Program-made: the position numbers and the translations under genes
The notes under the pieces: model-generated
Database searches by the model: none
What the model was told of the DNA's origin: nothing
Seen by the model: the letters and a program-made list of their open reading frames with translations, nothing else
Origin: Candidatus Woesearchaeota archaeon
GTDB lineage: Archaea; Nanobdellota; Nanobdellia; Pacearchaeales; GW2011-AR1
Direction of reading: 5' to 3'
Length of the DNA stretch: 64,000 nucleotides
Assembly: GCA_964495875.1 (NCBI GenBank)
Contig: CAZBWB010000001.1
Location: 10,269-74,268 of the forward strand
Shown here: positions 1 to 64,000 of the stretch, piece by piece
How the letters are laid out: every line of letters starts with the position of its first letter
How positions within the stretch are numbered: position 1 is the stretch's first letter

Positions 1-9926: not shown

Positions 9927-11099
9927 ATGTGTCCTGAAAAAAAAATTGGGATTGAAAAAATAGTAGCTTATGTTCCGGGTTATTTTGTAAAACACGGTCT
10001 CTTAGACACTCGTAGAGGAAGAGAACCCCTGGAAACTTATAATAAACTCGGACAGAAACTTATGGCTGTGCCTGCTTCTTGTGAAGATGCTGTCACTCTG
10101 GCTGCCAATGCAGCAAGAAAAATATTGAAAAATATTTCTCCAGAAGAAATAGGAATGTTGTTCGCCGCAACTGAAAGCGGAGTTGATCAGTCAAAAGCAC
10201 TATCGACCTATTTACATGGACTTTTACATCTGCCATCTGATGTTGAAAATTCTGAAACAAAATTTGCTTGTCTTGCAGGAATAAATGCCCTTGGTCAAGC
10301 TTTTAACTGGATTAAAACAGGACAAAACAGAGGAAGATCTGCACTTATAGTGTGTTCAGACATAGCAAGGTATAGAAAGGGTTCTAGTCCTGAGCCGACA
10401 CAAGGAGCAGGAGCAGTGGCTATGCTTATTTCTGAAAATCCAAGTCTTGTAATCCTTAATGAACACAGAGGAATCTATTCTAAAGATGTTATGGATTTTT
10501 GGCGCCCGTTAAATTCTGAATATGCAGAGGTTAATGGAAGATTATCTATTGTACATTACTTAAGTGCAATTAAAGGAGCATATAGGGATTACAGAAAAAA
10601 AGGAGGAATGGCAGACCCTGACAGATTAGTCTTTCATACACCTTTTGCAAAATTGCCAAGACAAATCGGAGCCGAGCTTATTAAGATTATTGGGGAGGAA
10701 GAAGATTTAGGTGAATTTTCTGATGCTAAAATTAAAGAACTCGTTGAAAGAAAAATTGGTCCATCATTAATATATCCTGAATTAGTTGGAAATATATATA
10801 CTGCTTCAACTCTGCTTGCATTATTGAGTTTAATAGAAAATGAAAATTGTAAGGAAAAGACTCTTGGAATAGGAGCTTATGGCAGTGGTTGCGGTTCAAT
10901 ATTTCTTTCAGGAAAGGTTATCTGTGATAAATATAATTCTGGATTTAAAGAAGAGCTGGAAGACCGTATTGAATTACCTCCTAAAAAATATGACAGAGTT
11001 GTTTATGGTGGAGAAAGATTAGACATACCTGAACAAAAAGGCTGTGTCATAAAGAAAATAGGTGAGCGGGGTGACAGGTATTATGAATTCTTGGATTAA
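9927..11099 (+). CDS. Hydroxymethylglutaryl-CoA synthase (thiolase fold)
   Basis: ATESGVDQSKA, TKFACLAG (catalytic Cys context), HTPFAKL, GSGCG. Confidence 0.75.
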   Translation: MCPEKKIGIEKIVAYVPGYFVKHGLLDTRRGREPLETYNKLGQKLMAVPASCEDAVTLAANAARKILKNISPEEIGMLFAATESGVDQSKALSTYLHGLLHLPSDVENSETKFACLAGINALGQAFNWIKTGQNRGRSALIVCSDIARYRKGSSPEPTQGAGAVAMLISENPSLVILNEHRGIYSKDVMDFWRPLNSEYAEVNGRLSIVHYLSAIKGAYRDYRKKGGMADPDRLVFHTPFAKLPRQIGAELIKIIGEEEDLGEFSDAKIKELVERKIGPSLIYPELVGNIYTASTLLALLSLIENENCKEKTLGIGAYGSGCGSIFLSGKVICDKYNSGFKEELEDRIELPPKKYDRVVYGGERLDIPEQKGCVIKKIGERGDRYYEFLD

Positions 11100-11165
11100 T
11101 ATTCAAATTTATAATCAAAAGATATTTAAATTATAATTAACACCATATTAATACAGAATTAACAT

Positions 11166-11405
11166 ATGAAAATGGTAAAAGCGATTGTGAATATTGATGA
11201 AAGTGCAAACAGAATATTAAACATAGTAAAGGCTAAGGAAAATTTAAAAGACAAAAGTGAAGCCATAAATCTTATCTTAACAATGTATGGAAAAGAAATG
11301 TTGGAATCTGAATTAAAACCTGAATTTATTAATGAACTTTTAAAAGCTCAAAATGAGGAAACTGTTAAAATAACTGACTGGAAGAAGCATTTTGGATTAG
11401 ACTAA
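11166..11405 (+). CDS. Putative antitoxin of a RelE/ParE pair
   Basis: 79-aa ORF immediately upstream of the RelE-like gene. N-terminal beta-strand/helix pattern KAIVNIDESANRILNIVKA. Confidence 0.55.
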   Translation: MKMVKAIVNIDESANRILNIVKAKENLKDKSEAINLILTMYGKEMLESELKPEFINELLKAQNEETVKITDWKKHFGLD

Positions 11406-11447
11406 AATAACATTTAATTTTAAAAGATAAAGATATAAAAATTAAAC

Positions 11448-11714
11448 ATGTATAAGATTAAAGTCAGAAAAGAGGTTGAGAGGGTTCTTAAAAAACTTGC
11501 TAAAAAAGATAAGATAAGTTCATTTTATATTTCAAAGAAAGTTGAAGAAATTCAGGAAAATCCTTATAGATTTAAACCATTGAAAAAACCGCTTCAGGGA
11601 TTTTGGAGAGTCCATATAGGCAATTATGTTCTTGTTTATTCAATAGATGAGAAAAACAAAACAGTTATAATAGAAAGATACAAACACCATGATGAAGTTT
11701 ATAAGGCGAAATAA
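11448..11714 (+). CDS. relE: RelE/ParE-family toxin
   Basis: 88 aa; NPYRFKPLKKPLQGFWRVHIGNYVLVYSIDEKNKTVIIERYKHH. Confidence 0.75.
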   Translation: MYKIKVRKEVERVLKKLAKKDKISSFYISKKVEEIQENPYRFKPLKKPLQGFWRVHIGNYVLVYSIDEKNKTVIIERYKHHDEVYKAK

Positions 11715-11778
11715 TTTATTTTCAACACAACCATTATACTAACATAATCCTTAAATAATTAAAATTTTTTTATTCATT

Positions 11779-12237
11779 ATGGCTTTAAATCAGGAATCAA
11801 TAAAATCAGCTAAAGACTTAGAGCAATTTACTTTTTCTGAACTTAATGAATATGCAAGAGCAAATCAAGGGAGTTTCAAATCTTTTTATGACAGAGGAAT
11901 CATAACTAATGGTTTATTGAAAAAAGTTGTTATCAACCAGGCAAAAAAAGATTATAATTGGATGACTGATGAGAGAAGAGGTTATAATATCTGGGCAGAC
12001 CATCTTGGAAAACTTGCATCTTTGTGTTTTGCTTATGCTCTGAAAGAAGGTAAATTTTCTGGAGAAGAAATTAAAAAGATTTATTTTGGAGATATGAATT
12101 TCAATGAATTTTTAAAAGAGTATAATAGAGAAGATTTGCCCAGCATATTAATTCAAAAACTCCTTAATCCAAAACCGCATCCAGAAATAAGAGATAATCC
12201 TTATTGTGATATTCATCCTGCATGTTGCGGGGATTAA
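11779..12237 (+). CDS. Hypothetical protein
   Basis: 152-aa ORF; no motif recognised. Confidence 0.5.
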   Translation: MALNQESIKSAKDLEQFTFSELNEYARANQGSFKSFYDRGIITNGLLKKVVINQAKKDYNWMTDERRGYNIWADHLGKLASLCFAYALKEGKFSGEEIKKIYFGDMNFNEFLKEYNREDLPSILIQKLLNPKPHPEIRDNPYCDIHPACCGD

Positions 12238-13062
12238 TTAATTTTTGTAAGGATTTTCTAAAGAATTCAGAAATGATTCATAATCCTTACCTGTTGTTTT
12301 TTTAAGCCATTCAGAAGAATCCCAGCCGACTTTAGAAGAATACTTGCCAATTTGTTTTAACATTTTTGTAAGGACAGAAGTTCTTTTATGAGTATTCAAT
12401 TCCTCATGAAAATCGCTTATCATATCAACCAGTCTCTCTCCTGCTTCTTCTTCAGACATATTATCAAGAAAATCATTTTCATCAATTGAAAATGTCTTTT
12501 TATTATCATAATTAGGGATAAATTCCTGCATGTCCAGTTCAGTAAATTTTCCTTCTAAATCAGGTTTTCCCCTTTTATATCCCACATATCCGATTCTTTT
12601 CCCCTGGTTTATCTGGGACAGACAGCAATAGTAATATGCAAGAGCATTTTCAGTTATTTTATTTAATATTTCTTCATCAGTAATTCCTTTTTCATCAAAT
12701 TCCATAATTTCATAGCCATGATAAGAAATCCCTACCATTCTTCTAAAAATATCATGAGATACTCCAAACTCAAATTCTTTTTCTCTTTTAGAGGTTTTTA
12801 GATATTCTTTCCATACTTGTAATGATTCTTCAGACGCTAGCATTAAAGGTTCTTTTTCAGGAAACATTCCTTTTATAAGAATAATTCCTCCCAAGCTTGT
12901 TATATTGGCAAATTGATAATATAAAGGATATATAATAGATGTAATCAGATTCTTATAATCTTCCTCTTTTATCAAATCCTTGCCGAAGCATTCTTTTAAT
13001 AAAAAGTTAAAAAAATCTACAGGAATTTTGGTTCTGGTGCTTATTCTCTGTTTTTCATTCAT
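12238..13062 (-). CDS. Hypothetical protein
   Basis: 274-aa ORF abutting the previous gene tail-to-tail; no motif recognised. Confidence 0.5.
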   Translation of the reverse strand: MNEKQRISTRTKIPVDFFNFLLKECFGKDLIKEEDYKNLITSIIYPLYYQFANITSLGGIILIKGMFPEKEPLMLASEESLQVWKEYLKTSKREKEFEFGVSHDIFRRMVGISYHGYEIMEFDEKGITDEEILNKITENALAYYYCCLSQINQGKRIGYVGYKRGKPDLEGKFTELDMQEFIPNYDNKKTFSIDENDFLDNMSEEEAGERLVDMISDFHEELNTHKRTSVLTKMLKQIGKYSSKVGWDSSEWLKKTTGKDYESFLNSLENPYKN

Positions 13063-13152
13063 GATTGGTAAATCTCTTTTTCTTTTTTAAAACTTTCCTA
13101 AACATTCCAAAAATATCTAAAAATTTAAAATATATCTTTCTTATCATAATTC

Positions 13153-13983
13153 ATGTATCAAAAATATCTCATAGTTGCCAGCAAAAAAGATAGTGCAGGA
13201 ATAAATATCACGACTCAGCTCAGTCAGTTCAGGAAAAATCCTGTTTTGTCTGCAATGAACAAAGATGCTTCTTCTTTTGATTTTTATCTTGTTGATGAAG
13301 AAATAATCTATACAGAAAATCTGGATTTGGAAAAAATCAACAATTATGATTTTATTATTTTCGCTTCAAAACACAAATCAGAGAAAAATGAAAAAACTCT
13401 CTCTGTCCATGCTCCTGGTAACTGGAGAGAGGCAGAGTTGGGAGGTAAACGGGGAGAGGTTTCAAGAACTTCTGCATTATTTCAGAAACAAATTTTTGAA
13501 AAATTAAAAGCCAATGCAAAATTGCATAGTTTAAGGGATTATAAAATAACTCTTGAATGCACCCATCACGGTCCTTTGATTGACAAGCCTTGCATTTTTA
13601 TAGAAATCGGTTCAACAGAAACAGAATGGAATGACAGAAGAGCAGCATTTATTGTCGCAGTAACAATAAGAGATATAATTCAGGGATTTAAAGAAAATCA
13701 GTATAATGAAGTAGCAATAGGAATTGGAGGACCGCATTACTGCCCTAATTTCAACAAGATACAATTAAAATCAAATATTGCCATCTCCCACATTATACCA
13801 TGGTATGTCCTTCCATTAAATGAGGAAATGGTAAAACAGGCAATTGAAAAAACAGTAGAAGAGGTTGATTTTGCACTTCTTGACTGGAAAGGGCTCGGAA
13901 ATGCAGAAGAAAGACAGAGGATAATTCAGATTCTTAACAAACTTTATCTGAGATACAAAAAAATGAGTGATATTGAGAAGTGA
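13153..13983 (+). CDS. dtdA: D-aminoacyl-tRNA deacylase, archaeal DTD2 type
   Basis: FASKHKSE, VHAPGNW, ECTHHGP, GGPHY. Confidence 0.8.
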   Translation: MYQKYLIVASKKDSAGINITTQLSQFRKNPVLSAMNKDASSFDFYLVDEEIIYTENLDLEKINNYDFIIFASKHKSEKNEKTLSVHAPGNWREAELGGKRGEVSRTSALFQKQIFEKLKANAKLHSLRDYKITLECTHHGPLIDKPCIFIEIGSTETEWNDRRAAFIVAVTIRDIIQGFKENQYNEVAIGIGGPHYCPNFNKIQLKSNIAISHIIPWYVLPLNEEMVKQAIEKTVEEVDFALLDWKGLGNAEERQRIIQILNKLYLRYKKMSDIEK

Positions 13984-14040
13984 TTAGAAAATATCTTAAA
14001 TCATATAAATATTTAAAAAAATTGAATTTATCTTATCAAT

Positions 14041-14601
14041 ATGAAAGGATACAGAATAAATGACGGATATTTTATAGTGATGCCTTTCGAGAGAGGAGAA
14101 AGGACTGTTGAAGTTCATCCGCTTTTTGCCAATATTGAAAAATATTTAAAAGATGAACCTAACAAAGGTACATTAGGCTGGTTTGTAGAAAAAGCAGTGA
14201 TTGCAAGAGAAAATAATACTGACTTAAAATTGACTTCCGGCGAAGTCAAGAGATTGGGAAGATATCTTCCTTTTGATACAGATATTTCTGAAATTCAACA
14301 AAATAATGATATGTATTGGAGGCTTGTAAAAGCCATAGTTGCAAAAGAAGGAGTTGGTAAATATATTCTGGCAAATCTTGTGAAGAATTTGTTTGTTTGG
14401 GAGCACAATGAATTAGTTACAGTAGGAATAATAAGCAAGTCTGATGTGATTGCACTTAACTGTCCTGATACTTTTGAGGATGCTTTCAGAAAACAGCAAA
14501 ATCTTGAAAATCTCATCAGTCAGGTAAGAATATTTGAACACGATGAAGAATATAGGGAGGGTGATTTTTCTAATCTCCCTCAATCAGCGGAACAAATCTA
14601 A
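14041..14601 (+). CDS. Hypothetical protein
   Basis: 186-aa ORF whose 3' end overlaps the pcm 3' end convergently. Confidence 0.5.
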   Translation: MKGYRINDGYFIVMPFERGERTVEVHPLFANIEKYLKDEPNKGTLGWFVEKAVIARENNTDLKLTSGEVKRLGRYLPFDTDISEIQQNNDMYWRLVKAIVAKEGVGKYILANLVKNLFVWEHNELVTVGIISKSDVIALNCPDTFEDAFRKQQNLENLISQVRIFEHDEEYREGDFSNLPQSAEQI

Positions 14602-15169
14602 AACCAGGATATTTTTGAATTTTATTTTTTTCTTTGCCTTTCTTGACAACCACAATTGAATTTCTTACAGGAGCTACTAAAATTCCTCCAATCACTAATT
14701 GCTCTATTAATTTTTCAGGAATTTTATCAGATGCAGCGCTTGTTAAAATTCTGTCATAAGGAGCATTTTTTATATAACCTTTAGAACCATCTCCGTAAAC
14801 TATTTTTACATTTCTGCAATTCTTTAATTTTTCCTTGGAACTTTTAACCAAACTTTCCACTCTTTCAATTCCGATAATTTTTCCGTTTGGATTAAGTTTA
14901 GAAAGCAAGTTAAGCACATAACCGCTTCCAGAACCGACTTCCAGAATATTCTGTTTGCCTTTGACTTCAAGCAGTGTCAGCATAAATGAGATAGTATAGG
15001 GCTGGGAAATTGTTTGCCCGTGTCCGATTGGCAGGGGAATGTCTGCATAAGCGAATTTCTCTCCTCCTTTAGGGATAAATTTGCTCCTGTCAACTTCTTC
15101 AAATGCCTGAATAATTTTCTCAGGAAAATTATGTTTCCTCAAACTTGCAATTAAATCCTCTTTTTTCAT
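14570..15169 (-). CDS. pcm: Protein-L-isoaspartate O-methyltransferase
   Basis: GHGQTISQPYTISFML and the SAM motif ILEVGSGSGY. Confidence 0.85.
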   Translation of the reverse strand: MKKEDLIASLRKHNFPEKIIQAFEEVDRSKFIPKGGEKFAYADIPLPIGHGQTISQPYTISFMLTLLEVKGKQNILEVGSGSGYVLNLLSKLNPNGKIIGIERVESLVKSSKEKLKNCRNVKIVYGDGSKGYIKNAPYDRILTSAASDKIPEKLIEQLVIGGILVAPVRNSIVVVKKGKEKNKIQKYPGFRFVPLIEGD

Positions 15170-15191
15170 ATTTATCCAGATATTTTAAAAC

Positions 15192-15283
15192 ACGCCCTGG
15201 GGCAGCTCAGAAAATCAAAGATTTTCTGGGACATTCAAGATTTGCATCTTGAAGTGAATCGAACCTGCGAACAGGTTCAATAA
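15192..15283 (-). other. Orphan tRNA 3' fragment (T-arm plus acceptor 3' strand) with a ~50-nt two-hairpin insertion in the T-arm
   Basis: ACGCCCTGG (15192-200) and GAATCGAACCTGCG (15256-69) repeat the 3' end of the adjacent tRNA-Ser (15283-91, 15296-309). The inserted segment contains perfect hairpins at 15208-28 and 15234-53. Confidence 0.5.
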
Positions 15284-15422
15284 CGCCCTGGACAGGAATC
15301 GAACCTGCGGGCCCCGAAGGGCGTGGATGTTTGCTCCTTCTCTTTTAAGGGAGGTTGACGGTCAAGGAACCGTAGGTGCCTTACCTTAGCAATCCACTGC
15401 AATACCACTATGCGACCAGGGC
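15284..15422 (-). tRNA. tRNA-Ser(GCU) with a ~58-nt intron at canonical position 37/38
   Basis: Acceptor GCCCTGG/CCAGGGC+G. Anticodon arm GTGGA-TTGCTA..A-TCCAC. Long variable arm GCCCTTCGGGGCC. T-arm GCAGG-TTCGATT-CCTGT. The intron 3' end AGCAA pairs with the anticodon loop, as in a bulge-helix-bulge (BHB) splice motif. Confidence 0.85.
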
Positions 15423-15482
15423 ATATTATTATGGAATTATCAGAGATTTAAATTATTTGCTTTTTTGTGAATAAAATGAAAA

Positions 15483-15683
15483 TAGCGGGGATAGGATTTG
15501 AACCTATGACCTCCGGGTTTCCCATGCAACTTCCATCAGAGGCAATTTAAGAAGTTGCCTATCCGCATCGGAAGGAGGTTGACTGTCAAGGAACCTTGGT
15601 CCTTTACATTATGGGCCCGACGAGCACTCCAGATTGAGCTCCATCAAATCTTTTATAACTTGACGAATCTGCTCCACCCCGCT
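15483..15683 (-). tRNA. Initiator tRNA-Met(CAU) with two introns (D-loop ~34 nt; anticodon loop ~89 nt)
   Basis: AGCGGGG...CCCCGCT+A (A1:U72). Three G:C pairs closing the anticodon stem (GGG/CCC), anticodon CAT, T-arm ATAGG-TTCAAAT-CCTAT. The intron 3' end ATGGG pairs with CCCAT. Confidence 0.8.
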
Positions 15684-15735
15684 ATATAACATTCATCTTG
15701 ATTAAATTTATAAACCTTTTTAATTTTCAAAATTA

Positions 15736-16401
15736 ATGCTCACGCTTGGAATAGATGATGCTGGTCGAGGTCCGGTAATAGGACCAATGGTATTGGCAGG
15801 ATGTCTTGTAGATGAGAAAACAAAAAAAGTATTCAGGAGATTAGGAGTTAAAGACAGCAAGCAATTAACTCAAAAAAGACGAGATGTTCTGGCAGAAAAA
15901 ATAAAAGAAAAAGCAGAAACTTTTGAAATAGTTGTAGTTCCTCCTGTGATAATTGACGGTGACGGACCAAACAGAATAAAATTAAATGAGATAGAAGCAG
16001 AAGCTTGCGCAGAAATAATAAACAGGATAAATAAAGGTTTTAAAAACATAAAAGTGATAATTGACTGTCCTTCTCCTAATTTAACAAGATGGGGAGATTT
16101 CTTAAAGATGAAAATTAAAAATTTATCCAATCTTGAAATCTCATGTGAGCATAAAGCAGACAAAAATCATATCTCTGTTTCAGCAGCCTCTATACTGGCG
16201 AAAGATATCAGAGAAAAAGAGATGACTCTTTTAAGAAACAGATACGGAAACAGCATTGGTTCTGGATATTGCTCAGACCGTTTAACTCAGGAATTTTTGC
16301 AGAAAAACATAAAAAAATACAAAGATCACGGGATATTCAGAAAAACCTGGAAAACTTGGGACCGTGCATTGGGAAAAGCACAACAGAAAAAATTATTTTA
16401 A
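15736..16401 (+). CDS. rnhB: Ribonuclease HII
   Basis: LGIDDAGRGPVIGPMVLAG, ADKNHISVSAASILAK. Confidence 0.85.
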   Translation: MLTLGIDDAGRGPVIGPMVLAGCLVDEKTKKVFRRLGVKDSKQLTQKRRDVLAEKIKEKAETFEIVVVPPVIIDGDGPNRIKLNEIEAEACAEIINRINKGFKNIKVIIDCPSPNLTRWGDFLKMKIKNLSNLEISCEHKADKNHISVSAASILAKDIREKEMTLLRNRYGNSIGSGYCSDRLTQEFLQKNIKKYKDHGIFRKTWKTWDRALGKAQQKKLF

Positions 16402-16449
16402 GCCAAAGAGTTCCTCAACTTTTAAAAATCTCCCTTCTTTCTTGATATA

Positions 16450-19308
16450 ATGCCATTTATAAAAAAAATAGGGATGCACGGATTTAAGAGTTTTGTTAAA
16501 AAAACAGAGATTCCGTTCACATCCGGAATAAATGTCATTCTTGGTCCAAATGGTTCTGGAAAAAGTAATATTTCAGATGCACTATGTTTTGTCCTTGGAA
16601 GATTGAGCATAAAATCAATAAGGGCAGCCAGAGCAAAAAACTTAATTTTTATGGGAACAAAATCTGCATCTCCTGCAAAAGAAGCAATGGTGGAAATAGT
16701 GTTTGATAATTCTGACAAAACCTTTTCAATAGATAATAAAGAAATTTCAATTAAAAGGATTGTGAGAAAGAACAGCCAGAGCATATACAAAATCAATAAT
16801 GAAACAAAAACCCGGCAGGAAGTTTTGGCGTTATTGGCTCAGGCAGGAATAGACCCGAATGGTTTTAATATAATTTTGCAGGGCGAGATTCAAAATTTTG
16901 TAAGAATGCAGTCAGAAGAAAGGAGAAAAATTGTCGAAGAAGTTTCAGGAATTTCTGTTTATGAAATAAGAAAAGAAAAATCTCTCAGGGAATTGGAAAA
17001 AACAGAAGACAGGTTGAAAGAAGTGCTGGCAATATTAAGAGAAAGGACAATTTATCTGAACAATCTTGAAAAAGAAAGACAGCAGGCACTGAGATATAAG
17101 AAATTTGAAAGAGATATTAAAAGATACAAGGCAAGTCTGATTCATCATGATTTGACAAAAAAGAAAAAAGAAGCAAAAATTGTGGAGGAAGAAATTTCCA
17201 CAAAAGGAAAAGAGATAGAAAAATCCAAAAAACTAAATTTAACTATCAAAACTCTTATTGATAGTATTGAATCAAAAATAGACTCGATAAATTCTATTAT
17301 ACAAAAATCAACAGGACTTGAACAGGAAAAACTTAATCAGGAAATAGCAAATATAAGAGCAGAGCTTGCAGGAATAAATGTGAGAATTGAAAATTATCAA
17401 AACAAGATTTCGGATATAAAAAAGCAAAAACAGGAATCTGAAAAAATACTTCATGAGACTGAATCATCAATAAAAGAATTGAGAGAAAAATCTCCGAGCA
17501 AATCAAGAACACAAAAAGAAATAGAAGAGAAGAAAAAAGAGCTTGAAGAGCTTGAAAAGCAAAGAAAAAAATTTTACACAACAAAATCAGAACTTAAATC
17601 AATCAGAGGAGTAATTCATGACAAAAATACTCTTTTGCAAAATTTCACTAATGAATCAGAATTTCTGCTCAAACAGATAATCTCTTTCTCAAGAGACTTA
17701 TTTGACAAAAATACAAATGAAGAAAGGATTGATAAACTAAAAATTTCCCTTGCAGAAAAAAGAGAGCTTTTGGAAACATTGGGCAAACGTGAAATAAAAT
17801 TAGAAAAAATTTCCGCAGCAAATGAATATGAGATTGATAAACAGAATAAATTAATCAAAAAAATATCAAAGATGGATATCTGCCCTCTTTGTAAAAATAA
17901 AATCACCCAGGAACATATTGAAACTATACATAGAGAAGCATTTCCCCAAATCGAATCTCTGAAAAAAGAAATAGCAAATTCAGACAGGGAATTAACAGAA
18001 ATATATTCCAAAAAAGATATTGTTAAACAGGAAATAGAGCAGATGCTCTCTGAAATTTCAAAAAGAGAATCAGATTTAATCAAACTTTCAAATATAAACG
18101 AAAAGAAAGCTCAGATTAAAGTTCTTCAGGAAAAAATTGATTTGCTGAAAAAAGAGTTGTCTGAATTACATAAAAGAGAGAAAAATCTTGAAAATAATTT
18201 TGATGCAAATTCAAATATCGAGCAAAAATATGAAACCCTGAGAATTGAAATTCAGGAGATTTTATCCAGAAATAAAGAGAATATTACTTCAGAAATCTCA
18301 TTCAAACAAATGGAACTTGAGCGATTGAGAATTTCCCTGAATCAGCTAATGAGAGAAGAAGAGGATTTTGGAAAAGAACTTGAGGAACTTAAAAAAGAGA
18401 TGAATGAAAAAGAAAGAACACTTGAAAAAAAGAAAAAAATTGAACAGGAATTAATTGAAAAATTCCAAAAATTAATTTCAGAGAGAGATGCCCTGCAAAA
18501 GAAAATAAGAGAAAATGAAGCGAAATTATCTGCAAATCAGAATATAATCTATAACATTGAAAGTGATATCAATAATTTAAAAATAGATAAAGCAAGGCTC
18601 GATGCAGAAGTTGAAAATTTTGAAATAGAAATGCTAAATTTTCCGGATGTTGAAATAATAAAGGCAAGTAAAGACATGCTTTTGCAAAAATTAACAAGAG
18701 CTCAGGAAATCATATCCCGGATTGGCTCGGTAAATCTTCGTTCTCTGGAAGTTTATGAAAACATAAAAAAAGAATATGATTCGATAAAGGAAAAAACAGA
18801 AATCATAAACAAAGAAAAAGAAGGAATATTGAGAATAATTCATGAGATTGATATAAAAAAGAAAAAAACTTTTATGAAAACTCTTATTTCTCTTAATGAA
18901 ATTTTTTCCAGGAATTTCTCGCAATTGAGCGAAAAGGGGCATGTTTATCTCGAATTGGAAAACAAAAAAGAGCCTTTCTCGGGAGGACTCAGCATAACTG
19001 TAAAAACAGGGCACGGAAAATACTTTGATGTGAAATCTCTTTCAGGAGGAGAGCAGACGATTGTTGCCTTATCCTTAATTTTTGCAATCCAGGAATTAAG
19101 CCCGTATTATTTTTATATTTTGGATGAAATTGATGCAGCACTCGACAAGAGAAATTCTGCAAGACTCGCAACTTTGCTTACCAAATACATGAGAAAAGGG
19201 CAGTATATAGTAATTACCCATAACGATGAAATTATATCAAATGCCACAACCCTTTATGGCGTAAGCATGCATGATGGAATTAGTAAGATTGTTAGTTTGA
19301 GGGTTTAG
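16450..19308 (+). CDS. smc: SMC-family ATPase with a central Rad50-like CxxC hook in place of a hinge
   Basis: N-terminus FKSF..GPNGSGKSNISDALCFVLG, Q-loop ILQGEI, C-terminus LSGGEQTIVALSLIFAIQ and YILDEIDAALD (SMC-type). Midpoint CPLCKNKITQEH at aa 478-489 of 952. No glycine-rich hinge recognisable. Confidence 0.8.
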   Translation: MPFIKKIGMHGFKSFVKKTEIPFTSGINVILGPNGSGKSNISDALCFVLGRLSIKSIRAARAKNLIFMGTKSASPAKEAMVEIVFDNSDKTFSIDNKEISIKRIVRKNSQSIYKINNETKTRQEVLALLAQAGIDPNGFNIILQGEIQNFVRMQSEERRKIVEEVSGISVYEIRKEKSLRELEKTEDRLKEVLAILRERTIYLNNLEKERQQALRYKKFERDIKRYKASLIHHDLTKKKKEAKIVEEEISTKGKEIEKSKKLNLTIKTLIDSIESKIDSINSIIQKSTGLEQEKLNQEIANIRAELAGINVRIENYQNKISDIKKQKQESEKILHETESSIKELREKSPSKSRTQKEIEEKKKELEELEKQRKKFYTTKSELKSIRGVIHDKNTLLQNFTNESEFLLKQIISFSRDLFDKNTNEERIDKLKISLAEKRELLETLGKREIKLEKISAANEYEIDKQNKLIKKISKMDICPLCKNKITQEHIETIHREAFPQIESLKKEIANSDRELTEIYSKKDIVKQEIEQMLSEISKRESDLIKLSNINEKKAQIKVLQEKIDLLKKELSELHKREKNLENNFDANSNIEQKYETLRIEIQEILSRNKENITSEISFKQMELERLRISLNQLMREEEDFGKELEELKKEMNEKERTLEKKKKIEQELIEKFQKLISERDALQKKIRENEAKLSANQNIIYNIESDINNLKIDKARLDAEVENFEIEMLNFPDVEIIKASKDMLLQKLTRAQEIISRIGSVNLRSLEVYENIKKEYDSIKEKTEIINKEKEGILRIIHEIDIKKKKTFMKTLISLNEIFSRNFSQLSEKGHVYLELENKKEPFSGGLSITVKTGHGKYFDVKSLSGGEQTIVALSLIFAIQELSPYYFYILDEIDAALDKRNSARLATLLTKYMRKGQYIVITHNDEIISNATTLYGVSMHDGISKIVSLRV

Positions 19309-19313
19309 AAAAT

Positions 19314-19477
19314 TTATACATTTCCTTCTGGTTCTAAATAAAGAGAAATAGCTTCTTTTATTCTTTTGAGAAGTTCGTCCATGTTTTTAGCCTGAGTGTG
19401 ACATCCCGGAAGTTCAATTACTTCTGCTATCAAATAACCATTTTCTCCTTTTCTATAATTATATTAAAATTAGCCAT
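19314..19477 (-). pseudogene. hicB: HicB-like antitoxin (UPF0150), frameshifted
   Basis: MANFNIIIEKEK reads into a stop. The next frame continues ENGYLIAEVIELPGCHTQAKNMDELLKRIKEAISLYLEPEGNV. The shift lies in an A-run near 19440-19446. Confidence 0.5.
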
Positions 19478-19506
19478 ATTATTTATCTTAAAAGATAATT
19501 TAGAGA

Positions 19507-19761
19507 TTAAATATTATTTCCATCTGATGCTCTTTCTTCTAAAACTCTTGAAATCTCATAGAATTGCATGCTTCTATCTGTATCAAAAACAAAAAAGAAC
19601 CGGTCTAAAATTCCTTTTGGTTTCAATGAAGATAAATTCTCTTCTAATGTTTTTTGAGATTCGTTTTCAATACTCCTGCGAAAATCTCTGCTTTTTTCAA
19701 TGTAAAGTTTTGCTAAATTTTCTTCAGGAGTAAATCCAGTAAAATGATTTGTTGAATACAT
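19507..19761 (-). CDS. Hypothetical protein
   Basis: 84-aa ORF, preferred over the low-complexity antisense ORF 19398-19733. Confidence 0.4.
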   Translation of the reverse strand: MYSTNHFTGFTPEENLAKLYIEKSRDFRRSIENESQKTLEENLSSLKPKGILDRFFFVFDTDRSMQFYEISRVLEERASDGNNI

Positions 19762-19871
19762 CTAAAAAATATTAAATCTATGTTTTATAAATTTTTATTT
19801 GATATTGTGATAAACAAAATCTCTTTTAAAAAAAGGAGAAAGTACAAATAAAATAAAAAAATTAAAAAGAA

Positions 19872-21086
19872 TTAATAGTAACTTTCTCCGAATTCTTCAG
19901 TTTTTTCTGGTTTCTTTGTTATCAAAACAATCATTACAACCAACAGAACCAAGAAGATTATTGCAAGTATAACTGTCAATACAACAACCGGACTTGCTAT
20001 TTTTTCTTCACCAGCACTGCCACTGAAATTAACTGTTCCAACAAGTTCATTTCCGGAAAAGACAAATACATCAAAATTGTATTGTTCATCTTCCATTTTT
20101 ATCGGAACTAACTTGCTTGAACCAGCCTGAACAACGACAGTCAATTCTTCTGCTGGATAAACCACTCTGTAAACTTTCAACTGGTTAGTTGGATTTAATA
20201 CCAATAGGTTATCTCCTGATTTTAGTGCAACTTCAGGGAAACCATTCTCGATAGCAACTTGCTTTGTAACAATGTTGTTGAAATCCTCGTTACCTACTTC
20301 AACTTCAAGGGTGTATATTCCAGATGCAACATCATAAGGAATTTCTAAGTAGATTCTTCCACTTACAGTATCCTCATCATCATCGTCATTGTAATCACAT
20401 TCCCATCCATCATCAGTCCATTCACATTCCAACTTACCTTCGATAGATACCAAATCTCCGAAATAAGCTGTTCTTTCAATATCTAATTCAGGAATTCTGA
20501 CAGTCACATCAATATCTTCCAAATCATTATAACCAGTATTTTTCAAGACAACATCAACAGGTGAAATTTGTCCTGCTTCGAGTTTGCTGCTTACAATTAT
20601 TGATTTGACATCTGCATCATATGAAGTTCTTTGAACGTTTATATTTTCATCTTCAACTTCTGTTTCAAAATCTGAATTCCAGATTCTTAAAGTCAAAGTC
20701 ATATCTTCACTAACTTCATCTTTATCAACTTCAGGAACTTTCAATGTTAAAGTTTTAACATAAGTGTTTCCATCTTCAACATCAAAATAAGAAGTAACGT
20801 CAGAGTCTTCTCCTTCGTTTCCTTCAAGTGTGGCTTTTACCCTAACATCTGATTCATCAACACCAGATTCAAAGTAAACTTTTATACTAACTGTATCACC
20901 AGCATTCAAACTTGCAGTGGAACAAGTAGTAATATCTATTCCATCTACTCTAAGTTCTGTTACTGTAAAGCCGTCTTCTTCAACAACAGTATACTGACTT
21001 GAAGCACTTACACCAGCTGCCAAAAATAAAAGAGTTGCGATTGCTAAAAAAGAAACCAAAGTTTTTTTAGCATTCATTTTTTTCAT
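19872..21086 (-). CDS. Secreted acidic surface protein with a C-terminal membrane anchor (S-layer/cell-surface candidate)
   Basis: N-terminal signal peptide KKTLVSFLAIATLLFLAAGVSA, acidic beta-rich body, C-terminal TM VVVLTVILAIIFLVLLVVMIVLI followed by KKPEK. Confidence 0.65.
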   Translation of the reverse strand: MKKMNAKKTLVSFLAIATLLFLAAGVSASSQYTVVEEDGFTVTELRVDGIDITTCSTASLNAGDTVSIKVYFESGVDESDVRVKATLEGNEGEDSDVTSYFDVEDGNTYVKTLTLKVPEVDKDEVSEDMTLTLRIWNSDFETEVEDENINVQRTSYDADVKSIIVSSKLEAGQISPVDVVLKNTGYNDLEDIDVTVRIPELDIERTAYFGDLVSIEGKLECEWTDDGWECDYNDDDDEDTVSGRIYLEIPYDVASGIYTLEVEVGNEDFNNIVTKQVAIENGFPEVALKSGDNLLVLNPTNQLKVYRVVYPAEELTVVVQAGSSKLVPIKMEDEQYNFDVFVFSGNELVGTVNFSGSAGEEKIASPVVVLTVILAIIFLVLLVVMIVLITKKPEKTEEFGESYY

Positions 21087-21215
21087 TTTATATTTAATTG
21101 CAGAAAACTTAGTTTTCTGTAAATTTCACACATTAAAATTCTTTATAAACTTTATGGTGACAACATACTATCCTAATTTATTAGTACTAAATGTCAGTAA
21201 CATATAGTGACTTAA

Positions 21216-21989
21216 TTATATTTGTTCATTAATTCCCAAGCCCAACACAGAATCCTGGACAGGTGACGGACTCTCATTGATAATAACAATATCTTTGTTT
21301 TTTGGCAGATTGCTTATTAATTTTTTCATTTCATCTTCAGGAGTTTTTTTGTGGCGTTTTTCCCCTTTTTCTCCGTGTTCAATTCCTGAAAAATGCACAT
21401 GCCATTTTTTATATTTTCCAAATTTTTCCTTGACTTCTTCAAAATTATATGTTTTGTATCTCGCTAAAATGTGCGCAAAATCAATGCAAAAACTGCATCC
21501 AGTTTCTTCAACTAATTTGTGAATCTCATTAACAGTTCCAAACACATTTATCTTTCCGCTTGTTTCAGGTGCGAGCTTGATTTTCCATTTATTCTTTTTT
21601 ATCTCTTCCCGCATTTCCATAATCTGTTCCTTAATATTCTCAAATGCTTCCTGTTTGCTGTCTTTCCCGTAATAGCCAGGATGAAAAACAACTTTTTTTG
21701 CTTTAAGCCAGTTGCCGACTTCACAGCATTTCAAAATCCTTTCCTTGCTTTTCTCAATTTTTTCCTTGTCAGCAGAATTCAAATTAATCCAGTAAGGTGC
21801 ATGAATGCTCAATGCAATTCCGAGTTTCTTTGCAGCCCTGCCGATTTTCAAAGTATCTTCTTTTCTTTTAATATAAACTCCGTAAGTAAATGCAATCTCG
21901 CATGCTTTTAATCCAAGTTTATGATACATCTCAAGATTAGAAATCGCTTCATTCACTCCACCCAATCCTGCTGGTCCGAATTTTATCAT
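21216..21989 (-). CDS. nfo: Endonuclease IV-like AP endonuclease (TIM barrel)
   Basis: SIHAPYWINL, VVFHPGYYG, APETSGK, CIDFAHILA. Confidence 0.75.
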   Translation of the reverse strand: MIKFGPAGLGGVNEAISNLEMYHKLGLKACEIAFTYGVYIKRKEDTLKIGRAAKKLGIALSIHAPYWINLNSADKEKIEKSKERILKCCEVGNWLKAKKVVFHPGYYGKDSKQEAFENIKEQIMEMREEIKKNKWKIKLAPETSGKINVFGTVNEIHKLVEETGCSFCIDFAHILARYKTYNFEEVKEKFGKYKKWHVHFSGIEHGEKGEKRHKKTPEDEMKKLISNLPKNKDIVIINESPSPVQDSVLGLGINEQI

Positions 21990-22059
21990 AATGCTAAAAA
22001 GAAATAAATACTTTATAGAAGTTTTGATATAAAAAAGTAAAAATTAAAATCTTGATATT

Positions 22060-22431
22060 TCAAAAAAATCCCAAGATATTTTGAAGAGTTTTGTTCTTGG
22101 TATATAATTCCGGGATAGCATCATTCCATCTATAATAAATACTGGAATCTCTGTAATCATTTAACAGATAAGCAATTTTATCAATCACTAATAATTTGGC
22201 AACCTCTTCTAAATCTCTTCTATCCTTCCTGCCAGCATCAATCCTATTGATTTCTCCTGTGTCTATCTCTTTCTGAAGATTTTCTTTAACTAATTTAGTA
22301 TAAGCGTCAACATAATTTCTGATTTTCTGTTTATCTTCAAGTCCCACTATTGCTTCTATAAGTATCTTATCTTTAAGTCTTCTTTTTTCAACAGATTTTC
22401 TTAATTTTGTTACAAATTTTTCAGCTGACAT
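22060..22431 (-). CDS. Hypothetical protein
   Basis: 123-aa ORF; no motif recognised. Confidence 0.5.
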   Translation of the reverse strand: MSAEKFVTKLRKSVEKRRLKDKILIEAIVGLEDKQKIRNYVDAYTKLVKENLQKEIDTGEINRIDAGRKDRRDLEEVAKLLVIDKIAYLLNDYRDSSIYYRWNDAIPELYTKNKTLQNILGFF

Positions 22432-22489
22432 TTATTGTGTTTAACTAATTAAAAAGAAATTTATATTGGACTTTTAAATATTATTATAT

Positions 22490-23620
22490 TCAAAAACTAA
22501 TCAACTTAACTTTTGTATCAGTTGTTGCAAAATTCTTTGCCACAATGACAGAACAGCCAGCTTCTCCTGCATTTTTTATTGCAGAATTTGTTGCAATACC
22601 ATCAATTATTATTGCAAAAGCTTTTTCATTTATTCTCTTCAATGTGTTGCTTAAATTTCTCACAGGGATTTTTTTAATTTCATTTAAAGAAGCATTCAAA
22701 AGGACAGCTTTTCCTGAACCTTTATTTTTTTTGAAAATTTCCTGAAGTTTTTCTTTGTTTAATCTTACATCTTTTTTGGAAGAAGAGGAGCTCTTTTTGA
22801 ACCCCTCTCTTGATAAAAATTCTTCAGCAGATATTTTCTTTCTCAAAGCCATGAAAATTTCTTTTCCGGTAAGTTCTTCAACTTCTTTTCCGTCAGGTGC
22901 TCTTGCAATATAAGAAATCTTTACATTATCAACGACATTCTGGGCAATCAGTTTTCCGCCCCTGTCACCATCAATAAACAGAGTAATTTCTTTTTCTTCA
23001 TTTAATTTTTTTATTTCATCAGGAAGTTTTGTTCCATTCATTCCGATTACATTATTAACACCATTTTTGATTAAATTTAAAACATCTGCCCGTCCTTCAA
23101 CAACAACAATCTCCTTGCCTGATAAATCTCCGCATGGAAGTTTGCTTTCTCCATATTCCTGAATTCCGGCCATTCTTGAAGCACTCTTAATTTCCTCAGA
23201 AATTTCTCTGGAACTTGTTGAACCCTGAATTTCTCGCATTAATTTTTTAGCCCTCTCAATAATGTAGTCTCTCTTGCCTCCACGGACATCTTCAATTCTT
23301 TCAACTTCAATTTGAGAATCACACGGACCTATTCTTTCAATTGTCTCTATTGCTGCTCCAATCAAAGTAGTTTCTGACTGGTCTAATGCAGTGGGAATTT
23401 TGATAACACCAATAGTTCTTTTGTTTTCCCTGTGTAAATCAACTTCTATTCTGCCTATTTTTCCTTCTTTTTGCAATTCCCTCATTTCCAAATCTGCCCC
23501 TAAAAGTCCCTCTGTTTGTCCAAAAATAGCTCCGATTACATCGGGCTTTTCCGGTGCACCTTCGGCTACGAAATTTGCATGTATCATGTATTTTATCGAT
23601 ACTGGACTTATTTTTGCCAT
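22490..23620 (-). CDS. dnaG: Archaeal DnaG-type primase (TOPRIM)
   Basis: N-terminus KYMIHANFVAEG..VIGAIFGQTEGLLG. TOPRIM VVVEGRADVLNL ... FIDGDRGG. Confidence 0.85.
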   Translation of the reverse strand: MAKISPVSIKYMIHANFVAEGAPEKPDVIGAIFGQTEGLLGADLEMRELQKEGKIGRIEVDLHRENKRTIGVIKIPTALDQSETTLIGAAIETIERIGPCDSQIEVERIEDVRGGKRDYIIERAKKLMREIQGSTSSREISEEIKSASRMAGIQEYGESKLPCGDLSGKEIVVVEGRADVLNLIKNGVNNVIGMNGTKLPDEIKKLNEEKEITLFIDGDRGGKLIAQNVVDNVKISYIARAPDGKEVEELTGKEIFMALRKKISAEEFLSREGFKKSSSSSKKDVRLNKEKLQEIFKKNKGSGKAVLLNASLNEIKKIPVRNLSNTLKRINEKAFAIIIDGIATNSAIKNAGEAGCSVIVAKNFATTDTKVKLISF

Positions 23621-23719
23621 TATTTTTTATTCTCCAATTTAATTAATTGAAACCATAATGATTTCACATAGAAAAATATCTTTTACAATTTCTTTCTCAC
23701 TACTTCAAATGAAGATAAC

Positions 23720-23760
23720 GTAAGACACCCACGGTTTCTTGACGTTCAACTTCCCTTAAA
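23720..23760 (+). repeat. Free-standing copy of the tRNA-intron core element
   Basis: GTAAGACACCCACGGTTTCTTGACGTTCAACTTCCCTTAAA matches the 5' part of the tRNA-Ser(GCU) intron (30/36 over the core). It lies on the opposite strand to the tRNA genes, and no tRNA exon sequence flanks it. Confidence 0.45.
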
Positions 23761-23844
23761 TTTGACTCAAGGTTGATTGAATGTGATCGTGATTAATGAT
23801 AATCGTGATATTCTTCTAATGAATATCCATACAAAAAGAAGTTT

Positions 23845-24168
23845 TTAAAGTTTTGGGCTAAAAAACATCATCTTAATTCCCTTGGGATAAATATCTTCAA
23901 GAGAGGTTCTTAATTTTTCCATTGTTTCAGGATCAATGTCATCGTCCACAGCAACAAAGCAATCTGCAAATTCTTCTAATCTTCCGCAAATTCCCCAAAC
24001 ATTAACTCTGTATAATGAACCTTTTTTATCATAACATTCTATAATCCTTATGTCTTTTCCATTTATCGACTTATTGCAGTATAATATTTTGCTTCTGTCT
24101 TTGTTAATTTTTCTGAAATTTTTTGGAATAAAAATAGGATTCATTTTTACTAAATGTAAAAAGGACAA
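23845..24168 (-). CDS. Hypothetical protein
   Basis: 107-aa ORF (the start may be the internal MNPIF); no motif recognised. Confidence 0.4.
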   Translation of the reverse strand: MSFLHLVKMNPIFIPKNFRKINKDRSKILYCNKSINGKDIRIIECYDKKGSLYRVNVWGICGRLEEFADCFVAVDDDIDPETMEKLRTSLEDIYPKGIKMMFFSPKL

Positions 24169-24551
24169 TATTTATTATAAGGATTTTTACATTCTTTACA
24201 TATTTCTTTATATTTTGTATAATATCCTAAGCAGATTTCTGTTCTGTTTTCTAAATTTTTAGGACTATGACTGGATTTCCTTGTATCTCTTCTAATGTTT
24301 TTTTCATAATTTCTGTCAGTTTGATTTTCTGTCATGAGAAAAAGTTATTTTTTGGACTTATAAATTTTTTGAGAATTTTATCTTTTGTTCAAATATTGTT
24401 CAAACATATGAATTATGCTGATTCTCTTCATTCCTTTAGGAAAGTGATGACTATAATTAGAGATAACTTCCAACAAACCCTCTCTGTTAAGTAATCTTTT
24501 GTGCATTTCTTCGAATAAATTGTTATATTTTTCCATTTTTTAAAGAAATTT

Positions 24552-25835
24552 TTATTCTTTTTTCTTAGTAATTTCAACACAAACACCTGCAGCTACAGTT
24601 GCACCTGCATCTCTTACTGCAAATCTTGACATGAATGAATTGTCTTTTTGTGTTTCCAGGCATAAATTTCCCTGAGGTTTTATTCTTACTTTAGCAACAT
24701 CCCCATTTTTCAAAAAATCAGGGTTTTGTTTAATTACCTGTCCTGTTTTTGGGTCAATTTGTTCTATGAGTTCAACAAACTGACAAGGAACCTGAGCTGT
24801 ATGAACATGGAATACAGGAGTATAACCTTTTGCTAACACTGTCGGATGATTTATAACTGCAACCTGAGCAATAAACTCTTCAACAACAGGAACTGGTTTG
24901 GCAGCATCACAGATAACATCTCCTCTTGCAATATCTTTTTTGCCAATACCCCTTATGTTTATTCCAATATTATCTCCTGCAGTTGCTTCCGGAAGATTCT
25001 CATGATGCATTTCAATTGTCTTAACTTCTCCTTCAATTCCTTTACCAGTTCTTCCTGGAAGAACTTTAACTTTCATTCCTTGTTTCATAACACCTGTCTC
25101 AATTTTCCCAACAGGAACTGTTCCTATTCCGGTAATCTCATAAACATCCTGAACAGGCATTCTCATTGGCAAGTCAACCGGCAGTTCTGGTTCAGGGAAC
25201 AAATCAAATTGTTCCAGTATTGTCGGTCCTTTATACCAAGCCATTTGCTCTGATTTCTTAGTAATATTATCTCCTTTTAATCCAGAACATGCAATGAAAT
25301 TAATTTTCTCTATATTATATCCTACTGTTTTTAGCAATCCAGAAACATCTTCTTTAACTTTGTTGAATTTTGCTTCATCATATCCTGCACTATCCATTTT
25401 ATTAAGACTAACGCACACATTTTGAACACCCATTGTTCTTAAAAGCCACAAGTGCTCTTGGGTTTGTGGTTCTACACCTTTATTAACATCAACAACCAAG
25501 AATGCAGCATCTGCCTGGCTCGCACCAGTAATCATATTTTTAACAAAGTCTCTGTGTCCAGGAGCATCAATGATTGTTATCTGGAATTTATTAGTCATGA
25601 TTTTCTTATATGCCAAATCAATCGTAACTCCTCTTTCTCTTTCTTCCTTAATCTTATCCATAATGTAAGCAAATTCAAAACCAGGTTTTCCGTGCTTTTC
25701 AGCCTCTTCTCTTAATTTTTTCATTTGCTGTTCAGAAACAGCTCCGCTTAGGAACAATAGCTGTCCAACTATTGTTGACTTTCCAGCGTCGACGTGCCCG
25801 ACGAACACGACGTTCATATTTGGTTTTTCTTTAGC
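24552..25835 (-). CDS. tuf: Translation elongation factor EF-1 alpha
   Basis: Likely start MAKEKPNMNVVFVGHVDAGKST (the track ORF is extended 17 codons upstream). DAPGHRDF, NKMD. Confidence 0.9.
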   Translation of the reverse strand, partial: AKEKPNMNVVFVGHVDAGKSTIVGQLLFLSGAVSEQQMKKLREEAEKHGKPGFEFAYIMDKIKEERERGVTIDLAYKKIMTNKFQITIIDAPGHRDFVKNMITGASQADAAFLVVDVNKGVEPQTQEHLWLLRTMGVQNVCVSLNKMDSAGYDEAKFNKVKEDVSGLLKTVGYNIEKINFIACSGLKGDNITKKSEQMAWYKGPTILEQFDLFPEPELPVDLPMRMPVQDVYEITGIGTVPVGKIETGVMKQGMKVKVLPGRTGKGIEGEVKTIEMHHENLPEATAGDNIGINIRGIGKKDIARGDVICDAAKPVPVVEEFIAQVAVINHPTVLAKGYTPVFHVHTAQVPCQFVELIEQIDPKTGQVIKQNPDFLKNGDVAKVRIKPQGNLCLETQKDNSFMSRFAVRDAGATVAAGVCVEITKKKE

Positions 25836-26211
25836 CATTTTTTGTGTAATTTTTTCTTTTCGAAAAAATGGTTTAGAAAACTGCAAGGTTTTCTTTTGCC
25901 ATGGTAATTATATATTTTCATAAAGAAAATTTAATAATGATTTAAAAAAATTTGTATTTATAAATCTTATGGTTTGTCTCATGCATTCTCATCAATATAT
26001 TTTATTAATTCATTTATTTTTTCTTCAGAATAAGAACCTTTAATCAGGGCAAGCCCAGTCTTTCTCTAAAAACAACCGTCTTTTATATCTGGCAGAGCCG
26101 AATCTTCTTTAAGATTGATAAAAATTATTATAGCAAATTTACTCCTTTTTGTCACCATTGTACAGAGATAACTTTAGTTAATTTTATAAATCAAAGGGGG
26201 GTTGGATTTTT

Positions 26212-26934
26212 ATGGGATACGATATGAGATACGAGGAATACAGAATAACTACTGAATCAGGATTAGAAAAGAAATTAGGAATACTCGGAGAAACCCATGT
26301 TTACAGGCCAGAGGAAACAGCTTTCTCAAGGGAAATTATTTCTGGTTATGATGTTTTTGCTTCAGAAGGCTCTCAAAGACTTACTCCGCGGAACATTTGC
26401 TTAGGCATGACCTTGCTTCCTTGGTATTTTCTTTCAGTACCTTTTTTTAAAAAAGAAAGACGGTCATTCAGAAATCTTACAGCCCTGAAACTAGCAAAAG
26501 AAGAAAATAAAAGAATATTATATTTTAATGATACTAAACATATTGGCATTGGGAAAATGCTTATGATGGCTTCTATTCCTTTTGTTTTTTTGGCATCTCT
26601 GCCATTTCTTCCTTTCATTGGATTATACAGAAAAATCACCAAAAGGCAAAGGGCAGAGCCAGAAGGAGAAGGGAGGGGAATTATAAACAAGATAATTGAT
26701 TATTTAGTTTCTTCGAAAAAGCGAGATAGTTACATGGCAGAAAAAACTATAGGGTATTTGCACGATTCAAACAATCTTTTGATTGGATGCGGTCTAAACC
26801 ACATGAAAGGCATAATAAGAAATCTCAGTGAAAATCCTGATGTTAAGTCTCTTACAAAAATTTCTGAAAGAATGCCTGTATATAATTCTGGCTCTATTAT
26901 TCATCCAATTGAACAACCTGTGTATGCTTATTGA
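26212..26934 (+). CDS. Hypothetical membrane protein
   Basis: 240-aa ORF with two hydrophobic segments; lies between tuf and fusA on the opposite strand. Confidence 0.5.
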   Translation: MGYDMRYEEYRITTESGLEKKLGILGETHVYRPEETAFSREIISGYDVFASEGSQRLTPRNICLGMTLLPWYFLSVPFFKKERRSFRNLTALKLAKEENKRILYFNDTKHIGIGKMLMMASIPFVFLASLPFLPFIGLYRKITKRQRAEPEGEGRGIINKIIDYLVSSKKRDSYMAEKTIGYLHDSNNLLIGCGLNHMKGIIRNLSENPDVKSLTKISERMPVYNSGSIIHPIEQPVYAY

Positions 26935-27007
26935 TTTTTGCCTAAAATCTCTCTAATTATATAATTTGAAATAATAAATTTATAAATCTAAACAGTTTTA
27001 TAAAAAA

Positions 27008-27214
27008 ATGAAATTTAAAAACATAAAATCAAAAGAGGTTGTTAAGATTCTTCAAAGATTAGGATTTATAATTGATAGACAAAATGGAACACATGTTATT
27101 TTAAAAAAAGATAATAAAACTGTAGTAGTTCCCGTTCACGGAGAGATAATGCCAATAGGAACACTTAAGAGTATTGAGAAACAATCTGGGCTTAGATTTA
27201 GAGATATAGTCTAG
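27008..27214 (+). CDS. hicA: HicA-family toxin
   Basis: 68 aa; KSKEVVKILQRLGFIIDRQNGTHVIL...VVVPVHGEIMPIGTLKSIEKQSGL. Confidence 0.75.
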   Translation: MKFKNIKSKEVVKILQRLGFIIDRQNGTHVILKKDNKTVVVPVHGEIMPIGTLKSIEKQSGLRFRDIV

Positions 27215-27431
27215 TTACCATTAATGGTTCTTCATTTTTAAGCAACTCTCTTTTTTCAGGAGCTGCTTCTAAAAGGAGAGTAATACCTTTTTTGAGATTT
27301 TCCATAGCTTCTTTAATACTATCACCATAGTCACTAACTCCTAATTCCACACATTCAACTACAAATACTTTTTTTCCATCACTTAATTTTTCTTCATGCA
27401 TAGTAACACTAAAAGATAATTTGTTTTCCAT
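27198..27431 (-). CDS. hicB: HicB-like antitoxin (UPF0150)
   Basis: 77 aa; FVVECVELGVSDYGDSIKEAMENLKKGITLLLE. Convergent with hicA, with a 17-nt 3' overlap. Confidence 0.7.
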   Translation of the reverse strand: MENKLSFSVTMHEEKLSDGKKVFVVECVELGVSDYGDSIKEAMENLKKGITLLLEAAPEKRELLKNEEPLMVTRLYL

Positions 27432-27469
27432 GTTCTTCTATAGAATCTTGGGATATTTAAATTTGTTGG

Positions 27470-29626
27470 TTACTGATTCTCCGCCAATCCCTTTCTTTCT
27501 CGTATTCTTTTGATGACATCGTCCTGCAAACTTGCAGGAACTTTTTCAAATTGCTGGTCTAACAAAGAACTGACTCCCCGCCCCTCTGTTGCTGAACGAA
27601 GGTCATTGCTCCACCCAATCATTTCTGCAACAGGAAGTTTTGCTTTTATTTCAGAATTCCCCGATTCCTGTTTAACTTCGAGCAACTGCCCTCTTTTGCT
27701 TCCGATTATTTTTGTAACGGCACTCATGAATTTATCAGGACATTCAATAACATGAATTTGCAGTGGTTCTAAAAGAGAAGAATTTGCCTGTCTCATAGCT
27801 CCTGTGATGGCTTCTCTTACAGCAGGATAAACCTGAGCAGGTCCACGATGAATGGCATCTTCATGAAGTCTTATATCTGTCAAGGAAACTTGCATTTTCA
27901 TGCATGGCTCTCTTGCCATAGGTCCCTGGTTCATAACCATCTCAAAAGCATCCAAAACCATTTCAATAACCTCACCAATATGAACTTCTCCTCTTGTCTC
28001 ATCCAGGAAAACATTTCCTTTGTAAATATTTCTTATATTTCTTATAGTATCCCCGCTCCATCCCAAATCAGAAAAAGCTTTGAAAAGAGCATCATTTTTC
28101 TTCTTAACTCTTCCTTCAGATATATCTCCTGATTTGATTGCCTCATAAATTTCATCTTCCAAAGGTTCAACTTTAAGAAAGAAACTGTTGTGTTTATTCG
28201 GACTCCTTCCTTCAACAGAAGGAGATTCTTTATTAACTGTTTCTCTATAGACAATAATTGGAGGAGATGTTTTAACATCCAGTCCTTTTTCTGTTTTAAT
28301 CCTGTTTTCAATAATTTCAAGATGCAATTCTCCCATTCCGGAAATTAAACTCTCTCCTGTCTGTTCATTAATTTCAACTTTAATAGAAGGGTCTTCTTTG
28401 CCAACCTGTTTTAAAATTTCCACAAGTTTTGGCAAGTCTGCAGATTTAGTTGTCTCAATTGATTTTGTAACAACTGGTTCAAAAATATGCTTGATTGCTT
28501 CAAACGGCTCAATCGGTTTCCTGCTTACTGTTTCTCCTGTAAAAACATCTTTTAATCCGACAACACCGATAATATTTCCTGCCAAAACTTCATCCACAAT
28601 AACTCTCTGTGCTCCTTTGTAAACAGAAACTTGCTGAACTCTGACTGTCCTCTTTGCCATATTCATATAAACTTCATCTCCTTGTTTGATAGTTCCTGAG
28701 AATAATCTGCCTCCTGCTACTTCACCGGCATGTTTATCAATCACAATTTTTGTCGGAACAAAAACAGGCTCGCCTTTTTCATCACAGTTTATCAGTGATT
28801 TTCCGACTTCTGAATCCAAATCTCCGTGCCAGATTTTCGGAATCCTGTATTTCTGGGCTTCAACAGGATTTGGGTGATGCCTTATTGTCATATTCAAGAT
28901 AATTTCGTGTAAAGGAGCTTTTTTTGCCAACTCTTTATAATTATCTCTGGCATAAGCATCTATAACATCTTTGAAAGTTATTCCTTTTGCTTTCATATAA
29001 GGGAAACTTAATGCCCAGTTATGGAAAGCAGAACCAAATGCCACACTTCCGTCAGCAACAGAAACTTTCCATTTTTCCTTATATCCTTCTGGTGCGATAG
29101 ATTCAATGAGCTGATTAACGTGATTTATTATAGACACAAATTTCCTTTCCATTTCTTCTGGTGTCAGTTTAACTTCCCTGATTAGTCTGTCAACCTTGTT
29201 TATGAAAAGAACAGGTTTTACTAATTCTTTAAGTGCCTGTCTCAATACAGTTTCTGTTTGAGGCATCACGCCTTCAACAGCACAGCATAAAACAATGCAG
29301 CCATCAACAGCCCGCATAGCTCTTGTCACATCTCCTCCAAAATCAACATGTCCGGGAGTGTCGATTAAATTAATCAGATATTTGTCTTCTTCAAAATTAT
29401 GAATCATACTTACAGAAGCAGAATCAATCGTAATTCCTCTCGTAGCTTCATCTTCATGAAAATCCAGTGCGAGTTGTTTCCCGGCAAGTTCTTCTGAAAT
29501 CATCCCTGCTCCGGCAAGCAAGTTATCAGAAAAAGTCGTTTTTCCGTGGTCGATATGCGCGGCAATCGCTATGTTTCTGATTTTGCCATGCTCTTTCATT
29601 AATTTTGTAATATTTGCCTCTGGCAT
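27470..29626 (-). CDS. fusA: Translation elongation factor EF-2
   Basis: AHIDHGKTT, DTPGHVDF, NKVD. Domain IV HEDAIHRGPAQ carries the diphthamide His context. Confidence 0.9.
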   Translation of the reverse strand: MPEANITKLMKEHGKIRNIAIAAHIDHGKTTFSDNLLAGAGMISEELAGKQLALDFHEDEATRGITIDSASVSMIHNFEEDKYLINLIDTPGHVDFGGDVTRAMRAVDGCIVLCCAVEGVMPQTETVLRQALKELVKPVLFINKVDRLIREVKLTPEEMERKFVSIINHVNQLIESIAPEGYKEKWKVSVADGSVAFGSAFHNWALSFPYMKAKGITFKDVIDAYARDNYKELAKKAPLHEIILNMTIRHHPNPVEAQKYRIPKIWHGDLDSEVGKSLINCDEKGEPVFVPTKIVIDKHAGEVAGGRLFSGTIKQGDEVYMNMAKRTVRVQQVSVYKGAQRVIVDEVLAGNIIGVVGLKDVFTGETVSRKPIEPFEAIKHIFEPVVTKSIETTKSADLPKLVEILKQVGKEDPSIKVEINEQTGESLISGMGELHLEIIENRIKTEKGLDVKTSPPIIVYRETVNKESPSVEGRSPNKHNSFFLKVEPLEDEIYEAIKSGDISEGRVKKKNDALFKAFSDLGWSGDTIRNIRNIYKGNVFLDETRGEVHIGEVIEMVLDAFEMVMNQGPMAREPCMKMQVSLTDIRLHEDAIHRGPAQVYPAVREAITGAMRQANSSLLEPLQIHVIECPDKFMSAVTKIIGSKRGQLLEVKQESGNSEIKAKLPVAEMIGWSNDLRSATEGRGVSSLLDQQFEKVPASLQDDVIKRIRERKGLAENQ

Positions 29627-29751
29627 TTTATATCAAAGAATAATTAAATTTAATAAAGTTTGTTTTTAAAACTTCCGTGAGTTTAACTCAGGATATACAA
29701 GGATTCTTTAATTGACTTTCAACACAATTAATCTAAGAACAGAACTGAATT

Positions 29752-30084
29752 TTATGTTGAATCAAGTACTTTTTTTATGATTTCCTTATATTTTTTCTTT
29801 TCTTCTGCTATCATTTTTTTAGAAAGTCCTTTTTGCATCATTTCTAATTCTGTCTCAAACTCCAAGTATCCATATCTCCTCTCTTCATTATTGTAATGAC
29901 TTACATCAATTACATCTACATAAGCTTCATCTACGTTTATACTTTTAACAACAGCAGGATGAAAATCTATATCTCCAGATCTAGGAACTACCTCCCAAAC
30001 CAAATCTCCCACAGATATTTTCTCAAGACGTTCTTTTTCTCTTTCATAACTTTCTTTGATTTCTTCAAATTCAGATTTCTTCAT
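29752..30084 (-). CDS. Hypothetical protein inserted between rps7 and fusA
   Basis: 110-aa ORF; no motif recognised. Confidence 0.5.
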   Translation of the reverse strand: MKKSEFEEIKESYEREKERLEKISVGDLVWEVVPRSGDIDFHPAVVKSINVDEAYVDVIDVSHYNNEERRYGYLEFETELEMMQKGLSKKMIAEEKKKYKEIIKKVLDST

Positions 30085-30143
30085 GTTAAATTAAGACTAA
30101 GGATATTTTTAAGGATTATTGTGTTAAAAAAATAATTAAGACT

Positions 30144-30773
30144 TTACCTCGCGCTGTCAGCCTGTTTTTCGGATTCATTCTTTTTCCTCATTGCAAAACT
30201 TTCTCCGTTTTTTTCAGCAGCCAACATAATCTCTTCAGCAAGCCCTTCAACAATCTTCTTTTTTTTATTAAATGCCTTCTCAGATGCTCCCTGAACAATC
30301 CATCTCAAAGCCAAATTAACTCTTCTCAGAGGAGAAACATCAACAGCCTGCGGATATCTCGCTCCGCCGTATTCAATCACAGTAATTTCGTCACGCGGTG
30401 CAGAATTTTCTATTGCTTTTATTAAAACTTCAACAGGATTTTTCTGAGTTTTCTTTTCAATTATGCTAAATGCATCCAAAACAATTTTCATATTCTTTGA
30501 ATATTTTCCTGTTGCACTTCCTTTTTCTACCCTGTGTTTTTTTCCTCTGTGTCCTGAAACACCAATCCGGTTCATTAATCTCTCAACAATATTAACTTTC
30601 GTCTGTCCGAATTTACTTGCATTCCTGCCGTAACTTTTTAATACGAGTTTTGGCTGAAGATTGATGACTGATTTTAATCCAGGGTCTTCTATATTTATAG
30701 AACCTATATCATACAAATCAAATATCTTGAAATCCTGTATATTTGGAGAATTTTCTTTAGTCATTTTACTCAA
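30144..30773 (-). CDS. rps7: Ribosomal protein uS7
   Basis: 209 aa; archaeal S7 pattern with ...RVNLALRWIVQGA.. Confidence 0.9.
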   Translation of the reverse strand: MSKMTKENSPNIQDFKIFDLYDIGSINIEDPGLKSVINLQPKLVLKSYGRNASKFGQTKVNIVERLMNRIGVSGHRGKKHRVEKGSATGKYSKNMKIVLDAFSIIEKKTQKNPVEVLIKAIENSAPRDEITVIEYGGARYPQAVDVSPLRRVNLALRWIVQGASEKAFNKKKKIVEGLAEEIMLAAEKNGESFAMRKKNESEKQADSAR

Positions 30774-31044
30774 TCTCTATCATATTTTTTAATTTTGTAA
30801 ATATGCCATTTTTGATAGTATCTGTTAGACTGAAAGTTCTTGTAATATGATTCACCATTATAATTTCTGTTTTTTCCTCATTCATGTAATATAAAACTTT
30901 AAGAGGTCTGCCAAGGAGAGTTGCTTTTATTACTTCAGATGCAACAGCCTTTCTTTCAAGATGATTTCCAATTTTTTCAAAAAATTTCCTGTCATAATAT
31001 TCAATTCTTCTTGTGTATCTTGGTTCTGTTTCTTGCATTTCCAT
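30766..31044 (-). CDS. Hypothetical protein inserted between rps12 and rps7
   Basis: The likely start MEMQETEPRY at 31044 lies 1 nt after the rps12 stop, and the 3' end overlaps the rps7 start. No motif recognised. Confidence 0.45.
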   Translation of the reverse strand: MEMQETEPRYTRRIEYYDRKFFEKIGNHLERKAVASEVIKATLLGRPLKVLYYMNEEKTEIIMVNHITRTFSLTDTIKNGIFTKLKNMIEIE

Positions 31045-31045
31045 T

Positions 31046-31468
31046 TTACCTTCTACCTTTTTCAATCTTACCATGAACGAGCCTGTGCAAGGGCTGGTCA
31101 TTTACTTTAATAACTTGAAATCTTACACCAGGAATGTCTCCTTTACTTTTTCCCTTTTTTCCTCCGATTCTTTCAACCATTACTTCATCATGTTCATCGA
31201 TAAATTTTTGTGCAAGATTGCCTGGAATAAACGCAGTAATTTGTTTGCTGTTTTTAGTCAATTGAACTCTGCAGCATTTTCGCATTGCTGAATTCGGCTG
31301 TTTCGCTTCTTTTTGAACTTTTTGAAGAACTATTCCTTTTGCCTGATTCGCACCTTCGAGCGGGTCAGATTTTGCATAAAGTCCCAGAGCCCTGACTTTG
31401 TATTTTCTGCTCTTCCATCTGAACTTTTTTCTGTTCTTTGTTTGTTTCAATGCACTTTTCAATCCCAT
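31046..31468 (-). CDS. rps12: Ribosomal protein uS12
   Basis: [27 protein letters not shown]. Confidence 0.9.
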
Positions 31469-31516
31469 AGAATAATGTTAAAGAAAATAGTTTTTAAAGA
31501 TTTTGTGTTGGCTCTT

Positions 31517-31933
31517 TTAAACAATCTTAAACTCTTTTCCGAAAAAACCCTTGATTATCTTCTGCATTTCCAAAAGTCTTCTCTTTTCTCTGCCGATTAA
31601 AGCAGCCTTGCTCTGCGAACCTGCTGTCAGAATAATCTCATTATCTTTTACTTCCAGATTTTTAAAACTGTAAGGAGCAACTATTTTTTCAATAAATTGT
31701 TTTATATCTCCTAAATTTTTGGGAAGTGCAACAACCTTGACTCTCTTTCCGAGAATTTCCTGAATCTTTTGAATATTTCTTCCTCCTTCACCGATTGCTT
31801 TTGAAATCATAAACTTTGGTACAGAAAAAATCAGAATTCCGTTATACTTAAAACAAAATCGTGTATTAACTTTCGTCACTTTGCTAAATAAATTGAGATG
31901 TCTCATATCCTGCATATCGATTGTTCTCACCAT
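31517..31933 (-). CDS. nusA: Archaeal NusA-like protein (two KH domains)
   Basis: AIGEGGRNIQKIQEILGKRVKVV; size and position between rpoA and rps12. Confidence 0.8.
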   Translation of the reverse strand: MVRTIDMQDMRHLNLFSKVTKVNTRFCFKYNGILIFSVPKFMISKAIGEGGRNIQKIQEILGKRVKVVALPKNLGDIKQFIEKIVAPYSFKNLEVKDNEIILTAGSQSKAALIGREKRRLLEMQKIIKGFFGKEFKIV

Positions 31934-31977
31934 TTTTTATGTTGTATAATTTTTGTAGAATTGTTTGTTTTATAAAG

Positions 31978-32355
31978 TTATGGATTATATTGTTTGATTC
32001 TTCTAAAAGAACTATAATCTGTTTTCACGCCATATGATGCTAATGGTTTTATTCCTCTTAATTCTAATCCCAATTTTGTTAAGAATGGTGATAAGAAAAC
32101 TTTCCTTAAAATTAATGATGTTGAACTAACAAAAGCAAAAGAAACTTTATTTAAATTGCAATTATTATTTCTCTCTATTTTCTCTAAAGATTCATAATGA
32201 ACTTTTAAAAAATTCTGAAATTTTTGTCTATCTCCAACCTTTGCAATCAACACATGATATTCTGGAGCAATAGTCCCACAATGTTCTTCTTTGACTATTT
32301 TCAATAAATTAGACTCATTAATTCCTTCTGTTCTTGCTACAATTCTTGTTGGCAT
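31978..32355 (-). CDS. Hypothetical protein in the slot usually held by rpl30e
   Basis: 125-aa ORF with no resemblance I can see to L30e/L7Ae-fold proteins. Confidence 0.45.
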   Translation of the reverse strand: MPTRIVARTEGINESNLLKIVKEEHCGTIAPEYHVLIAKVGDRQKFQNFLKVHYESLEKIERNNNCNLNKVSFAFVSSTSLILRKVFLSPFLTKLGLELRGIKPLASYGVKTDYSSFRRIKQYNP

Positions 32356-32395
32356 GATTTTGATTATATCTAACAGTTTTTAAAATTAATGATGT

Positions 32396-35300
32396 TTATT
32401 TACTAACATCTTCGACAACTTTCTTCGTTGCGGTTTTTTTCTCGTCTTCTTTTTTTATCAGAGGTCCGATAAGTTTGACGAGAAGTCCTGGCAATCCTGT
32501 TCCGATTGGCACAGGCTGATTAAGAATTATATTTTCAATAACACTCGCCAATTTATCTTTGCTTCCTTTTATCGTTGCATTGACAAACTGTCTTTCCGGA
32601 GTTTCAAAAGTTGCCCTTGCCAGTATCGAGGATTTTTGAGATATAATCCCCATTCGTGTGACACCTTTAATATTTCCTGTATTTGTCATTGCATCAGAAA
32701 TAAGTTTCAAATGCCTCATATCAATATTCAGTCCCTGAGTATTAATCACATTATAAATTTCATTTATTATTAATTGTCTTGCAACTTCAATTCCAAAAAC
32801 ATTGGCAACTTCATGGAAATCATTTGAAATAATTTTATCTTTATTAACTTCTTTAAACTGAATTATATCTTTCAAATTTGTTCCGAGAGTTATTATCACA
32901 TAATGCCCTTCTTTTTTCACAACCAAAACCTGACTGACTCCTTTAACACCAGAAATTATGGTTTTTTTCAATTTTTCTTTAAGCTGGTAAATTTCTTTGA
33001 AATTGAATTCAGAAGCATTTAATGTTATTGAATCTGCTTTTTCTTTTACCTTGAATCCAAGAGCATTGAGTCTATCCACGACTTTTTTTATTGAAGTATG
33101 AGTCTGCCTGAGTCCTTTCTTGTCTATTTTTATTTTGATTATTTTGTTGCTGAAATCAAGTTCAATCTCTGATGCTATTTCTTTTAAGGTAACTTCTTTA
33201 ATTTTTTCAGCCAAAATTTTCGCCTCTTTTTCATTGTCATATTCCTTATTGAGATAAATTTCCATTTTAGGGGATGAGGGTTTCTTTCTTGCATCAAAAA
33301 TCTCTATGAGTCTTGGAAGCCCCATAGTAATCTGCATTTCCTGAACACCTGCAAAATGGAAAACATTCAATGCCATCTGTGTAGATGGTTCACCAAAAGA
33401 CTGTGCAGTAACTATTCCGATAGCCTCACCCGGGTCTATTTTTTTCTTTAAGTGAAGTTTGGAAATATCCAAGCCATCGTCTCCATAAGTAATTTGTATA
33501 ATATTGTTGTTGCTGTCTCTTATCGTCCCGTCATATTCCACTCTTAAATCCTGTAATGCATTGGCAAGTCTCCTGTAAAGATAACCGGATTTTGGCGTTC
33601 TTAATGCAGTATCCATTAAACTATCCCTTCCTGTTACAGCACCGAAAAAAAATTCATCAGGCCTTAATCCTCTTATGAATGGGTTTTTGATAAATCCTCT
33701 TGCTTTTGGAGACAAATCATTTTTTTTGAAAAAAGATAGTGTCCTTCCGTCATAACCAATTTCAATTCTTTTTCCCCATAAAGCCTGTTGTCCGACACAG
33801 CATGCCATTTGTGTTATATTCAAAATATTCCCTCCGCCGCCGGATTTAATCATGTGATTGACAGGATTATTCTCAGGGAATTTTTCTTTTACAATCTCAC
33901 CGATTTTTGTTCGCATCTCATTTAAAACCTGGAGAACTCTAATTTCTCTTGATTCTTCTTCATTCTTTCCCGGAATTTTTTCAAGAACACCCTTGTTATA
34001 TGCCTCAATTATATCTTCTGTTTTTTTCTCAGCTTTCTTGATAATTTCCTCACCCTCATCAATAATGCTCTGGTCTAAATCTAAATCCTCAAGCGAGATT
34101 GTTATTCCCATGTCAGAGAGATAATTTTTTCCCAAATTGAATGCCTTTCTTATTGTCTCAAAAGTTTCATCTCTTCCTACAACTTTATCGAGTTCTTTAA
34201 CGAGTTCGCCATCTTCAGTCGCAAAAGCAGTTTTATCTATCTTACCTTTAAGGATTTTGCCTTCTTTGATTGAAAGAGAACTGTTTGAAAAATTAATTTT
34301 TGGCAAAATTTCTGAAAAAACCTCCAAACCTGTAACTGTTTTCTTTGAAACATATCTTTTTACTCCTGATTTGAAAAGTATCTGATTTGCATAATCTCCT
34401 GTAATTTCTTCTTTTCCTAATAAATAACTTCCGGTTATAGAGTCAGAGATACATCCGATAAGATTTGTATTGTTCTTCGGCGATATTAAATTTTCCTTAA
34501 CATCGAGAAGAATTTTTGCTTCTGCTCTTGCTTCTTCATTTTGCGGTGAATGAATATTCATTTCATCCCCGTCAAAATCTGCATTATACGGAGTGCATGC
34601 AGCAGGATGCAGTCTGAAAGTCCTTCCGGGAAGAACTTTTACATGATGGGCCATTAAACTTCCTCTATGCAAACTCGGATGCCTGTTAAACAGCACGATA
34701 TCTCCGTCTTGCAAATGCCTGTCAACTTTGTATCCCGGAATCAGTTCATTTATTATTTCTTCTTTAAGTTCAGGAGTTATTTTCTTTCTTTTTCCGTCCG
34801 GCCTTACAACGTAATTTGCACCAGGATAAATTTCTGCTCTTTTAATTAATTTTTTTAATCTTTCAATATTTAAGTCAGTAACATTTTCAGAAACAGTAAC
34901 TACTTTTGCAATTTCATAAGGGACTCCGATTTCATTAATCCCGATATACGGGTCAGGAGAAATAACTGTCCTTCCTGAATAATTAACTCTTTTTCCAGCA
35001 AGATTTTTTCTGATTCTTCCTTCTTTTCCTTTTATTCTTTCTGTAATTGTTTTCAAAGGTTGTCCGCTTCTGTGTCTTGCAGGAGGAATTCTTGTAACAG
35101 TATTGTCAAAAAAAGTTGTTATGTGGAACTGCAGTAAATCCCATAAATCTTCAATAATAACTTCCGGAGCTCCTGCATTCAAATTCTCCCAAAGTCTCTG
35201 ATTGGCTCTTATGATGTCAGAAAGTTTATGAGTTAAATCATCTTCGCTTCTTTCGCCTGTTTCAAGAATAATACTAGGTCTTACTGTTACAGGAGGAACC

Positions 35301-35890
35301 AAAAGTATCGTGAGAACGGCCCATTCTGGTCTGCATGTATAAGCATCAATACCGATTTTTTTTAATTCATTATCCGGGATATTAGAAAGTATTTCCCTTA
35401 TCTCTGTCGGAAATATTCTTTTCTTCCCCATATAAAAATTAGTTGGTTTGTCTAATTTTATTTTTTCATTAGTAGCACCGCAATGAGGGCATTTCCTTGC
35501 ATCTTTTGCTTTTTTTGCTCTTTCACTAAGTGAATATTTTTCCAAAACTTTATCAGCAAGCATTAATTTCCCACATTCTCTGCAAAAACATCTTAATCCA
35601 AGTTCTATAAGAGGAACATATTTTAAATGAATCACTGATCTTGCCAGGTCAATACTGCCGGAATGCCCCAAACATTCTTTGAGCCTTCCTCCGCAGGTTC
35701 TGCATCTCACTCCAGGATCAATCGCCCCCAATCTCAAATCCATTAAACCCCCGTCAACAGGATAACCATCGATATTATAAAGTTCAGGAGTCACGATTTT
35801 TGCAACCGACAATTTCTTAATCTTTTCCGGACTGAGCAATGAAAAACTTACTTCACTTATTTTTTTACGAATTGGCTTATTTCCCATCAT
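32396..35890 (-). CDS. rpoA: DNA-directed RNA polymerase subunit A, unsplit (A' and A'' in one ORF)
   Basis: N-terminal Zn motif CRTCGGRLKECLGH, catalytic NADFDGDEMN, then the A''-type GEAIGIVTAQSFGEPSTQMALNVFHFAG at about aa 820 in the same frame. No stop or restart seen. Confidence 0.9.
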   Translation of the reverse strand: MMGNKPIRKKISEVSFSLLSPEKIKKLSVAKIVTPELYNIDGYPVDGGLMDLRLGAIDPGVRCRTCGGRLKECLGHSGSIDLARSVIHLKYVPLIELGLRCFCRECGKLMLADKVLEKYSLSERAKKAKDARKCPHCGATNEKIKLDKPTNFYMGKKRIFPTEIREILSNIPDNELKKIGIDAYTCRPEWAVLTILLVPPVTVRPSIILETGERSEDDLTHKLSDIIRANQRLWENLNAGAPEVIIEDLWDLLQFHITTFFDNTVTRIPPARHRSGQPLKTITERIKGKEGRIRKNLAGKRVNYSGRTVISPDPYIGINEIGVPYEIAKVVTVSENVTDLNIERLKKLIKRAEIYPGANYVVRPDGKRKKITPELKEEIINELIPGYKVDRHLQDGDIVLFNRHPSLHRGSLMAHHVKVLPGRTFRLHPAACTPYNADFDGDEMNIHSPQNEEARAEAKILLDVKENLISPKNNTNLIGCISDSITGSYLLGKEEITGDYANQILFKSGVKRYVSKKTVTGLEVFSEILPKINFSNSSLSIKEGKILKGKIDKTAFATEDGELVKELDKVVGRDETFETIRKAFNLGKNYLSDMGITISLEDLDLDQSIIDEGEEIIKKAEKKTEDIIEAYNKGVLEKIPGKNEEESREIRVLQVLNEMRTKIGEIVKEKFPENNPVNHMIKSGGGGNILNITQMACCVGQQALWGKRIEIGYDGRTLSFFKKNDLSPKARGFIKNPFIRGLRPDEFFFGAVTGRDSLMDTALRTPKSGYLYRRLANALQDLRVEYDGTIRDSNNNIIQITYGDDGLDISKLHLKKKIDPGEAIGIVTAQSFGEPSTQMALNVFHFAGVQEMQITMGLPRLIEIFDARKKPSSPKMEIYLNKEYDNEKEAKILAEKIKEVTLKEIASEIELDFSNKIIKIKIDKKGLRQTHTSIKKVVDRLNALGFKVKEKADSITLNASEFNFKEIYQLKEKLKKTIISGVKGVSQVLVVKKEGHYVIITLGTNLKDIIQFKEVNKDKIISNDFHEVANVFGIEVARQLIINEIYNVINTQGLNIDMRHLKLISDAMTNTGNIKGVTRMGIISQKSSILARATFETPERQFVNATIKGSKDKLASVIENIILNQPVPIGTGLPGLLVKLIGPLIKKEDEKKTATKKVVEDVSK

Positions 35891-38800
35891 TCATATTTAT
35901 TTTTTAATTTAAGATTTGTATGAATATGCAGTCCCTGAAGTTCTTCAAGCAGAAGTTTAAATGCATATGAGACTTCAACAGGCTCGACATCTTCGCTGTT
36001 GCATACTGGACAGCTTACTTTGTCTCTTATGTTGTCATCAATTCCGATGCTCCCGCAGTTTATGCAAATTGGCAAGACGACCCTGTCTGAGTCATATCTC
36101 TCTTTTAAAAGTAGCGAAGCACCATGAGCCACTAATGCCTGTTGCTCCATTTCTCCAAGCCTCAATGCACCGCCTCTCGCCCTTCCTTCAATCGGCTGTC
36201 TTGTAAGCAATGCAGTTTTTCCAGAAGCTCTTCCGTGCATTTTGTTTCCAACCATGTATTTTAACTTTAGATAATAAAGATTGCCGATAAATATTTTTGC
36301 AGTTATTCTCTTGCCTGTAATTCCGTGATACATTGTTTCCTTGCCGTCATATCTGAATCCCAATTTTTTAAGCTGTTCTTCAAGTTCTTCTTTCTTAACT
36401 CCTGAAAAAGAAGTTCCGTCCATTATTTCCCCTTTCAAACATCCCACTTTTCCTGCTAAAAGTTCAAGCAAATAACCAATTGTCATTCTGCTTGGCAATC
36501 CGTGAGGATTGAATATAACATCCGGCTTTATACCTCTTGATGTGAATGGAATATCTTCTTCAGGAACAATCATGCCAATGACTCCTTTCTGCCCGTGAGA
36601 TGTGGCAAATTTATCACCAATTTCCGGAACCCTTTGGTCCCGTGTCTTAATCTGCACTATCTTATTTCCTTCATCATCTTCTGATATAAAAACAGCATCG
36701 ACAACTCCTTTTTCTTCCTGCCTCATTGTCACGCTTGATTCTTTGTTGGTTCTTACAGAAATTTCCCTTGCCTCTGACAGGAACTTCGGCGGAGACATCT
36801 TTCCTATCACAACATCTCCTTCATTAATCTCTGCTTCAGAATAAATAATACCATCATTCTCCAAAAGTCGATAACTCGATTCCATCTTATATCCGGAAGT
36901 ATCTTTTTCAGGAATAGCAATTTTATCCTTCAGTCCTCCTGCGTAATTCATCTCAACCGCACTGTAAGGGCGGAAATAAAAACTCCTTCCAACTCCTCGC
37001 TCCAAACTTCCTTTGTTAAATACCAAGGCATCTTCCATATTATATCCCTCATAAGTCATGATTGCAACCATCAAATTCTGTCCTGCAGGATAAGTGTTGA
37101 AAGTATCATAAACAAAACTTCTGACAATCGGTTTTTGCGGATATTGTAATATGCTCACGTCAGTATCCAGTCTGCATAGATAATTGGCAGCATATAATCC
37201 TAGCGCCTGTTTTTGTGTCTTGCTTCCCCTGTTCAGTCTTGAACTCTGGTCATGATTCCCATAAGGAACTAAACTCGTAACCAAACCAAATAAATCAATA
37301 TTGTCTATTTCAAGATGAGTATGCTCTGGAGTTATCTCCTCTTCATATAATGAGACAAGAGCGTTTTCTTCTTCAGCAGCATCCAGATATTCAATTATCC
37401 CTTTGTTTATTAAATCATTCCAGTTTAATTCTCCTTGTTCTAACTGAACTAAATGTTCATTTTTTAATTTCGAGGAACCGTTCTCAATGATTATTAGTGG
37501 TCTTAGAACTCTCCCCGGCTCTGTTGAAATTGCAACAATTCCAAAAGAAGAATTATCTCTGACATTCAGCTGAATCGGAAGTTCATTGCTTCTCCTTTTT
37601 TCTCTTATTTTTTTAACAAAATCATCTGCATCCTCCACACTTCCGATAAATATGCCATTAAAGAAAACATCTGCTCCGGTAAAACCTTCTCTCTTCAGTC
37701 CAATCGATTCCAAATCTTTGAGGAATCTTTCTTCATCAAGTTCGACTCTTGTTGAAACCTTGCTTAAAATTGCGAGGTTTTTTCTCAATCCAATCTCGGT
37801 TCCTTCAGGAGTTTCAATCGGGCAAAATCTTCCGTAATTAGTGGGATGTAATGTTCTTGCTAAAAAATTTTCCTGCTCTGAAGGTAGCATGCTCGAAACT
37901 CTCTGCAATTGAGAGGTAATTGCAAGATAATTTGTCCTGTCCATATTTTGAGTTATACCGCTTCTCTCGCCTGTCCAGCTTCCTGTTGCAATTGCTGATT
38001 CCACTCTGTGAGAAAATAGAGTTGATTTTGCAATTATTTTTATAGAAAAAAACTTTTTTCTTTTGGATGATTTCTGTAATGAATACTGAATATCCCGAAT
38101 AAGAATGCCCAAATTAACTCTGAATAATGTAGCTAGTAAATCTCCTGAAAGCCTGACTCTTTTATTAGAATAATGGTCCTTGTCTGTTTTTAAAGTAGGA
38201 TTCTCTTTTGCAATTAAAAATTGCTTTATCAATTTGCAGAGTGTAATTGCTTTCTTGATTCTGTCTTCTTTTTTCTGTCCGATATGCGGAAAAAGATAAG
38301 AATCAAGCCTTTGCTTTACCCTGTCCAAAATCTCCTTTTTTGTCCCCTGTAAATTTGTCTTTTCTGCAATATACATCATCGCATCTTCTTTCGTGGCTAA
38401 GTTAGCAAATTCATACAAATTAACAATCACGCTGTCTGTTTCTTTTCCAAGATATTTTGCTATGTCAGATTCTTTTATCAACCCCCACGCTTTTAAGATA
38501 ACAATTGCCGGCAGATCCCTAAATCTGCTGAAGGATACTTCAAAAATTCCTTCTTTATTTTCTGAAATTGTCACGGGAATTCTGTATGTTCCTTTTAATG
38601 AAAAGAGTCTTAAGTTTAGATTTCCTTTAGAATCTGTTTCAATAAACGGCTGATTTTCAGCGAGGTCTTCAGCCATTATCATCACTCTCTCATTTCCATT
38701 AATTATAAAATATCCTCCTGGGTCTGATGGGTCTGAATAATTTTTAATAAGTTCTTCTTTTGACATTCCGTGAGTATTACAAACTTTGCTCTTAACCATA

Positions 38801-39147
38801 ATCGGAATTTTTCCGATTTCAACAACTTCAGAATCAACCTGGTCCCCTTTTTTTACCATTATTTCCAGAGTAATTGGAGCAGCGTAAGTAAGGTTTCTTA
38901 TTCGTGCTTCATAAGGCAGAATCAGTGAGGCGCTGCCGTCTGCTTCAACAACTTTCGGCTTTTCAACTTTGATTTTTCCAAGAGTTATTTCAAAATCATC
39001 ATTCTCGATACTTTCTGAAATTTCATTAACAATCTCTTGCATTCTGTGTTCGATAAATTCATTAAAAGAAATCAGATTGGATTCTACTAGCGAATGCTCT
39101 TGCAGATATTTCTTTACAACCAAATGATTATTATCTATAATTCCCAT
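35887..39147 (-). CDS. rpoB: DNA-directed RNA polymerase subunit B (unsplit)
   Basis: GDKFATSHGQKGV, GEMEQQALVAHGAS, C-terminal Zn ribbon CINCGS...CPVCNS. A 4-nt overlap with the rpoA start. Confidence 0.9.
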   Translation of the reverse strand: MGIIDNNHLVVKKYLQEHSLVESNLISFNEFIEHRMQEIVNEISESIENDDFEITLGKIKVEKPKVVEADGSASLILPYEARIRNLTYAAPITLEIMVKKGDQVDSEVVEIGKIPIMVKSKVCNTHGMSKEELIKNYSDPSDPGGYFIINGNERVMIMAEDLAENQPFIETDSKGNLNLRLFSLKGTYRIPVTISENKEGIFEVSFSRFRDLPAIVILKAWGLIKESDIAKYLGKETDSVIVNLYEFANLATKEDAMMYIAEKTNLQGTKKEILDRVKQRLDSYLFPHIGQKKEDRIKKAITLCKLIKQFLIAKENPTLKTDKDHYSNKRVRLSGDLLATLFRVNLGILIRDIQYSLQKSSKRKKFFSIKIIAKSTLFSHRVESAIATGSWTGERSGITQNMDRTNYLAITSQLQRVSSMLPSEQENFLARTLHPTNYGRFCPIETPEGTEIGLRKNLAILSKVSTRVELDEERFLKDLESIGLKREGFTGADVFFNGIFIGSVEDADDFVKKIREKRRSNELPIQLNVRDNSSFGIVAISTEPGRVLRPLIIIENGSSKLKNEHLVQLEQGELNWNDLINKGIIEYLDAAEEENALVSLYEEEITPEHTHLEIDNIDLFGLVTSLVPYGNHDQSSRLNRGSKTQKQALGLYAANYLCRLDTDVSILQYPQKPIVRSFVYDTFNTYPAGQNLMVAIMTYEGYNMEDALVFNKGSLERGVGRSFYFRPYSAVEMNYAGGLKDKIAIPEKDTSGYKMESSYRLLENDGIIYSEAEINEGDVVIGKMSPPKFLSEAREISVRTNKESSVTMRQEEKGVVDAVFISEDDEGNKIVQIKTRDQRVPEIGDKFATSHGQKGVIGMIVPEEDIPFTSRGIKPDVIFNPHGLPSRMTIGYLLELLAGKVGCLKGEIMDGTSFSGVKKEELEEQLKKLGFRYDGKETMYHGITGKRITAKIFIGNLYYLKLKYMVGNKMHGRASGKTALLTRQPIEGRARGGALRLGEMEQQALVAHGASLLLKERYDSDRVVLPICINCGSIGIDDNIRDKVSCPVCNSEDVEPVEVSYAFKLLLEELQGLHIHTNLKLKNKYE

Positions 39148-39341
39148 TATACCACAACTCTAAAATAAGTGCCTTCAGGTCTTTCAATTTTAATTACATC
39201 ACTTGGCTGGCACTTTTCCGGCAATGCAGGGTCACTTGAAAAGATTTTGGGCAACTGAGCCTTAGATATATTTAATTTTTTTAAAAGTTCTTCAACCTCT
39301 TTCTCGCTAAGTTTGACATGTTTGGGTTGTAGAATGTGCAT
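39147..39341 (-). CDS. rpoH: RNA polymerase subunit H (Rpb5 C-terminal domain)
   Basis: 64 aa; HVKLSEKEVEELLKKLNISKAQLPKI..SDP...IKIERP. Abuts rpoB. Confidence 0.8.
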   Translation of the reverse strand: MHILQPKHVKLSEKEVEELLKKLNISKAQLPKIFSSDPALPEKCQPSDVIKIERPEGTYFRVVV

Positions 39342-39588
39342 TTTAGGGGATGGGAGGGATTTATTAGATAGTTGTGAATAATTACAACTTCATAATAATA
39401 AAAGCTAATTAATTTTTATTTAAAAAGCTTTCGATGATGGGGGATTTGCACCTAAAGTATTTCTTGCACCAAAAGTGGTTTAGTTTTAGTGCAAAGCTGA
39501 TGATGGGGGGTTTGTTTAATAAGTCCTTAAATCGCTTTACTTTTTAAACAGAGAAACTTATAAAAAGGTTATATTTTATCTTTAAAAT

Positions 39589-39864
39589 ATGAAAGAAGCT
39601 AAAATAACTCTTGAAGAGCATAAAGAAATGGGAAGATTAGCAAAAATCTTTAGTGATAAATTAGTCAAAGAGAAAGTAAGAATAATAAATGAAGCAGGGA
39701 GCAAGACAGAAGGAAAGAAGAAGGCAATTAATCACACAAAAGCAATAAAATCATTATCAGAATTTAGAGATAAAATAGAGGAAGTAATGGTTCAAGATTA
39801 TCCAGAAATAATGGAAAAAAAAGGAAAAGAGGATTTTACTGATATCTATTATGGAAAAAGATGA
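39589..39864 (+). CDS. Hypothetical protein
   Basis: 91-aa ORF; no motif recognised. Confidence 0.45.
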   Translation: MKEAKITLEEHKEMGRLAKIFSDKLVKEKVRIINEAGSKTEGKKKAINHTKAIKSLSEFRDKIEEVMVQDYPEIMEKKGKEDFTDIYYGKR

Positions 39865-39942
39865 TTAAATCTTTTTGATTTTAATAGGTTCCTCTAATTT
39901 AAAATTTGCCTTAATTCCTAATTCACAAATTCAGATTTTCAA

Positions 39943-40185
39943 TCATCTCCTGCTTATCCTTTGCTCATATTCCCATAATTCTTTTCCTTCTTTTAAGGTA
40001 TAATGTCCTGCAGTAGCCAATATGCCTATGTATGTAGGAGCTTTGAGGCACCAGAGATACTTTTCAACATCAAATTTTTTCATAAGAACATTTCCCCCTA
40101 CCAAAAGACCAGCCAATCCTGCCCAGATAGTAAGGGCTCTTGCTCTGCATTTTGTTTTTATATATTTTTCCTTCATAATCTTCAT
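39943..40185 (-). CDS. Small membrane protein
   Basis: 80 aa with two hydrophobic helices. Confidence 0.45.
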   Translation of the reverse strand: MKIMKEKYIKTKCRARALTIWAGLAGLLVGGNVLMKKFDVEKYLWCLKAPTYIGILATAGHYTLKEGKELWEYEQRISRR

Positions 40186-40221
40186 ATCTCCTATTCTCTA
40201 GAACTTATTCAAATCCCAAAA

Positions 40222-40335
40222 TGGCCCCGGAGGGATTTGAACCCCCGACACCTGGATATCTTCGCGTATTTACGAACCTTATCATATTCGCAACGCGTAA
40301 AAGTCCAGTGCTCTGCCAGACTGAGCTACGGAGCC
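40222..40335 (-). tRNA. tRNA-Lys(UUU) with a ~40-nt intron at 37/38
   Basis: GGCTCCG-TA-GCTC-AGTCTGGCA-GAGC-A-CTGGA-CTTTTA[intron]A-TCCAG-...GGGGG-TTCAAAT-CCCTC-CGGGGCC-A. The intron has a CGCGT/ACGCG stem. Confidence 0.85.
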
Positions 40336-40370
40336 GCAATATCTGAAGGATATTTCTATTTAAAAAGATT

Positions 40371-40697
40371 TCATAAATTATTTTCTATATACCTTTTTAT
40401 TCTATTCTGAGTAGGTGCAAGATAATAACCATGTAAAGATGTTATAATTGCTTCAGCAGTTTCTTCTGGATTAAATATATTTTTAAAAATTATTTCTATA
40501 TTTCCTCTTACTTCAACACTGTTTGGATGTGCTGGATCTTTTTTACTCCTTTTTGTAAACTGATATTCTTTTAACCTTGTAATTAATCTTGACTTATATT
40601 TTTCCCTTTGGTTATCTGGGATAACATGCTCTATAATTGGGCGTAAGAAAAAAAGATAAACTTCCCCATATTCTTGATATCTATACTCAACTTCCAT
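40371..40697 (-). CDS. Hypothetical protein
   Basis: 108-aa ORF; no motif recognised. Confidence 0.45.
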   Translation of the reverse strand: MEVEYRYQEYGEVYLFFLRPIIEHVIPDNQREKYKSRLITRLKEYQFTKRSKKDPAHPNSVEVRGNIEIIFKNIFNPEETAEAIITSLHGYYLAPTQNRIKRYIENNL

Positions 40698-40707
40698 ATT
40701 AAAATTT

Positions 40708-41040
40708 TCACAAAAATCCTTTTAGTTTCTCTTCAAATTCCTCTCCGGGAATAGCTCCTATAAATCTTTCCACGGGTTTTCCTTCTTTAAACAAAATAAA
40801 ATTAGGAATTGAATTAACTTCAAATTCCTGAGCCAGTTCTTTATTATCTTCAACATTGACTTTCGCGAATTTCACTTTTCCTTTAAATTTTTCAGAAAGT
40901 TCATCAATTACAGGCGCCATCATCAAACACGGCATGCACCATTCAGCAAAAAAGTCTACCAGAATCATACCTTGTTTTATAAATTTCTCAAATTCTCCAT
41001 GATTACCAATTTCCGGAACTTTATCATTATTTCCTGCCAT
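40708..41040 (-). CDS. trxA: Thioredoxin
   Basis: 110 aa with a thioredoxin fold. The active site is WCMPC, a variant of WCGPC. Confidence 0.8.
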   Translation of the reverse strand: MAGNNDKVPEIGNHGEFEKFIKQGMILVDFFAEWCMPCLMMAPVIDELSEKFKGKVKFAKVNVEDNKELAQEFEVNSIPNFILFKEGKPVERFIGAIPGEEFEEKLKGFL

Positions 41041-41148
41041 TTTACCAGACTCATTAGTTTTATAGAAATAAGCATATTTATAAAAGTTTTCTTAATATCT
41101 CTTTTAGATTATAATAATTCTTTTAAAGAGTTTCGGCCTTTACTTCTC

Positions 41149-41907
41149 ATGAAAAATAGAGGAGATTGTCTTCCTGATAAATTGTCTCCAGATAGATGGA
41201 AAGAATTGAGAAAATTTATGGATCTTTTTCGTGCAGTTGAGCCAAGTGTAGAATTAATTGCATTAACACAACCCTTAAAAAGACTTTCTTCACAAGGAAT
41301 AAAATCAGAGACTATTCCTGCTTACACTGCAAGGCATTGTTGGGAATCATATGACAAATATAATGAGGACCCAAAAAACAATTATGAACAAGATAAAGGA
41401 TTAACAAAAAGTTTGATTAAAAGAGAGCATACAACCCCTTTACAGGCAGTTAATTATGTTTTTGATGTTCTTAACACAAGTAAAAGTTTACAAGCACAAT
41501 GGACTCGTCATAAAATTGGAGTGGGATGGAGTTATAGAAGTACGCGATTTGTAGAAGCATCAGGCAATAATTTTGTATATAATACTTATGATTATATTGA
41601 AAATAAAGAGGATGTAATGAAACTCTTAAGGATTGATGAAGAAGTTGCAAAAAGAGCAGTAGAAATTTACGGTAAAAAAAGAGAGCTCAAAGCAACAAAA
41701 CAAGATTCAAGAAAAATAATGCCTGTCGAATTTGCAACAAATTGTTCTTTTTTTGCAAATGCTAGAGCATTAAGACATTTATTTAACCTCCGTCTTGAAA
41801 AACATGCAGAATGGGAAATCAGAAGAATGGCTGCAATGATGCTTGAAGAAGTGATGAAGTATACTCCAATAATTTTTGAAGATATTTATGAAAAATTCTC
41901 TAATTAA
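41149..41907 (+). CDS. thyX: Flavin-dependent thymidylate synthase
   Basis: ThyX motif context QAQWTRHKIGVGWSYRSTRF. The likely start is MKNRGD at 41149; the track ORF extends upstream antisense to trx. Confidence 0.8.
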   Translation: MKNRGDCLPDKLSPDRWKELRKFMDLFRAVEPSVELIALTQPLKRLSSQGIKSETIPAYTARHCWESYDKYNEDPKNNYEQDKGLTKSLIKREHTTPLQAVNYVFDVLNTSKSLQAQWTRHKIGVGWSYRSTRFVEASGNNFVYNTYDYIENKEDVMKLLRIDEEVAKRAVEIYGKKRELKATKQDSRKIMPVEFATNCSFFANARALRHLFNLRLEKHAEWEIRRMAAMMLEEVMKYTPIIFEDIYEKFSN

Positions 41908-42485
41908 TTCTGCCTTTCAACTTTCCCGGCACTTGTGATTCTTCCACCCTGATATTGTCCTGAATATATTCTTTTTATCTCTCCAATAACTGGCTCAAAA
42001 ATTAATTTAAACATCCTCGCACCTAATTCAAATGTAAACTCTTGGTCGCTATTATTTTTCAAACCAAAAACTAGTGGTCCACTATAACCAGGATTGGTTA
42101 TTGAACAATGCAAACTAATTCCACTCCTATGTAAAGAAGTTCTGGGATAAATGTCTGGCATTAAATATCTCAAAGGAGAATTTTCTTCATATTCAATGGG
42201 ATTAGGAGGACAATTAATTGTTTCAACCGTCCTTACTAAAAAATAATCTCCCGGATTCATTTTAATTTTTTTATTTCCATCAATTTTTATATCTGCGATT
42301 AAATCTGTTTTAGGAGAATTCCGGTCAGTTACTCCCAAAAAACTAGGTCCAACAATTTTTTCAACCCTTCCCACTCTTAATTCTAATTCAATCCCTTCAG
42401 GATTTTTCAATTCTCTTTTAGAAAGCCCTTCAATCAAATTGTATTTCTTATTTAATTCTAAAACTTTCAAAGCGGATAGAGGCAT
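41904..42485 (-). CDS. dcd: dCTP deaminase/dUTPase-family protein
   Basis: PRTSLHRSGISLHCSITNPGYSGPLVFGLKNNS..ELGARMFKLIF. The likely start is MPLSALK at 42485. Confidence 0.75.
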   Translation of the reverse strand: MPLSALKVLELNKKYNLIEGLSKRELKNPEGIELELRVGRVEKIVGPSFLGVTDRNSPKTDLIADIKIDGNKKIKMNPGDYFLVRTVETINCPPNPIEYEENSPLRYLMPDIYPRTSLHRSGISLHCSITNPGYSGPLVFGLKNNSDQEFTFELGARMFKLIFEPVIGEIKRIYSGQYQGGRITSAGKVERQN

Positions 42486-42486
42486 T

Positions 42487-45423
42487 TTATCCACCCCCAC
42501 AACCACCAGTAGTTGTTTTACAGACTGGACATTTCCAACAACCCCCATCACTAATCATGAGATTACCGCATTGGTCACAGGTTTTTCCTGTTATTTTTCC
42601 AGATATATTTTTTAGACTATTAACCCCTCCCCAAATTCTAGTTCTTTTTATTTTTTCAATTGTTTCTCTTGTGTCCAATCCCTGTTCCTTGTCGCACCAA
42701 TAATTATTTCCAGAAATTCTTTCTATTGTTTCTTCTAAACTAGGAACACCAGGATACATTATTTCTCCCTCAACAGTTGGAATTAAATGCAATTCTGGAA
42801 CTTTTTTATAAGCTCTTAATTCCCAAGGAAGAGGTCGCATTTCAGGTCCATTAGGATTCTTAGGGATAAAAGATATATCTCCTAAATATTCTGCCGTTAA
42901 CCAATCATACAAAAATCCATCCAATCCTTTTGCTGTTTTAATAAAAGGATGGTCTGTTAATCCAGAAATTTGAGATTGTCCTGCTTTCCCAAAAACTTCA
43001 ATTGCTTCTTTTAAAGGAACTCCATATTGTAGTTTCTCTGAAAATTGAATTGCATTTTCATTCAATAACCTATTTACTTCACTTCCTCTTTCAAGAGAAT
43101 CAATGAAAACTTCTCCCAATCTTCCATCTGCATATTCGCCTGTTCTTATAAATAAGGGAATATTTCCAATTTTAACTTTTTGGGTTATTCCTTCTCTTTG
43201 ATTTGGGAGAGATTCTCTTTTACCTCTTGATAAAATCTGAATATTTCTATATGCTCCTGTTTTAAGTGGCTGAGCTGCTTTACTGCCATCCCTGTAAATT
43301 GCAAGAGCCTTAACTTCAAGTCTCCATGCCTGATAAAACATATTTTCAATTTCTTCTACTGATGTAAATTCAGGACAATTTATTGTCTTTGATATTGCTC
43401 CTGATATGTGGGGTTGTATTGCTCCCAACATTTTTATATGCCCCATAGGATCAATTACCCTTGTTCCTTTATTAGATGTAACAGCACAATCAAAAACAGG
43501 AAGATGTTCTTTTTTAAGAATCTCACATTCTTCTACATTTCCATTTTTATCAATATAATCAACTATTTCCTCTCTTTTCTCTTTATCATATCCCAATTTT
43601 TCCAATGCTAAAGGAACTGTTTCATTAACTATAATCATTGAGCCTCCTCCTGCTAATTCTTTATATTTTTTTAACTGAAATTCCGGCTCACATCCGGTAG
43701 TATCACATCCCATCATAAATCCTATAGTTCCTGTTGGAGCCAAAAGTGTAACCTGAGCATTTCTATATCCGTATTCCCTGCCCATTTCAATAACCTCGTT
43801 CCATTTTTGATTTGCTGACTCAACTAAGTCTTCAAGCCCGTTTCTCTTTGGAATTTTTCTTGCAGCCTTTCTGTGAAGTTCTATAACTTCCAGCATTGGT
43901 TTTTTGTTTTTTTCATATTCCTGAAAAGAACCTAATGTCTTGGCTAATCTCGCTGATTGCAAATAAGCCTCTGCTGTCATATTTGAAGTTATTGCAGCTG
44001 CAAAATCTCTTGCTTCATCAGAATCATATGCCAATCCAAGAGACATTATATAAGCTCCTAAATTTGCATAACCCAACCCCAATGGACGATAAATATGACT
44101 GTTCCATGCAGTTTCCTTATCAGGATAAGAAGCTTTAGATACAAGGATATCTTGAGAAGTAATATATAAATCTACAGCTTTGCAAAAAGATTCTAAATCA
44201 AAACTTCCATCAATTTTTCTAAATCTTAATAAATTTAAAGATGCAAGATTACATGAAGTATTATCTATAAAATTATATTCTGTGCAGGGATTTGTAGCCC
44301 AAATCTCTCCAGATTCTTTAATAGTATTCCATCTGTTAATTGTATCATGATACTGCATTCCTGGGTCTCCACACTCATGAGTTGCAAAAGCCATTATCTT
44401 TGCAAGTTTTCTTGCAGGTTCTTTTCTAATAAGTTTATCATCAAAAACTCTTCTAACTTCACATTCTTTATTATTTTCATACGCCCTCCAGAAATCATCA
44501 GTAGTTCTGATAGAAATATTAACATTTTGAGCTCTCAAATCCTGAATTGTGTGGCTTTCCCAATTGCTTGGGGAACCTGCATTTATCAATATTCTTGCTT
44601 TTTGTTCTTCTTTATATTTATGTTTTATAATCTCTTTTAAATCAGGATGTAAAGCCAAAATACTTTGCATTGTGGCAGCCCTTCTTGTTTTTCCTCCGGA
44701 TTTAATAACTCTTGCACAAGCATCCTGTAAATCCATAAATCTAACTGCTCCTGATGCCTGCCCCCCTCCTGAAACAGGCTCCCCGGTACTTCTTATTTTT
44801 GACCAATCACCACCAATTCCAGAACCTCCTTTGAATACTCTCGAACTTTTTACAGTACCAACATAGATCATATCTTCAATAGAATCTTCTGGCGAGGAAA
44901 TAAAACATGCAGATATCTGTGGATGCGCATAAAAATTATCAACCTTTTTTACTTTTCCATTTTGAATATAAAAATTTTCTCCGTCTTGTTTTATCCCATA
45001 TAAATCCAACCCTAGATTAAACCAAACAGGAGAATTAAATGCGCCATATTGTCCTATTGTGGCAGTAACAAGTTCATACTCAAGATTTTTTGCAGAATTA
45101 TTATTGAAATAACCCTGCTCAACTCCCCATTGGGAAATTTTTTTAGCAACTCTTCCTGCCAATTGCCTGATATCAGTTTCTCTGCCTATTTTTGGAACAT
45201 CTTTTCTTCTGAAATATTTTGTAGAAACAGTATTAGCAGCATGCTGACTCCACCAAGAGGGAAAAATTGTATCTTTTACTGTCTCTACAACTCCTCCTTT
45301 ATCATTAGTCACAGTAACATTCCTCTTTTGATAATCCATTAAATGATTAGAATCTTCATAAGGATTTCCAAAAGGTTCTGCAAAATATCTTTCTATACTC
45401 AATCCCTCTGTTTTTACCATCAT
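42487..45423 (-). CDS. nrdJ: Class II (adenosylcobalamin-dependent) ribonucleotide reductase
   Basis: 978-aa monomeric RNR. WATNPCTEY, SCNLASLNL, C-terminal Cys-rich tail CDQCGN...CWKCPVC. Confidence 0.85.
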   Translation of the reverse strand: MMVKTEGLSIERYFAEPFGNPYEDSNHLMDYQKRNVTVTNDKGGVVETVKDTIFPSWWSQHAANTVSTKYFRRKDVPKIGRETDIRQLAGRVAKKISQWGVEQGYFNNNSAKNLEYELVTATIGQYGAFNSPVWFNLGLDLYGIKQDGENFYIQNGKVKKVDNFYAHPQISACFISSPEDSIEDMIYVGTVKSSRVFKGGSGIGGDWSKIRSTGEPVSGGGQASGAVRFMDLQDACARVIKSGGKTRRAATMQSILALHPDLKEIIKHKYKEEQKARILINAGSPSNWESHTIQDLRAQNVNISIRTTDDFWRAYENNKECEVRRVFDDKLIRKEPARKLAKIMAFATHECGDPGMQYHDTINRWNTIKESGEIWATNPCTEYNFIDNTSCNLASLNLLRFRKIDGSFDLESFCKAVDLYITSQDILVSKASYPDKETAWNSHIYRPLGLGYANLGAYIMSLGLAYDSDEARDFAAAITSNMTAEAYLQSARLAKTLGSFQEYEKNKKPMLEVIELHRKAARKIPKRNGLEDLVESANQKWNEVIEMGREYGYRNAQVTLLAPTGTIGFMMGCDTTGCEPEFQLKKYKELAGGGSMIIVNETVPLALEKLGYDKEKREEIVDYIDKNGNVEECEILKKEHLPVFDCAVTSNKGTRVIDPMGHIKMLGAIQPHISGAISKTINCPEFTSVEEIENMFYQAWRLEVKALAIYRDGSKAAQPLKTGAYRNIQILSRGKRESLPNQREGITQKVKIGNIPLFIRTGEYADGRLGEVFIDSLERGSEVNRLLNENAIQFSEKLQYGVPLKEAIEVFGKAGQSQISGLTDHPFIKTAKGLDGFLYDWLTAEYLGDISFIPKNPNGPEMRPLPWELRAYKKVPELHLIPTVEGEIMYPGVPSLEETIERISGNNYWCDKEQGLDTRETIEKIKRTRIWGGVNSLKNISGKITGKTCDQCGNLMISDGGCWKCPVCKTTTGGCGGG

Positions 45424-45547
45424 AATTTCCCAAAAACAAAAGAAAAAAATCTAAGAAGTATTTAAAGATTTATTCTCCCTAAAATATAATAACAAAAAAT
45501 ACATCCAAAAACATTTTTAAACTATAATCCCTTTATATAAAAAGAAA

Positions 45548-45811
45548 ATGGCAGATTATTTTGCAACAATAGCAAGTGAATTGGGGATTTCACTTTGGTT
45601 ATTTTTGATTATTCTTCTTTGGTCTGCAGTGTGGAAACTCTTGGCTTTATGGAAAAGTGCAAGAAAAGGCTCTGTAGTTTGGTTCATAGTCTTGGCGATT
45701 TTTAATACAATGGGATTATTGGAAATTCTTTATATTTTTGTTTTATCAGATATGAAACCCTGTAAGCCAATTAAGAAAGCTAAAAAGAAATCTAAGAAGA
45801 AGAAAAGATAG
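45548..45811 (+). CDS. Small membrane protein
   Basis: 87 aa; two TM helices and a Lys-rich tail. Confidence 0.5.
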   Translation: MADYFATIASELGISLWLFLIILLWSAVWKLLALWKSARKGSVVWFIVLAIFNTMGLLEILYIFVLSDMKPCKPIKKAKKKSKKKKR

Positions 45812-46276
45812 TTATTGAATCTTTTTACGAAATCTCCAAATATTTAACCGCCAATATGATTCCCATCCGAATCGCTTTGCAATTTTTGGATTTATAATAT
45901 TTGAGTATCCATATATGGCATTCTTGCCTTTATTTTTTGCAAGTTCTTCTATTTTAGAAAGCAAATCCTTTATTACAAGAAGAGAACTATCCTTTCTTGT
46001 TTTAATAGCATATAATATGAAATCATTTGTTCCACATTTTTTATATTCCATATCTTTCATACCAACATCCCAATGTACTACTCCTTCACATTTCAATTTA
46101 TTACGGTCTCTTAACATAGTAGGACAACCTATGAAATATTTTCTCCAAATATATTCATAAAAAGGATGTAAAAGCGGATTAGTCCAAAGTCTATATTCAG
46201 TATCACCATTATTCATTCGTATTGAACCTGCATAAGCCTTCTCTAATAATTTTGAATTTATATTTTCTATTTTCAT
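45812..46276 (-). CDS. Hypothetical protein
   Basis: 154-aa ORF; no motif recognised. Confidence 0.45.
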   Translation of the reverse strand: MKIENINSKLLEKAYAGSIRMNNGDTEYRLWTNPLLHPFYEYIWRKYFIGCPTMLRDRNKLKCEGVVHWDVGMKDMEYKKCGTNDFILYAIKTRKDSSLLVIKDLLSKIEELAKNKGKNAIYGYSNIINPKIAKRFGWESYWRLNIWRFRKKIQ

Positions 46277-46309
46277 TAACCAAAAATCTTAGATTTCTTA
46301 TTTAACATT

Positions 46310-47119
46310 TTATTTTTTAATCATTAACAGCTCACAGGCTTTGCAAATTCTGTTTCTCGCTGGTTCACCGCAAATTTCACAATGCATTATATCTTTTTTA
46401 TTTTTAATTCCCTTCAGAATTTTCTCAGAGTTTTTTATTATATTCATTTTTTGTTTATTATCCAAAACATTCATAAATTTCCGAACCTGTATCCTGTAGG
46501 AATCCAAGGCACAGGGGCATTTTTCATAAACCACAGGAAGTTTTTCTTCTTTGGAATATTTCTTTATTTCTTCTTCAGGAATATAAAACAGAGGTTTAAT
46601 TCTTGGAACAAATTTCTTATCTTTTGTATTCTTACTGATAACTCCTGTGTTCAAACTCAATTTAGGGCTACCTTTAAATATATTAACAAGAAATGTTTGT
46701 GCCTCATCATCTAAATTATGTCCTGTCGCAAGTTTGTCTGCCTTTAATTTTCTAGCCTCTTTGTTTAAAATCCATTTTTTTATCACACCGCAAACCGCAC
46801 AATTTTTCAAATTTTTTTGAGATTGAACCGCACTTCTGAGATAGCACATAGAACTTCCCATCTCTTTTTTAATATCATAAACATGCAGGTTTATCTCTAA
46901 TTGTCTGCAGAGTTCTTTCACAGCATTTAAGCATTTTTCACTATAATTGCCCATTCCCAAATTAATATGAAATCCTTCTATATTATAGCCAAATTTCTTC
47001 AGCAAATAAGCGCAGACAGAGGAATCCTTTCCTCCTGACAAAGCTATGAGAATTTTTTCTTTCTTATTGCACAACTTATACTTCTTGATAACATCTTTTA
47101 CTTTGTTTTCTATTTTCAT
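46310..47119 (-). CDS. PP-loop ATPase, TtcA/TtuA/Ncs6-like tRNA thiolation enzyme
   Basis: ILIALSGGKDSSV, CAVCG, CPC, C-terminal CEICGEP..CKAC. The likely start is MKIENK at 47119. Confidence 0.75.
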   Translation of the reverse strand: MKIENKVKDVIKKYKLCNKKEKILIALSGGKDSSVCAYLLKKFGYNIEGFHINLGMGNYSEKCLNAVKELCRQLEINLHVYDIKKEMGSSMCYLRSAVQSQKNLKNCAVCGVIKKWILNKEARKLKADKLATGHNLDDEAQTFLVNIFKGSPKLSLNTGVISKNTKDKKFVPRIKPLFYIPEEEIKKYSKEEKLPVVYEKCPCALDSYRIQVRKFMNVLDNKQKMNIIKNSEKILKGIKNKKDIMHCEICGEPARNRICKACELLMIKK

Positions 47120-47209
47120 GAAATAATAATAAAAAAACAGTTTTAATTTCTTTGCATTAACTTCAAATACTTTTGAAGTCTTCAAATTATTTATAAAGTA
47201 AATTTATTT

Positions 47210-47764
47210 ATGATTCATATGAATAAAAAATACATCATGCTCGCACTGGATGATGAGAAGTCAAAAGCTGTAGCAGGAGTTCTGGGAAATAAAACTTGCA
47301 AAAAAATAATTGATTTGCTGATAAACAAAGAGGAATTGTCTGAAAAAGAAATTGCAGATTCATTAAACCTGCCAATTAATACTGTGGAATATAATCTAAA
47401 AAAACTGCTCGATGCTGGATTAATTGAAAAAACGAAAAACTTTTTCTGGAGCAAAAAAGGAAGGAAAATTTCTATGTATAAACTTTCTCATAAGTCAATT
47501 GTAATATCTCCAAAATTCTCAAATATAACTTCAAAAGTAAAATCTTTAGCATTAATTGCAGGAATCTCAGGTGTAGCAGCTTTATTAATCAGACAAATTT
47601 ACAATGTTCCTCAAAGAACAAATGATGCACTTAAATTTGCTGCAGAATCTTCACAGACATTAGCTTCTTCCAGTACATCATTATTACCTATTTGGCTCTG
47701 GTTTTTAATAGGAGCCTTGTTTGTCATGATTATTTTCACTCTAATAAACTGGAGGAAAATATAG
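47210..47764 (+). CDS. ArsR-type HTH protein with C-terminal transmembrane segments
   Basis: EKEIADSLNLPINTVEYNLKKLLDAGLIE, then two hydrophobic helices. Confidence 0.65.
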   Translation: MIHMNKKYIMLALDDEKSKAVAGVLGNKTCKKIIDLLINKEELSEKEIADSLNLPINTVEYNLKKLLDAGLIEKTKNFFWSKKGRKISMYKLSHKSIVISPKFSNITSKVKSLALIAGISGVAALLIRQIYNVPQRTNDALKFAAESSQTLASSSTSLLPIWLWFLIGALFVMIIFTLINWRKI

Positions 47765-47784
47765 ATGAAAGGAGGTAAAACAAA

Positions 47785-48528
47785 ATGACTAAAATGGAGA
47801 AATCAGTCAAGATAACACTTATAATCGTGGCAGGAATTGTAATGCTCGGATTAATGGGAGTAATAATATTCTCTAACTTAACTTCTGCAAACACAGTTAC
47901 TGGAAACGGATATGCCACAGTTAAGGCTTTACCTGATTTAGTAAGTGTTTATTTTAATGTGCAGACAGAAGGAGATACGAGCAAGGAAGCAACAGATAGT
48001 AATTCAGAAATTGTTGATAAATTAATACTCGAACTTCTGAAACAAGGATTTGATAGAGATGAAATACAAACTATGAATTTTAATGTATATCCTAATTATG
48101 ATTGGGATGACGGAGAAAGAAACCAGGAAGGATATGTGGCAACCCATAGCATCAAAGTGCAAGTATCCTCAGATAATTCAGGAAAAATTGGAGATATAAT
48201 AGATGCAGGAGTGAGTGCAGGAGCAGGGATATCTTATATAAATTTTGAACTAAGTCAAGAAAAGCAAAATGAATATAAGGCAGAAGCACTGAAGTTAGCT
48301 GCTGAAGATGCCAGAATAAAAGCAGAATCTATTGCAGAGGGTTTAGGAAAAAGACTCGGAAGGCTCGTTTCAGTATCAGACAGCAATTTCAACTATTCAC
48401 CTTGGAGAATTTATCAGGCAGAGGAAGGAGTAATGGATGCCGCAGGAGCAAAAACAGCAACTACAGATATACAACCAAGCGAACAGGAAATCTATGCCAG
48501 TGTTATCGCAAGATTTAAATTATTTTAA
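47785..48528 (+). CDS. SIMPL/DUF541-domain protein, membrane anchored
   Basis: N-terminal TM, GYATVKALPDLVSVYFNVQTEG, typical SIMPL length. Confidence 0.7.
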   Translation: MTKMEKSVKITLIIVAGIVMLGLMGVIIFSNLTSANTVTGNGYATVKALPDLVSVYFNVQTEGDTSKEATDSNSEIVDKLILELLKQGFDRDEIQTMNFNVYPNYDWDDGERNQEGYVATHSIKVQVSSDNSGKIGDIIDAGVSAGAGISYINFELSQEKQNEYKAEALKLAAEDARIKAESIAEGLGKRLGRLVSVSDSNFNYSPWRIYQAEEGVMDAAGAKTATTDIQPSEQEIYASVIARFKLF

Positions 48529-49338
48529 TTTTTTATTTTTCTTAGACACTCTGTACCGAATAACAAGAACAATAAAAACAAAGATTATAACAATAATAAT
48601 TAAAATAATAATATAAATTATATTTCGCAAAAAACCTTTTTTTTGTAACCCTCCATCTGTATGATTTTCAGTCGCATTATTAATCAATGAGTCATTTTGC
48701 AATAAAGAATCATTAGTATCAGAATCATCTGAATCTGGTTCTTGTTCTGGAGAATCACTAATTTCAGTAAACTTTCCACCATCACATTTTTGCACTTTAA
48801 TTATTGCTCTTGAACTATCTGAAGATGAAACCTCAAATAAACATTCCTTTGAACCAATAGTTCGAATAGCTGCAGGGTTTGCACCATAAAGGAATAAGTA
48901 TTCATCAGCTACAAAGAATTCGACATTTGCATCTCCCCCAGAATAAGTCCCGCTTAAACTTGATACATAAAATTGTAAATCTCCAATCCCATTAACTTGT
49001 TTCTCTTCAACATTCCCTTCAGTACCATCAATTTTCATCCAAGCAGAGGAACCAGTAGTCCCTGTTAAATTAATCTCATAAAATCCGCTGGCAAGAGTAA
49101 CATTTCCATAAGGAGAGCCGCTAGTTAATGTAAGCTCCTTTACCTCAATTAAAATCTCTGCTGCACCTCCCATACTAGAATCAATCAATGCTATTCTTAC
49201 TCCGTTAATGACTTCTATTTCCCCGATATTAATAATACTCTCTTCTGTTGAAAGAGTTCCAGAACAATCATATGCTGCTGAAATTAGATTAATAAACAAA
49301 ATAATATTAATTAAAAATAATAACACACTCTTTTTCAT
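48520..49338 (-). CDS. Secreted protein with a C-terminal TM anchor
   Basis: Signal peptide MKKSVLLFLINIILFINLISA, an acidic linker, and TM IIYIIILIIIVIIFVFIVLVI. Confidence 0.55.
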   Translation of the reverse strand: MKKSVLLFLINIILFINLISAAYDCSGTLSTEESIINIGEIEVINGVRIALIDSSMGGAAEILIEVKELTLTSGSPYGNVTLASGFYEINLTGTTGSSAWMKIDGTEGNVEEKQVNGIGDLQFYVSSLSGTYSGGDANVEFFVADEYLFLYGANPAAIRTIGSKECLFEVSSSDSSRAIIKVQKCDGGKFTEISDSPEQEPDSDDSDTNDSLLQNDSLINNATENHTDGGLQKKGFLRNIIYIIILIIIVIIFVFIVLVIRYRVSKKNKKLK

Positions 49339-49362
49339 ACTCGGTTAATACATTTATAATTT

Positions 49363-49737
49363 TTAAATCTTCTTTTTATAATCCTCAATCGCTTTTTTCA
49401 AGGCTTCAATTCCAAGAACAGAACAATGAATCTTTACAGGAGGCATATGTCCGAGAGCTTTAATTATATCATTCTTTGTTAATTTTTCTGCTTCTTCGAG
49501 TGTTTTGTCCTTTGCTAACTGACAAACAACATCACTGCTTGCAACAGCTGCAGGACATCCGAAAGTCTGAAATCCAATATCTTTTATTCTGTTATTTTCA
49601 ACTTTTATCGAAAGATGCATGACATCCCCGCATCTTATATTTCCAACCTTGCCCTTGCCACTGGGATTTTTAATTTTTTTTACAAATTTTGGATTTCTAA
49701 AATGTTCTATAAGTTTTTTTGAATATGTTTGTGTCAT
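49363..49737 (-). CDS. iscU: IscU/NifU-like Fe-S scaffold
   Basis: GNIRCGDVMHL, FQTFGCPAAVASS, KIHCSVLG. Confidence 0.85.
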   Translation of the reverse strand: MTQTYSKKLIEHFRNPKFVKKIKNPSGKGKVGNIRCGDVMHLSIKVENNRIKDIGFQTFGCPAAVASSDVVCQLAKDKTLEEAEKLTKNDIIKALGHMPPVKIHCSVLGIEALKKAIEDYKKKI

Positions 49738-49836
49738 TTTATATATTTGAAAAAATCCCAGAGCAATTTGCTATTGATGTTTTAATTAATGAATATGTCT
49801 TATGAATCATCTTTTCTATTAACAGTTTATATCAAT

Positions 49837-50037
49837 CTATTTTTTATTCAACTTTTCAACTAATTTATCAATCTGTTCATCACTAAAACCATGAACCTTA
49901 CAGCCCTGTTCAAGAGTTTCCTGCATTGTCATAGGACATCCTACACAACTCAAACCCTCCTTAAATAGAATTTCAACTGCATCGGGCTTGCTTTCGAGTA
50001 TTTCACTCATTTTAGTTTTTCTATTTATTTTCATCAT
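49837..50037 (-). CDS. DUF1858-like small redox-domain protein
   Basis: 66 aa; GLSCVGCPMTMQETLEQG. Confidence 0.65.
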   Translation of the reverse strand: MMKINRKTKMSEILESKPDAVEILFKEGLSCVGCPMTMQETLEQGCKVHGFSDEQIDKLVEKLNKK

Positions 50038-50153
50038 TCACCAAATTCCTCTGCCTCTTCGTTTTCAAAATTTAAAATTTCTTCATTTAACTCTTCCTCA
50101 CATTCATCTTCATTCTTAAACTCACAGGCATGTTCTTTAAATTTTTTCGACAT
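50034..50153 (-). CDS. Tiny acidic Cys-containing ORF (39 aa)
   Basis: MSKKFKEHACEFKNEDECEEELNEEILNFENEEAEEFGE. Its stop overlaps the next start (ATGA). Not in the ORF track because it is under 60 aa. Confidence 0.3.
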   Translation of the reverse strand: MSKKFKEHACEFKNEDECEEELNEEILNFENEEAEEFGE

Positions 50154-50155
50154 TT

Positions 50156-50257
50156 TTATTCTTCTTTAACTTTTATTGATTCTTCAAAACTACAAGGTTC
50201 ACAACTAAATGTTTCTTCATCACAACATACAGACTCTTCTTTTTTACTCTTTCTCAT
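50156..50257 (-). CDS. Tiny acidic Cys-rich ORF (33 aa)
   Basis: MRKSKKEESVCCDEETFSCEPCSFEESIKVKEE. The ATG directly follows the cysE stop. Confidence 0.3.
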   Translation of the reverse strand: MRKSKKEESVCCDEETFSCEPCSFEESIKVKEE

Positions 50258-50800
50258 TCAATTTTTTTCATTTTTTAACTTAATATTCACTTTTTTACCG
50301 TTAAGTTTTACAATTCTTCCAGGAGTTCCGACAATCGTGCAATTATCAGGAATGTCTTTGTTTATTATAAAAGTATCTGCTCCGATTTTAACATTGTTTC
50401 CGACTTTTATCGGTCCTAGCAAAATACTCCCAGCACCTATTAGCACATTATCTCCTATCATGGGATGCCTTTTTCCTTTTTCTTTTCCTGTGCCTCCTAA
50501 AGTTACATTCTGAAACATTACACAATTTTTGCCTATTTCTGAAGTCTCTCCTATAACAGTCCCCATTCCATGGTCAATAAAAAAACCTTTTCCTATTTTT
50601 GCTCCGGGATGTATTTCTATTCCTGTAAGAAATCTCATAATCTGTGAAATTAAACGCGGTATAAAAGGAAGTTTTATTTTGTAAAGAGGATGGGAAATAT
50701 AACGATGAACAAATATAACATGTAAACTAGGATAGATCAAAAATTCTATATTTTTTGCTGAAGGGTCATTTCTGAAAATTGCTTTTATATCTTCAAACAT
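50258..50800 (-). CDS. cysE: Serine O-acetyltransferase
   Basis: Left-handed beta-helix hexapeptide repeats [38 protein letters not shown]. Confidence 0.8.
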
Positions 50801-50801
50801 T

Positions 50802-51944
50802 TTATTTAAACGGACTTATTCTCCTTAATTTTTCTACAATCTTAACAAGGATTTTTAAAAAATAATCAATCTCTTCCTCTGTGGTATATTTGCTTATGCT
50901 GATTCTCAATGAACTATTAGCTTGCAGTGGTGTTAATCCTAATGCTTTCAGAACATGGCTAGTCTCGAGAGTATGAGAAGAACATGCGCTTCCAGTTGAA
51001 GTATAAATTCCATAATTCTCCAAATAACCTCCGACAGCTTCTCCCTCTATATTATTGAAAGAAACATTCACATTATTGCAGAGTCTTTTCTCTTTTGAGC
51101 CATTTAACCTAACATTCGGTATTTTCAAAAGTCCTTCAATTATTTTGTCTCTTAATTCTTTCATTTTTTCTGTATCTTTTTGTTTTGCAATTTCTGCTGC
51201 TTTTGCAAATCCCATGATTCCAGAAACATTCTCTGTCCCGCTTCTGAGTTTTTTTTCATGTCCTCCTCCATGCATTAGAGGAATGATTTCAATCCCTTCT
51301 CTTATATACAATGCTCCGACTCCTTTAGGTCCGTGAATTTTATGGGCATTCAGAGTAACCAAATCAAGATTTTGTTTTCTGACATTTATAGGAACTTTTG
51401 TAAAACTCTGGCAGGCATCTGTATGAAGCAAGACTCCTTTTTTTCTGCAGATTTTTCCGATAGCATCTAAATCCTGAATAGTTCCTATCTCATTGTTTCC
51501 ATGGATAATTGAAACAACAATTGTCTTGTCAGTAATGGCTTTTTCAACATCTTCAGGATTGACAAATCCTTTTTCATCAACATCCAAATATGTAACTCTG
51601 GCTCCTTGTTTTTCAAGCCATTTACAAGTATTCAAAACACAATCATGTTCTATCTTTGTTGTAATGATGTGGTCCTTTTGAGGATAATTCTGGAAAAACA
51701 AGCCTTTAAGAGCAAAATTATTTGCCTCTGTCCCTCCTGATGTAAAGATTATTTCGTGGGTCTTGGCTCCGATAGATTTTGCAATTATTCTTCTTGATTT
51801 CTCCAAAGCCTGTTTGGCTTCTTGCCCCATTGCATGAGAAGAAGAAGCATTGGCATATTTTGCAGTAAAATAAGGAAGCATCTCTTTCAAAACTTCATCA
51901 TCAACTTTCGTTGTTGCAGCATTATCAAGATATATTGTTTTCAT
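50802..51944 (-). CDS. nifS: Cysteine desulfurase (NifS/IscS)
   Basis: Class V aminotransferase; [10 protein letters not shown] (PLP Lys), STGSACSSH (catalytic Cys). Confidence 0.9.
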
Positions 51945-52471
51945 TTTAATATATGAACTGTTTTATTTTTACTTATTTCAAATCTTCCGCCTTCATTGGA
52001 TTTTTTAGTGAATAAAGGCATTCTTACATCAATATAATAAATCTTTTTGTCCTTGTCTAAAACAAAATTTCCTCTTCCGTAAAAGTCTAGAACATATCCC
52101 TTTATCAATAACTTTTGAATACCCTTTCTTAAATTTCTGTTAATTTTTAATTTAAGATATTTTGATAATTCTTTGTAAGATATTAATTTGCCCTCAACAT
52201 GGTTAGAGTAAACTATTAAATAATTTCTATTGTTAATTTTTATTTTCTTTGATTTTATGATTGGGCAAGAATTTCTTAGATATTTCTTAAGAATTTTGAA
52301 ATATTTTTCATGAGATTGCATGTCTCCTTGTTTATATTTGGATTGTTTTACCGGCTTTATCCATATTTTATGTTTTCCGGCTTCCTTTTTGAAAATTTTA
52401 TCTTTCTCTATTTTTTTTATTTCTTTTTCATTGAATTCAATCATTTTCATCTTCCGACCTTCAAAGGACAT
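51941..52471 (-). CDS. Hypothetical protein (weak kinase-like C-terminal pattern)
   Basis: GYVLDFYGRGNFVLDKDKKIYYIDVR loosely resembles a Bud32/RIO-type catalytic-loop layout, but the key residues are not conserved. Confidence 0.4.
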   Translation of the reverse strand: MSFEGRKMKMIEFNEKEIKKIEKDKIFKKEAGKHKIWIKPVKQSKYKQGDMQSHEKYFKILKKYLRNSCPIIKSKKIKINNRNYLIVYSNHVEGKLISYKELSKYLKLKINRNLRKGIQKLLIKGYVLDFYGRGNFVLDKDKKIYYIDVRMPLFTKKSNEGGRFEISKNKTVHILK

Positions 52472-52752
52472 TTTTTGCAGAATTTTTTCTCATGCTTGTC
52501 AATAAGTTTAAGCATGGGAATAATAGTATCTTTGTTCAGGAAATAGATTCTCTGCTTCCCTTTTTGTTTCACCTGAACAATGTTGCAGCACTTTAAAGAT
52601 GCAAGGGCATGTGACAGTTTGCTCTGTTCAATGCCTGATTTTTCTGACAATTCATTCACAGAACTCTCTTTTTCCTTTAACAAAGAGATGATTTTTATTC
52701 TGACAGGATTTGCAAGATTCCTGAAAAAGAAATGATATGATTTGTAAGTCAT
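52447..52752 (-). CDS. ArsR/SmtB-family transcriptional regulator
   Basis: LANPVRIKIISLLKEKESSVNELSEKSGIEQSKLSHALASLKCCNIVQ. Confidence 0.75.
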   Translation of the reverse strand: MTYKSYHFFFRNLANPVRIKIISLLKEKESSVNELSEKSGIEQSKLSHALASLKCCNIVQVKQKGKQRIYFLNKDTIIPMLKLIDKHEKKFCKKCPLKVGR

Positions 52753-52826
52753 ATGAAAAATATTTCATATTATCTTTATAAACTTTATGGAATAATGTTA
52801 TATAGAAATTAGATTATCCCTATCAA

Positions 52827-52907
52827 CGCCCACGGCAGGAATCGAACCTGCGCACCCAAAAGGGCCAAGATCTCCAATCTTGTGCAATACCACTATGCGA
52901 CGCGGGC
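52827..52907 (-). tRNA. tRNA-Ser(GGA), intron-less
   Basis: GCCCGCG..CAAGA-TTGGAGA-TCTTG, long variable arm GCCCTTTTGGGTG, GCAGG-TTCGATT-CCTGC, CGTGGGC-G. Confidence 0.85.
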
Positions 52908-52939
52908 ATATAATAACAGAAACATAATTATTTATTAAA

Positions 52940-53050
52940 TTAATCTTCTTCCAATTCACACTTTACACAAATCCATTTTCTTTCTACAGAAGAATATATG
53001 GTTTCCCCTAAACATTTCTTACAAATTAAATGATTTCCATCAATTGACAT
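52940..53050 (-). CDS. Small zinc-ribbon ORF (36 aa)
   Basis: MSIDGNHLICKKCLGETIYSSVERKWICVKCELEED has two CxxC pairs. It lies between two tRNA genes. Confidence 0.35.
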   Translation of the reverse strand: MSIDGNHLICKKCLGETIYSSVERKWICVKCELEED

Positions 53051-53068
53051 TTTATATCGATTAGAAAA

Positions 53069-53139
53069 TGGGCGCAGAGGGAATCGAACCCCCAGCTGGC
53101 GGGCTGGAGCCGCCTATTTTGCCTTTAAACTATGCACCC
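53069..53139 (-). tRNA. tRNA-Trp(CCA), intron-less
   Basis: GGGTGCA...GGCGG-CTCCAGC-CCGCC...GGGGG-TTCGATT-CCCTC-TGCGCCC-A. Confidence 0.8.
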
Positions 53140-53164
53140 TAATATTTCAAGAAATAATTAATTT

Positions 53165-53851
53165 TTAATTCTTCCGATACAGTCTCTTTATCTCTCGAAT
53201 CTCGTCTCCTGAAATTGCACACCCTTTAAACTTCACAGCATAAAGCAAAGCATCCAGTATATCATGGTCCTTTAATTTAATAAGCCCTTTCTTATATAAA
53301 ATATAAACTAACTCAGATGACCTGATGAATTTAAACCCTTCAAAAAACTTGTAATTTTCTTTCTTGGCTTTAATACTTGTATGCAATTTTGTTTCAAACA
53401 ATTTTCTTAAATTTTCAGGTCTTTCGCCTAACATCCGTGTTGTCCTTTCATCAACCGCAATCACATTATTAATTTTCTTTTTGTTCAACATTTTACCAAG
53501 AGCCATACAAGAAGCCTCACCAGAGTCAATCAAATGAATGGTTTTTTCAGCTGTTTCAAAAGTAGAATTAGCTATTTCTCTCAATTCCTGTGTTTTCTTG
53601 GACACTTCTGCTGGATTTATGCCTATTGAAGAAGGCATTTCTAAAACTTTTTCAAAAAGCAATTCATTTAGCCTTAATGCTTCTAACCTGAATCTTTTTA
53701 TTGTAAGAGGTTTATCAATAATTTCCCATTTCACATCCTTGGTAATTAAAAACTTGCCATCAAATTTTGATTTCAGTTTTCTGAATTCTTCAAATAACCC
53801 GTTCATTGCCAAAGTAATTAAAGTGCTCGCGTCAAAGATTAGAACTTTCAT
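53165..53851 (-). CDS. PIN-like domain protein
   Basis: MKVLIFDASTLITLA, LIDSGEASCMALG, IAVDERTTR: the acidic triad order of PIN nucleases. Confidence 0.6.
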   Translation of the reverse strand: MKVLIFDASTLITLAMNGLFEEFRKLKSKFDGKFLITKDVKWEIIDKPLTIKRFRLEALRLNELLFEKVLEMPSSIGINPAEVSKKTQELREIANSTFETAEKTIHLIDSGEASCMALGKMLNKKKINNVIAVDERTTRMLGERPENLRKLFETKLHTSIKAKKENYKFFEGFKFIRSSELVYILYKKGLIKLKDHDILDALLYAVKFKGCAISGDEIREIKRLYRKN

Positions 53852-54432
53852 TTAAACATTTCAACTGCAGTTTTAATTCTGGATTTAACATCAGCTGTTT
53901 TAATTAAAGGAATTTCTGAAATTTCTTCTTTCTGCCCCACATATTCAGCCAGGTCAAACATTGTTATTCCAAGCAAACTGGCTGTTTTTTCCATAGAAAC
54001 ACCGTGCTCATAAATCTTCGAGGCTTTGTTTATTTTTGCTTTCCAGAAAACATCCTGAATATATTTTTTCAGTTTTCCAGATAACTTCCCAACAGCGCTC
54101 CTTATATTTTTCAAATTTTTTTTAATTGCTTCTTCATTATTTTTTTTAAGAGATGCAATTGTTTTATCAATATTATAAAGAAGAGTTTTGTAAAATTCCT
54201 TCCATCCAGAATATCTCTTATATTCCTCTCTTTCAATAATTTTGCTCAAAGAATAGACAACAACAGCAACAAGAATATTATCAGGGTCTTGTGTAACTGA
54301 AGCAGTATGAATTGTCTGATTACTCAATTCTTTAAGTTTAGGGATGTTTTCTTCTTTAATAGCTGTTTTCGTTTCTTCAAAGATTCTTAAGATATTTTCA
54401 ACCTCTTTCATAAATAATAGATGAGAAGACAA
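53848..54432 (-). CDS. Putative partner of the PIN protein with a C-terminal HTH-like segment
   Basis: A 4-nt overlap with the PIN gene. C-terminal SMEKTASLLGITMFDLAEYVG resembles UPF0175-type antitoxins. Confidence 0.45.
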   Translation of the reverse strand: MSSHLLFMKEVENILRIFEETKTAIKEENIPKLKELSNQTIHTASVTQDPDNILVAVVVYSLSKIIEREEYKRYSGWKEFYKTLLYNIDKTIASLKKNNEEAIKKNLKNIRSAVGKLSGKLKKYIQDVFWKAKINKASKIYEHGVSMEKTASLLGITMFDLAEYVGQKEEISEIPLIKTADVKSRIKTAVEMFK

Positions 54433-54463
54433 TATTTAAAAGTTTCCAGAAATTATAAGAATA

Positions 54464-54832
54464 ATGAAACAAATAATTTTGGATACAAGTTTTATCCTGA
54501 CTTGCGTAAAACAGAAAATTGATTTTTTTGAAGAGATAAAATTAATGGGATTGCAGATAGCAATCCCCAAGCAAGTAATAAAAGAAATTGAACGAATCAG
54601 TGAATTAAAAAAGGGTGCGTCCAAGAATCAGTCTGAACTTGCATTAAAATTAATCAATCAACAAAAACCAAGAACAATCAATCTTAAAGGAAAAACAACA
54701 GACAAAGCAATAATAAATTATGCAAAACAGCATGAAGATGCAGTTATAGCGACACTCGACAGAGAGATAAAAAAGAAGATAAAAAATCCCAAATTGATTA
54801 TAAGGGGAAAAAAGAAATTAGAGAGTATCTAA
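54464..54832 (+). CDS. PIN-domain protein, Fcf1/Nob1-like
   Basis: MKQIILDTSFIL..., VIATLDREIKKKI. Confidence 0.65.
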   Translation: MKQIILDTSFILTCVKQKIDFFEEIKLMGLQIAIPKQVIKEIERISELKKGASKNQSELALKLINQQKPRTINLKGKTTDKAIINYAKQHEDAVIATLDREIKKKIKNPKLIIRGKKKLESI

Positions 54833-55165
54833 TCTTTTAACAGCGGAAATTCCTTCTTCAAGAGTGTGGTCAATAACTTGTCCGTTATTAAGCCTTGCTA
54901 AAACATCAATGAAATCTTCATAATGCATAATTTCTTTTCCATTCCTAAAATTACTATCCCATACTTGTGAAGCGAATATATAATTATTTGGGATTTCAAA
55001 CAGAGATTCTGAAGATGCATCAGCTCTAATTTTTTTTCCTTCGGATGAAAGATAAACATATATACTTTCATCAGAGAGAGTGGATATAATATAGTCAGTA
55101 ATTTTATTGAGACTAACAATTATTCTTCTTTTCTTTTTTCCACCAGTTTCTGTTCCTCCACCCAT
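54818..55165 (-). CDS. Hypothetical protein
   Basis: 115-aa ORF; no motif recognised. Confidence 0.4.
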   Translation of the reverse strand: MGGGTETGGKKKRRIIVSLNKITDYIISTLSDESIYVYLSSEGKKIRADASSESLFEIPNNYIFASQVWDSNFRNGKEIMHYEDFIDVLARLNNGQVIDHTLEEGISAVKRLDTL

Positions 55166-55251
55166 AAATTTATTGATATGGTCTTATTTAAAAGGATTTA
55201 TATCCTTTATAATAACCTTTTTAAATCAATTTCTGTTATAAATTTTATAAA

Positions 55252-55854
55252 ATGTTTTATCTGACTGAAGTTGAAGACCATATAAGAGTAGAACCAAAAT
55301 TATTTGGTTTGCCTACTAAGGAATCTGTTGATAAACAACTTAGAGAAACTTACTCTGAGCATTATGACAAAGAAATCGGAAAAGTCATTTCAGTAATTGA
55401 AGTTTTGGAAGTTGGAGAAGGAATAATTATTTCAGGAGATGGTGCGGCATATTACAAATCAAGATTTAAATTATTGGTATGGAAACCTGAACTTCATGAG
55501 CTTGTCTTTGGAGTAATTTCAGAGATAACAAATTTCGGGGCTTTTATTGATTTGGGTGTCATGAGGGGAATGATTCACATAAGTCAAACAATGGAAGATT
55601 ATGTAAGTTTCAGTAAAACAAATTCTCTATTGGGAAAATCAACTAAAAGAAGTCTGAAATCAGGAGATTTATGTCTTGCGAGAATTGTTGCAATAAGCCA
55701 TAAGGGGGGGGAATTAAAAATAGGATTAACAATGCGACAGCCAGGACTCGGTAAATTAGAATGGATAAAAGAAGACAAAATTAAAAAAGAAAAAGAAACT
55801 GCTAAAGCAGTGAAAGCTGAAGAAAAATCTGCAAAAGGAAAAAAGAAAAAATGA
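55252..55854 (+). CDS. rpoE: RNA polymerase subunit E' (Rpb7-like, S1 domain)
   Basis: MFYLTEVEDHIRVEPKLFG..., S1 fold GVISEITNFGAFIDLG. Confidence 0.85.
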   Translation: MFYLTEVEDHIRVEPKLFGLPTKESVDKQLRETYSEHYDKEIGKVISVIEVLEVGEGIIISGDGAAYYKSRFKLLVWKPELHELVFGVISEITNFGAFIDLGVMRGMIHISQTMEDYVSFSKTNSLLGKSTKRSLKSGDLCLARIVAISHKGGELKIGLTMRQPGLGKLEWIKEDKIKKEKETAKAVKAEEKSAKGKKKK

Positions 55855-56039
55855 CAAAACAAAAAGCATGCAAAATTTGCAACCTGATATATGAAGGAGA
55901 AAAATGTCCTAAATGTGGTTCTGCAGAATCAACAGACAGTTTTAAGGGAAGAATCGTAATTCTAAATCCTGAAAATTCAGAAATAGCAAAAAAACTTAAT
56001 ATTAAAGAAAAAGGAAATTTTGCAATTAAAACAAGGTAG
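55851..56039 (+). CDS. spt4: Spt4/RpoE'' transcription elongation factor
   Basis: KACKICNLIYEGEKCPKCGS; 4-nt overlap with rpoE. Confidence 0.8.
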   Translation: MTKQKACKICNLIYEGEKCPKCGSAESTDSFKGRIVILNPENSEIAKKLNIKEKGNFAIKTR

Positions 56040-56044
56040 TTCTG

Positions 56045-56410
56045 ATGGAATTTGAGATAATTGAACAAAAAGAAAATCTTCTATTTAAAAGAAAAGAAAT
56101 GCAAATAAATTTAGAGGCGCAGATAACCCCTAGCAAAAAAGAAATAATTGAAAAAATTGCAGAAAAATTTTCAGTTAATCCTGAAAATATAAGCATTAAG
56201 GGAATTCACGGAAAATTCGGTTCAAAAGATTTCACAATTAATATAAACATTTATTCTTCTAAAGAAGATAAAGAAAAAACAGAACCCAAGGAGAAAAAAT
56301 CCGGTTCTGAATCCCAAATTCAAGAAACCCCCCAATCTCCAGAACAAAAAAGTCCTGCTAATGCAGATAATAATTTAATTAATAAAGAAAATAAAAGTGA
56401 AACAGAATAA
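56045..56410 (+). CDS. rps24e: Ribosomal protein eS24 with a low-complexity C-terminal extension
   Basis: NLLFKRKEMQINLEAQITPSKKEIIEKIAEKF...IKGIHGKFG. Confidence 0.8.
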   Translation: MEFEIIEQKENLLFKRKEMQINLEAQITPSKKEIIEKIAEKFSVNPENISIKGIHGKFGSKDFTININIYSSKEDKEKTEPKEKKSGSESQIQETPQSPEQKSPANADNNLINKENKSETE

Positions 56411-56454
56411 TCAAAATTATAAACGAGCGAAAATGAGTTTAATTTAACCAAAAA

Positions 56455-56676
56455 ATGCCGAAAAAAATTATAAAAAAAGGAAAAAAACCGCACAGAAACA
56501 AACCTACGAGCAAGAAATATACTAAATATAAAATTGAAGGTGACAAAGTCACAAAAGAAAGATGTTGCCCTCGGTGCGGTCCTGGTATTTTCTTAATGAA
56601 ATCTCAAGGAAGAGTTTACTGCGGTAAATGTCATTATTCTGAATTCGAAGGAAAAGAAGAATCTCCAAAAAAATAA
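56455..56676 (+). CDS. rps27ae: Ribosomal protein eS31 (S27ae)
   Basis: CPRCGPGIFLMKSQGRVYCGKCHY. Confidence 0.85.
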   Translation: MPKKIIKKGKKPHRNKPTSKKYTKYKIEGDKVTKERCCPRCGPGIFLMKSQGRVYCGKCHYSEFEGKEESPKK

Positions 56677-56682
56677 TTATAA

Positions 56683-56735
56683 CCCTGGGAGATTCTTCAA
56701 GCCGTCAAAAAGATGACCTGAAGCCTCTCCTGGGG
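56683..56735 (+). ncRNA. Long imperfect hairpin (about 19 bp) directly downstream of rps27ae
   Basis: CCCTGGGAGA/TCTCCTGGGG (includes two G-U pairs that work only in plus-strand RNA), CTTCA/TGAAG, GTCA/TGAC, loop AAAAGA. Confidence 0.4.
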
Positions 56736-56817
56736 AAAAAGAGGTGATAGAATATTCAATACTTAGTTCTATTTAAATCTTTCTATTTTGTTACCCTTCG
56801 AAAATGACAAGCGGTAA

Positions 56818-56903
56818 TTCACTAAAAGTAGTGAAATAATTTTTTTGTTAGGCACTACATATTCTTTTTTGTAGGCACTACTTATAAGAAAAATAGGCAC
56901 TAC
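56818..56903. promoter_or_regulatory. CACTA-motif array upstream of scpA: one palindrome plus three direct repeats
   Basis: TTCACTA-aaag-TAGTGAA (56818-35). TAGGCACTAC at 56849-58, 56872-81 and 56894-903 (period 22-23 bp). scpA ATG at 56938. Confidence 0.5.
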
Positions 56904-56937
56904 AAACAATTATAAAATCATATTAATTATATAATAA

Positions 56938-57816
56938 ATGGAAAAAAAAGAGATAAATTCAGTAAAACAGGAACAAATTCACAATTTACTTTTTAATCGG
57001 GAGTTGGGATGGCAGGAAATAATCTATGATCTGATTAACACAGAGCAATTGGATGCTTGGAATATTGATATTATCGTCCTCGCAGACAAGTATTTGGAAA
57101 AAGTTAGGGAAATAGAAGAAGCAGATTTTTTTATTTCAAGTAAAGTATTGCTCGCAGCATCATTACTTCTGAGAATTAAAACAGAAATTCTCTTAAATAA
57201 ATATATAAGAAACATTGATGAAATTTTATTCGGAAAAAAAGAAGAAAAGAAAACTATTTTGGAAAGAATCGAATTGGACGAACAAATTCCAGAGATTATT
57301 CCAAAAACCCCTATTCCAAGATTCAAAAAAGTAACATTGCAGGAATTAATAGAATCTTTAAATAAAGCAATCACAACAGAGAACAGGAGAATTAAAAAAG
57401 AAATTATAAATCAGAATGCCTTAAGACAAAGTTCCTTTTTCCTTCCAAAAAGAAAGTTTAATATTAAAGATAAAATAAAGGAAATTTATGATAATCTGTT
57501 CAGACATTTAAAAGATGAGGGAAAAAAGAAAAAAATTTCATTTACTGAATTAATCGGAGAAAACAAAGAGGAAAAAATCATCTCTTTTCTTCCTTTGCTG
57601 CATCTGGAAAATCAAAAGAAAATCTGGCTTGAACAAGAAACTCATTTCGAAGAAATTTATATCTGGCTTAAAGAAATTTTTCTCAAACATAATCCTGACC
57701 CCTTTGCTGAATTAAGAGAAGAGATTGAAGAAGAAATTAAAGAACTCGACGAAGAGCAGAAAAAAAGATTAGAAAAAATTAACAAAGAATTTGAAGAACC
57801 AATCGGAGGGATTTAA
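56938..57816 (+). CDS. scpA: Segregation and condensation protein A (kleisin)
   Basis: WNIDIIVLADKYLEKV....FFISSKVLLAASLLLRIKTE; a C-terminal winged-helix region. Confidence 0.8.
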   Translation: MEKKEINSVKQEQIHNLLFNRELGWQEIIYDLINTEQLDAWNIDIIVLADKYLEKVREIEEADFFISSKVLLAASLLLRIKTEILLNKYIRNIDEILFGKKEEKKTILERIELDEQIPEIIPKTPIPRFKKVTLQELIESLNKAITTENRRIKKEIINQNALRQSSFFLPKRKFNIKDKIKEIYDNLFRHLKDEGKKKKISFTELIGENKEEKIISFLPLLHLENQKKIWLEQETHFEEIYIWLKEIFLKHNPDPFAELREEIEEEIKELDEEQKKRLEKINKEFEEPIGGI

Positions 57817-57826
57817 AAATTCTTAA

Positions 57827-58198
57827 TTAAAAAAGAGATTCTATATCTTCTGCTACTTTTATTTTAGTTTCTTTAGGTTCTTTTTCACAATTTGGGCAAT
57901 ATGGAATATATTTTGTTTTAACCTTTCCACCACCAACAGTTCCATCAAATTCTCCAAACCAATGTGGTTGCTTTTGCTCTTTAAATTCTATTTCTGCTCC
58001 ACAACCATAACAATGTGGAGTGAAATCTCCCTGTTTTGCTTGAATATAAATAATCTCTCCGTTTTTATAATACCAGTTTTTATTATCTCCTACACAAAGA
58101 ACTTGTATATCTCCCCATTTCGCTTTTTTCCATTCAGGTTTTTTTCCAGCAAATTTTTCTTTGGATAATTTCTCAACAAGTGCATTAGACATATTCAT
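57827..58198 (-). CDS. Hypothetical zinc-binding protein
   Basis: 123 aa; HCYGCGAE ... YCPNCEKE. Confidence 0.45.
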   Translation of the reverse strand: MNMSNALVEKLSKEKFAGKKPEWKKAKWGDIQVLCVGDNKNWYYKNGEIIYIQAKQGDFTPHCYGCGAEIEFKEQKQPHWFGEFDGTVGGGKVKTKYIPYCPNCEKEPKETKIKVAEDIESLF

Positions 58199-58287
58199 TT
58201 AACAGATAAACTATTTTTAAACATATACGTGATTTATTATATATTATAAAACATTAACTCTAAAAATGAATAATTCTTGATTTTTTC

Positions 58288-58959
58288 ATGAAACTCGCAG
58301 TTTTATTTTCAGGAGGGAAAGACAGCTGTTATTCAGCTTATCTGGCAAAACAAACAGGACATGAATTAGCATGTCTTATTTCGGTTTTTTCCAAAAATCC
58401 AGAGAGTTATATGTTCCACACGCCATCAATTTCTTCAGTAAAACAACAGGCAGAAGTTATGGAACTGCCCCTGATGATTTCAAAAACCAAAGGAGAAAAA
58501 GAAAAAGAATTAATTGATCTTGAAAAAGCAATAAAAAAAGCAAAGGAAAAATACAAAATTCAGGGAATTGTTACAGGTGCTCTGCATTCTGTTTATCAGG
58601 CATCAAGAATTCAAAAAATATGCGACAGATTAAAAGTGAAATGCATTAATCCGCTATGGCACAAAGATGAAATAGAATATCTGAATAATCTGATAAAAGA
58701 TAAATTCAAAGTAACAATAACTGGTGTCTTTGCATATCCCTTAAATAAAAGTTGGCTGGGCAGGATTATTGACAAAGAGTTCATTGAAGAAGTCAAAATC
58801 CTAAAACAAAAATATAAAATCCATGCTGCAGGTGAAGGCGGAGAATTTGAAACATTTGTGCTGGATTGCCCTTTGTTCAAAAAACCATTGAAAATAAAAT
58901 CATTCAGGGACTTTAAAGAAGGCGAGAATAGTTTTAGAAGAGAGATTAAGGTTGAATAA
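58288..58959 (+). CDS. dph6: Diphthine-ammonia ligase-like PP-loop ATPase (MJ0570 family)
   Basis: MKLAVLFSGGKDSCY, AAGEGGEFETFVLDCP. Confidence 0.75.
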   Translation: MKLAVLFSGGKDSCYSAYLAKQTGHELACLISVFSKNPESYMFHTPSISSVKQQAEVMELPLMISKTKGEKEKELIDLEKAIKKAKEKYKIQGIVTGALHSVYQASRIQKICDRLKVKCINPLWHKDEIEYLNNLIKDKFKVTITGVFAYPLNKSWLGRIIDKEFIEEVKILKQKYKIHAAGEGGEFETFVLDCPLFKKPLKIKSFRDFKEGENSFRREIKVE

Positions 58960-59013
58960 TCTCAATGAGTTGTATATCTCAAATTTTATAAACGGATAAT
59001 CATTATAATAATT

Positions 59014-59385
59014 ATGAAAAAGAGGCGTTCAAAAATAAATTTCCGTCCTCCGAAAAGTGTTTGTGATGCTGCAAAAAAAGGACTGGAATTAAGAAAAAAA
59101 TTTAAGAGAGGCGGATTAAGTTCCCAGGCTGCAGGAAAACTCGGAATAGGCTCAGGGATAATTAGGGCATCAAATCTCGCAAGAGGAATGAATATTTCTC
59201 CCAGAACAATTCAGAGAATGTCAAATTATTTCAGCAGGCATCAGAGAGACAAACGTCCTGGATGGAGCAATCCTAAAAATCCCTCAAATGGTTATATTGC
59301 ATGGCTTCTCTGGGGAGGCGATGCAGGACGAATCTGGGCGAATAAAATTTTGAGAGAAATGAAAGGGAAAAAGAATTCTAAATAA
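59014..59385 (+). CDS. Hypothetical basic protein
   Basis: 123 aa; ...NISPRTIQRMSNYFSRH...GYIAWLLWGGDAGRIWA. From memory only, this pattern reminds me of virus/prophage-associated proteins. Confidence 0.5.
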   Translation: MKKRRSKINFRPPKSVCDAAKKGLELRKKFKRGGLSSQAAGKLGIGSGIIRASNLARGMNISPRTIQRMSNYFSRHQRDKRPGWSNPKNPSNGYIAWLLWGGDAGRIWANKILREMKGKKNSK

Positions 59386-59454
59386 GACAGAAATTGTTAA
59401 AAGCAGATTATCATTAAATAATTCATGAGAACAAGAGAATTTGATTATTATATA

Positions 59455-59535
59455 GGGTTATGGCGTCCGTCAATCCTACTCCCCACACCATCGCAAAGCG
59501 TATGTGGCTTTCGTCAGGTCGCGTCCCCCTGCATG
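59455..59535 (+). ncRNA. GC-rich leader or possible small RNA upstream of module B ORF
   Basis: GC-rich patch between two TATA-like boxes (about 59445-54 and 59537-45). Direct repeats GCGTCC (59463, 59521) and CGTCA (59468, 59512). Hairpin CCACA 59483-87 / TGTGG 59503-07. Confidence 0.3.
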
Positions 59536-59585
59536 ATTTATATAATAGGTGTCGGGAATAGCTGGAGGCAGGAAGTAGAAATAAA

Positions 59586-60071
59586 ATGATTTTTGAAATT
59601 GATGTTTCAGGTGAAGATATTTTAAGTAAAAATTATTCAATCTGTATTGCTAATAAAGATGGAATTATTAAAGGTTTTAAATTTAATGAAAAGTTAGTAA
59701 AAGATTTAAGTTCAAGATATGGACAAGAGTTTTACCGGTATAAAAAATCTCAAAAAGAAAAGACCTTATTTAAAATTAGAATTTATTGCATAGCTATTTA
59801 TTATATATTTAAATCAATAAGGATTAAAGGGAATTTATCCTTAGTTATATGCAGAGATTTTGATGGAAAAGAAAATGATATAAAGGAGAATTTAAAATTT
59901 TTTATAGATAAAAAATTAAGACTAAAATTAGATAATATTAATTTTACAAGATTAGATAAAGATTCAACTGCTCACAGATATGCTTTTTTAATGAGAAAAG
60001 ATAAAAAGAATAAATTGCCTGTTTATACTAAAATAATATTAAAAGATTTTGAGGAATTTTTAAAAAAATAA
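59586..60071 (+). CDS. Hypothetical small protein with an RNase H/RuvC-like residue pattern (module B); paralog of 1823-2317
   Basis: 161 aa; EIDVSGED, KGFKF, VICRDFDG, LKFFIDKK, STAHRYAF. Confidence 0.55.
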   Translation: MIFEIDVSGEDILSKNYSICIANKDGIIKGFKFNEKLVKDLSSRYGQEFYRYKKSQKEKTLFKIRIYCIAIYYIFKSIRIKGNLSLVICRDFDGKENDIKENLKFFIDKKLRLKLDNINFTRLDKDSTAHRYAFLMRKDKKNKLPVYTKIILKDFEEFLKK

Positions 60072-60072
60072 A

Positions 60073-60164
60073 GTACCAAAGGGCACTACGAGAGTGTCGC
60101 TGCCCTAGATTGCCCTTCTGGACTAAGCCGAAGCCTACCAGATGAACTCCCTAGCAGTTGGTAC
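60073..60164 (+). ncRNA. GC-rich structured RNA element B, same architecture as 2327-2395
   Basis: Closing helix GTACCAA 60073-79 / TTGGTAC 60158-64. AGGG 60080-83 / CCCT 60149-52 with 3' bulge AGCAG. Internal hairpins CACT/AGTG and TCTGG/CCAGA. Starts 2 nt after the ORF stop. Confidence 0.45.
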
Positions 60165-60190
60165 ATATACATACATACATACATACATAT
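60163..60190. repeat. (ACAT)n microsatellite
   Basis: ACATAT followed by five perfect ACAT units (60169-60188), then AT. Confidence 0.85.
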
Positions 60191-60225
60191 AAATGTTTCG
60201 GTAGTAAACACTTTTATGAATATTA

Positions 60226-60308
60226 TTACAGCCTTTCCCAACTTTCCCCACCACTTTTCATATTCTTAACTTTAAACTTCCCGCTGGCAACTTCTTTCTT
60301 GCCAAAAG
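60226..60308 (-). pseudogene. hisS: Decayed duplicate of the hisS 3' terminus
   Basis: 60257-60303 matches 61024-61070 at 42/47 nt. It translates to FGKKEVASGKFKVKNMKSGGESWERL*, against VGKEEVASGKFKVKDMKSGGTRELRI* in the intact gene. Confidence 0.7.
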
Positions 60309-60312
60309 AAAT

Positions 60313-60657
60313 TTAGCCGTTAAAACCTCTCTCCCCTAAATTTCTCAAAATATTTTTTATTTCATTAATTGTTTTTTGTTGGGATTTTTTATCAGACATC
60401 CTTATAAATTTAATAACTAAATTCTGTAAATCATTTATGTTTAGAAGTTTAATTTCAAACCCGTTTGTAATAAAATAAAATCTAAAATTCTCATATTTTA
60501 ATTCCTTGATTAAAATTCCCCTAATCTGGCCCAATTTTTTTCCTTTATTCGGGTTTTCTTTTAAAGAATAGAGCAATTTGAATATTTTTTTGGACTTTTT
60601 CTTAAATTTTTTAAAAATCTCTTCTTTAAGACTTTCGGTAATTATTACCTCGGCCAT
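60313..60657 (-). CDS. RelE/ParE-superfamily-like toxin
   Basis: 114 aa; NPNKGKKLGQIRGILIKELKYENFRFYFI. A 13-nt overlap with the upstream antitoxin-like gene. Confidence 0.55.
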   Translation of the reverse strand: MAEVIITESLKEEIFKKFKKKSKKIFKLLYSLKENPNKGKKLGQIRGILIKELKYENFRFYFITNGFEIKLLNINDLQNLVIKFIRMSDKKSQQKTINEIKNILRNLGERGFNG

Positions 60658-60851
60658 TTTTTCTCTGCTTCTGCAATGGCTTCTTCAATTGTTACACAGC
60701 CCTCTCTTGACATCAGAACATCCTGCAACAGTCTTTGTTCAGCACTTTTTAACAGCCTTTCTAAAATATCAGAGAAAGTTTCATTTTTCATTCCAAATTC
60801 ACTTATTTTTTCTTTTACTTCTTTGCTTACAGCAATAGTTGTTTTTTCCAT
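60645..60851 (-). CDS. Putative antitoxin
   Basis: 68 aa; N-terminal TTIAVSKEVKEKISEF (ribbon/helix-like), immediately upstream of the toxin-like ORF. Confidence 0.55.
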   Translation of the reverse strand: MEKTTIAVSKEVKEKISEFGMKNETFSDILERLLKSAEQRLLQDVLMSREGCVTIEEAIAEAEKKWPR

Positions 60852-60993
60852 TTTATAATTTATATAATCATTATAAATATTATATTATTTAGATCTTTTT
60901 ATATCTTTCCTTCCCCATTCTTCTCCTGTCTGAACTCAGAATTCTCACTTTCTAATCTCTCACCGCCGCTCACCTCACGCCAGCACTCGTCAT

Positions 60994-62121
60994 TTATATT
61001 CTCAATTCTCTCGTGCCGCCGCTCTTCATATCCTTAACTTTAAACTTTCCGCTTGCAACTTCTTCTTTGCCGACAAAAATAACTTCACTGATTTTTTTGG
61101 CATTTGCATATTCAAGTGCCTTTGACGGCTTGCCATAATAAATCATAACATTCTTTTCCTGTCCTCTCAATTTTTCTGCTAATTTTATTGCTTCTCTGTC
61201 CTGATTCAGAGAAATAACAAGTGTCCTGACTTTTTCTGATTTTATATCTGACAAAAGAGCTAATCTTTCAAGCCCAAAACTAATTCCAGTGCACTGCACA
61301 TTATTGATACTATAACTTCCTCCTGCGACAATTGTTTCTTTAATGTCTGACTTGATTTCAAAAACTGTTCCATTATAATAACTCAAACCACGAGCTAAAG
61401 TAGGCATAAATTCAACTTTCACACCATAAAACTTACAATATTTTTCAAGATCTGCAATTTCCTTGTATGAATCATATTTTTCAAAAAACTTTTTGGGATT
61501 TTTGATTATTCTCAAAACTTTCTCAGCCCCCAATTTTTTCAAGTTTGCTCTGACTTGTTTTTCAGGCAATTTATCAAGTTTATCAATTTCCCTAATAACA
61601 TCTCCTGCATTTTTAATTTTCAGTTCATTGATAATCTCATTTAATAATTTCCTGTTATTAAAATAAATATTAAATTTAATTCCCAACTTATCTAAAATAT
61701 CTTTTGTTAAAGCCAGAATTTCTGCCTCGTCCTTCACTGTGCTCCCGATAACATCAATGTCGCACTGCGTAAATTGCCTGAATCGCCTTGAACTTGCAGG
61801 CTCGTCCCTAAACACCGGTCCAATCTGATAACACTTGTAAGGAAGTTTTTTGTTCTTCATCAAACGTTTCAACTGGAATGTGAACTCATATCTCAGTGCA
61901 AGTTTTCTTCTGCCTTTGTCCTTTAACTTGTAAATATCACTGACAGCCTCGTCTCTTTTATTCTCGCCTTTTACAAATTCTTCATTCTCTATTACAGGAG
62001 TTTCAGCAGGCTCAAACCCGTATCTCTCAAAAATCTCAGCCAACAATCTCTTTATCTCTGCTCTCTTCTGAGCCTCTGCACCTGCATAATCATTGAATCC
62101 TTTTACTAAATTTGTGTTCAT
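60994..62121 (-). CDS. hisS: Histidyl-tRNA synthetase (short form)
   Basis: Class II aaRS; GFNDY, motif 2 FRDEPASSRRFRQFTQCD, GLERL, C-terminal anticodon-binding domain. 375 aa. Confidence 0.85.
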   Translation of the reverse strand: MNTNLVKGFNDYAGAEAQKRAEIKRLLAEIFERYGFEPAETPVIENEEFVKGENKRDEAVSDIYKLKDKGRRKLALRYEFTFQLKRLMKNKKLPYKCYQIGPVFRDEPASSRRFRQFTQCDIDVIGSTVKDEAEILALTKDILDKLGIKFNIYFNNRKLLNEIINELKIKNAGDVIREIDKLDKLPEKQVRANLKKLGAEKVLRIIKNPKKFFEKYDSYKEIADLEKYCKFYGVKVEFMPTLARGLSYYNGTVFEIKSDIKETIVAGGSYSINNVQCTGISFGLERLALLSDIKSEKVRTLVISLNQDREAIKLAEKLRGQEKNVMIYYGKPSKALEYANAKKISEVIFVGKEEVASGKFKVKDMKSGGTRELRI

Positions 62122-62732
62122 TTTAAAGATAGAGGTAAATACGATTTAATTGCTTTTCTTAATTGAGGTCTTGTCCATTTTTTTTGAAAAGTATCATAAC
62201 CCAAATTATTAAACTTAGGATATTTTTGACCAATAATTTTTCTGGAGTCAGTTACATCTAAAGCAATTATTTTTTTATTTTTTACTTTATATCTTTTCTT
62301 CAATAAAGGAACATGTCTTTTTCTGACAACAATAATCACATCTGCCCAGTCTACATCATCCTGGGTAAAAGGGTTGTCAGGATCCCCCCCAAGCCTTCCC
62401 CCAATTCCACCAAATCTTGTTTTGTATCCTTTATTTTTCAGATATGAGGAGAGATATTTGCTTCTGTTTGATCCCTTAGAACATATGCACAAAACTTTGG
62501 TTTTCATTTTCCTCGTCTTTAATTTATTTATCCGGATTATAAGAAAAACAGTTGCGGTGATGATAATATAAAGCACGATTAGATAGAATGTTAATGTGAA
62601 CAAGACTACTACAAATTTATCATTAGTTCCTACTTTACCTGCTAGGAACATGGGCAAGAAAAGCAAAATAAGTAAAATTCCTCCAAAGATTCTCCAAGCC
62701 AAATCAATTCTTCTTGATGTTTTCTTTTTCAT
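62118..62732 (-). CDS. Membrane-anchored low-molecular-weight phosphatase-like protein
   Basis: Two N-terminal TM helices, then VLCICSKGSNRSK (a C-x5-R-S P-loop). Confidence 0.45.
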   Translation of the reverse strand: MKKKTSRRIDLAWRIFGGILLILLFLPMFLAGKVGTNDKFVVVLFTLTFYLIVLYIIITATVFLIIRINKLKTRKMKTKVLCICSKGSNRSKYLSSYLKNKGYKTRFGGIGGRLGGDPDNPFTQDDVDWADVIIVVRKRHVPLLKKRYKVKNKKIIALDVTDSRKIIGQKYPKFNNLGYDTFQKKWTRPQLRKAIKSYLPLSLK

Positions 62733-62768
62733 TTATCTTCCCCTCCTTTTCGATTCTCCACTAAAAAG

Positions 62769-62933
62769 GGTGGAAGGAGAGAATCGAACTCTCGTTTTGC
62801 GGATTTTGCTAGCAATTTCACATAACACAAAATCCGTAAACTGCTCCTGACCTCGCTCAAAGTCAAGGGCAACCGGAAGTTTCGCGAAATCACTCGCCAC
62901 AACCACACGTTCTGCCATTAAACTACATCCACC
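62769..62933 (-). tRNA. tRNA-His(GUG) with genomically encoded G-1 and a ~93-nt intron
   Basis: G(-1)GTGGATG-TA-GTTT-AATGGCA-GAAC-G-TGTGG-TTGTGG[intron]..CCGCA-AAAC-GAGAG-TTCGATT-CTCTC-CTTCCAC-C. G-1 sits opposite C73. Confidence 0.8.
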
Positions 62934-63081
62934 ATAGTTTAATTGAATTGAACTTAATTTATAAGGTTTTTCAGAATAAAGATTAGTTAATATGACTGGG
63001 TTTTCTATGTTAATTATTTTTATAAATTGAGTGAGTTTACGAGCGAGCAAACTAAAAGCACAGCTAAAGAAACCTTCTGCT

Positions 63082-63276
63082 TTAGTGATGGGGACAACCA
63101 CCGATTTTTTCCATAATTATATTTCCTTCTCTTTCTTTCTTTTTCCTTTCTTTAGGGTCAGCCCATTCTTTTAATGCTTGCATCTCTTCTGGGGTAGGAA
63201 TAAAATTTATACTATTATATGTTCCACTATTAATTCTTCCTTCTATTTCACAAATGAGATATTGATTTCTTGTCAT
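63082..63276 (-). CDS. Hypothetical protein
   Basis: 64-aa ORF; no motif recognised. Confidence 0.35.
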   Translation of the reverse strand: MTRNQYLICEIEGRINSGTYNSINFIPTPEEMQALKEWADPKERKKKEREGNIIMEKIGGCPHH

Positions 63277-63306
63277 AAAATTTTCATGAGAAAAGAGTTT
63301 TTAAAA

Positions 63307-63759
63307 TTATTCTTTAGGTCTAATAAGATCTTCCCCTGTCTCAGGATCTTTTATAATCTCCAAATAATCATCTTCAACCATCATGTCAATTATATCTTTT
63401 GCGACTGATTCTAATGTGTGAAAAGCAGGTTGTAAACCCCGAAAATCTTCATGAATCTTACAAACAGCCCTACCTACAAATCCTCCAATAGAATATTCTC
63501 CGAGCCAACAATCTTTTTCTTTATCAAATCTAAATTCATAAAGTATTTCATAACCTTTATTCTCATATCTTTTTCTAAACTCCAATTCAGAATCTGAAAT
63601 TTTCCCATTAATATCAGAGTTTCCATAATAATCTAGGAGACCTCCCTCAATCGAACTTTCTACATCTTCATTTTCCCTCATAAAAGACCCTCCAAAAGGA
63701 ACAATACCTCGAGGAACTCTCTCAAAGAATAATCCTGAAATTGAATAAAGACTACCCAT
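63307..63759 (-). CDS. Hypothetical protein
   Basis: 150-aa ORF; no motif recognised. Confidence 0.45.
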   Translation of the reverse strand: MGSLYSISGLFFERVPRGIVPFGGSFMRENEDVESSIEGGLLDYYGNSDINGKISDSELEFRKRYENKGYEILYEFRFDKEKDCWLGEYSIGGFVGRAVCKIHEDFRGLQPAFHTLESVAKDIIDMMVEDDYLEIIKDPETGEDLIRPKE

Positions 63760-63819
63760 TTTTAGAATAAAGAAATGGTATTTTTAAAAATTTATATACT
63801 TATGTAAATTATATTACTC

Positions 63820-64000: not shown

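Follow-up and report, generated by a model that had tools for sequence, protein, structure and literature searches.

Introduction

The origin of archaeal tRNA introns is an acknowledged open question. In the Thermoproteales, near-identical introns are found in different isoacceptor tRNAs with a patchy distribution that implies gain at the DNA level, and the mechanism behind this tRNA intron 'transposition' is not known (Fujishima et al. 2010, Mol Biol Evol 27:2233; summarised in PMC4090602). Mobile DNA has been proposed as a source of tRNA introns (Sugahara et al. 2012, PMC3293823; Randau and Soll 2008), and a 2026 census of introns in Asgard archaea identified no general route by which they arrive (bioRxiv 10.64898/2026.10.13.758758).

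Here, a window of 64,000 nucleotides from a Candidatus Woesearchaeota archaeon was analysed, in which the genes for tRNA-Ser(GCU) and initiator tRNA-Met (iMet), ~60 nt apart, carry anticodon-loop introns with a common core. On balance, this core is probably part of a short, structured and dispersed repeat of Pacearchaeota-type DPANN archaea, mobile or portable, that has been recruited to provide a splice-site helix in some places and an mRNA leader in others. Highly similar introns in non-orthologous tRNAs of one lineage are transposed introns in the sense of Fujishima et al. (2010), and such introns are what was found. In contrast to the Thermoproteales introns, what the introns share here is a discrete 36-nt hairpin unit and not an intron in its entirety. 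Every one of the 33 intron copies sampled lies at the canonical anticodon-loop site, and further copies are found in mRNA and tRNA leaders, as the reverse complement, as well as in a protein ORF and in RNase P RNA.

The unit further resembles Rickettsia palindromic elements (RPE) and small palindromic repeats of the bacterial REP/BIME type, which are likewise short, non-coding, dispersed hairpin repeats of variable copy number, tolerated in-frame and in RNA genes and sometimes co-opted; an in-frame insert in aIF2-gamma of the related genome G126 and inserts in RNase P RNA are the corresponding cases here. It differs from them in being archaeal and 36 nt long, in having an orientation strictly tied to context, in presumably being removed by tRNA splicing where it sits in tRNA genes, and in the absence of a RAYT/Y1 transposase from this genome. 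Integration-derived tRNA fragments and introns (Sugahara et al. 2012; Randau and Soll 2008) share with some copies the direct repeats of tRNA ends that flank the insert, whereas here the inserts are ~60-90 nt long, hold no recombinase gene and contain, internally, the complement of the tRNA end that is duplicated.

Results

The gene for tRNA-Ser(GCU), of which no second example was found in the genome, occupies positions 15284..15422 of the minus strand (exons 15387-15422 and 15284-15328). It matches Rfam RF00005 with 40.5 bits, is called by aragorn as Ser(gct) i(38,58), and has exons that align with intron-less orthologues. Its 58-nt anticodon-loop intron (15329..15386, minus strand, at 37/38) was placed by alignment against the intron-less Ser(GCU) of G001, G002, G004 and G005 and by the fold (G000 denotes the genome under study, G001 and so on the numbered genomes of relatives, C1 and C5 numbered contigs, and L008 and the like numbered copy loci). 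The initiator tRNA-Met gene (15483..15683, minus strand) was recognised by sequence reading, its exons being those of the congeners' intron-less iMet (AGCGGGGTGGAGCAG, TCTGGAGTGCTCGTCGGGCCCATA and ACCCGG..., in this order). It holds two introns on the minus strand, one of 35 nt in the D-loop (15634-15668) and one of 91 nt in the anticodon loop (15519..15609, at 37/38). The exon boundaries of both tRNAs were set by aligning intron-less orthologues from the syntenic slot in four same-genus genomes and in G005, which belongs to another genus of the same family. In G001-G005 the Ser(GCU) and iMet genes beside the RNase HII gene are intron-free, in the four congeners as well as in G005, and removal of the intervening sequences from the G000 genes yields complete tRNAs equal to these syntenic genes. 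The only sequencing runs found to bear the locus are DNA from a sediment metagenome.

The initial annotation had described a near-identical 22-nt core in the two anticodon-loop introns, and this description was borne out. The cores agree at 21 of 22 nt, the pattern GGTTCCTTGACNGTCAACCTCC matches exactly at 15350-15371 and 15574-15595, and both RNA-sense strings quoted for the introns are found on the minus strand. The homology indeed extends over ~36 nt from intron base 2, with 30 of 36 positions identical between Ser and iMet. The core with its small palindrome is, however, not the unit of similarity as had been proposed, but the 3' arm and tail of a 36-nt unit that consists of a bulged hairpin and a tail. 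The hairpin has 11 bp and one bulged G, N-GU-AAGGNACC-loop-GGUUCCUU-G-AC-N', and is made up of a 3-bp foot (N-G-U / A-C-N'), the bulged G, an upper stem of 7-8 bp and a loop of 2-5 nt; the conserved, unpaired tail UCAACYUCC follows on the 3' side.

This fold is supported by covariation. The closing pair N-N' (pair 3-35) is UA in 45 copies, GC in 27 and CG in 14, and is unpaired in 0 of 86; pair 9-28 is GC in 55 and AU in 28, and pair 14-22 is CG in 72 and AU in 15. Over 89 copies 94.8% of cells are paired, and the covariation score of 0.252 compares with 0.083 in shuffles, while slid controls collapse. The sequence is conserved besides the structure, with retention of the bulged G, of AAGG/CCUU and of the tail. 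The letters of the TTGAC-N-GTCAA palindrome that had been pointed out within the core are real, but they do not form the conserved structural unit: in 86 of 86 copies the partner of N is the nucleotide preceding GTAAG, and the position following N is variable. The palindrome is therefore neither a hairpin nor a protein dyad and is explained as a by-product of the covarying N-N' closing pair.

The Ser-intron unit, of the a-type, spans 36 nt at 15350..15385 on the minus strand, with its hairpin at 15360-15385 (GGUAAGGCACC-UAC-GGUUCCUU-G-ACC) and its tail at 15350-15359 (GUCAACCUCC), and is found by the covariance model R1 with 69 bits (E 9e-19). In the iMet intron the unit is 35 nt long and of the b-type (15574..15608, minus strand; hairpin 15584-15608, UGUAAAGGACC-AA-GGUUCCUU-G-ACA; tail 15574-15583; R1 54.5 bits, E 3e-14); both units start at intron base 2. 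A third copy in the window, solitary and of the c-type (CGTAAGACACCCACGGTTTCTTGACG + TTCAACTTCC), lies at 23719..23754 on the plus strand (R1 63.1 bits, E 6e-17). Its core at 23733-23754 (plus strand) has 3 mismatches to the pattern, and its GTAAG end faces a dnaG-like gene (22490-23620, minus strand) at a distance of 95 nt from the dnaG-like ATG. The weaker echoes that had been noted in the tRNA-His and tRNA-Lys introns exist as strings, but with filters off the covariance model finds neither intron even at E <= 10.

The Ser and iMet copies are not each other's closest relatives. The Ser unit is identical at 36 of 36 positions to a copy before the start codon of the RFC small-subunit gene (C1:192740-192785), 167 kb away and in opposite orientation, and this identity runs over ~40 nt; the iMet unit is closest to copies in the introns of tRNA-Leu(UAA) (34/35) and tRNA-Asp (33/35). 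The Ser and iMet introns are alike only because each holds a copy of the repeat, and these copies belong to different subfamilies.

A census of 87 unique copies revealed the contexts in which the unit is found. Anticodon-loop introns of tRNAs account for 29 copies, all 29 in tRNA sense and usually with the hairpin starting at intron base 2; in a separate count of start positions over 33 intron copies the hairpin began 2-6 nt after the anticodon, at 3 nt in 17 of them. A further 26 of the 87 copies lie reverse-complemented, 0-1 nt ahead of an ATG followed by an open frame. The remaining settings include tRNA leaders, with the reverse complement before the mature 5' end, RNase P RNA, and one insert in aIF2-gamma. 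The core had been presented as a motif of introns, a view that does not hold since about two thirds of the sampled copies lie outside introns, in leaders, RNase P RNA and a protein ORF. We know of no report of such sequence at non-intron locations in the Thermoproteales. In almost all contexts the GTAAG 'head' lies 0-4 nt from a functional boundary, be it an AUG, either end of a tRNA or a 5' splice site.

Copies persist in two stereotyped settings, each with its own subfamily. The first is the sense strand of stable-RNA genes, above all the tRNA anticodon loop, where the hairpin mostly starts one base past the presumed 5' splice site. In the second, the unit is reverse-complemented and makes up the 36 nt that immediately precede a start codon or a mature tRNA 5' end. 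The c-type makes up 21 of the 26 leader copies against 1 of the 29 intron copies, and CACC (GGUG in the mRNA) is present in 20/26 leader and 5/29 intron copies (Fisher p = 1e-5). The leader subfamily carries a putative GGUG Shine-Dalgarno sequence 7 nt before the AUG, and intron and leader copies generally differ at ~6-10 of 36 positions. The genes behind these leaders are housekeeping genes, encoding S3Ae (in three genera), L10e, L18e, L24e, aIF2-beta, GlyRS and PheRS-beta as well as the small and large RFC subunits, proteasome beta, FtsY and Elp3. Leaders seem to be missing from most genes of this organism, in which the TATA box precedes the ATG by ~21-23 nt. In most leader copies a variable TATA-like box (TTATAAAG, ATTAAAG, ATAAAAG and others) adjoins GGRAG, which is far less regular in intron copies. 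At GlyRS, tRNA-Val and tRNA-Arg a consensus BRE/TATA lies ~22 nt upstream of the unit, and at an Mre11-like gene only the ATG-proximal half of the unit is present, directly behind a TATA box.

The genome under study holds at least 10 copies of the unit; the core itself occurs 8 times, in addition to further partial copies. Family-wide, copies were found in 65 of 151 genera, with 1-14 in each, and other families of the order carry copies as well. Single genomes hold between 0 and 25 copies, with the maximum in G173, and the genus g38 alone covers counts of 0 to 22. Similar intron sequence recurs in non-orthologous tRNAs, namely Ser, iMet, Asp and Leu(UAA) in G000 and at least 12 amino-acid specificities in relatives, and is due to common descent, in agreement with the option of transposition or duplication that had been raised.

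Several sites are seen both filled and empty. At the RFC site the G000 promoter and ancestral ATG can still be aligned to G004, and the new ATG lies 61 nt downstream of the ancestral one. The KH gene adjoins the stop codon of the upstream gene in G001, G002, G004 and G005, and is preceded in G000 by an insert of ~140 nt that ends in the unit. Nested or composite copies are present in G221 (L129, L130, L136) and G157 (L103). Compared with its G000 orthologue, aIF2-gamma of G126 has exactly 12 extra codons (= GTAAGACACC...CTTCCC), which supports 36 nt as the size of the unit, and RNase P RNA carries copies between P5 and P8 in G001 and near the 3' end in G158 and G221. Unit-bearing Ser(GCU) introns are also found in G221 and, in a diverged form, in G012, so the lack of introns in the congeners could be loss and not recent gain in G000. 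In tRNA-Asp introns the unit is ~85% conserved across at least 6 genera while the remaining intron has diverged, and the c-type leader is near-identical in genera between which RNase HII shows no more than 58-70% protein identity. Such conservation in Asp introns and c-type leaders shows signs of selection that a purely selfish repeat would not need.

Canonical BHB introns, which are cut by EndA and joined by RtcB, are resembled in the 37/38 position, in the predicted 4-bp helix between anticodon loop and intron 3' end, in the predicted 3-nt 3' bulge and in the presence of an EndA gene, of which one was found (173-aa frame at C1:274920-275174; PF01974 match, 99 bits). In the predicted folds the intron 3' end GCAA-AC of Ser pairs with the anticodon loop UUGC and makes the 3' bulge, and AUGGG-AA of iMet pairs with the loop CCCAU. 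By thermodynamic prediction, helix H and the 3' bulge are canonical (Ser UUGC/GCAA, bulge AC|A; iMet CCCA/UGGG, bulge AA|A), and on the 5' side 3 unpaired bases would be followed by the unit's own hairpin, giving a junction; in the predicted folds of Ser, iMet, Asp and Leu alike the hairpin comes directly after the 5' bulge. Unlike in canonical BHB introns, the helix past the 5' bulge would be the intron's own self-contained hairpin, and therefore the predicted splice sites are multi-helix junctions and not the continuous h' helix of canonical hBHBh'. The initial annotation had proposed testing whether the core lies outside the predicted splice helices. It does lie apart from the exon-pairing stretch, but the hairpin adjoins the 5' splice site and can supply the outer helix, so the core is not wholly outside the splice architecture.

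A box C/D guide RNA within the intron, as known from the Haloferax tRNA-Trp intron and marked by C (RUGAUGA) and D (CUGA) boxes at its ends, was not indicated, as the region has no Rfam match besides tRNA and by eye only an internal CUGAUG was seen, in the loop of the second hairpin. Reading this CUGAUG as part of box C/D, H/ACA, hammerhead or K-turn structures likewise found no support, with nothing in Rfam and motifs incomplete by eye. The layout E1-unit-antiE-spacer-E2 at tRNA ends was considered as a canonical BHB intron, and no consistent motif could be drawn.

Discussion

As DNA, the unit behaves like a mobile or portable element, because its copy number varies, sites are filled or empty, copies are nested and an exact 36-nt insert is found in a protein gene. 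Signatures of known mobility systems were also looked for. The unit has no terminal inverted repeats, flanking duplications are inconsistent (0 at the Ser and iMet introns, the 3-nt 'ATG' at RFC, 11-15 nt at tRNA ends), and no longer element sharing the unit ends was seen; with neither inverted repeats, a fixed-length duplication nor a related autonomous element, the unit does not look like a MITE, a non-autonomous DNA transposon. Mobilisation of the IS200/IS605 or REP-RAYT kind was suggested by TTAC/TCAA strings, the bulged base and the hairpin, but Y1 transposases do not co-occur: in a search for the Y1 family, PF01797 was absent from the copy-bearing genomes G000, G001, G004, G008 and G012 and present in G009, G019 and G024, all without copies.

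In introns, the hairpin may serve as a ready-made helix beside the 5' bulge, and a short host-specific stretch at the far intron end would pair with the anticodon loop and complete a bulge-helix-bulge for the single EndA, after which the insert would be removed like an ordinary intron. In leaders, the c-type with GGUG 7 nt before the AUG may have been co-opted for housekeeping genes in a mostly leaderless organism. The reverse-complement unit could instead sit between TATA box and start site, since a TATA-like box adjoins it in most leader copies. EndA of the alpha4 type is usually strict about its substrate, and this strictness together with the non-canonical predicted splice geometry counts against the repeat interpretation favoured here, as do the lack of a classical transposon signature and the signs of selection.

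A more far-reaching version, which we offer only tentatively, is that the unit is a self-contained mobile 'splice-site cassette' and the vehicle of tRNA intron gain. It would insert into hairpin loops, those of anticodons and, in nested copies, its own, and bring the outer splice helix with it, so that a few bases of exon complementarity make an insertion spliceable; the mirror copies in leaders would undergo processing at the foot of the hairpin, or else function as structured Shine-Dalgarno leaders. If this is true, one element would rewire both RNA splicing and translation initiation. Intron sequence is in any case traceable here to a discrete repeat that also exists outside introns, and with its length, fold, orientation rules, filled and empty sites, nested copies and tRNA-end duplications defined, the question of intron arrival becomes testable, in the form of what cuts and pastes the unit and whether the hairpin is needed for EndA cleavage. 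One short repeat also seems to have been recruited, in a genome whose genes otherwise lack leaders, to serve as the leader of genes for ribosomal proteins, aminoacyl-tRNA synthetases and replication. For annotation, it should be borne in mind that RNase P RNA and protein genes of these archaea can carry the 36-nt insert.

The alternative that survives best, although we find it doubtful, regards the unit as a functional RNA (or single-stranded DNA) module for a dedicated factor, e.g. a processing nuclease or RNA-binding protein, recruited repeatedly as a mark for cleavage or processing; in leaders, a cut at the hairpin foot would regenerate a leaderless mRNA. The near-constant distance from head to boundary, the retention of sequence (bulged G, AAGG/CCUU, tail), the long-term conservation in orthologous Asp introns and in the S3Ae leaders of three genera, and the leaderless appearance of most genes, with their TATA spacing, are consistent with such a module. 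Sense and reverse-complement RNAs differ in sequence, however, and therefore one sequence-specific RNA binder cannot serve both; the AUG spacing of mostly 0 nt is a misfit with an RNase Z-like or EndA-like cut that leaves the AUG intact; no candidate factor was identified; and the bursts of copy number, the nested copies and the in-frame aIF2-gamma insert look selfish.

It is improbable that the reverse-complement copies are promoter or operator DNA. In that case the TATA box would adjoin the unit and transcription would start in the hairpin loop, ~22 nt further downstream; the 22-nt core would bind a repressor of a housekeeping regulon, and intron copies would be incidental or decoys. The regular TATA-like box at GGRAG in leaders, the agreement between the box-to-hairpin-loop distance and the TATA-to-ATG distance of ordinary leaderless genes here, and the half unit behind the TATA box of the Mre11-like gene speak for this possibility. 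Yet perfect N-N' covariation and compensatory stem changes favour a folded single strand over a duplex site, and no dyad is conserved, as the position following N' is variable. The BRE/TATA upstream of GlyRS, tRNA-Val and tRNA-Arg would moreover put the whole unit in the transcript, and the strict sense orientation in introns would be left unexplained.

We consider it very improbable that excised, possibly circular introns are antisense regulators, linking the splicing of tRNAs to protein synthesis from replication and translation genes through up to 40 nt of perfect complementarity to mRNA leaders such as RFC. The perfect match of the Ser and RFC copies in opposite orientation is what suggests this, but intron and leader copies are generally the separate subfamilies described above, and many genomes have only one kind or a single copy.

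Finally, the proximity of the two genes notwithstanding, chance, convergent BHB constraint and recent local gene conversion between the neighbouring introns can practically be set aside, given that 0 of 100 shuffled sequences contained any core match, that helix H lies at the opposite intron end in both tRNAs (GCAA in Ser, AUGGG in iMet) so that the similarity is not forced by exon-intron pairing, and that both copies are more similar to copies at distant loci than to each other, the Ser copy to that in the RFC leader and the iMet copy to those in the Leu and Asp introns. The initial annotation had allowed that no other intron or relative might show the core and that its identity might reflect a very recent gene conversion; the conservation of the core in related genomes and the 36/36 against 30/36 identities contradict both.

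A likeness to the 16S rRNA 3' end, where helix 45 and the anti-SD tail span the same 36 nt from GGUA to CCUCC, is a curiosity only, because just the two ends match and the c-type lacks CCUCC. The iMet intron holds, besides the unit, a second module that adjoins the exon-pairing stretch, a hairpin GCAACUUC-UUAAAUUGCCUCUGAUG-GAAGUUGC at 15526..15558 (minus strand). This hairpin recurs elsewhere with a conserved loop and compensated stems, and is also present in the KH-gene leader (GCGAUUUU/AAAAUCGC), in a tRNA-Ala intron (C5:548-694) and at L008, L035, L051 and L117.

The tRNA-Ser(GCU) and initiator tRNA introns

Two tRNA genes stand in tandem on the minus strand of the window (15180-15720). The first, tRNA-Ser(GCU) (15284-15422, minus strand), scored 40.5 bits with Rfam, with 60 nt inserted in its anticodon loop, and was called Ser(gct) with a 58-nt intron by aragorn, while the initiator tRNA (iMet; 15483-15683, minus strand) was mis-handled by both programs because it carries two introns. 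Exon boundaries were set by alignment to intron-less genes in the slot adjacent to RNase HII, in four congeners and a genome from a neighbouring genus. This alignment gives a sole Ser intron at 37/38 (15329-15386, minus strand), a 91-nt iMet anticodon-loop intron also at 37/38 (15519-15609, minus strand) and a 35-nt iMet D-loop intron (15634-15668, minus strand). The D-loop intron lies between gene positions 15 and 16, is absent from all congeners, and its 3' end GGAGCUCAA is able to pair with exon GGAGC via a GAGCUC palindrome. The initiator tRNA has C33 in this genome (G000) and in the same-genus orthologues.

The initial annotation described a 22-nt core common to the two anticodon-loop introns, and both its RNA strings and its coordinates proved exactly right: matches to the degenerate 22-mer lie at 15350-15371 and 15574-15595, with a third copy at 23733-23754 (3 mismatches) and no match in any of 100 shuffles. 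The core is thus a real match, but it is not the whole element; it comprises the 3' arm and tail of a 36-nt unit that begins with a bulged hairpin. Over this unit Ser and iMet are identical at only 30/36 positions, and closer copies lie elsewhere. The Ser unit (a-type) is 36/36 identical to a copy in the leader of an RFC gene, 167 kb away and in opposite orientation, and the iMet unit (b-type) is 34/35 identical to that of tRNA-Leu(UAA) and 33/35 to that of tRNA-Asp. These identities show that the two introns carry different subfamilies and exclude a local gene conversion between them. Beyond the unit, the iMet, Leu and Ala introns have a continuation UUCCGAUNYGGA in common; iMet, Ala and the leader of a KH gene have in common a second hairpin, whose loop (UUGCCUCUGAYG) is conserved and whose stems are compensated.

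Structure and length of the unit

Across 89 aligned copies (~45 genomes), the base that precedes GTAAG (N) pairs with the central base (N') of the apparent palindrome TTGAC-N-GTCAA; this pair is U-A in 45 copies, G-C in 27 and C-G in 14, and is never unpaired. N-N' forms with a G-C and a U-A pair the three-base-pair foot of the hairpin, followed by one bulged G and the stem AAGGNACC/GGUUCCUU, in which compensatory changes are found (one pair G-C in 55 copies and A-U in 28, another C-G in 72 and A-U in 15). Overall, 94.8% of cells are paired, against 25-55% in slid controls, and the covariation score is 0.252 vs 0.083 in shuffles. UCAACYUCC follows as a conserved unpaired tail. Since the base after N' is variable, GTCAA is no conserved half-site, and the palindrome initially singled out does not stand as a unit.

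An independent measure of unit length comes from the aIF2-gamma gene of the relative G126 (L037), which has exactly 12 extra codons (VRHLRFLDRQLP) compared to the G000 orthologue (C1:122577); the insert is 36 nt long and runs from GTAAG to CTTCCC. It is situated in the C-terminal domain, in gene sense, in-frame and stop-free, and is translated (12 residues) or else taken out of the mRNA. Many copies have, often ~6-10 nt after the tail, a conserved module GGGUCAAGCCUGAUW related to GGAUGGUUCAUGACUGAU (e.g. L033, L040, L042, L050, L100, L131 and G000 C1:397250-397290). Because this module can pair with the tail and give a second hairpin, the full element may be ~65-70 nt.

The last 36 nt of 16S rRNA (G000 C5:193-245) read GGUA, helix 45 and GAUCACCUCC, and the a-type unit reads GGUA, hairpin and GUCAACCUCC, equal in length and ends. 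The likeness is probably coincidental; the ends alone match, and the c-type subfamily is without CCUCC.

Distribution and orientation

The G000 assembly (632 kb, 5 contigs, 32% G+C) holds eight copies of the core at ≤3 mismatches, and further partial copies were detected by HMM. Four copies, those of Ser(GCU), iMet, Asp and Leu(UAA), are intronic, each in the sense of its tRNA. The rest are outside tRNA genes, four of them as reverse complements ending directly at the ATG of genes that, from their translations, we take to encode the RFC small subunit, ribosomal protein L18e, a KH/Dim2-like protein and GlyRS. A half copy stands in the same register before an Mre11-like gene. One degenerate reverse-complement copy stops 1-3 nt short of the mature tRNA-Arg(CCU) at its 5' end, and another precedes tRNA-Val(GAC). 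A strict pattern search found the core in 8/41 close relatives; R1, a covariance model of the unit, found 1-14 copies each in 65/151 genomes (one per genus of the family), and detected it beyond the family as well, in three further families of the order, with as many as 25 copies and with 0 to 22 among members of one genus.

Of 87 unique copies collected with flanks, 29 are in tRNA introns, all 29 in tRNA sense and none antisense. With the copies of G221 included, 33/33 intron copies are in the anticodon loop, where the start of the hairpin is 2-6 nt past the anticodon and, by manual count, at 3 nt (intron base 2) in 17/33. Another 26 copies are reverse complements upstream of an ATG that opens a long frame, adjoining it in 19 copies and 1 nt away in 7. 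The remainder form four groups: reverse-complement copies in tRNA 5' leaders (those of His in four genera, of Glu, Arg and Val), sense copies directly after a tRNA 3' end, copies at two different places inside RNase P RNA, and a recurrent arrangement with copied tRNA ends, described below.

The unit at the splice site

The core lies outside the exon-intron pairing, as the exon-complementary stretches, GCAA in Ser and AUGGG in iMet, are at the 3' ends of the introns and far from it. In the predicted fold of both introns the two bases after these stretches form with nucleotide 38 a canonical 3' bulge. On its 5' side, nucleotides 36 and 37 are left unpaired together with intron base 1, and the hairpin of the unit starts at intron base 2, so that it can, on this model, stand in for the outer helix h' of the bulge-helix-bulge (BHB) motif. 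The predicted site is a junction and not a textbook BHB, because the remainder of the intron emerges between the hairpin and the exon-intron helix H. Both tRNAs appear to be single-copy and must therefore be spliced; G000 has a single gene, of 173 aa, for the splicing endonuclease EndA.

The leader subfamily

Most leader copies are c-type, with AAGA/UCUU, a CUUCC tail and CACC in the 5' arm, which places GGUG 7 nt before AUG on the mRNA strand. The c-type accounts for 21/26 leader copies vs 1/29 intron copies, and CACC is present in 20/26 vs 5/29 (Fisher p = 1e-5). Ordinary genes appear leaderless and have a TATA box ~21-23 nt upstream of the ATG, or of the 5' end in tRNA genes. The genes with leader copies are housekeeping genes; by our reading of the translations they include S3Ae (three genera), L10e, L18e, L24e, aIF2-beta, GlyRS, PheRS-beta, RFC small and large subunits, proteasome beta, FtsY and Elp3.

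At G000 C1:274920-275250 the EndA gene is directly upstream of a gene starting MPTQDTS, whose leader unit is reduced to the last 11 nt (GGTGCCTTACA ATG) and is full in the G008 orthologue.

Gain, loss and nesting

The RFC promoter can be aligned between G000 and G004, including the ancestral leaderless ATG, after which G000 has 61 extra nt ending in the unit and a new ATG. The ancestral ATG (C1:192700-192790, L029) now opens a 16-codon upstream frame, which stops at a UAG in the hairpin loop, 10 nt before the new AUG. In G001, G002, G004 and G005 the KH gene directly follows the stop codon of its upstream neighbour, and in G000 ~140 nt ending in the unit lie between the two. RNase P RNA has a full unit between P5 and P8 in G001 (L015 1400-1765), only the tail and the module CUUUAAGGAUGGUUCAUGACUGAU in G000 (C2:100100-100490; L025 294-689, minus strand), and a unit near the 3' end in G158 (L091) and G221 (L135); CUUUAAGGAUGGUUCAUGACUGAU also follows the unit in the tRNA-Asp intron.

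Neither Ser(GCU) nor iMet has an intron in G001-G005. Unit-bearing Ser(GCU) introns occur also in G221 and, diverged, in G012, and at this site gain cannot therefore be told from repeated precise loss. A composite with one unit inside the loop of another is present in three copies in G221 (L129, L130, L136), with similar nesting in G157 (L103). In these loci, and in L108 and L115 of G017, the inner unit lies in the loop region of the outer and in equal orientation.

Nature of the repeat

The unit fits a small mobile or portable repeat, surviving where its RNA is harmless or useful, because of the copy-number bursts, the filled and empty orthologous sites, the nested copies, the exact insert in a protein gene and the two context-specific subfamilies. 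Flanking duplications are inconsistent, the unit has no terminal inverted repeats, and no Y1 transposase co-occurred with it among the sampled copy-carrying genomes, G000 included. Orthologous Asp introns, like S3Ae leaders, have conserved sequence, which shows that selection acts on some copies at least; the roles as splice-site helix in introns and as structured SD leader are therefore taken to be co-opted functions.

The GTAAG end faces functional sequence in every setting; that the unit is a dedicated processing signal is nonetheless unlikely, and that it is an operator we consider more doubtful still. Antisense regulation by excised introns is highly improbable.

Similar introns in non-orthologous tRNAs of the Thermoproteales were read as intron transposition, by a mechanism not known (Fujishima 2010, as relayed in PMC4090602); the likeness to the G000 Ser, iMet, Asp and Leu(UAA) introns is in similar intron sequence across non-orthologous tRNAs. 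In Caldiarchaeum, tRNA fragments and introns were proposed to derive from mobile elements (PMC3293823), and for Asgard introns the route of arrival was left open (2026 preprint, bioRxiv 10.64898/2026.10.13.758758). The literature searched held no description of an archaeal repeat common to tRNA introns, mRNA leaders, RNase P RNA and ORFs.

Copied tRNA ends beside the unit

A recurrent arrangement starts with 11-15 nt copied from the end of a tRNA gene, which abut the GTAAG end of the unit; after the unit come a stretch complementary to the copied end, a short spacer and the intact tRNA gene (L006 and L018 in G001, L038 in G012, L048, L052 at a tRNA-Gln 3' end, L057, L088, L112 and L126). The 11-15-nt direct duplication could be a target duplication, the scar of a site-specific integration or an unrecognised end-proximal intron. 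The promoter at these loci stands before the first, partial tRNA-end copy.

Directly 3' of tRNA-Ser(GCU) in the window (15190-15283, minus strand) the 3' part of tRNA-Ser occurs a second time, as a partial copy consisting of CGCAGGTTCGATTC, a 56-nt hairpin-rich insert and CCAGGGCG. Before CCAGGGCG stands GAACCTG, complementary to CAGGTTC. The order of tRNA end, complementary stretch and tRNA end is that found around the repeat in relatives, with a different insert.

Follow-up and report, generated by a model that had tools for sequence, protein, structure and literature searches.

A probable Smc orthologue of Pacearchaeota with a putative zinc hook instead of a hinge

Results

The smc gene, its features and its surroundings

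The window (the whole 64-kb stretch of DNA that was analysed) carries a gene, smc, whose product is spanned from residue 3 to residue 945 by Pfam SMC_N (E = 3e-53), together with a separate gene, scpA, for a putative kleisin partner. The following features were assigned:

16450..19308, + strand: smc, coding for a hinge-less SMC with a putative zinc hook in mid-protein (ATG start, 952 aa plus stop codon)
16450..16992, + strand: N-terminal half of the ATPase head, residues 1–181, aligned to the Pyrococcus Smc N-head 1xew_X over 1–181; motifs Walker A G32–S39 (nt 16543–16566), Arg58 and Q-loop Q144
16993..17871, + strand: N-terminal (ascending) coiled-coil arm, residues 182–474, from AlphaFold2 (AF2) helices and collinear with P0158, the closest hinge-bearing SMC
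17746..18027, + strand: Rad50-hook-like module, residues 433–526, the segment aligning to Rad50 zinc-hook structures
17872..17907, + strand: hook apex loop, residues 475–486, with C478-P479-L480-C481 (nt 17881–17892), followed by H489
17908..18855, + strand: C-terminal (descending) coiled-coil arm, residues 487–802, from AF2 helices and collinear with P0158
18856..19305, + strand: C-terminal half of the ATPase head, residues 803–952, aligned to the Pyrococcus Smc C-head 3kta_B/1xew_Y over 803–951; motifs signature LSGGEQ 864–869 (nt 19039–19056), Walker B F888–D895 (nt 19111–19134), D-loop and H-loop H924
56938..57816, + strand: scpA, putative kleisin partner of 292 aa (PF02616 SMC_ScpA, E = 1.6e-13)
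Upstream of smc: RNase HII
Downstream of smc, opposite strand: a short ORF (84-residue called product), a 404-aa ORF and an AP-endonuclease-like gene

The motifs listed in a first-pass annotation of this DNA were all found in the 952 amino acid translation: the N-terminal FKSF...GPNGSGKSNISDALCFVLG with Walker A at G32–S39, the C-terminal LSGGEQTIVALSLIFAIQ, which is the signature at residues 864–869, LDEIDAALD, which forms Walker B and the D-loop at residues 891–899, and MDICPLCKNKITQEHIE, which holds Cys478 and Cys481, encoded at nt 17881–17892. Apart from these two cysteines the protein contains only one more, at position 46. Among 51 orthologues Walker A, R58, Q144, LSGGEQ, D892/E893, D895 and H924 are invariant.

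In an SRA run assembled independently by Logan the same smc gene lies among the same neighbours. As stated in the first-pass annotation no mre11 adjoins smc, its neighbours being the RNase HII gene, the short ORF, the 404-aa ORF (no Pfam match) and the AP-endonuclease-like gene. When 49 related loci were examined, no second SMC/Rad50-like ATPase, linked nuclease or ScpA was found within 10 kb of smc in any of them, and neither the 64-kb window nor the 711 kb of flanking DNA from the 49 genomes showed a rad50 or an mre11; the DNA covered amounts to about one genome-equivalent in total, so this says little about an absence of rad50.

The scpA gene, already pointed out at position 56938, was confirmed by its PF02616 match. 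A search with its product gave 3330 homologues, the best 120 of which are 70–87% identical and named Pacearchaeota or Nanoarchaeota, and four homologues lie on contigs equal in size to those with orthologues of the hook-bearing SMC. ScpA is thus conserved across the hook-bearing clade, which lends support to the SMC-ScpA complex that had been expected from the gene content, the interaction itself being putative. In the ORFs of the window that were scanned there is no ScpB domain, and archaeal Smc complexes are commonly without ScpB (PMC7055376).

Identity of the ATPase heads

When searched against the PDB as a single sequence the protein had Pyrococcus Smc 5xei as its best match (E = 4e-105) with Rad50 at about 1e-15, and in a profile search Smc heads reached E = 7e-130 compared with about 1e-14 for Rad50, the Rad50 heads ranking far under all SMCs in both searches. 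The full-length profile search was swamped by such head matches and is uninformative on the hook. Among the NCBIfam models SMC_prok_A scored highest (508.7 bits; range for SMC_prok_A/B 485–509), while every other family stayed at or below 111 bits and the best Rad50 model gave 107.8 bits, the Rad50 cutoffs being 700–1087. By these scores the heads are clearly classed as SMC-type and not Rad50-type, in line with what had been read from the motifs. A tree of heads and proximal arms placed the family inside hinge-bearing archaeal SMCs. In the full-length AF2 model the heads were poorly predicted (pLDDT <50), so their identity was taken from the sequence.

The equivalog cutoff of TIGR02169 (729.4) was missed at 508.7 bits, the best stretch aligning residues 3–474 to positions 1–481 of the 1165 in the model, and the shortfall presumably arises because the hinge is missing. 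The ASRP model NF045487 gave 111.3 bits against a cutoff of 300, with a match confined to the C-terminal head; membership of ASRP/ClsN, and likewise of LmuB, was ruled out by score and length.

The missing hinge and the coiled-coil arms

That no hinge is visible in the protein was confirmed in three ways. A Pfam scan of the 952 amino acids did not find SMC_hinge (PF06470), a hinge HMM built from relatives gave 0 matches in the protein or its family while matching 97 other SMCs, and neither the full-length nor the hook-only AF2 model contained a globular domain between the arms or at the midpoint; a cryptic hinge fold is likewise not predicted there. AF2 predicts helices at 169–343, 354–415 and 424–474 in the N-terminal arm (pLDDT about 80–90) and at 487–586, 590–601, 612–729, 741–758 and 764–826 in the C-terminal arm, giving near-continuous helices over 169–474 and 487–826 that form a long antiparallel coiled coil. 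The interruptions at 344–353 and 602–611 match, lying about 125–130 residues to each side of the apex, and the two arms of about 300 residues each, corresponding to ~44 nm at 0.148 nm per residue, are joined by a non-helical turn of 12 residues between helices 424–474 and 487–586. Foldseek matched the full-length model to SMC-family complexes, which was to be expected and does not resolve the apex.

BLASTP against P0158 aligned only residues 1–408 and 627–950. Over these parts the arms are 43% identical to and collinear with those of the hinge-bearing SMC (the N-terminal arm to residue 408, the C-terminal arm from 627), the head shares about 50% identity with hinge-bearing relatives, and in length the protein falls about 190 residues short of hinge-bearing prokaryotic Smc. 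As a whole this is probably best explained by a replacement, in which the hinge and the hinge-proximal coil (about 400 residues in the nearest hinge-bearing relatives) gave way to a module of about 220 residues ending in a Rad50-type hook.

Conservation of the CPxC turn and its likeness to Rad50

The CPxC motif is kept in 120/120 close orthologues, in all family representatives covering the midpoint region and in 48 of the 48 species-level genome loci that include the midpoint, a conservation far beyond chance and the answer to the question, raised from the single sequence, of whether orthologues retain the CxxC. In the divergent family, with members down to 40% identity, C-P-x-C are the only invariant columns of a hook region that is otherwise 15–35% identical; judged from such alignments the hook is under strong purifying selection. 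Among close orthologues C478, P479, C481 and H489 are invariant, while divergent members have Y, E or A at the position of H489; H494, present in the 952 amino acid protein, is not conserved.

The resemblance to the archaeal Rad50 hook, pointed out in the first-pass annotation, was borne out by profile searches. When a profile built from divergent family representatives (A3) was run against the PDB, the top four matches were Rad50 hooks (1l8d, E = 2.5e-8; 6zff, 7.5e-8; 5gox, 2.9e-5; 9q9h, 7.9e-4), of which the first two are from P. furiosus and 5gox is human RAD50, with CPxC in register and the likeness running over about 90 residues, beyond the motif alone. A profile of close orthologues only (A2) gave no significant match to the PDB (1l8d, E = 0.62), and the significance comes from the divergent-family profile. 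Pfam PF04423 (Rad50_zn_hook) was matched by 28 of 30 family members (best E = 1.3e-7); it is the top match for the hook segment of the 952 amino acid protein at 15.9–18.3 bits, under the gathering cutoff of 24.3, and its gathering score was exceeded by two full-length orthologues. In shuffling controls the native hook scored 38.1 bits, falling to 17.0±3.5 with shuffled flanks, 7.6 with the core masked and 0.6 when fully shuffled, and none of 97 hinge-bearing SMCs scored; the match to Rad50 is thus shown to be specific.

The hook-only AF2 model (pLDDT 96) had Rad50 hooks at ranks 1–3 in Foldseek, the best being 1l8d_A with a TM of 0.78 and an rmsd of 3.0 Å; as the E-values for such hairpins are weak (0.03–0.5) this was counted as corroboration only. 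The chemistry of the Rad50 hook is established as a four-ligand zinc site, and since each chain offers two cysteines at the apex such a site needs two chains. By analogy the hook would bind zinc and mediate dimerisation.

Distribution and phylogeny

The hook-bearing architecture recurs, with a length of 944–991 amino acids, in thousands of sequences from NCBI, JGI, ENA and Logan and in 49 species-representative genomes. It is a clade-wide feature of Pacearchaeota, not a single odd gene, and the only SMC form seen in this lineage among the sequences and the 49 loci examined. In databases these proteins are currently named plain "chromosome segregation protein SMC", with the difference unflagged.

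In the head and proximal-arm tree the hook forms and short hinge-less forms make up one clade (100/100 bootstrap), and each of its sister groups bears a hinge. The hook clade is nested within hinge-bearing SMCs of Woesearchaeota and Nanoarchaeota, which indicates that the hook is derived; the named nearest hinge-bearing SMCs belong to these two groups and never to Pacearchaeota, names being known for few representatives. Four short members of the clade (~780–804 aa) are Cys-less and lack the hook together with its flanking coil, and at least one of the hook-less members is nested among hook forms (92% bootstrap), so that the hook seems dispensable for some members of the clade.

Discussion

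The protein is probably an Smc orthologue of a Pacearchaeota (DPANN) archaeon in which a hook replaces the hinge and which, through putative binding of zinc and of the ScpA kleisin, would function as a zinc-bridged homodimer. The polypeptide would fold back on itself into an antiparallel arm with the SMC ATPase head at one end and the C478-P-L-C481 turn at the other, and two cysteines from each of two protomers would hold one tetrahedral Zn2+, so that, as with Rad50, the homodimer would be constitutive and linked through its apex. Head engagement would depend on ATP and ScpA would bridge the heads as in ordinary Smc-ScpA, and the complex, probably binary and without ScpB, would fold and segregate the chromosome like other prokaryotic condensins.

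It seems unlikely that the protein is instead a specialised SMC-family ATPase which, alone or alongside another nuclease, has taken over or added a Rad50-like role such as repair or the tethering of DNA ends, and which is not, or not only, a condensin, with a hook that reflects convergence in function on Rad50 where the genome is reduced. DPANN genomes are indeed reduced, the hook module is significantly Rad50-like by the A3 profile and PF04423, and rad50 and mre11 were seen neither in the window nor in the 711 kb of flanks from 49 genomes, although for about one genome-equivalent of DNA in total this has little weight. The heads are, however, unambiguously Smc-type in sequence, ScpA is conserved alongside and a linked nuclease gene was found in 0/49 loci. 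Furthermore, the laboratory-made Smc(Zh), a B. subtilis Smc given the P. furiosus Rad50 hook for its hinge, acts as a normal Smc and allows normal growth (Burmann et al. 2017, PMC5344682), so the hook alone does not imply a Rad50-like function. Similarly doubtful is a history in which an ancestor of Pacearchaeota took the hook module from its own rad50 by recombination and Smc now serves a dual role, folding with ScpA and bridging like Rad50; in that case hook-hook contacts would bridge separate DNA molecules or ends and offset a reduced or missing Mre11-Rad50.

Somewhat less probable still is a CPxC turn that is a structural cap, an intramolecular metal or redox site with a nearby His, with dimerisation only via heads, arms or ScpA. 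With H489 invariant in close orthologues and H494 present, one can formally conceive of a C2H2-like site, the clade has short members without the hook, and hinge-less actinobacterial SMCs without CxxC have been reported (PMC12153180). The intramolecular site using H489 and H494 was rejected, as there is no conservation of H494, and at the spacing of H489 P. furiosus Rad50 (CPVCGRELTDEH) has a His too. In divergent members H489 itself changes to Y, E or A while C-P-x-C stays invariant, and the Rad50-hook likeness spans about 90 residues in register. In structure 1L8D of P. furiosus Rad50 the zinc is held by four cysteines from two chains, which also speaks against a cap.

A divergent Rad50/SbcC orthologue with heads that merely look like SMC is very improbable and effectively refuted. 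In its favour are the lack of a hinge and the zinc-hook motif where the coiled coil turns, and the Rad50 NCBIfam models do align end to end, if weakly. They reach at most 108 bits (cutoffs 700–1087), however, where the SMC models have 485–509, and in the PDB Smc heads match at E = 1e-105 to 1e-130 and Rad50 at about 1e-14. Moreover, the arms are collinear with those of hinge-bearing SMCs at 43% identity, the tree places the family within SMC, and mre11 adjoins in 0/49 loci. An assembly or gene-calling artefact, with a hinge-coding segment lost or mis-joined in a metagenome-assembled genome, is hardly credible even for sequences from uncultured, metagenome-derived genomes and is refuted by the recurrence of architecture and length in thousands of sequences and 49 species-representative genomes, to which the independent read-level assembly with the same neighbours, the continuous reading frame and the strong purifying selection on the hook can be added.

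As a putative Smc orthologue with a hook for a hinge, the protein shares with the prokaryotic Smc of Smc-ScpA(B), for example in Pyrococcus and B. subtilis (TIGR02169/TIGR02168), a head with all Smc motifs, long arms and a ScpA in the genome, but it lacks the PF06470 hinge, responsible for dimerisation and DNA binding, and has the CPxC turn at the hinge position. With the Rad50/SbcC hook (PF04423; PDB 1L8D, 6ZFF, 5GOX) it has in common a CPxC where the antiparallel coil turns, with [ILV]-[TSD]-x-[ED]-H coming next, a pattern shared with P. furiosus CPVCGRELTDEH, and the predicted hairpin superposes on 1L8D, whereas its Smc heads and most of its arms, the lack of a linked Mre11 and the kleisin in the genome set it apart from Rad50/SbcC.

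The engineered Smc(Zh) has exactly the same architecture, a Rad50 hook for the hinge, and in Rad50 hook and hinge are interchangeable, as seen with a Rad50-MukB-hinge chimera (Tatebe et al. 2020, PMC6969161). The growth obtained with Smc(Zh) shows that such a design can work. These chimeras are laboratory constructs, Smc(Zh) with the P. furiosus hook, while the hook-bearing SMC is natural and belongs to a clade diverged to 40% identity. Hinge-less SMC variants explicitly without a CxxC hook have been described in marine Actinobacteria (PMC12153180, 2025); they are bacterial and closer to the short, ~800-aa, Cys-less forms of Pacearchaeota than to the hook form. ASRP (ClsN/coalescin, Sph1/2) and Lamassu LmuB are coiled-coil ABC ATPases with a zinc-hook motif (PMC9389158, PMC10586767), but with about 590–650 amino acids, compared with 952 here, and SMC-related or Rad50-like heads they are not Smc orthologues, and a kleisin partnership is not described for them in the literature consulted.

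The zinc-hook SMC was called an unusual architecture in the first-pass annotation, and no published description of a natural one was found, neither in the literature on DPANN/Pacearchaeota SMC with hook or hinge nor in surveys of SMC evolution including bioRxiv 10.1101/2024.01.07.573240, where an SMC with a hook is unmentioned. According to reviews and surveys of the field SMC proteins use a hinge for dimerisation and have a kleisin as partner, and Rad50 proteins use a zinc hook and have Mre11 (PMC10586767; bioRxiv 10.1101/2024.01.07.573240), a rule that the hook-bearing family would break in nature and across an archaeal lineage. The sequence comparisons support the view that a hinge-to-hook swap, previously made only by protein engineers, became fixed across the Pacearchaeota, a lineage of tiny archaea, and it would be a clear case in which two branches of the SMC superfamily exchanged a module or converged very closely. 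If true, dimerisation by a zinc hook would for the first time be shown for an SMC found in nature.

Evolution would here have dropped the hinge and kept a minimal dimerisation device, with heads, arms and kleisin strongly conserved. The hinge is credited with DNA binding, a DNA gate and head-hinge communication, and the hook-bearing SMC, if correctly understood, would be natural proof that the DNA-binding and gate functions of the hinge are dispensable for Smc-kleisin action. It would also give independent support to the conclusion drawn from Smc(Zh), that what matters is for the apex to be stably connected and the arm to be tuned correctly. The clade, with its hook forms, its short forms without a hook and its sisters that bear a hinge, makes up a natural comparison series that could serve to study the contribution of the hinge.

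SMC-type heads

16450–19308 (+), smc, an ORF of 952 residues encoding the hinge-less SMC protein, below called the hook-SMC

The ORF proposed in the first-pass annotation is real and every motif quoted from it was found in the translation. The product contains three cysteines in all (46, 478, 481), the midpoint pair Cys478 and Cys481 being encoded, as proposed, at nt 17881–17892, within MDICPLCKNKITQEHIE, and Gly and Pro are scarce over residues ~170–760.

Profile comparisons revealed that the heads are SMC-type and not Rad50-type, as had been suggested from their motifs, with SMC models and Pyrococcus Smc structures far outscoring those of Rad50; this placement relative to Rad50 comes from profile scores and not from the tree presented below, which is built without Rad50 outgroup sequences. 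In Pfam, SMC_N matches residues 3–945 (E=3e-53), and in NCBIfam SMC_prok_A and SMC_prok_B reach 508.7 and 484.7 bits, compared to 107.8 bits for the best Rad50 model (cutoff 700). The protein stays below the SMC equivalog cutoff of 729.4, a shortfall that we attribute to the missing hinge, and its best stretch places residues 3–474 on model positions 1–481 of 1165. When searching the PDB, the top matches were Pyrococcus Smc heads (5xei, E=4e-105; 7e-130 with the family profile), and all SMC1-6 heads outranked the first Rad50 head (about 1e-15). The catalytic residues G32-S39, R58, Q144, S865-Q869, D892, E893, D895 and H924 are invariant in 51 orthologues. Membership of the ASRP family was considered and rejected (111 bits, cutoff 300).

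Arms without a hinge

The proposed lack of a hinge held when analysed in three ways. Pfam gave no SMC_hinge match in the hook-SMC, and an HMM of the hinge, made from four relatives and run on 151 related representatives, detected a hinge in 97 of them and in no member of the hook-SMC family. In the AlphaFold2 model (alignment of 51 orthologues) the arms, with a pLDDT of about 80–90, join at a turn, the first helix ending at residue 474, followed by a non-helical turn (475–486) and the next helix from 487. The coil is interrupted at 344–353 and 602–611, each about 125–130 residues from the apex, and this symmetric placing is what antiparallel pairing predicts. Since the heads are poorly modelled (pLDDT below 50) the full-length model was not used for them. 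A separate model of the hook, residues 433–526, made from a divergent alignment (pLDDT 96, pTM 0.79), forms a helical hairpin with an apex loop of 13 residues.

BLASTP against P0158, the closest hinge-bearing SMC (1140 aa), aligned its residues 1–410 and 809–1138 to 1–408 and 627–950 of the hook-SMC, with 43% identity in both stretches, so that ~400 central residues of a canonical SMC match about 219 in the hook-SMC. Arm length varies widely among related SMCs, as seen from "mini-SMCs" that have a normal hinge and far shorter arms (P0151, 943 aa; P0156, 963 aa; P0205, P0216, P0219 and P0222, ~810–840 aa), in which the hinge starts at residue ~335–410, compared to ~500 otherwise.

A Rad50-like hook at the apex

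The likeness to the archaeal Rad50 hook, which the first-pass annotation had pointed out, was recovered with the family profile. Rad50_zn_hook is the top Pfam family for the hook segment of the window's protein, though at 15.9–18.3 bits it lies below the cutoff of 24.3; two full-length orthologues, at 26.2 bits, pass this cutoff, and the family is matched by 28 of 30 divergent members (best E 1.3e-7). A hook profile made from close orthologues gave no significant PDB match. With the profile of the divergent family the first four matches were all Rad50 hooks, two from P. furiosus and two human:

Rad50 hook structures in the PDB matched by the divergent-family profile
1l8d, P. furiosus, E=2.5e-8
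6zff, P. furiosus, E=7.5e-8
5gox, human, E=2.9e-5
9q9h, human, E=7.9e-4

In each case ~90 residues are aligned, the CPxC motifs coincide and the L/I-T-x-E-H after them is shared; the fifth match is an unrelated coiled coil (E=0.007). Beyond the apex CPxC, the hook-SMC resembles Rad50 over this whole stretch of ~90 residues. In a control series the native Pyrococcus fragment scored 38.1 bits, falling to 17.1 when CPVC was changed to AAVA, to 7.6 when the 13-residue core was masked, to 17.0 ± 3.5 (maximum 26.3) when the core was kept and the flanks shuffled, and to 0.6 when fully shuffled, while none of the 97 hinge-bearing SMCs gave any score. Coiled-coil composition therefore does not account for the likeness, which resides in the core together with the ordered flanks. 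When the hairpin model was submitted to Foldseek, 1l8d_B, 1l8d_A and 5gox came out on top, with weak E-values as expected for a hairpin, and 1l8d_A superposes on the model with TM 0.78/0.72 and an rmsd of 3.0 Å.

Conservation of the cysteines in orthologues proved complete. Each of the 120 closest database clusters (68–100% identity, 944–959 aa bar one 870-aa entry) has one mid-protein CPxC, and among the 49 species-representative genomes encoding a hook-SMC the motif is found in all 48 loci that reach the midpoint. Searching 1.84 billion representatives exhaustively showed that the architecture persists down to 40% identity, in proteins of 946–1023 aa all carrying CPxC followed by [ILV]-[TSD]-x-x-[HYE]. 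In 30 divergent members the hook region is only 15–51% identical to that of the hook-SMC, and C, P and C are the sole invariant columns.

At two of the genome loci, L045 (4870–6498 / 6492–7649) and L048 (7796–9595 / 9505–10785), two overlapping ORFs take the place of one continuous frame, which could be due to a frameshift or a sequencing error. Several orthologues (loci L021, L028, L031, L032, L033, L038 and L040; proteins P0123 and P0129) are ~1460–1530 aa long owing to an insertion of about 525 residues directly after Walker A, which in P0123 contains Intein_splicing and LAGLIDADG_3 domains; according to precomputed Pfam data, hinge-bearing relatives of ~1660–1700 aa bear the same two domains.

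Phylogeny and short hinge-less forms

In a distance-based (neighbour-joining) tree of 117 representatives and 706 head and proximal-arm columns, the hook proteins and four short proteins lacking both hinge and cysteines form one clade (100/100 bootstrap), with every successive sister group bearing a hinge. Where clade members are named, they are Pacearchaeota, or carry generic Nanoarchaeota/Woesearchaeota labels in some assemblies; in the nearest hinge-bearing group the names are Woesearchaeota, Nanoarchaeota or Nanoarchaeia, and none is Pacearchaeota. Of the hook-SMC loci L023 and L019, one lies on a contig of 389 kb whose title reads 'Candidatus Paceibacterota bacterium' and the other on one titled 'Candidatus Aenigmarchaeum sp.'; these records are probably mislabelled or mis-binned and not true occurrences beyond Pacearchaeota.

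The simplest interpretation would be that the hinge of the orthologous Smc was replaced along the stem of the Pacearchaeota. The short forms (P0140, P0143, P0144 and P0147; also PIU75690.1 and OYT41877.1), of ~780–804 aa, fall in the Pacearchaeota clade, and no copy of this form is present in the window. The four tree members have no hinge, no CxxC and no midpoint cysteine; missing from the short forms are the hook and about 65–80 residues of each arm. They are never monophyletic, and one joins the hook forms at 92% bootstrap, a nesting which indicates that the hook module was lost again at least once. For P0147, the basal short form (72% support), an alternative scenario is that the hinge was lost before the hook was gained.

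Proposed mechanism and the putative ScpA partner

56938–57816, scpA, kleisin gene (PF02616, E=1.6e-13)

By analogy with Rad50, the two cysteines per chain at the arm apex would form a Cys4 zinc site completed by two chains, making the zinc-bridged hook-SMC a constitutive homodimer, with ATP-driven head engagement and ScpA bridging expected as in ordinary Smc. The protein most likely acts as such a homodimer together with ScpA. The mechanism that we infer is nevertheless backed by experiments on an equivalent engineered design: B. subtilis grows normally on an Smc with the P. furiosus Rad50 hook in place of the hinge, Smc(Zh), whose arm alignment is close to normal (PMC5344682), and the reverse swap is functional too, in fission-yeast Rad50 (PMC6969161).

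The scpA gene noted at 56938 is indeed present. Its product has 3330 homologues, the best 120 of which are 70–87% identical and named Pacearchaeota or Nanoarchaeota, and four homologues sit on contigs equal in size to hook-SMC ones (401355, 115164, 124472 and 207866). Of the window ORFs scanned, none gave a ScpB domain; ScpB is usually absent from archaea (PMC7055376).

In reviews and surveys, hinge dimerisation is the defining trait of SMC and the hook that of Rad50 (PMC10586767; bioRxiv 10.1101/2024.01.07.573240). Hinge-less SMCs were described in 2025 from marine Actinobacteria, with the CxxC stressed as absent (PMC12153180), whereas the hook-SMC carries CPxC; and the combination engineered in Smc(Zh) is here natural and clade-wide. 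No published description of a hook or hinge-replaced SMC of DPANN/Pacearchaeota was found in the literature searched, and databases annotate the proteins only as "chromosome segregation protein SMC". Both modules are thus known and their combination has been engineered, while that literature appears to contain no description of it occurring naturally and across a clade.

Genomic surroundings

The window has a G+C content of ~32% and contains archaeal housekeeping genes (RNA polymerase, EF-2, EF-1alpha, aminoacyl-tRNA synthetases, ThyX and class II ribonucleotide reductase). An RNase HII gene precedes smc in the same orientation. Downstream of smc, the other strand carries a short ORF with a called product of 84 residues, an ORF of 404 aa and a gene resembling AP endonucleases. 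No Mre11-type nuclease is found among the genes flanking smc, in agreement with the earlier statement that mre11 is not adjacent. The 404-aa ORF (19872–21086, -), two genes downstream of smc, encodes an acidic product with no Pfam match, a hydrophobic N-terminal segment and a transmembrane-like C-terminal segment, and recurs in an independent assembly (L050).

RNA polymerase subunit A (32396–35890, -) is apparently encoded by one ORF of 1164 aa with Rpb1 domains 1–5; in most archaea this subunit is usually divided into A' and A'' genes. The ThyX ORF (40972–41907, +) is listed with a TTG start and overlaps a 110-aa ORF on the opposite strand (40708–41040). Its Thy1 domain does not begin until residue 111, which means that the true start lies downstream of the listed one or that the protein has an N-terminal extension of an uncharacterised kind.

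Follow-up and report, generated by a model that had tools for sequence, protein, structure and literature searches.

Here we asked why a piece of a tRNA intron should stand outside any tRNA gene, in the opposite orientation, in the spacer upstream of the primase gene dnaG, and whether such a copy is better understood as a mobile or as a functional unit. The locus lies in a window of 64,000 nucleotides, by which we mean the whole stretch of DNA analysed, belonging to a genome (hereafter G000) of 632 kb and 32% GC that is assembled in five contigs and is 88% complete; the proteins of its relatives carry the Pacearchaeota label in public records. The gene dnaG (22490..23620, minus strand) encodes an archaeal primase-type Toprim protein of 376 aa (Pfam Toprim_4, Toprim_2 and Toprim), with orthologues detected in 39 of 41 relatives, the closest DnaG among 5.8 billion proteins being only 77% identical. 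It is preceded by an unannotatable ORF of 107 aa (23845-24168, minus strand), and the coordinates agree with the spacer of 224 nt originally described between these two minus-strand genes. The 41-mer at 23720-23760 of the plus strand occurs once in the window and aligns without gaps to the first 41 nt of the tRNA-Ser(GCU) intron (15345-15385, minus strand), with 35 of 41 positions identical (blastn, 85.4%). The original prediction had put this match at 30 of 36 positions, so that the similarity held and the measured value was slightly better. Searches with the family profile (nhmmer, E = 1.6e-13) and with the family covariance model (E = 3.7e-16) show the match to be real, and chance had rightly been thought an improbable source of it, as 0 of 100 shuffles of the window contained a match to the 41-mer at three or fewer mismatches. 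The flanks are as devoid of tRNA-like sequence as had been claimed: ARAGORN, Rfam at its gathering threshold and Rfam at E ≤ 1 found no tRNA and no other meaningful RNA family in 23560-23900, and across the whole window Rfam at the gathering score returned tRNA matches only.

Similarity to other members of the family continues past the 41-mer as far as 23776, so the unit is one of 57 nt rather than 41, and 23720..23776 (plus strand) is a complete long-form copy of a dispersed hairpin element by its matches to the family profile. The sense strand of the element, defined as the one it shows in tRNA introns, is the plus strand at this site, and the copy is therefore antisense to dnaG. It opens with stem 1, a hairpin of 8 bp with a loop of 3 nt and one conserved internal mismatch (23722-23729 with 23733-23740, plus strand), which is defined by covariation. 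In an alignment of 30 copies, 91% of the stem-1 cells were paired, compensatory changes occurred at two pairs (GC in 17 and AU in 12 copies at one, CG in 24 and AU in 5 at the other) and the observed covariation score was reached by none of 500 shuffles; the conserved internal position is mismatched whichever strand is read, and an asymmetry of G-U against A-C pairs gives no hint of which strand is the functional RNA. Next come the half-sites TTGA and TCAA around a free centre of 3 nt (23739..23749, without assigned strand), where conservation within the family is highest. All four TTGA/TCAA pairs are standard in the 30 copies (30/30), three being invariant and one having a single GU variant, the centre varies over six triplets in the same alignment, and the half-site changes seen in later copies, in the larger census of 97, are one-sided and uncompensated. 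The TTGA-N3-TCAA pattern suggests recognition of a sequence, not of a helix. A pyrimidine tail (23750..23757, plus strand) covaries with the 3' arm of stem 1, which it mirrors with length and sequence changing together (78 of 92 copies being mirror-consistent), and this mirror repeat could correspond to a short triplex or to plain linkage within subfamilies. The long-form tail (23758..23776, plus strand) holds a second quasi-palindrome of the TTGA..TCAA type at 23762-23770 and has kindred tails in other genomes (G001, G118, G165, G166 and the copy in the L18e leader of G004). In the family at large some copies continue with such a tail of about 19 nt and its second TTGA..TCAA-like site, and others with a second hairpin module. 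Terminal inverted repeats were not found in the 30-copy alignment, where the ends of the element are not complementary and the only hairpins are internal ones. The second module has a stem of 8 bp with compensatory differences between copies and a conserved loop of about 15 nt; it is found alongside the element in a number of introns and of tRNA and gene leaders, its sites including the iMet intron, G000:C1:240898-240911, G000:C2:47705-47718 and the loci L104, L105, L107 and L123.

Genome-wide searches showed that the sequence before dnaG is not a lone orphan. A profile built from five copies identified ten clear copies and one weak copy in G000, and the covariance model identified 12, so that the dnaG copy is one of about 12. 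Four of them lie on the tRNA strand at the very 5' end of introns in tRNA-Ser(GCU), tRNA-Asp, tRNA-Leu(UAA) and the initiator tRNA (iMet), the intron position 37/38 being called by ARAGORN and Rfam. Sequence comparison and the profile place two of these in the window, one in tRNA-Ser(GCU) (copy 15343..15385 in gene 15284-15422, minus strand) and one in iMet (copy 15572..15607 in gene ~15483-15683, minus strand), the latter gene being detected only by intron-aware ARAGORN, which mislabelled it as Gly. Five further copies are reverse-complemented, with their last base touching the ATG of a protein gene (an L18e-like gene, the RFC small subunit gene, a KH-domain gene, an Mre11-like gene and an ORF of more than 500 aa), and the weak copy stops 2 nt before tRNA-Arg(CCU). 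The closest relatives of the dnaG copy in G000 are those preceding the KH-domain gene (92%) and the L18e-like gene (90%); its nearest kin thus abut start codons and the tRNA-intron copies are more distant, and it is itself the only copy in the genome to end about 100 nt from its downstream ATG. The RFC copy is identical to the tRNA-Ser(GCU) intron core at 41 of 41 positions, which points to recent copying within G000. Many tRNA genes of this genome bear introns. The window has five tRNA genes, all on the minus strand, and tRNA calls give long introns to three of them, Ser(GCU) at 15284-15422, Lys(UUU) at 40222-40335 and His(GUG) at 62769-62932. The last, which has G-1, C73 and an intron of about 93 nt, is a tRNA-His(GUG) and not an initiator tRNA; its intron resembles the element only faintly, as judged by eye.

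The age of the dnaG copy was examined by comparing the regions upstream of dnaG in 30 genomes, G000 and 29 relatives. A family match was present in G000 only and absent from 29 of 29 relatives, so that the copy is not conserved. In an alignment of these regions from 12 genomes the leaders of the 11 relatives lack the element, and the 57 nt at 23720-23776, long-form tail included, separate in G000 two blocks that are contiguous in the relatives, whose empty site is clean and holds no tRNA remnant. No clear target duplication was seen at this site in the alignment. The predicted leader of dnaG is about 200 nt long in G000 against about 145 nt in the relatives. As predicted from the same alignment, it spans 23621..23821 (minus strand), with conserved blocks at ~23777-23822 and 23649-23680 and a conserved motif before the ATG of dnaG, and it is preceded by a TATA-like box (23842..23849, minus strand) that overlaps the stop codon of the 107-aa ORF and is conserved in the genus and most of the family. 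The copy is a lineage-specific insertion, and probably a harmless one. The leader that received it is conserved, at about 145 nt, in the genus and much of the family, in an otherwise mostly leaderless genome. One of its two conserved blocks contains a small hairpin, the leader has no Rfam match, and it may have a regulatory role at the primase gene that is so far undescribed.

Two scenarios had been offered for the strand on which the copy is transcribed. Applying the genome-wide TATA-to-ATG distance of about 28 nt, we infer that the dnaG transcript begins near 23821 and that the insert occupies about +45 to +101 of a 5' UTR of about 200 nt. Because the copy would thus lie some 45-100 nt beyond the point at which the conserved dnaG promoter is predicted to start transcription, transcription together with dnaG is the likelier scenario; for the other, an independent plus-strand transcript, no TATA-like motif was found at a distance that would start transcription at the element. 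The copy is most likely co-transcribed as part of the dnaG leader. Read as minus-strand RNA, the insert is able to fold into stem 1 and one more small hairpin, stem 1 appearing in the folds of either strand, with energies in single-sequence folding (z-scores from -0.9 to -1.4) that are within about 1.4 sd of shuffled sequences, and no ATG follows the GGTG-like motif of this copy. It is most likely a neutral passenger in the 5' UTR, with no required function. A simple scan scored 23733-23719 (minus strand), where the stem of the element is followed by a T-rich run, as terminator-like, and found two such sites in the 500-nt region of the dnaG leader against 0.3 expected.

Filled and empty sites within the genus are not confined to dnaG, the RFC, KH-domain and L18e-like leaders being likewise element-free in same-genus genomes. 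In the case of RFC, three same-genus genomes are leaderless, with the TATA about 28 nt before the ATG, and G000 retains this TATA together with an ATG at the ancestral spacing, followed by an insert of 58 nt and then the real ATG. In the case of the KH-domain gene, the aIF1A stop codon abuts its ATG in three same-genus genomes, and in G000 the two are separated by a spacer of 150 nt. Read in reverse complement, this spacer is a unit of two modules similar to an entire iMet-type intron, the second hairpin module of the iMet intron recurring in it. The conserved leader of the L18e-like gene is broken just before the ATG in G000 by an antisense element, and at the same spot G004 has a degenerate copy in the opposite, sense orientation; the leader of this gene, outside the window at G000:C1:388764-388870, is conserved in the genus and looks structured. 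The tRNA genes offer the same type of comparison, tRNA-Ser(GCU) being intron-less in G001, G002, G003 and G006 and its neighbour iMet in G001 and G002, and a genome of another family (G055) has a tRNA-Ser(GCU) intron almost identical to that of G000. From these comparisons it appears more parsimonious that the element was gained or copied along the G000 lineage, and the presence of introns in G000 and their absence in the sisters could reflect loss in the sisters instead. Taking the filled and empty sites together with the dispersal of copies over tRNA introns and non-tRNA sites, the core behaves as an independent unit, as had been proposed.

Examination of the junctions showed direct repeats of very different lengths, ranging from 0 to 16 nt (3-4, 7-10, 14 and 14-16 nt at different copies). 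The tRNA-leader copies of G001, G012, G093, G124, G145 and G176 are flanked by repeats of 14-16 nt corresponding to about -2 to +14 of the tRNA, and the duplicate begins at about the transcription start. The order in these leaders is a 14-16-nt duplicate of the 5' end of the tRNA, the element in sense orientation, an inverted duplicate and the intact tRNA, a layout seen in other genomes at L011, L079, L123, L104, L105, L095, L004 and L010. In G113 an insert of 47 nt lies between direct repeats of 14 nt that begin with ATG, and elsewhere the junction repeats are only ATG or ATGG. A second ATG stands at the far end of 15 of 26 start-codon copies against a background of 35% (p = 0.014); with such modest support, duplication of the start codon was not retained as a general rule, and the RFC and G113 cases are individually clear. 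Overall, the junction repeats seem to begin at the transcription start and to vary in length.

The family is widespread and patchy within one taxonomic family. The covariance model gave 171 matches in 55 of 151 genera of the family to which G000 belongs, with 1-19 copies per genome and a single detectable copy in 22 of the 55 family-bearing genomes, and no match in 133 genomes from other families of the class. Outside its own family the element is present in one neighbouring family of the order (G055). A short sequence pattern matched 7 of 61 relatives, and no exact match to it was found in a collection of viral contigs. We classified by setting 97 distinct copies from about 45 genomes. In 32 the element occupies 37/38 tRNA introns on the tRNA strand, and in one such an intron on the opposite strand; about 12 flank or immediately precede a tRNA gene and share its strand, and four adjoin the 5' end of tRNA-His. 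Reverse-complemented copies ending on the ATG of an ORF number 24, about 14, the dnaG copy included, lie upstream of ORFs at 9-230 nt, and about 10 have other settings. The intron copies span more than 15 tRNA identities across genomes, and the host genes of the start-codon copies vary by genome (S3Ae, L10e, PheT, RFC, L18e-like, KH-domain, aIF1A and Mre11-like), many of the ATG-abutted ORFs of other genomes having orthologues in G000.

Why so many copies end exactly on a start codon may be related to the way in which genes begin in this genome. TATA-like hexamers in G000 peak sharply at -29 to -27 from the ATG and 45% of crude ORFs are of the leaderless type by a simple hexamer list, on which basis most G000 genes appear to be leaderless; a Shine-Dalgarno signal at -14 to -10 is weak genome-wide. 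The motif GGTG or a similar one stands at -12 to -8 in 20 of 24 start-codon copies against 7 of 32 intron copies (copies that are not independent of each other), the 3' end of the 16S rRNA reads ...CACCTCCT, and the short frame that opens at the old ATG stops at -13 or just past the real ATG. The transcript of a gene with a start-codon copy would begin with the old ATG, the ribosome would read the short frame and would restart at the real ATG, and the reverse strand of the element would aid this restart by supplying a GGTG Shine-Dalgarno-like motif 8-12 nt before it. We infer this Shine-Dalgarno role from motif position. The element was also considered as a core promoter and rejected, since its palindrome, and not a TATA, lies at -31 to -21 before the abutted ATG; its AT-rich edge falls at -38 to -50, compared with the genomic TATA peak at -29 to -27.

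Searching G000 for a protein that might move the element gave little. No Y1 transposase (PF01797) was found in this genome, 88% complete as it is, the control genomes giving matches; TnpB (PF07282) stayed below the cut-off, Cas1 (PF01867) was not found, and the only tyrosine recombinase is Xer-like (PF00589). LAGLIDADG domains were found within inteins, and two free-standing ORFs next to tRNA genes also carry them (G000:C1:398066-398248 and G000:C1:230784-231041, in frames of 298 and 238 aa), the neighbours being the weak copy before tRNA-Arg(CCU) and an intron-bearing tRNA-Glu(CUC); no link between these free-standing ORFs and the element was found. The lack of terminal inverted repeats together with direct repeats of 0-16 nt does not agree with any standard chemistry of transposition.

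Family membership, the distribution of the copies and the comparisons of filled and empty sites are observations, and the explanation that best accommodates them is that of a non-autonomous mobile element surviving where RNA processing or translation makes it harmless. In such an explanation, 23720-23776 is one full copy of a dispersed hairpin element that is short (~41-57 nt), encodes no protein and has spread at the DNA level within one family-level group of Pacearchaeota-type DPANN archaea, to which it is restricted (with G055 in another family), and copies would persist only where the cell neutralises them. Those in tRNA genes would be removed as the 5' part of an intron spliced by the endonuclease and those in tRNA 5' leaders would be removed by RNase P, whose RNA is present in G000 so that element-bearing leaders can be removed; those in protein genes would be tolerated just downstream of the transcription start of mostly leaderless genes. 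The dnaG copy would have entered the unusually long conserved dnaG leader in the G000 lineage, where it would form one or two small hairpins. We consider it probable that both parts of this account hold, a mobile hairpin element in general and, at dnaG, a co-transcribed passenger without required function. Of the alternatives left by the original prediction, a unit either mobile or functional, mobility is supported and a function as a regulatory RNA is not, a pairing partner lacking in many genomes and the copy not being conserved.

Other explanations of the same sequence have to be weighed against a mobile element. If the leaders of dnaG, RFC and other genes paired with pre-tRNAs or with excised, possibly circular, introns, the element would act as an antisense regulator through which genes of replication and translation are linked to the processing of tRNAs. 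When the dnaG leader is paired with the Ser(GCU) intron, the predicted intermolecular gain is large (-32.9 kcal/mol against -4.0 ± 2.3 with shuffled partners), and for the RFC leader with the same intron it is larger (-57.7 kcal/mol). The RFC copy is fully identical to the intron core, and in start-codon copies the pairing would extend over both the start codon and the Shine-Dalgarno-like motif. The duplex that had been proposed between the minus-strand transcript and pre-tRNAs is thus predicted to form, but a regulatory role does not follow from it, because shared ancestry accounts for the complementarity of the dnaG copy to the tRNA introns. Moreover, the genomes with a single detectable copy (22 of 55) offer it no partner, G008 (61% complete) has four start-codon copies and no intron copy that could be found, leader-type and intron-type copies form separate subfamilies across genera without co-evolution within genomes, and the dnaG copy is missing from the 29 relatives; we regard this reading as quite improbable. 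A DNA-level role has somewhat more in its favour and is nevertheless unlikely. TTGA-N3-TCAA, present twice in the long form, would in that case be the operator of a dimeric protein and the element a portable cassette placing tRNA and information-processing genes under common control. Half-sites without covariation around a free centre are the signature of a protein site rather than of an RNA helix, and near-identity across genera with invariant TTGA/TCAA could reflect a conserved function such as protein binding instead of recent movement. The site falls shortly after the points at which transcription is predicted to start, the host genes belong mostly to replication and translation, and a palindrome, being independent of orientation, would account for the presence of the element at tRNA genes and protein genes alike. 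Against this, the gene sets vary between genomes, and in a DPANN genome of 0.6 Mb most genes are of these kinds in any case; a palindromic operator would need neither the strong bias in orientation nor the covariation of stem 1, one-sided half-site changes are common among intron copies, no candidate regulator was identified, and the position of the palindrome does not suit a core promoter.

Two further readings concern the dnaG copy alone. Its hairpins might have been exapted in this lineage to serve the leader for attenuation, for stability or as an additional promoter, with which the hairpin and T-rich run called at 23733-23719 (minus strand), the TATA-like stretch that borders the insert on the dnaG-proximal strand and the otherwise conserved leader, suggestive of regulation of dnaG through it, would be consistent. 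An insert found in one genome only, with unremarkable folding energies and, unlike the start-codon copies, without an ATG after its GGTG-like motif, makes such exaptation improbable. The chance that the match is fortuitous, a decayed tRNA relic or an integration (att) site is negligible: AT-rich flanks and 6 differences from the Ser intron core in 41 positions could be cited for it, but profile E-values of 1e-13 to 1e-16, flanks without tRNA-like sequence and clean empty sites in the relatives' leaders rule out a relic or an att site at dnaG. A mobile hairpin element remains the reading that we prefer.

Placing this element among known systems shows partial likeness to several of them. In Thermoproteales, tRNA introns transpose between tRNA genes, with gain at the DNA level by a mechanism described as unknown (Fujishima et al. 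2010, as presented in PMC4090602), and these intron families served as positive control in a recent preprint (bioRxiv 10.64898/2026.10.13.758758). As far as they are described in that review, the families resemble ours in having closely similar intron sequences in tRNAs of different identity (in G000, Ser(GCU), Asp, Leu(UAA) and iMet) and in lineage-specific gain, the Ser(GCU) and iMet genes of sister genomes being intron-less, with loss in the sisters as the alternative. Going by the same account, they differ in that the repeated unit is here only the 5' 41-57 nt of the intron and not the whole of it, that roughly every second copy is located in gene or tRNA leaders and so outside the coding sequence of tRNAs, mostly in reverse orientation, that the host is a DPANN archaeon and that sister genomes here supply the empty sites. 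The dnaG copy differs from any member of a bulge-helix-bulge (BHB) intron family in lying outside all tRNA genes, none being present in 23560-23900. MITEs, REP/REPIN sequences and PATE elements derived from IS200/IS605 are likewise small multi-copy sequences that lack genes, contain conserved hairpins, are patchily distributed and differ in their insertions between close relatives; the present element, however, has no terminal inverted repeats, no apparent target duplication of fixed length and no Y1 (RAYT/TnpA) or TnpB partner in G000, and its copies lie precisely at transcription-start-proximal positions and tRNA splice sites. Disruption of tRNA genes in Caldiarchaeum has been modelled on integrative elements that leave duplicated tRNA fragments (PMC3293823). 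The tRNA-leader copies recall them by the 14-16-nt repeats of the tRNA's own 5' end, which resemble duplications of the att type, but the insert is 70-110 nt long and does not encode a recombinase, each repeat begins where transcription starts, and repeats of this tRNA-derived type are absent from the dnaG copy. Insertions of yeast Ty3-type retroelements cluster within a few nucleotides of the transcription starts of tRNA and other genes; having no reverse transcriptase, integrase or LTR, our element resembles them in position only.

The mechanism of tRNA intron transposition has been called unknown in a review (PMC4090602), and no general route of arrival was found for the tRNA introns of Asgard archaea (2026 preprint, 10.64898/2026.10.13.758758). 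A limited literature search found no paper describing copies of an intron core at gene leaders. This analysis contributes the empty-site comparison at dnaG, the element's long form, its leaderless setting, the repeats at its junctions and the intron-less tRNA genes of sister genomes. The dnaG copy carries little functional weight, and its value is that it cleanly documents an insertion away from both tRNA genes and start codons. The family as a whole illustrates one route by which archaea can gain tRNA introns, and because a short recognisable unit is found inside and outside tRNA genes, with empty sites in the same genus, donors, targets and junctions can be compared directly. Landing at the start of a leaderless gene keeps the old promoter and the first ATG, and the insert would supply a ribosome-binding motif, which bears on the origin of archaeal 5' UTRs. 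More tentatively, and with doubts that outweigh our expectations, the element may be an active protein-less unit that a host factor recognising TTGA-N3-TCAA moves to the starts of transcription units and to sites competent for tRNA splicing, creating introns de novo and converting leaderless genes to a short upstream frame followed by a Shine-Dalgarno-led restart. If this were true, the targeted element would be a direct source, and one that can be traced, from which archaea obtain tRNA introns and a leaderless genome its 5' UTRs.

Follow-up and report, generated by a model that had tools for sequence, protein, structure and literature searches.

DUF3800 (PF12686) is a domain of about 150 aa with an RNase H2-like fold, modelled on 1EKE, and with a C-terminal QxxD motif (PMC7736814). 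Proteins carrying it associate with at least 11 unrelated structured RNAs that possess their own terminators and lie in either orientation (PMC5737381), the ncRNA motifs being DUF3800-I to -XI, drum and skipping-rope (Weinberg et al. 2017, PMC5737381), and they also occur in defence contexts (PMC10910872, PMC13594972). Why each RNase H2-like DUF3800 protein has a private structured RNA has been a puzzle since 2017, and with the gene pair described here it now extends to DPANN archaea. In the type III toxin–antitoxin systems (ToxIN, AbiQ/antiQ, CptIN) the antitoxins are tandem RNA repeat arrays encoded upstream within the toxin operon and processed by the toxin, which has a ToxN/Kid-like fold. 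The type I systems (txpA/RatA, bsrG/SR4) have a convergent sRNA with its own promoter that extends into the 3' part of its partner ORF and acts by base pairing, and their toxins are hydrophobic peptides of less than 60 aa. Finally, in the OMEGA systems (TnpB/IscB) the gene of a RuvC/RNase H-fold nuclease of 350–500 aa is coupled at its 3' end to a structured RNA, within IS200/605 elements with defined ends.

The locus studied here lies in a window of 64 kb (the whole stretch of DNA that was analysed) and comprises a protein gene, ORF_B, and the gene of a structured RNA, RNA_B, which would together span some 650 bp as a compact module of two genes in DPANN archaea. We give an even chance to the reading that ORF_B is a DUF3800-like nuclease and RNA_B the cognate RNA neutralising it, in an antitoxin-like module. 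The two would then be cognate partners: RNA_B would bind ORF_B and, made in abundance, neutralise or regulate the putative nuclease, and the pair might be described as a type III-like toxin–antitoxin or defence cassette, or as an archaeal analogue of the bacterial DUF3800 (RNase H2-like) protein/ncRNA pairs. What the analysis shows directly is that both genes are real, on which strand and from which promoter RNA_B is read, how it folds, that the linkage is universal among the ORF loci and that decay strikes mainly the ORF; the physical binding, the nuclease activity and the antitoxin-like logic we infer. The features of the locus are as follows.

59455..59535, strand not assigned: GC-rich element 5' of the ORF_B promoter, candidate separate small RNA
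59536..59545, plus strand: candidate TATA box of ORF_B (ATTTATATAA), about 40 nt 5' of the ATG, from sequence inspection only
59586..60071, plus strand: ORF_B, 161 aa with an ATG start, a confirmed open reading frame
60060..60072, minus strand: oligo-T terminator of RNA_B (TTTATTTTTTT), overlapping the stop codon and the final Lys codons of ORF_B
60073..60164, minus strand: RNA_B, structured RNA gene of 92 nt, a three-way junction by covariance model and covariation
G 60164, minus strand: transcription start of RNA_B, the first base of P1, with T at -1 (60165)
60165..60190, minus strand: (ATAC)n microsatellite, the spacer from the TATA box to the RNA_B start
60186..60200, minus strand: archaeal promoter of RNA_B, TATA and BRE with constant spacing across 54 loci
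60186-60193, minus strand: TATA box of RNA_B (TTTATATG), -29..-22
60196-60200, minus strand: BRE of RNA_B (CGAAA), -36..-32

RNA_B is a real structured RNA. The original prediction had placed a 92-nt GC-rich element directly behind the ORF, and a covariance model built from relatives lands on exactly 60073-60164 (94.1 bits, E 6e-25), which is its only match in the whole window. From 5' to 3' the RNA is composed of P1 (7 bp), J1/2 (YUG), P2 (CUAG/CUAG), an internal loop, P2a (GUUC/GGGC with a tandem U.G), P2b and a variable tip, followed by J2/3 (GGNNGC), P3 (6 bp), J3/1 (CN) and P1'. Compensatory changes were found in 18 of the 26 pairs when 29 sequences were aligned and in 24 with 54 sequences, and the three-way-junction model leaves 96.9% of the cells paired, compared with 33–53% for slid controls. 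The closing helix GTACCAA/TTGGTAC (P1), recognised from the beginning, covaries in 6/7 pairs among the 29 sequences and in 7/7 among the 54. Thus, the idea of a conserved RNA fold stood up by covariation, while the specific secondary structure first proposed inside the closing helix did not: the AGGG/CCCT helix shows no compensatory change and is paired to 82%, and its bases and those of the AGCAG bulge belong to J1/2, P2 and P3 of the three-way junction. The single-stranded junction bases and the tandem U.G are strongly conserved, with one U.G pair being invariant in 53/53 sequences. The homologues are about 80–93 nt long and their mean column identity is 76% across phylum-level divergence.

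The strand of RNA_B is the opposite of the one suggested by a naive reading. In the original prediction the RNA was a plus-strand 3' element of the ORF, and a leader together with 3'-UTR structures bracketed the ORF mRNA in a miniature mobile or RNA-guided element. Parts of this picture are sound, as the coordinates and the length of the ORF (161 aa) were confirmed, GC-rich sequence does flank ORF_B on both sides (GC of about 0.5 for 59450-59549 and of 0.45 for 60050-60149 versus about 0.2 within ORF_B) and the closing helix is real. However, 82 G-U cells are counted when the alignment is read on the minus strand and just 14 on the plus strand, 96.9% of the cells are paired on the minus strand versus 87.9% on the plus strand, and the minus-strand fold is better than shuffled sequence (z -2.5) while the plus-strand fold is not (z -0.75). 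The G-U asymmetry, the invariant U.G pair and the minus-strand promoter described below argue against RNA_B being carried at the 3' end of the ORF_B mRNA, and the asymmetry and the promoter, with the plus-strand z of -0.75, rule out a plus-strand 3' UTR; by these sequence criteria RNA_B lies on the minus strand as its own, convergently transcribed gene. Also the roughly 80-nt leader, GC-rich as it is, has no counterpart in front of the ORF at the other loci that we examined. Neither direct nor inverted repeats beyond AT-rich noise flank the module, no terminal repeats were found, each locus has just one copy and neither viral nor mobile-element matches were obtained, which speaks against a transposon or a miniature mobile element, and an RNA-guided role finds no variable guide-like segment in RNA_B. 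We regard this version as very improbable indeed.

RNA_B also does not belong to a described RNA family. In line with the original prediction, the region 59300-60400 had no Rfam match at the gathering threshold, nor any with E relaxed to 10 apart from chance matches such as mir-297 and U12, and for five related loci no Rfam match to RNA_B was found at E up to 1, with DPANN SRP RNA and 23S rRNA being recovered as a control in the RNA_B-related loci. The Rfam 15 classes compared were tRNA, 5S, SRP, RNase P, C/D, H/ACA, DUF3800-I to -XI, drum, skipping-rope and ribozymes, and there was no match to the DUF3800 motifs of Rfam either. ARAGORN detected neither tRNA nor tmRNA at RNA_B, and inspection led us to reject a tRNA-like, 5S, SRP, RNase P, H/ACA, C/D, hammerhead or riboswitch nature: RNA_B has no conserved boxes, both of its ends lie in P1, and its strand carries no gene downstream. 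With 24/26 covarying pairs, a defined promoter, start and terminator and no counterpart in Rfam, RNA_B represents a new archaeal structured RNA family. As a minor observation, several MAG gene callers put spurious small ORFs over RNA_B.

The promoter of RNA_B was recognised by conservation at fixed distances from the start: A is found in 45/54 loci at both -34 and -33, T in 48/54 at -29 and T in 42/54 at -1. These positions show a BRE/TATA promoter on the minus strand which, as far as its sequence tells, is a strong one. The (ATAC)n microsatellite in its spacer is the sole tandem repeat found at the locus. Nearly all loci have a T-run directly after P1', and RNA_B would be transcribed convergently to ORF_B from its own BRE/TATA promoter and end on the oligo-T inside the last codons of ORF_B. 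On the plus strand there is no strong T-run between the end of ORF_B and the RNA_B gene, and therefore a read-through transcript of ORF_B would be fully complementary to RNA_B.

Such a layout, convergent and abutting, with the RNA_B terminator within the last codons of ORF_B, a strong RNA_B promoter and a fully complementary read-through, is what one would expect if RNA_B were a pure cis-antisense RNA of the type I kind, silencing ORF_B by convergent transcription and 3' overlap and needing its fold for stability only. It closely resembles txpA/RatA and bsrG/SR4 in its geometry, but covariation in 24/26 pairs, invariant junction bases and a tandem U.G exceed the needs of an antisense RNA, and the certain overlap between RNA_B and ORF_B is limited to the length of the terminator, in cis. 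In contrast to type I antitoxins the structure of RNA_B is strongly selected and no complementarity in trans was seen: pairing to the translation-initiation region of the cognate ORF (mean -21.9 kcal/mol) equals that to non-cognate ones (p = 0.51). The toxin would moreover be a soluble, enzyme-like protein of 161 aa and not a short hydrophobic peptide, so that the small hydrophobic toxin and the antisense pairing typical of type I are both missing, and DUF3800-associated RNAs are found in either orientation (PMC5737381). Pure antisense silencing is therefore distinctly unlikely in our view.

ORF_B itself is a real gene. It is probably preceded by ATTTATATAA as TATA box, judged by its sequence and position, and by a probable GGAGG at 59564-59568 between this box and the ATG. 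We found 137 homologues with 50–93% identity, each of about 160 aa and all of them from DPANN, and the ORF_B–RNA_B pair occurs in Pace-, Woese-, Nano-, Aenigm-, Iain- and Micrarchaeota. The distribution is patchy, with about 115 clusters at 50% identity among 1.8 billion representatives. No family match was obtained in Pfam, NCBIfam, PADLOC, PHROGs or PDB sequence profiles, the latter also revealing no solved structure with a matching sequence, and thus the initial impression of an undescribed protein family holds at the sequence level, at which ORF_B founds a new family with neither a Pfam nor an NCBIfam model. The protein is basic (pI 9.65) and shows conserved motifs at the N-terminus (E-I-D6-V-S-G), in the middle (I-C89-R-D91-F-x-G-x-E96) and near the C-terminus (S127-x-A-H-x-Y-A...D139), the invariant residues of the homologue alignment including D6, S8, G9, C89, D91, E96, S127 and D139.

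An RNase H/RuvC-like fold had been suggested from the order of acidic residues, and structure prediction is in agreement with it. The AlphaFold2 model of ORF_B (pLDDT 96.2) has the strand/helix order bbb-a-a-b-a-b-a and contains the RNase H-like core b1-b2-b3-a-b4-a-b5, and almost all of its Foldseek matches are members of the RNase H-like superfamily. The top real PDB match is RNase HII 1eke (TMq 0.55), and the BFVD matches comprise RNase H, Holliday-junction resolvases and DUF3800, a DUF3800 protein being among them with a TMq of 0.44. All of these matches are weak (PDB E >= 1.4e-3, BFVD E >= 5.5e-4, TM <= 0.55, identity 7–18%). ORF_B is thus predicted to have an RNase H-like fold, nearest to RNase HII, and the family would be a new RNase H-fold protein family. 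Its strand/helix order is common to RuvC, YqgF, PIWI and RT-RNase H, as bbb-a-(a)-b-a-b-a, and as in this superfamily the model carries carboxylates on strand 1 (D6 in b1), after strand 4 (D91, immediately past b4) and on later helices, which fits the placement of acidic residues made at the outset. As D6, D91, E96 and D139 are conserved, ORF_B probably is a metal-dependent nuclease, as far as the model can tell. RNase HII, however, has a Glu after the first Asp that ORF_B lacks, so that the putative active site would be rearranged compared to RNase HII.

DUF3800 with its ncRNA motifs, which the original prediction did not mention, is the nearest analogue known to us from bacteria, and how close ORF_B comes to it can be seen from several shared properties. 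Both are of similar size, and 1eke, on which the DUF3800 fold has been modelled, is the top real PDB match of ORF_B. The N-terminal h-h-D-x-S-G of DUF3800, YVDESGQD in a bona fide DUF3800 protein at one of our loci (L107), corresponds to EIDVSGED in ORF_B; D6 and S8 are invariant when the ORF_B family is aligned with the real DUF3800, and G9 is conserved within the family. A C-terminal helix with an S/Q-x-A-(D/H)-x-h-A-like motif is likewise present, as S-x-A-H-x-Y-A in the ORF_B family and as N-M-A-D-R-L-A in ORF_A, the protein of a second module described below. RNA_B resembles the partners of DUF3800 in being structured and having its own terminator, and some copies of ORF_B are found in defence contexts as well. 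There are differences, too. The second residue of the DUF3800 'DE' motif is replaced by V in close and by K or Q in distant members and is E only in P0225, and in place of the QxxD motif there is no conserved Q, the D being confined to ORF_A and part of the members. DUF3800 RNAs may point either way while the geometry of RNA_B is fixed, convergent and abutting, and the DUF3800 pairs are bacterial while the ORF_B family is restricted to DPANN archaea. With E allowed up to 10, the PF12686 HMM matched none of ORF_B, ORF_A and 33 diverse members of the family, and the genuine DUF3800 protein in L107 scored E 7.7e-10 in the same search. By hhalign the ORF_B family and this one real DUF3800 share 17 N-terminal columns at a probability of 0.5%, which is not significant. 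That homology to DUF3800 is not established counts against the analogy.

As anticipated, the linkage of ORF and RNA is kept in every relative examined: one convergent RNA copy lies 0–8 nt past the stop codon in 56/56 genome loci found via the protein, and an ORF_B homologue without the RNA was never seen. Even where protein identity has dropped to 24%, in a distant member, a GC-rich RNA is encoded convergently behind a BRE/TATA promoter. The most conserved further neighbour gene is present in just 7/57 loci, and synteny around the pair is not conserved across loci, including the aaRS adjacency that had first caught the eye. No other pair of genes in these rapidly rearranging DPANN genomes is linked as tightly as ORF_B and RNA_B. 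Decay is asymmetric and hits the ORF. Among the ORF_B homologues 10/56 are frameshifted, truncated or deleted, with the RNA mostly intact there, and a search starting from the RNA yielded 35 informative loci, 29 of them with the ORF and six with an intact RNA (75–97 bits, the highest score at L066) but no ORF. Presence/absence polymorphism of the ORF was found at syntenic loci, e.g. L073 versus L008. As several ORF-less loci retain remnants of C-terminal codons, they point to deletion and not to a site that was never occupied.

These observations bear on two other explanations. In the first, RNA_B would be a lineage-specific cellular RNA and ORF_B a selfish, free-standing nuclease gene that invades the 3' flank of the RNA gene, degenerates and is lost in a homing-like cycle. 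The constant position of the ORF relative to the RNA gene, its presence or absence at syntenic loci, its frequent degeneration beside an intact RNA and the predicted nuclease fold would suit such a cycle, but with 83% of the RNA-first loci still carrying the ORF the distribution of RNA_B tracks that of ORF_B, the RNA gene has no conserved genomic context, and the codon remnants indicate deletion. No homing endonuclease with an RNase H fold is known, and that one genome has two modules whose RNAs are unrelated, along with the DUF3800 precedent of many RNA partners, favours a protein–RNA partnership. We assign a low probability to this cycle.

In the second, ORF_B and RNA_B would form an obligate ribonucleoprotein in some cellular nucleic-acid transaction, with the RNA as a positive cofactor of the enzyme (scaffold, activator or specificity subunit) and not as its inhibitor. 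Strong conservation of junction nucleotides and of a tandem U.G, as seen in RNA_B, is a usual trait of RNP RNAs that bind proteins or metals; in distant members the RNA has diversified together with the protein, ORF_B is basic and some loci lie among housekeeping genes. Yet the ORF is often pseudogenised or lost while the RNA persists, although an RNA serving only ORF_B should decay as well, the distribution is patchy (the 115 or so clusters given above), several copies reside in defence or toxin–antitoxin islands and no guide-like variable segment is present. We consider such an obligate complex rather unlikely.

The genomic neighbourhoods are mixed. Copies of the pair were found in restriction-modification, toxin–antitoxin and HEPN islands, one sits between two RadC-type genes, namely a UPF0758_N ORF of 60 aa and a UPF0758_N+RadC gene, another separates an ABC ATPase gene from the matching permease gene, and some are located among housekeeping genes. 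For the antitoxin-like reading, the comparison with type III systems is the most direct one: like those, the pair would consist of a nuclease and an adjacent, highly expressed neutralising RNA, and it is accessory, patchy and tolerant to the loss of the putative toxin while the RNA is kept. In contrast, RNA_B is a single, non-repeated three-way junction, convergent and with its own promoter, instead of a tandem, co-transcribed array, and ORF_B is predicted to be RNase H-like instead of ToxN/Kid-like. The lack of repeats counts against the antitoxin-like reading, as do the housekeeping-gene contexts and the fact that neither ORF_B protein nor RNA_B pattern matched viral contigs and that no PADLOC match was obtained. 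A conservation of 76% mean column identity is also unusually high for an antitoxin, and together with the perfect RNAs at ORF-less loci it means that RNA_B could have a function of its own. The OMEGA systems resemble ORF_B–RNA_B in that the gene of an RNase H-fold nuclease, here a predicted one, is coupled at its 3' end to a structured RNA. However, ORF_B with its 161 aa is much smaller than TnpB/IscB and has no OMEGA-relevant Pfam match, the omega RNA lies on the same strand, overlaps the 3' end of the ORF and includes a guide segment while RNA_B lies on the opposite strand and has none, and the module does not show terminal repeats. If RNA_B indeed gates a nuclease, this would be a new toxin–antitoxin or defence logic in organisms with a poorly known immunity. 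The unit of about 650 bp, with a 161-aa protein modelled at pLDDT 96 and an RNA of about 85 nt, is tractable for binding, toxicity and structural work.

A second module of analogous layout had been noticed elsewhere in the window and was indeed found at 1823-2408, again as an ORF with a convergent minus-strand RNA gene and a TATA box:

1823..2317, plus strand: ORF_A, 164 aa, pI 10.2
2327..2408, minus strand: RNA_A, convergent to ORF_A, with a TATA box at about 2430-2438

Only three homologues of ORF_A were found. The 20–25% identity once estimated between the two proteins could not be reproduced, as BLASTP gives no match between ORF_A and ORF_B, and the close ORF_B profile yields a probability of 0.09% by hhalign, so that a close paralogy was rejected; the broad ORF_B profile alone detects a colinear relationship (probability 42%, E 2.6e-4, 131 colinear columns in register). 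The model of ORF_A (pLDDT 72.5) has the same secondary-structure order as ORF_B and weak, RNase H-like fold matches. ORF_A is probably a remote paralog of ORF_B. Its RNA differs: RNA_A consists of P1, a 5' bulge, P1b and two hairpins, possesses a conserved 5' leader (GUAGGAAGG) and is conserved in L062 with one compensatory change in P1. The RNA fold and AGCA bulge thought to be common to both modules are not, since the RNA_B covariance model gives just 6.2 bits (E 0.24) on RNA_A, which excludes RNA_A from the RNA_B family, and judged from sequence and covariance the two RNAs are unrelated. This again resembles DUF3800, where many unrelated RNA folds accompany one protein superfamily. It is tempting to speculate, although we consider it somewhat unlikely, that both modules and the DUF3800, drum and skipping-rope pairs are one ancient superfamily of RNase H-fold proteins with private structured RNAs and a common mechanism. 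The module would then be a hitherto unrecognised RNA–protein system of archaea, in which a three-way-junction RNA of its own controls how active or how specific a minimal RNase H-fold enzyme of about 160 aa is, for example in RNA-gated nuclease immunity or in RNA-dependent nucleic-acid processing.

The GC-rich element at 59455..59535 had been taken as the leader of ORF_B. As it is absent 5' of the ORF_B homologues in the other loci examined, it is a separate element outside the ORF_B–RNA_B module. It is conserved in L054 (3802-3863), where a BRE/TATA is present on the minus strand, and from its sequence it may be a separate small RNA.

The 161-aa ORF at 59586-60071 (+), here called ORF_B, starts with ATG and is present as described in the original prediction, and the GC-rich flanks noted there are found as well (GC about 0.5 on either side versus about 0.2 inside). 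The window is AT-rich archaeal sequence with a GC of 32%, and its closest protein relatives are from Pacearchaeota and other DPANN MAGs. Using a search of 5.8 billion proteins we obtained 137 homologs of ORF_B (E ≤ 0.01), which among the matches listed have 136-177 aa, most about 160, share 50-93% identity and carry no Pfam domain. An exhaustive profile search over 1.8 billion representatives returned only 115 clusters, all ≤ 217 aa, and the family gave zero matches to Pfam, NCBIfam, PADLOC, PHROGs and PDB sequence profiles. The AlphaFold2 model of ORF_B is very confident (pLDDT 96.2, pTM 0.92) with the element order b-b-b-a-a-b-a-b-a-a. Foldseek identified no close structure (PDB E ≥ 1.4e-3), and its matches belong almost throughout to the RNase H-like superfamily: the best real PDB match is RNase HII 1eke (TMq 0.55), followed by RT-RNase H, YqgF, Argonaute PIWI and uS11, while matched viral structures are RNase H, Holliday-junction resolvases, DDE transposases and one DUF3800 protein. 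Therefore the predicted RNase H/RuvC-like character is supported at the level of the modelled fold. Invariant residues in the family include D6-V-S8-G9 on strand 1, C89-x-D91-F right behind strand 4, E96 opening the following helix, S127 and D139; distant members keep D6, G9, G94 and S127 and have D or E at position 91. From this we infer a metal-dependent nuclease, and the basic protein (pI 9.65) would bind the RNA encoded next to it.

This RNA, RNA_B, lies exactly where a GC-rich element had been proposed: a covariance model built from relatives matches 60073-60164 (94.1 bits, E 6e-25) as its single match in the 64-kb window, and a conserved GC-rich block follows the stop codon directly in the 56 genome loci found through the protein. 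Alignments of 29 and then 54 copies define a three-way junction composed of helices (P) and junction strands (J).

Elements of RNA_B
P1: 7 bp, closed by P1'
J1/2: YUG
P2: CUAG/CUAG, then a 3x3 internal loop
P2a: G/A-U-U-C with G-G-G-C/U, including a U.G pair invariant in 53/53 sequences
P2b: then a variable tip
J2/3: GGNNGC
P3: 6 bp
J3/1: CN, then P1'

Standard pairs account for 96.9% of the cells in this model. Of its 26 pairs, 18 show compensatory changes in the 29-row MAFFT alignment, which was not fitted to the model, and 24 in the 54-row alignment, which was fitted and hence is biased toward it. Sliding the 3' partner by 1-3 columns reduced pairing to 33-53%, and zero shuffles attained the observed values. 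The second helix AGGG/CCCT with its AGCAG bulge, as originally drawn, has zero compensatory support. Rfam 15 was unmatched by RNA_B at any threshold in the window and the related loci, and the same searches recovered DPANN SRP RNA and 23S rRNA in related loci.

The RNA had been placed on the plus strand, which has to be revised. G-U cells number 82 when the model is read on the minus strand versus 14 on the plus strand, 96.9% versus 87.9% of cells are paired, and folding is better than that of shuffled sequence on the minus strand (z -2.5) and not on the plus strand (z -0.75). Across 54 loci the spacing to the first base of P1 is constant for a BRE (GAAA, -35 to -32), a TATA box (TTTAWATA, -29 to -22) and an initiator with T at -1 and a purine at +1, and an oligo-T run stands immediately behind P1'.

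Promoter region of RNA_B in the window
60165-60190: (ATAC)5.8 microsatellite, spacer from the TATA box to the transcription start
60186-60193 (-): TATA box
60196-60200 (-): BRE

Because of the G-U asymmetry, the minus-strand fold and the promoter, initiator and oligo-T run, RNA_B is an independent convergent RNA gene, and a 3' UTR structure is ruled out by the minus-strand evidence and the RNA's own promoter. The module consists of two real genes. The terminator of RNA_B is the complement of the Lys-Lys-stop codons of ORF_B, and a test for specific pairing of each RNA with the start region of its own ORF was negative; a purely cis-antisense control of ORF_B by RNA_B we regard as improbable. 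Three related loci (L003, L007 and L040) have alternating purine-pyrimidine spacers similar to the (ATAC)n of the window. Beside the promoter a 114-aa ORF (60313-60657, -) shows a weak ParE_toxin match (E 0.21).

As predicted, ORF and RNA are linked in relatives, with a convergent RNA copy in 56/56 genome loci covering Pace-, Woese-, Nano-, Aenigm-, Iain-/Diapherotrites and Micrarchaeota. Default filters were enough for the covariance model to detect a single copy in each of 54/56 loci; the remaining two were found with filters off, one of them being a decayed pair. The copy is always on the strand opposite to the ORF and 0-8 nt past its stop codon. There is no other conserved synteny, the next commonest neighbour gene family occurring in 7/57 loci, and the region upstream of the ORF differs in every locus. 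Even next to the distant member P0191 (24% identity) there is a GC-rich RNA that is convergent, shares the architecture and is preceded by a BRE/TATA promoter; protein and RNA co-diversify. A metagenome search with a sequence pattern of the RNA, which made no use of the protein, gave 40 loci, 29 with a convergent ORF, 5 ended by the contig edge and 6 with an intact RNA (75-97 bits) and no ORF. Several ORF-less loci retain about 10 C-terminal ORF codons as a remnant, and the ORF is missing from L073, which shares its synteny with L008. In 10/56 genome loci the ORF is frameshifted, interrupted, truncated or internally deleted with the RNA mostly intact, although some frameshifts may be assembly errors. 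Decay is thus biased to the ORF.

We infer that abundant RNA_B may restrain or regulate the ORF_B protein in an antitoxin-like manner. The asymmetry fits this reading, as the RNA is sometimes alone and an ORF without RNA was never seen in the loci examined, and so do the consensus-strength promoter, several copies in defence or toxin-antitoxin neighbourhoods and one genome with two insulated, probably paralogous modules. However, RNA_B is very strongly conserved and orphan RNAs stay perfect, and we know of no earlier case of such an RNA antitoxin without repeats, which also counts against it. That RNA_B is the cofactor of an obligate RNP seems unlikely.

The genomic context is accessory and island-like. 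One setting adjoins restriction-modification and PD-(D/E)xK genes, and some copies are surrounded by housekeeping genes. On the contig of family member P0082 the module separates an ABC transporter ATPase gene from the permease gene that belongs to it, and the start of the ORF shares 4 nt with the end of the ATPase gene. At L106 (5733-7337) it lies in a ParE/Fic/HepT-MNT/type I R-M/HEPN island with RadC-type genes on both flanks, a 60-aa UPF0758_N ORF on the upstream side and a UPF0758_N+RadC gene on the downstream side. Both arrangements suggest insertion; a mobility signature was looked for and none was found, nor were flanking repeats, tandem arrays or viral-contig copies. A selfish nuclease sitting beside a host RNA gene is given little chance by us.

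The original prediction saw no comparable described family and missed the closest known kind, the DUF3800/ncRNA pairs. The DUF3800 domain resembles RNase H2, has been modelled using 1EKE as the template and bears a DE motif near its N-terminus (PMC7736814); its RNase H fold shows a rearranged catalytic site (PMC10910872). Its RNA partners comprise drum, skipping-rope and 11 or more further structured motifs that are unrelated to one another; these RNAs lie on either side and either strand, often have their own terminators and are of unknown function (PMC5737381). DUF3800 also occurs as an accessory component of type VII retrons, of Cas12a2/a3 and of a Cas13 kinase system (PMC7736814, PMC13594972, bioRxiv 10.64898/2026.08.25.746378). 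At L107 (3001-6196) the distant member P0237 is encoded 2.2 kb from a genuine DUF3800 gene (PF12686, E 7.7e-10), whose N-terminus YVDESGQD aligns with EIDVSGED of our family, D6 and S8 being invariant across both. As this comparison fell short of significance (probability 0.5%) and the Pfam model PF12686 was matched by none of the family members tested, the module is not assigned to DUF3800; it is possibly a distant relative and by analogy would work like a DUF3800/ncRNA pair. It has one aspect in common with each of the type III toxin-antitoxin, type I toxin-antitoxin and OMEGA systems, but lacks the features that define them. The module ties a new, well-supported archaeal RNA family firmly to a new protein family with an RNase H fold, as a new form of a kind already known yet unexplained. 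An NYN-domain gene stands convergent beside P0191 and P0237 on several independent contigs (among L057/L058, L107 and L109).

A second copy had been proposed at ORF_A (1823-2317, +), which has only three homologs. Its layout stands: RNA_A (2327-2408) is encoded on the minus strand, its conserved GUAGGAAGG leader is preceded at about 22 nt by a TATA box, and it is conserved at the related locus L062, where the closing helix AGAGAA/TTCTCT is AGAGGA/TCCTCT, a compensatory change. The shared RNA fold does not stand, as RNA_A scores 6.2 bits against the RNA_B model and is not homologous to RNA_B. The proteins are unrelated by BLASTP and a close profile, and are probably remote homologs: once distant members are included in the profile, ORF_A can be aligned to it in 131 colinear columns (probability 42%, E 2.6e-4), with the originally listed motifs IDVSG~VDASN, ICRDFDG~ICGEGLN and S-x-AHRYA~N-MADRLA in register, and in the AF2 model (pLDDT 72.5) the elements follow in the same order and weak RNase H-like matches are found (among them the Prp8 RH domain, eRF1/Dom34 and uS11). 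At L062, the only long contig with an ORF_A homolog, the module-A-type RNA is immediately preceded on its 5' side by an archaeal SRP RNA (1878-2141, -; 67 bits, E 2e-13, under the Rfam gathering score); no SRP RNA adjoins module A in the window.

The GC-rich leader at 59455-59535, originally counted to the module, is absent upstream of the ORF in other loci and lies upstream of the probable ORF_B TATA box (59536-59545). It recurs at L054 (3802-3863) about 520 nt beyond the RNA gene, on the other side, with 90% identity over 32 nt and 100% over 20 nt around a variable middle hairpin, and on the minus strand of that copy a BRE/TATA is separated from the 5' end by about 22 nt. Rfam is unmatched by the element, and the ORFs adjoining it upstream are unrelated between the window and L054. 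It is a separate candidate small RNA, the third one, outside the module.

Further short intergenic GC-rich islands (GC ≥ 0.5 versus 32% for the genome) occur at 39200-39267 and 56682-56748, with no Rfam match at gathering threshold. ARAGORN found only tRNA-Ser and tRNA-Trp in the window, at 52826-53139, and Rfam added three long tRNA genes of 114-164 nt, presumably intron-bearing.

Long tRNA genes
15284-15422 (-)
40222-40335 (-)
62769-62932 (-)

The stretch at about 15484-15690 (-), missed by both programs, looks like a multi-intron tRNA gene (5' AGCGGGGUGGAGCAG..., 3' ...GGUUCAAAUCCUAUCCCCGCU) and has the motif GGAGGTTGAC(G/T)GTCAAGGAACC in common with the intron of the tRNA at 15284-15422.
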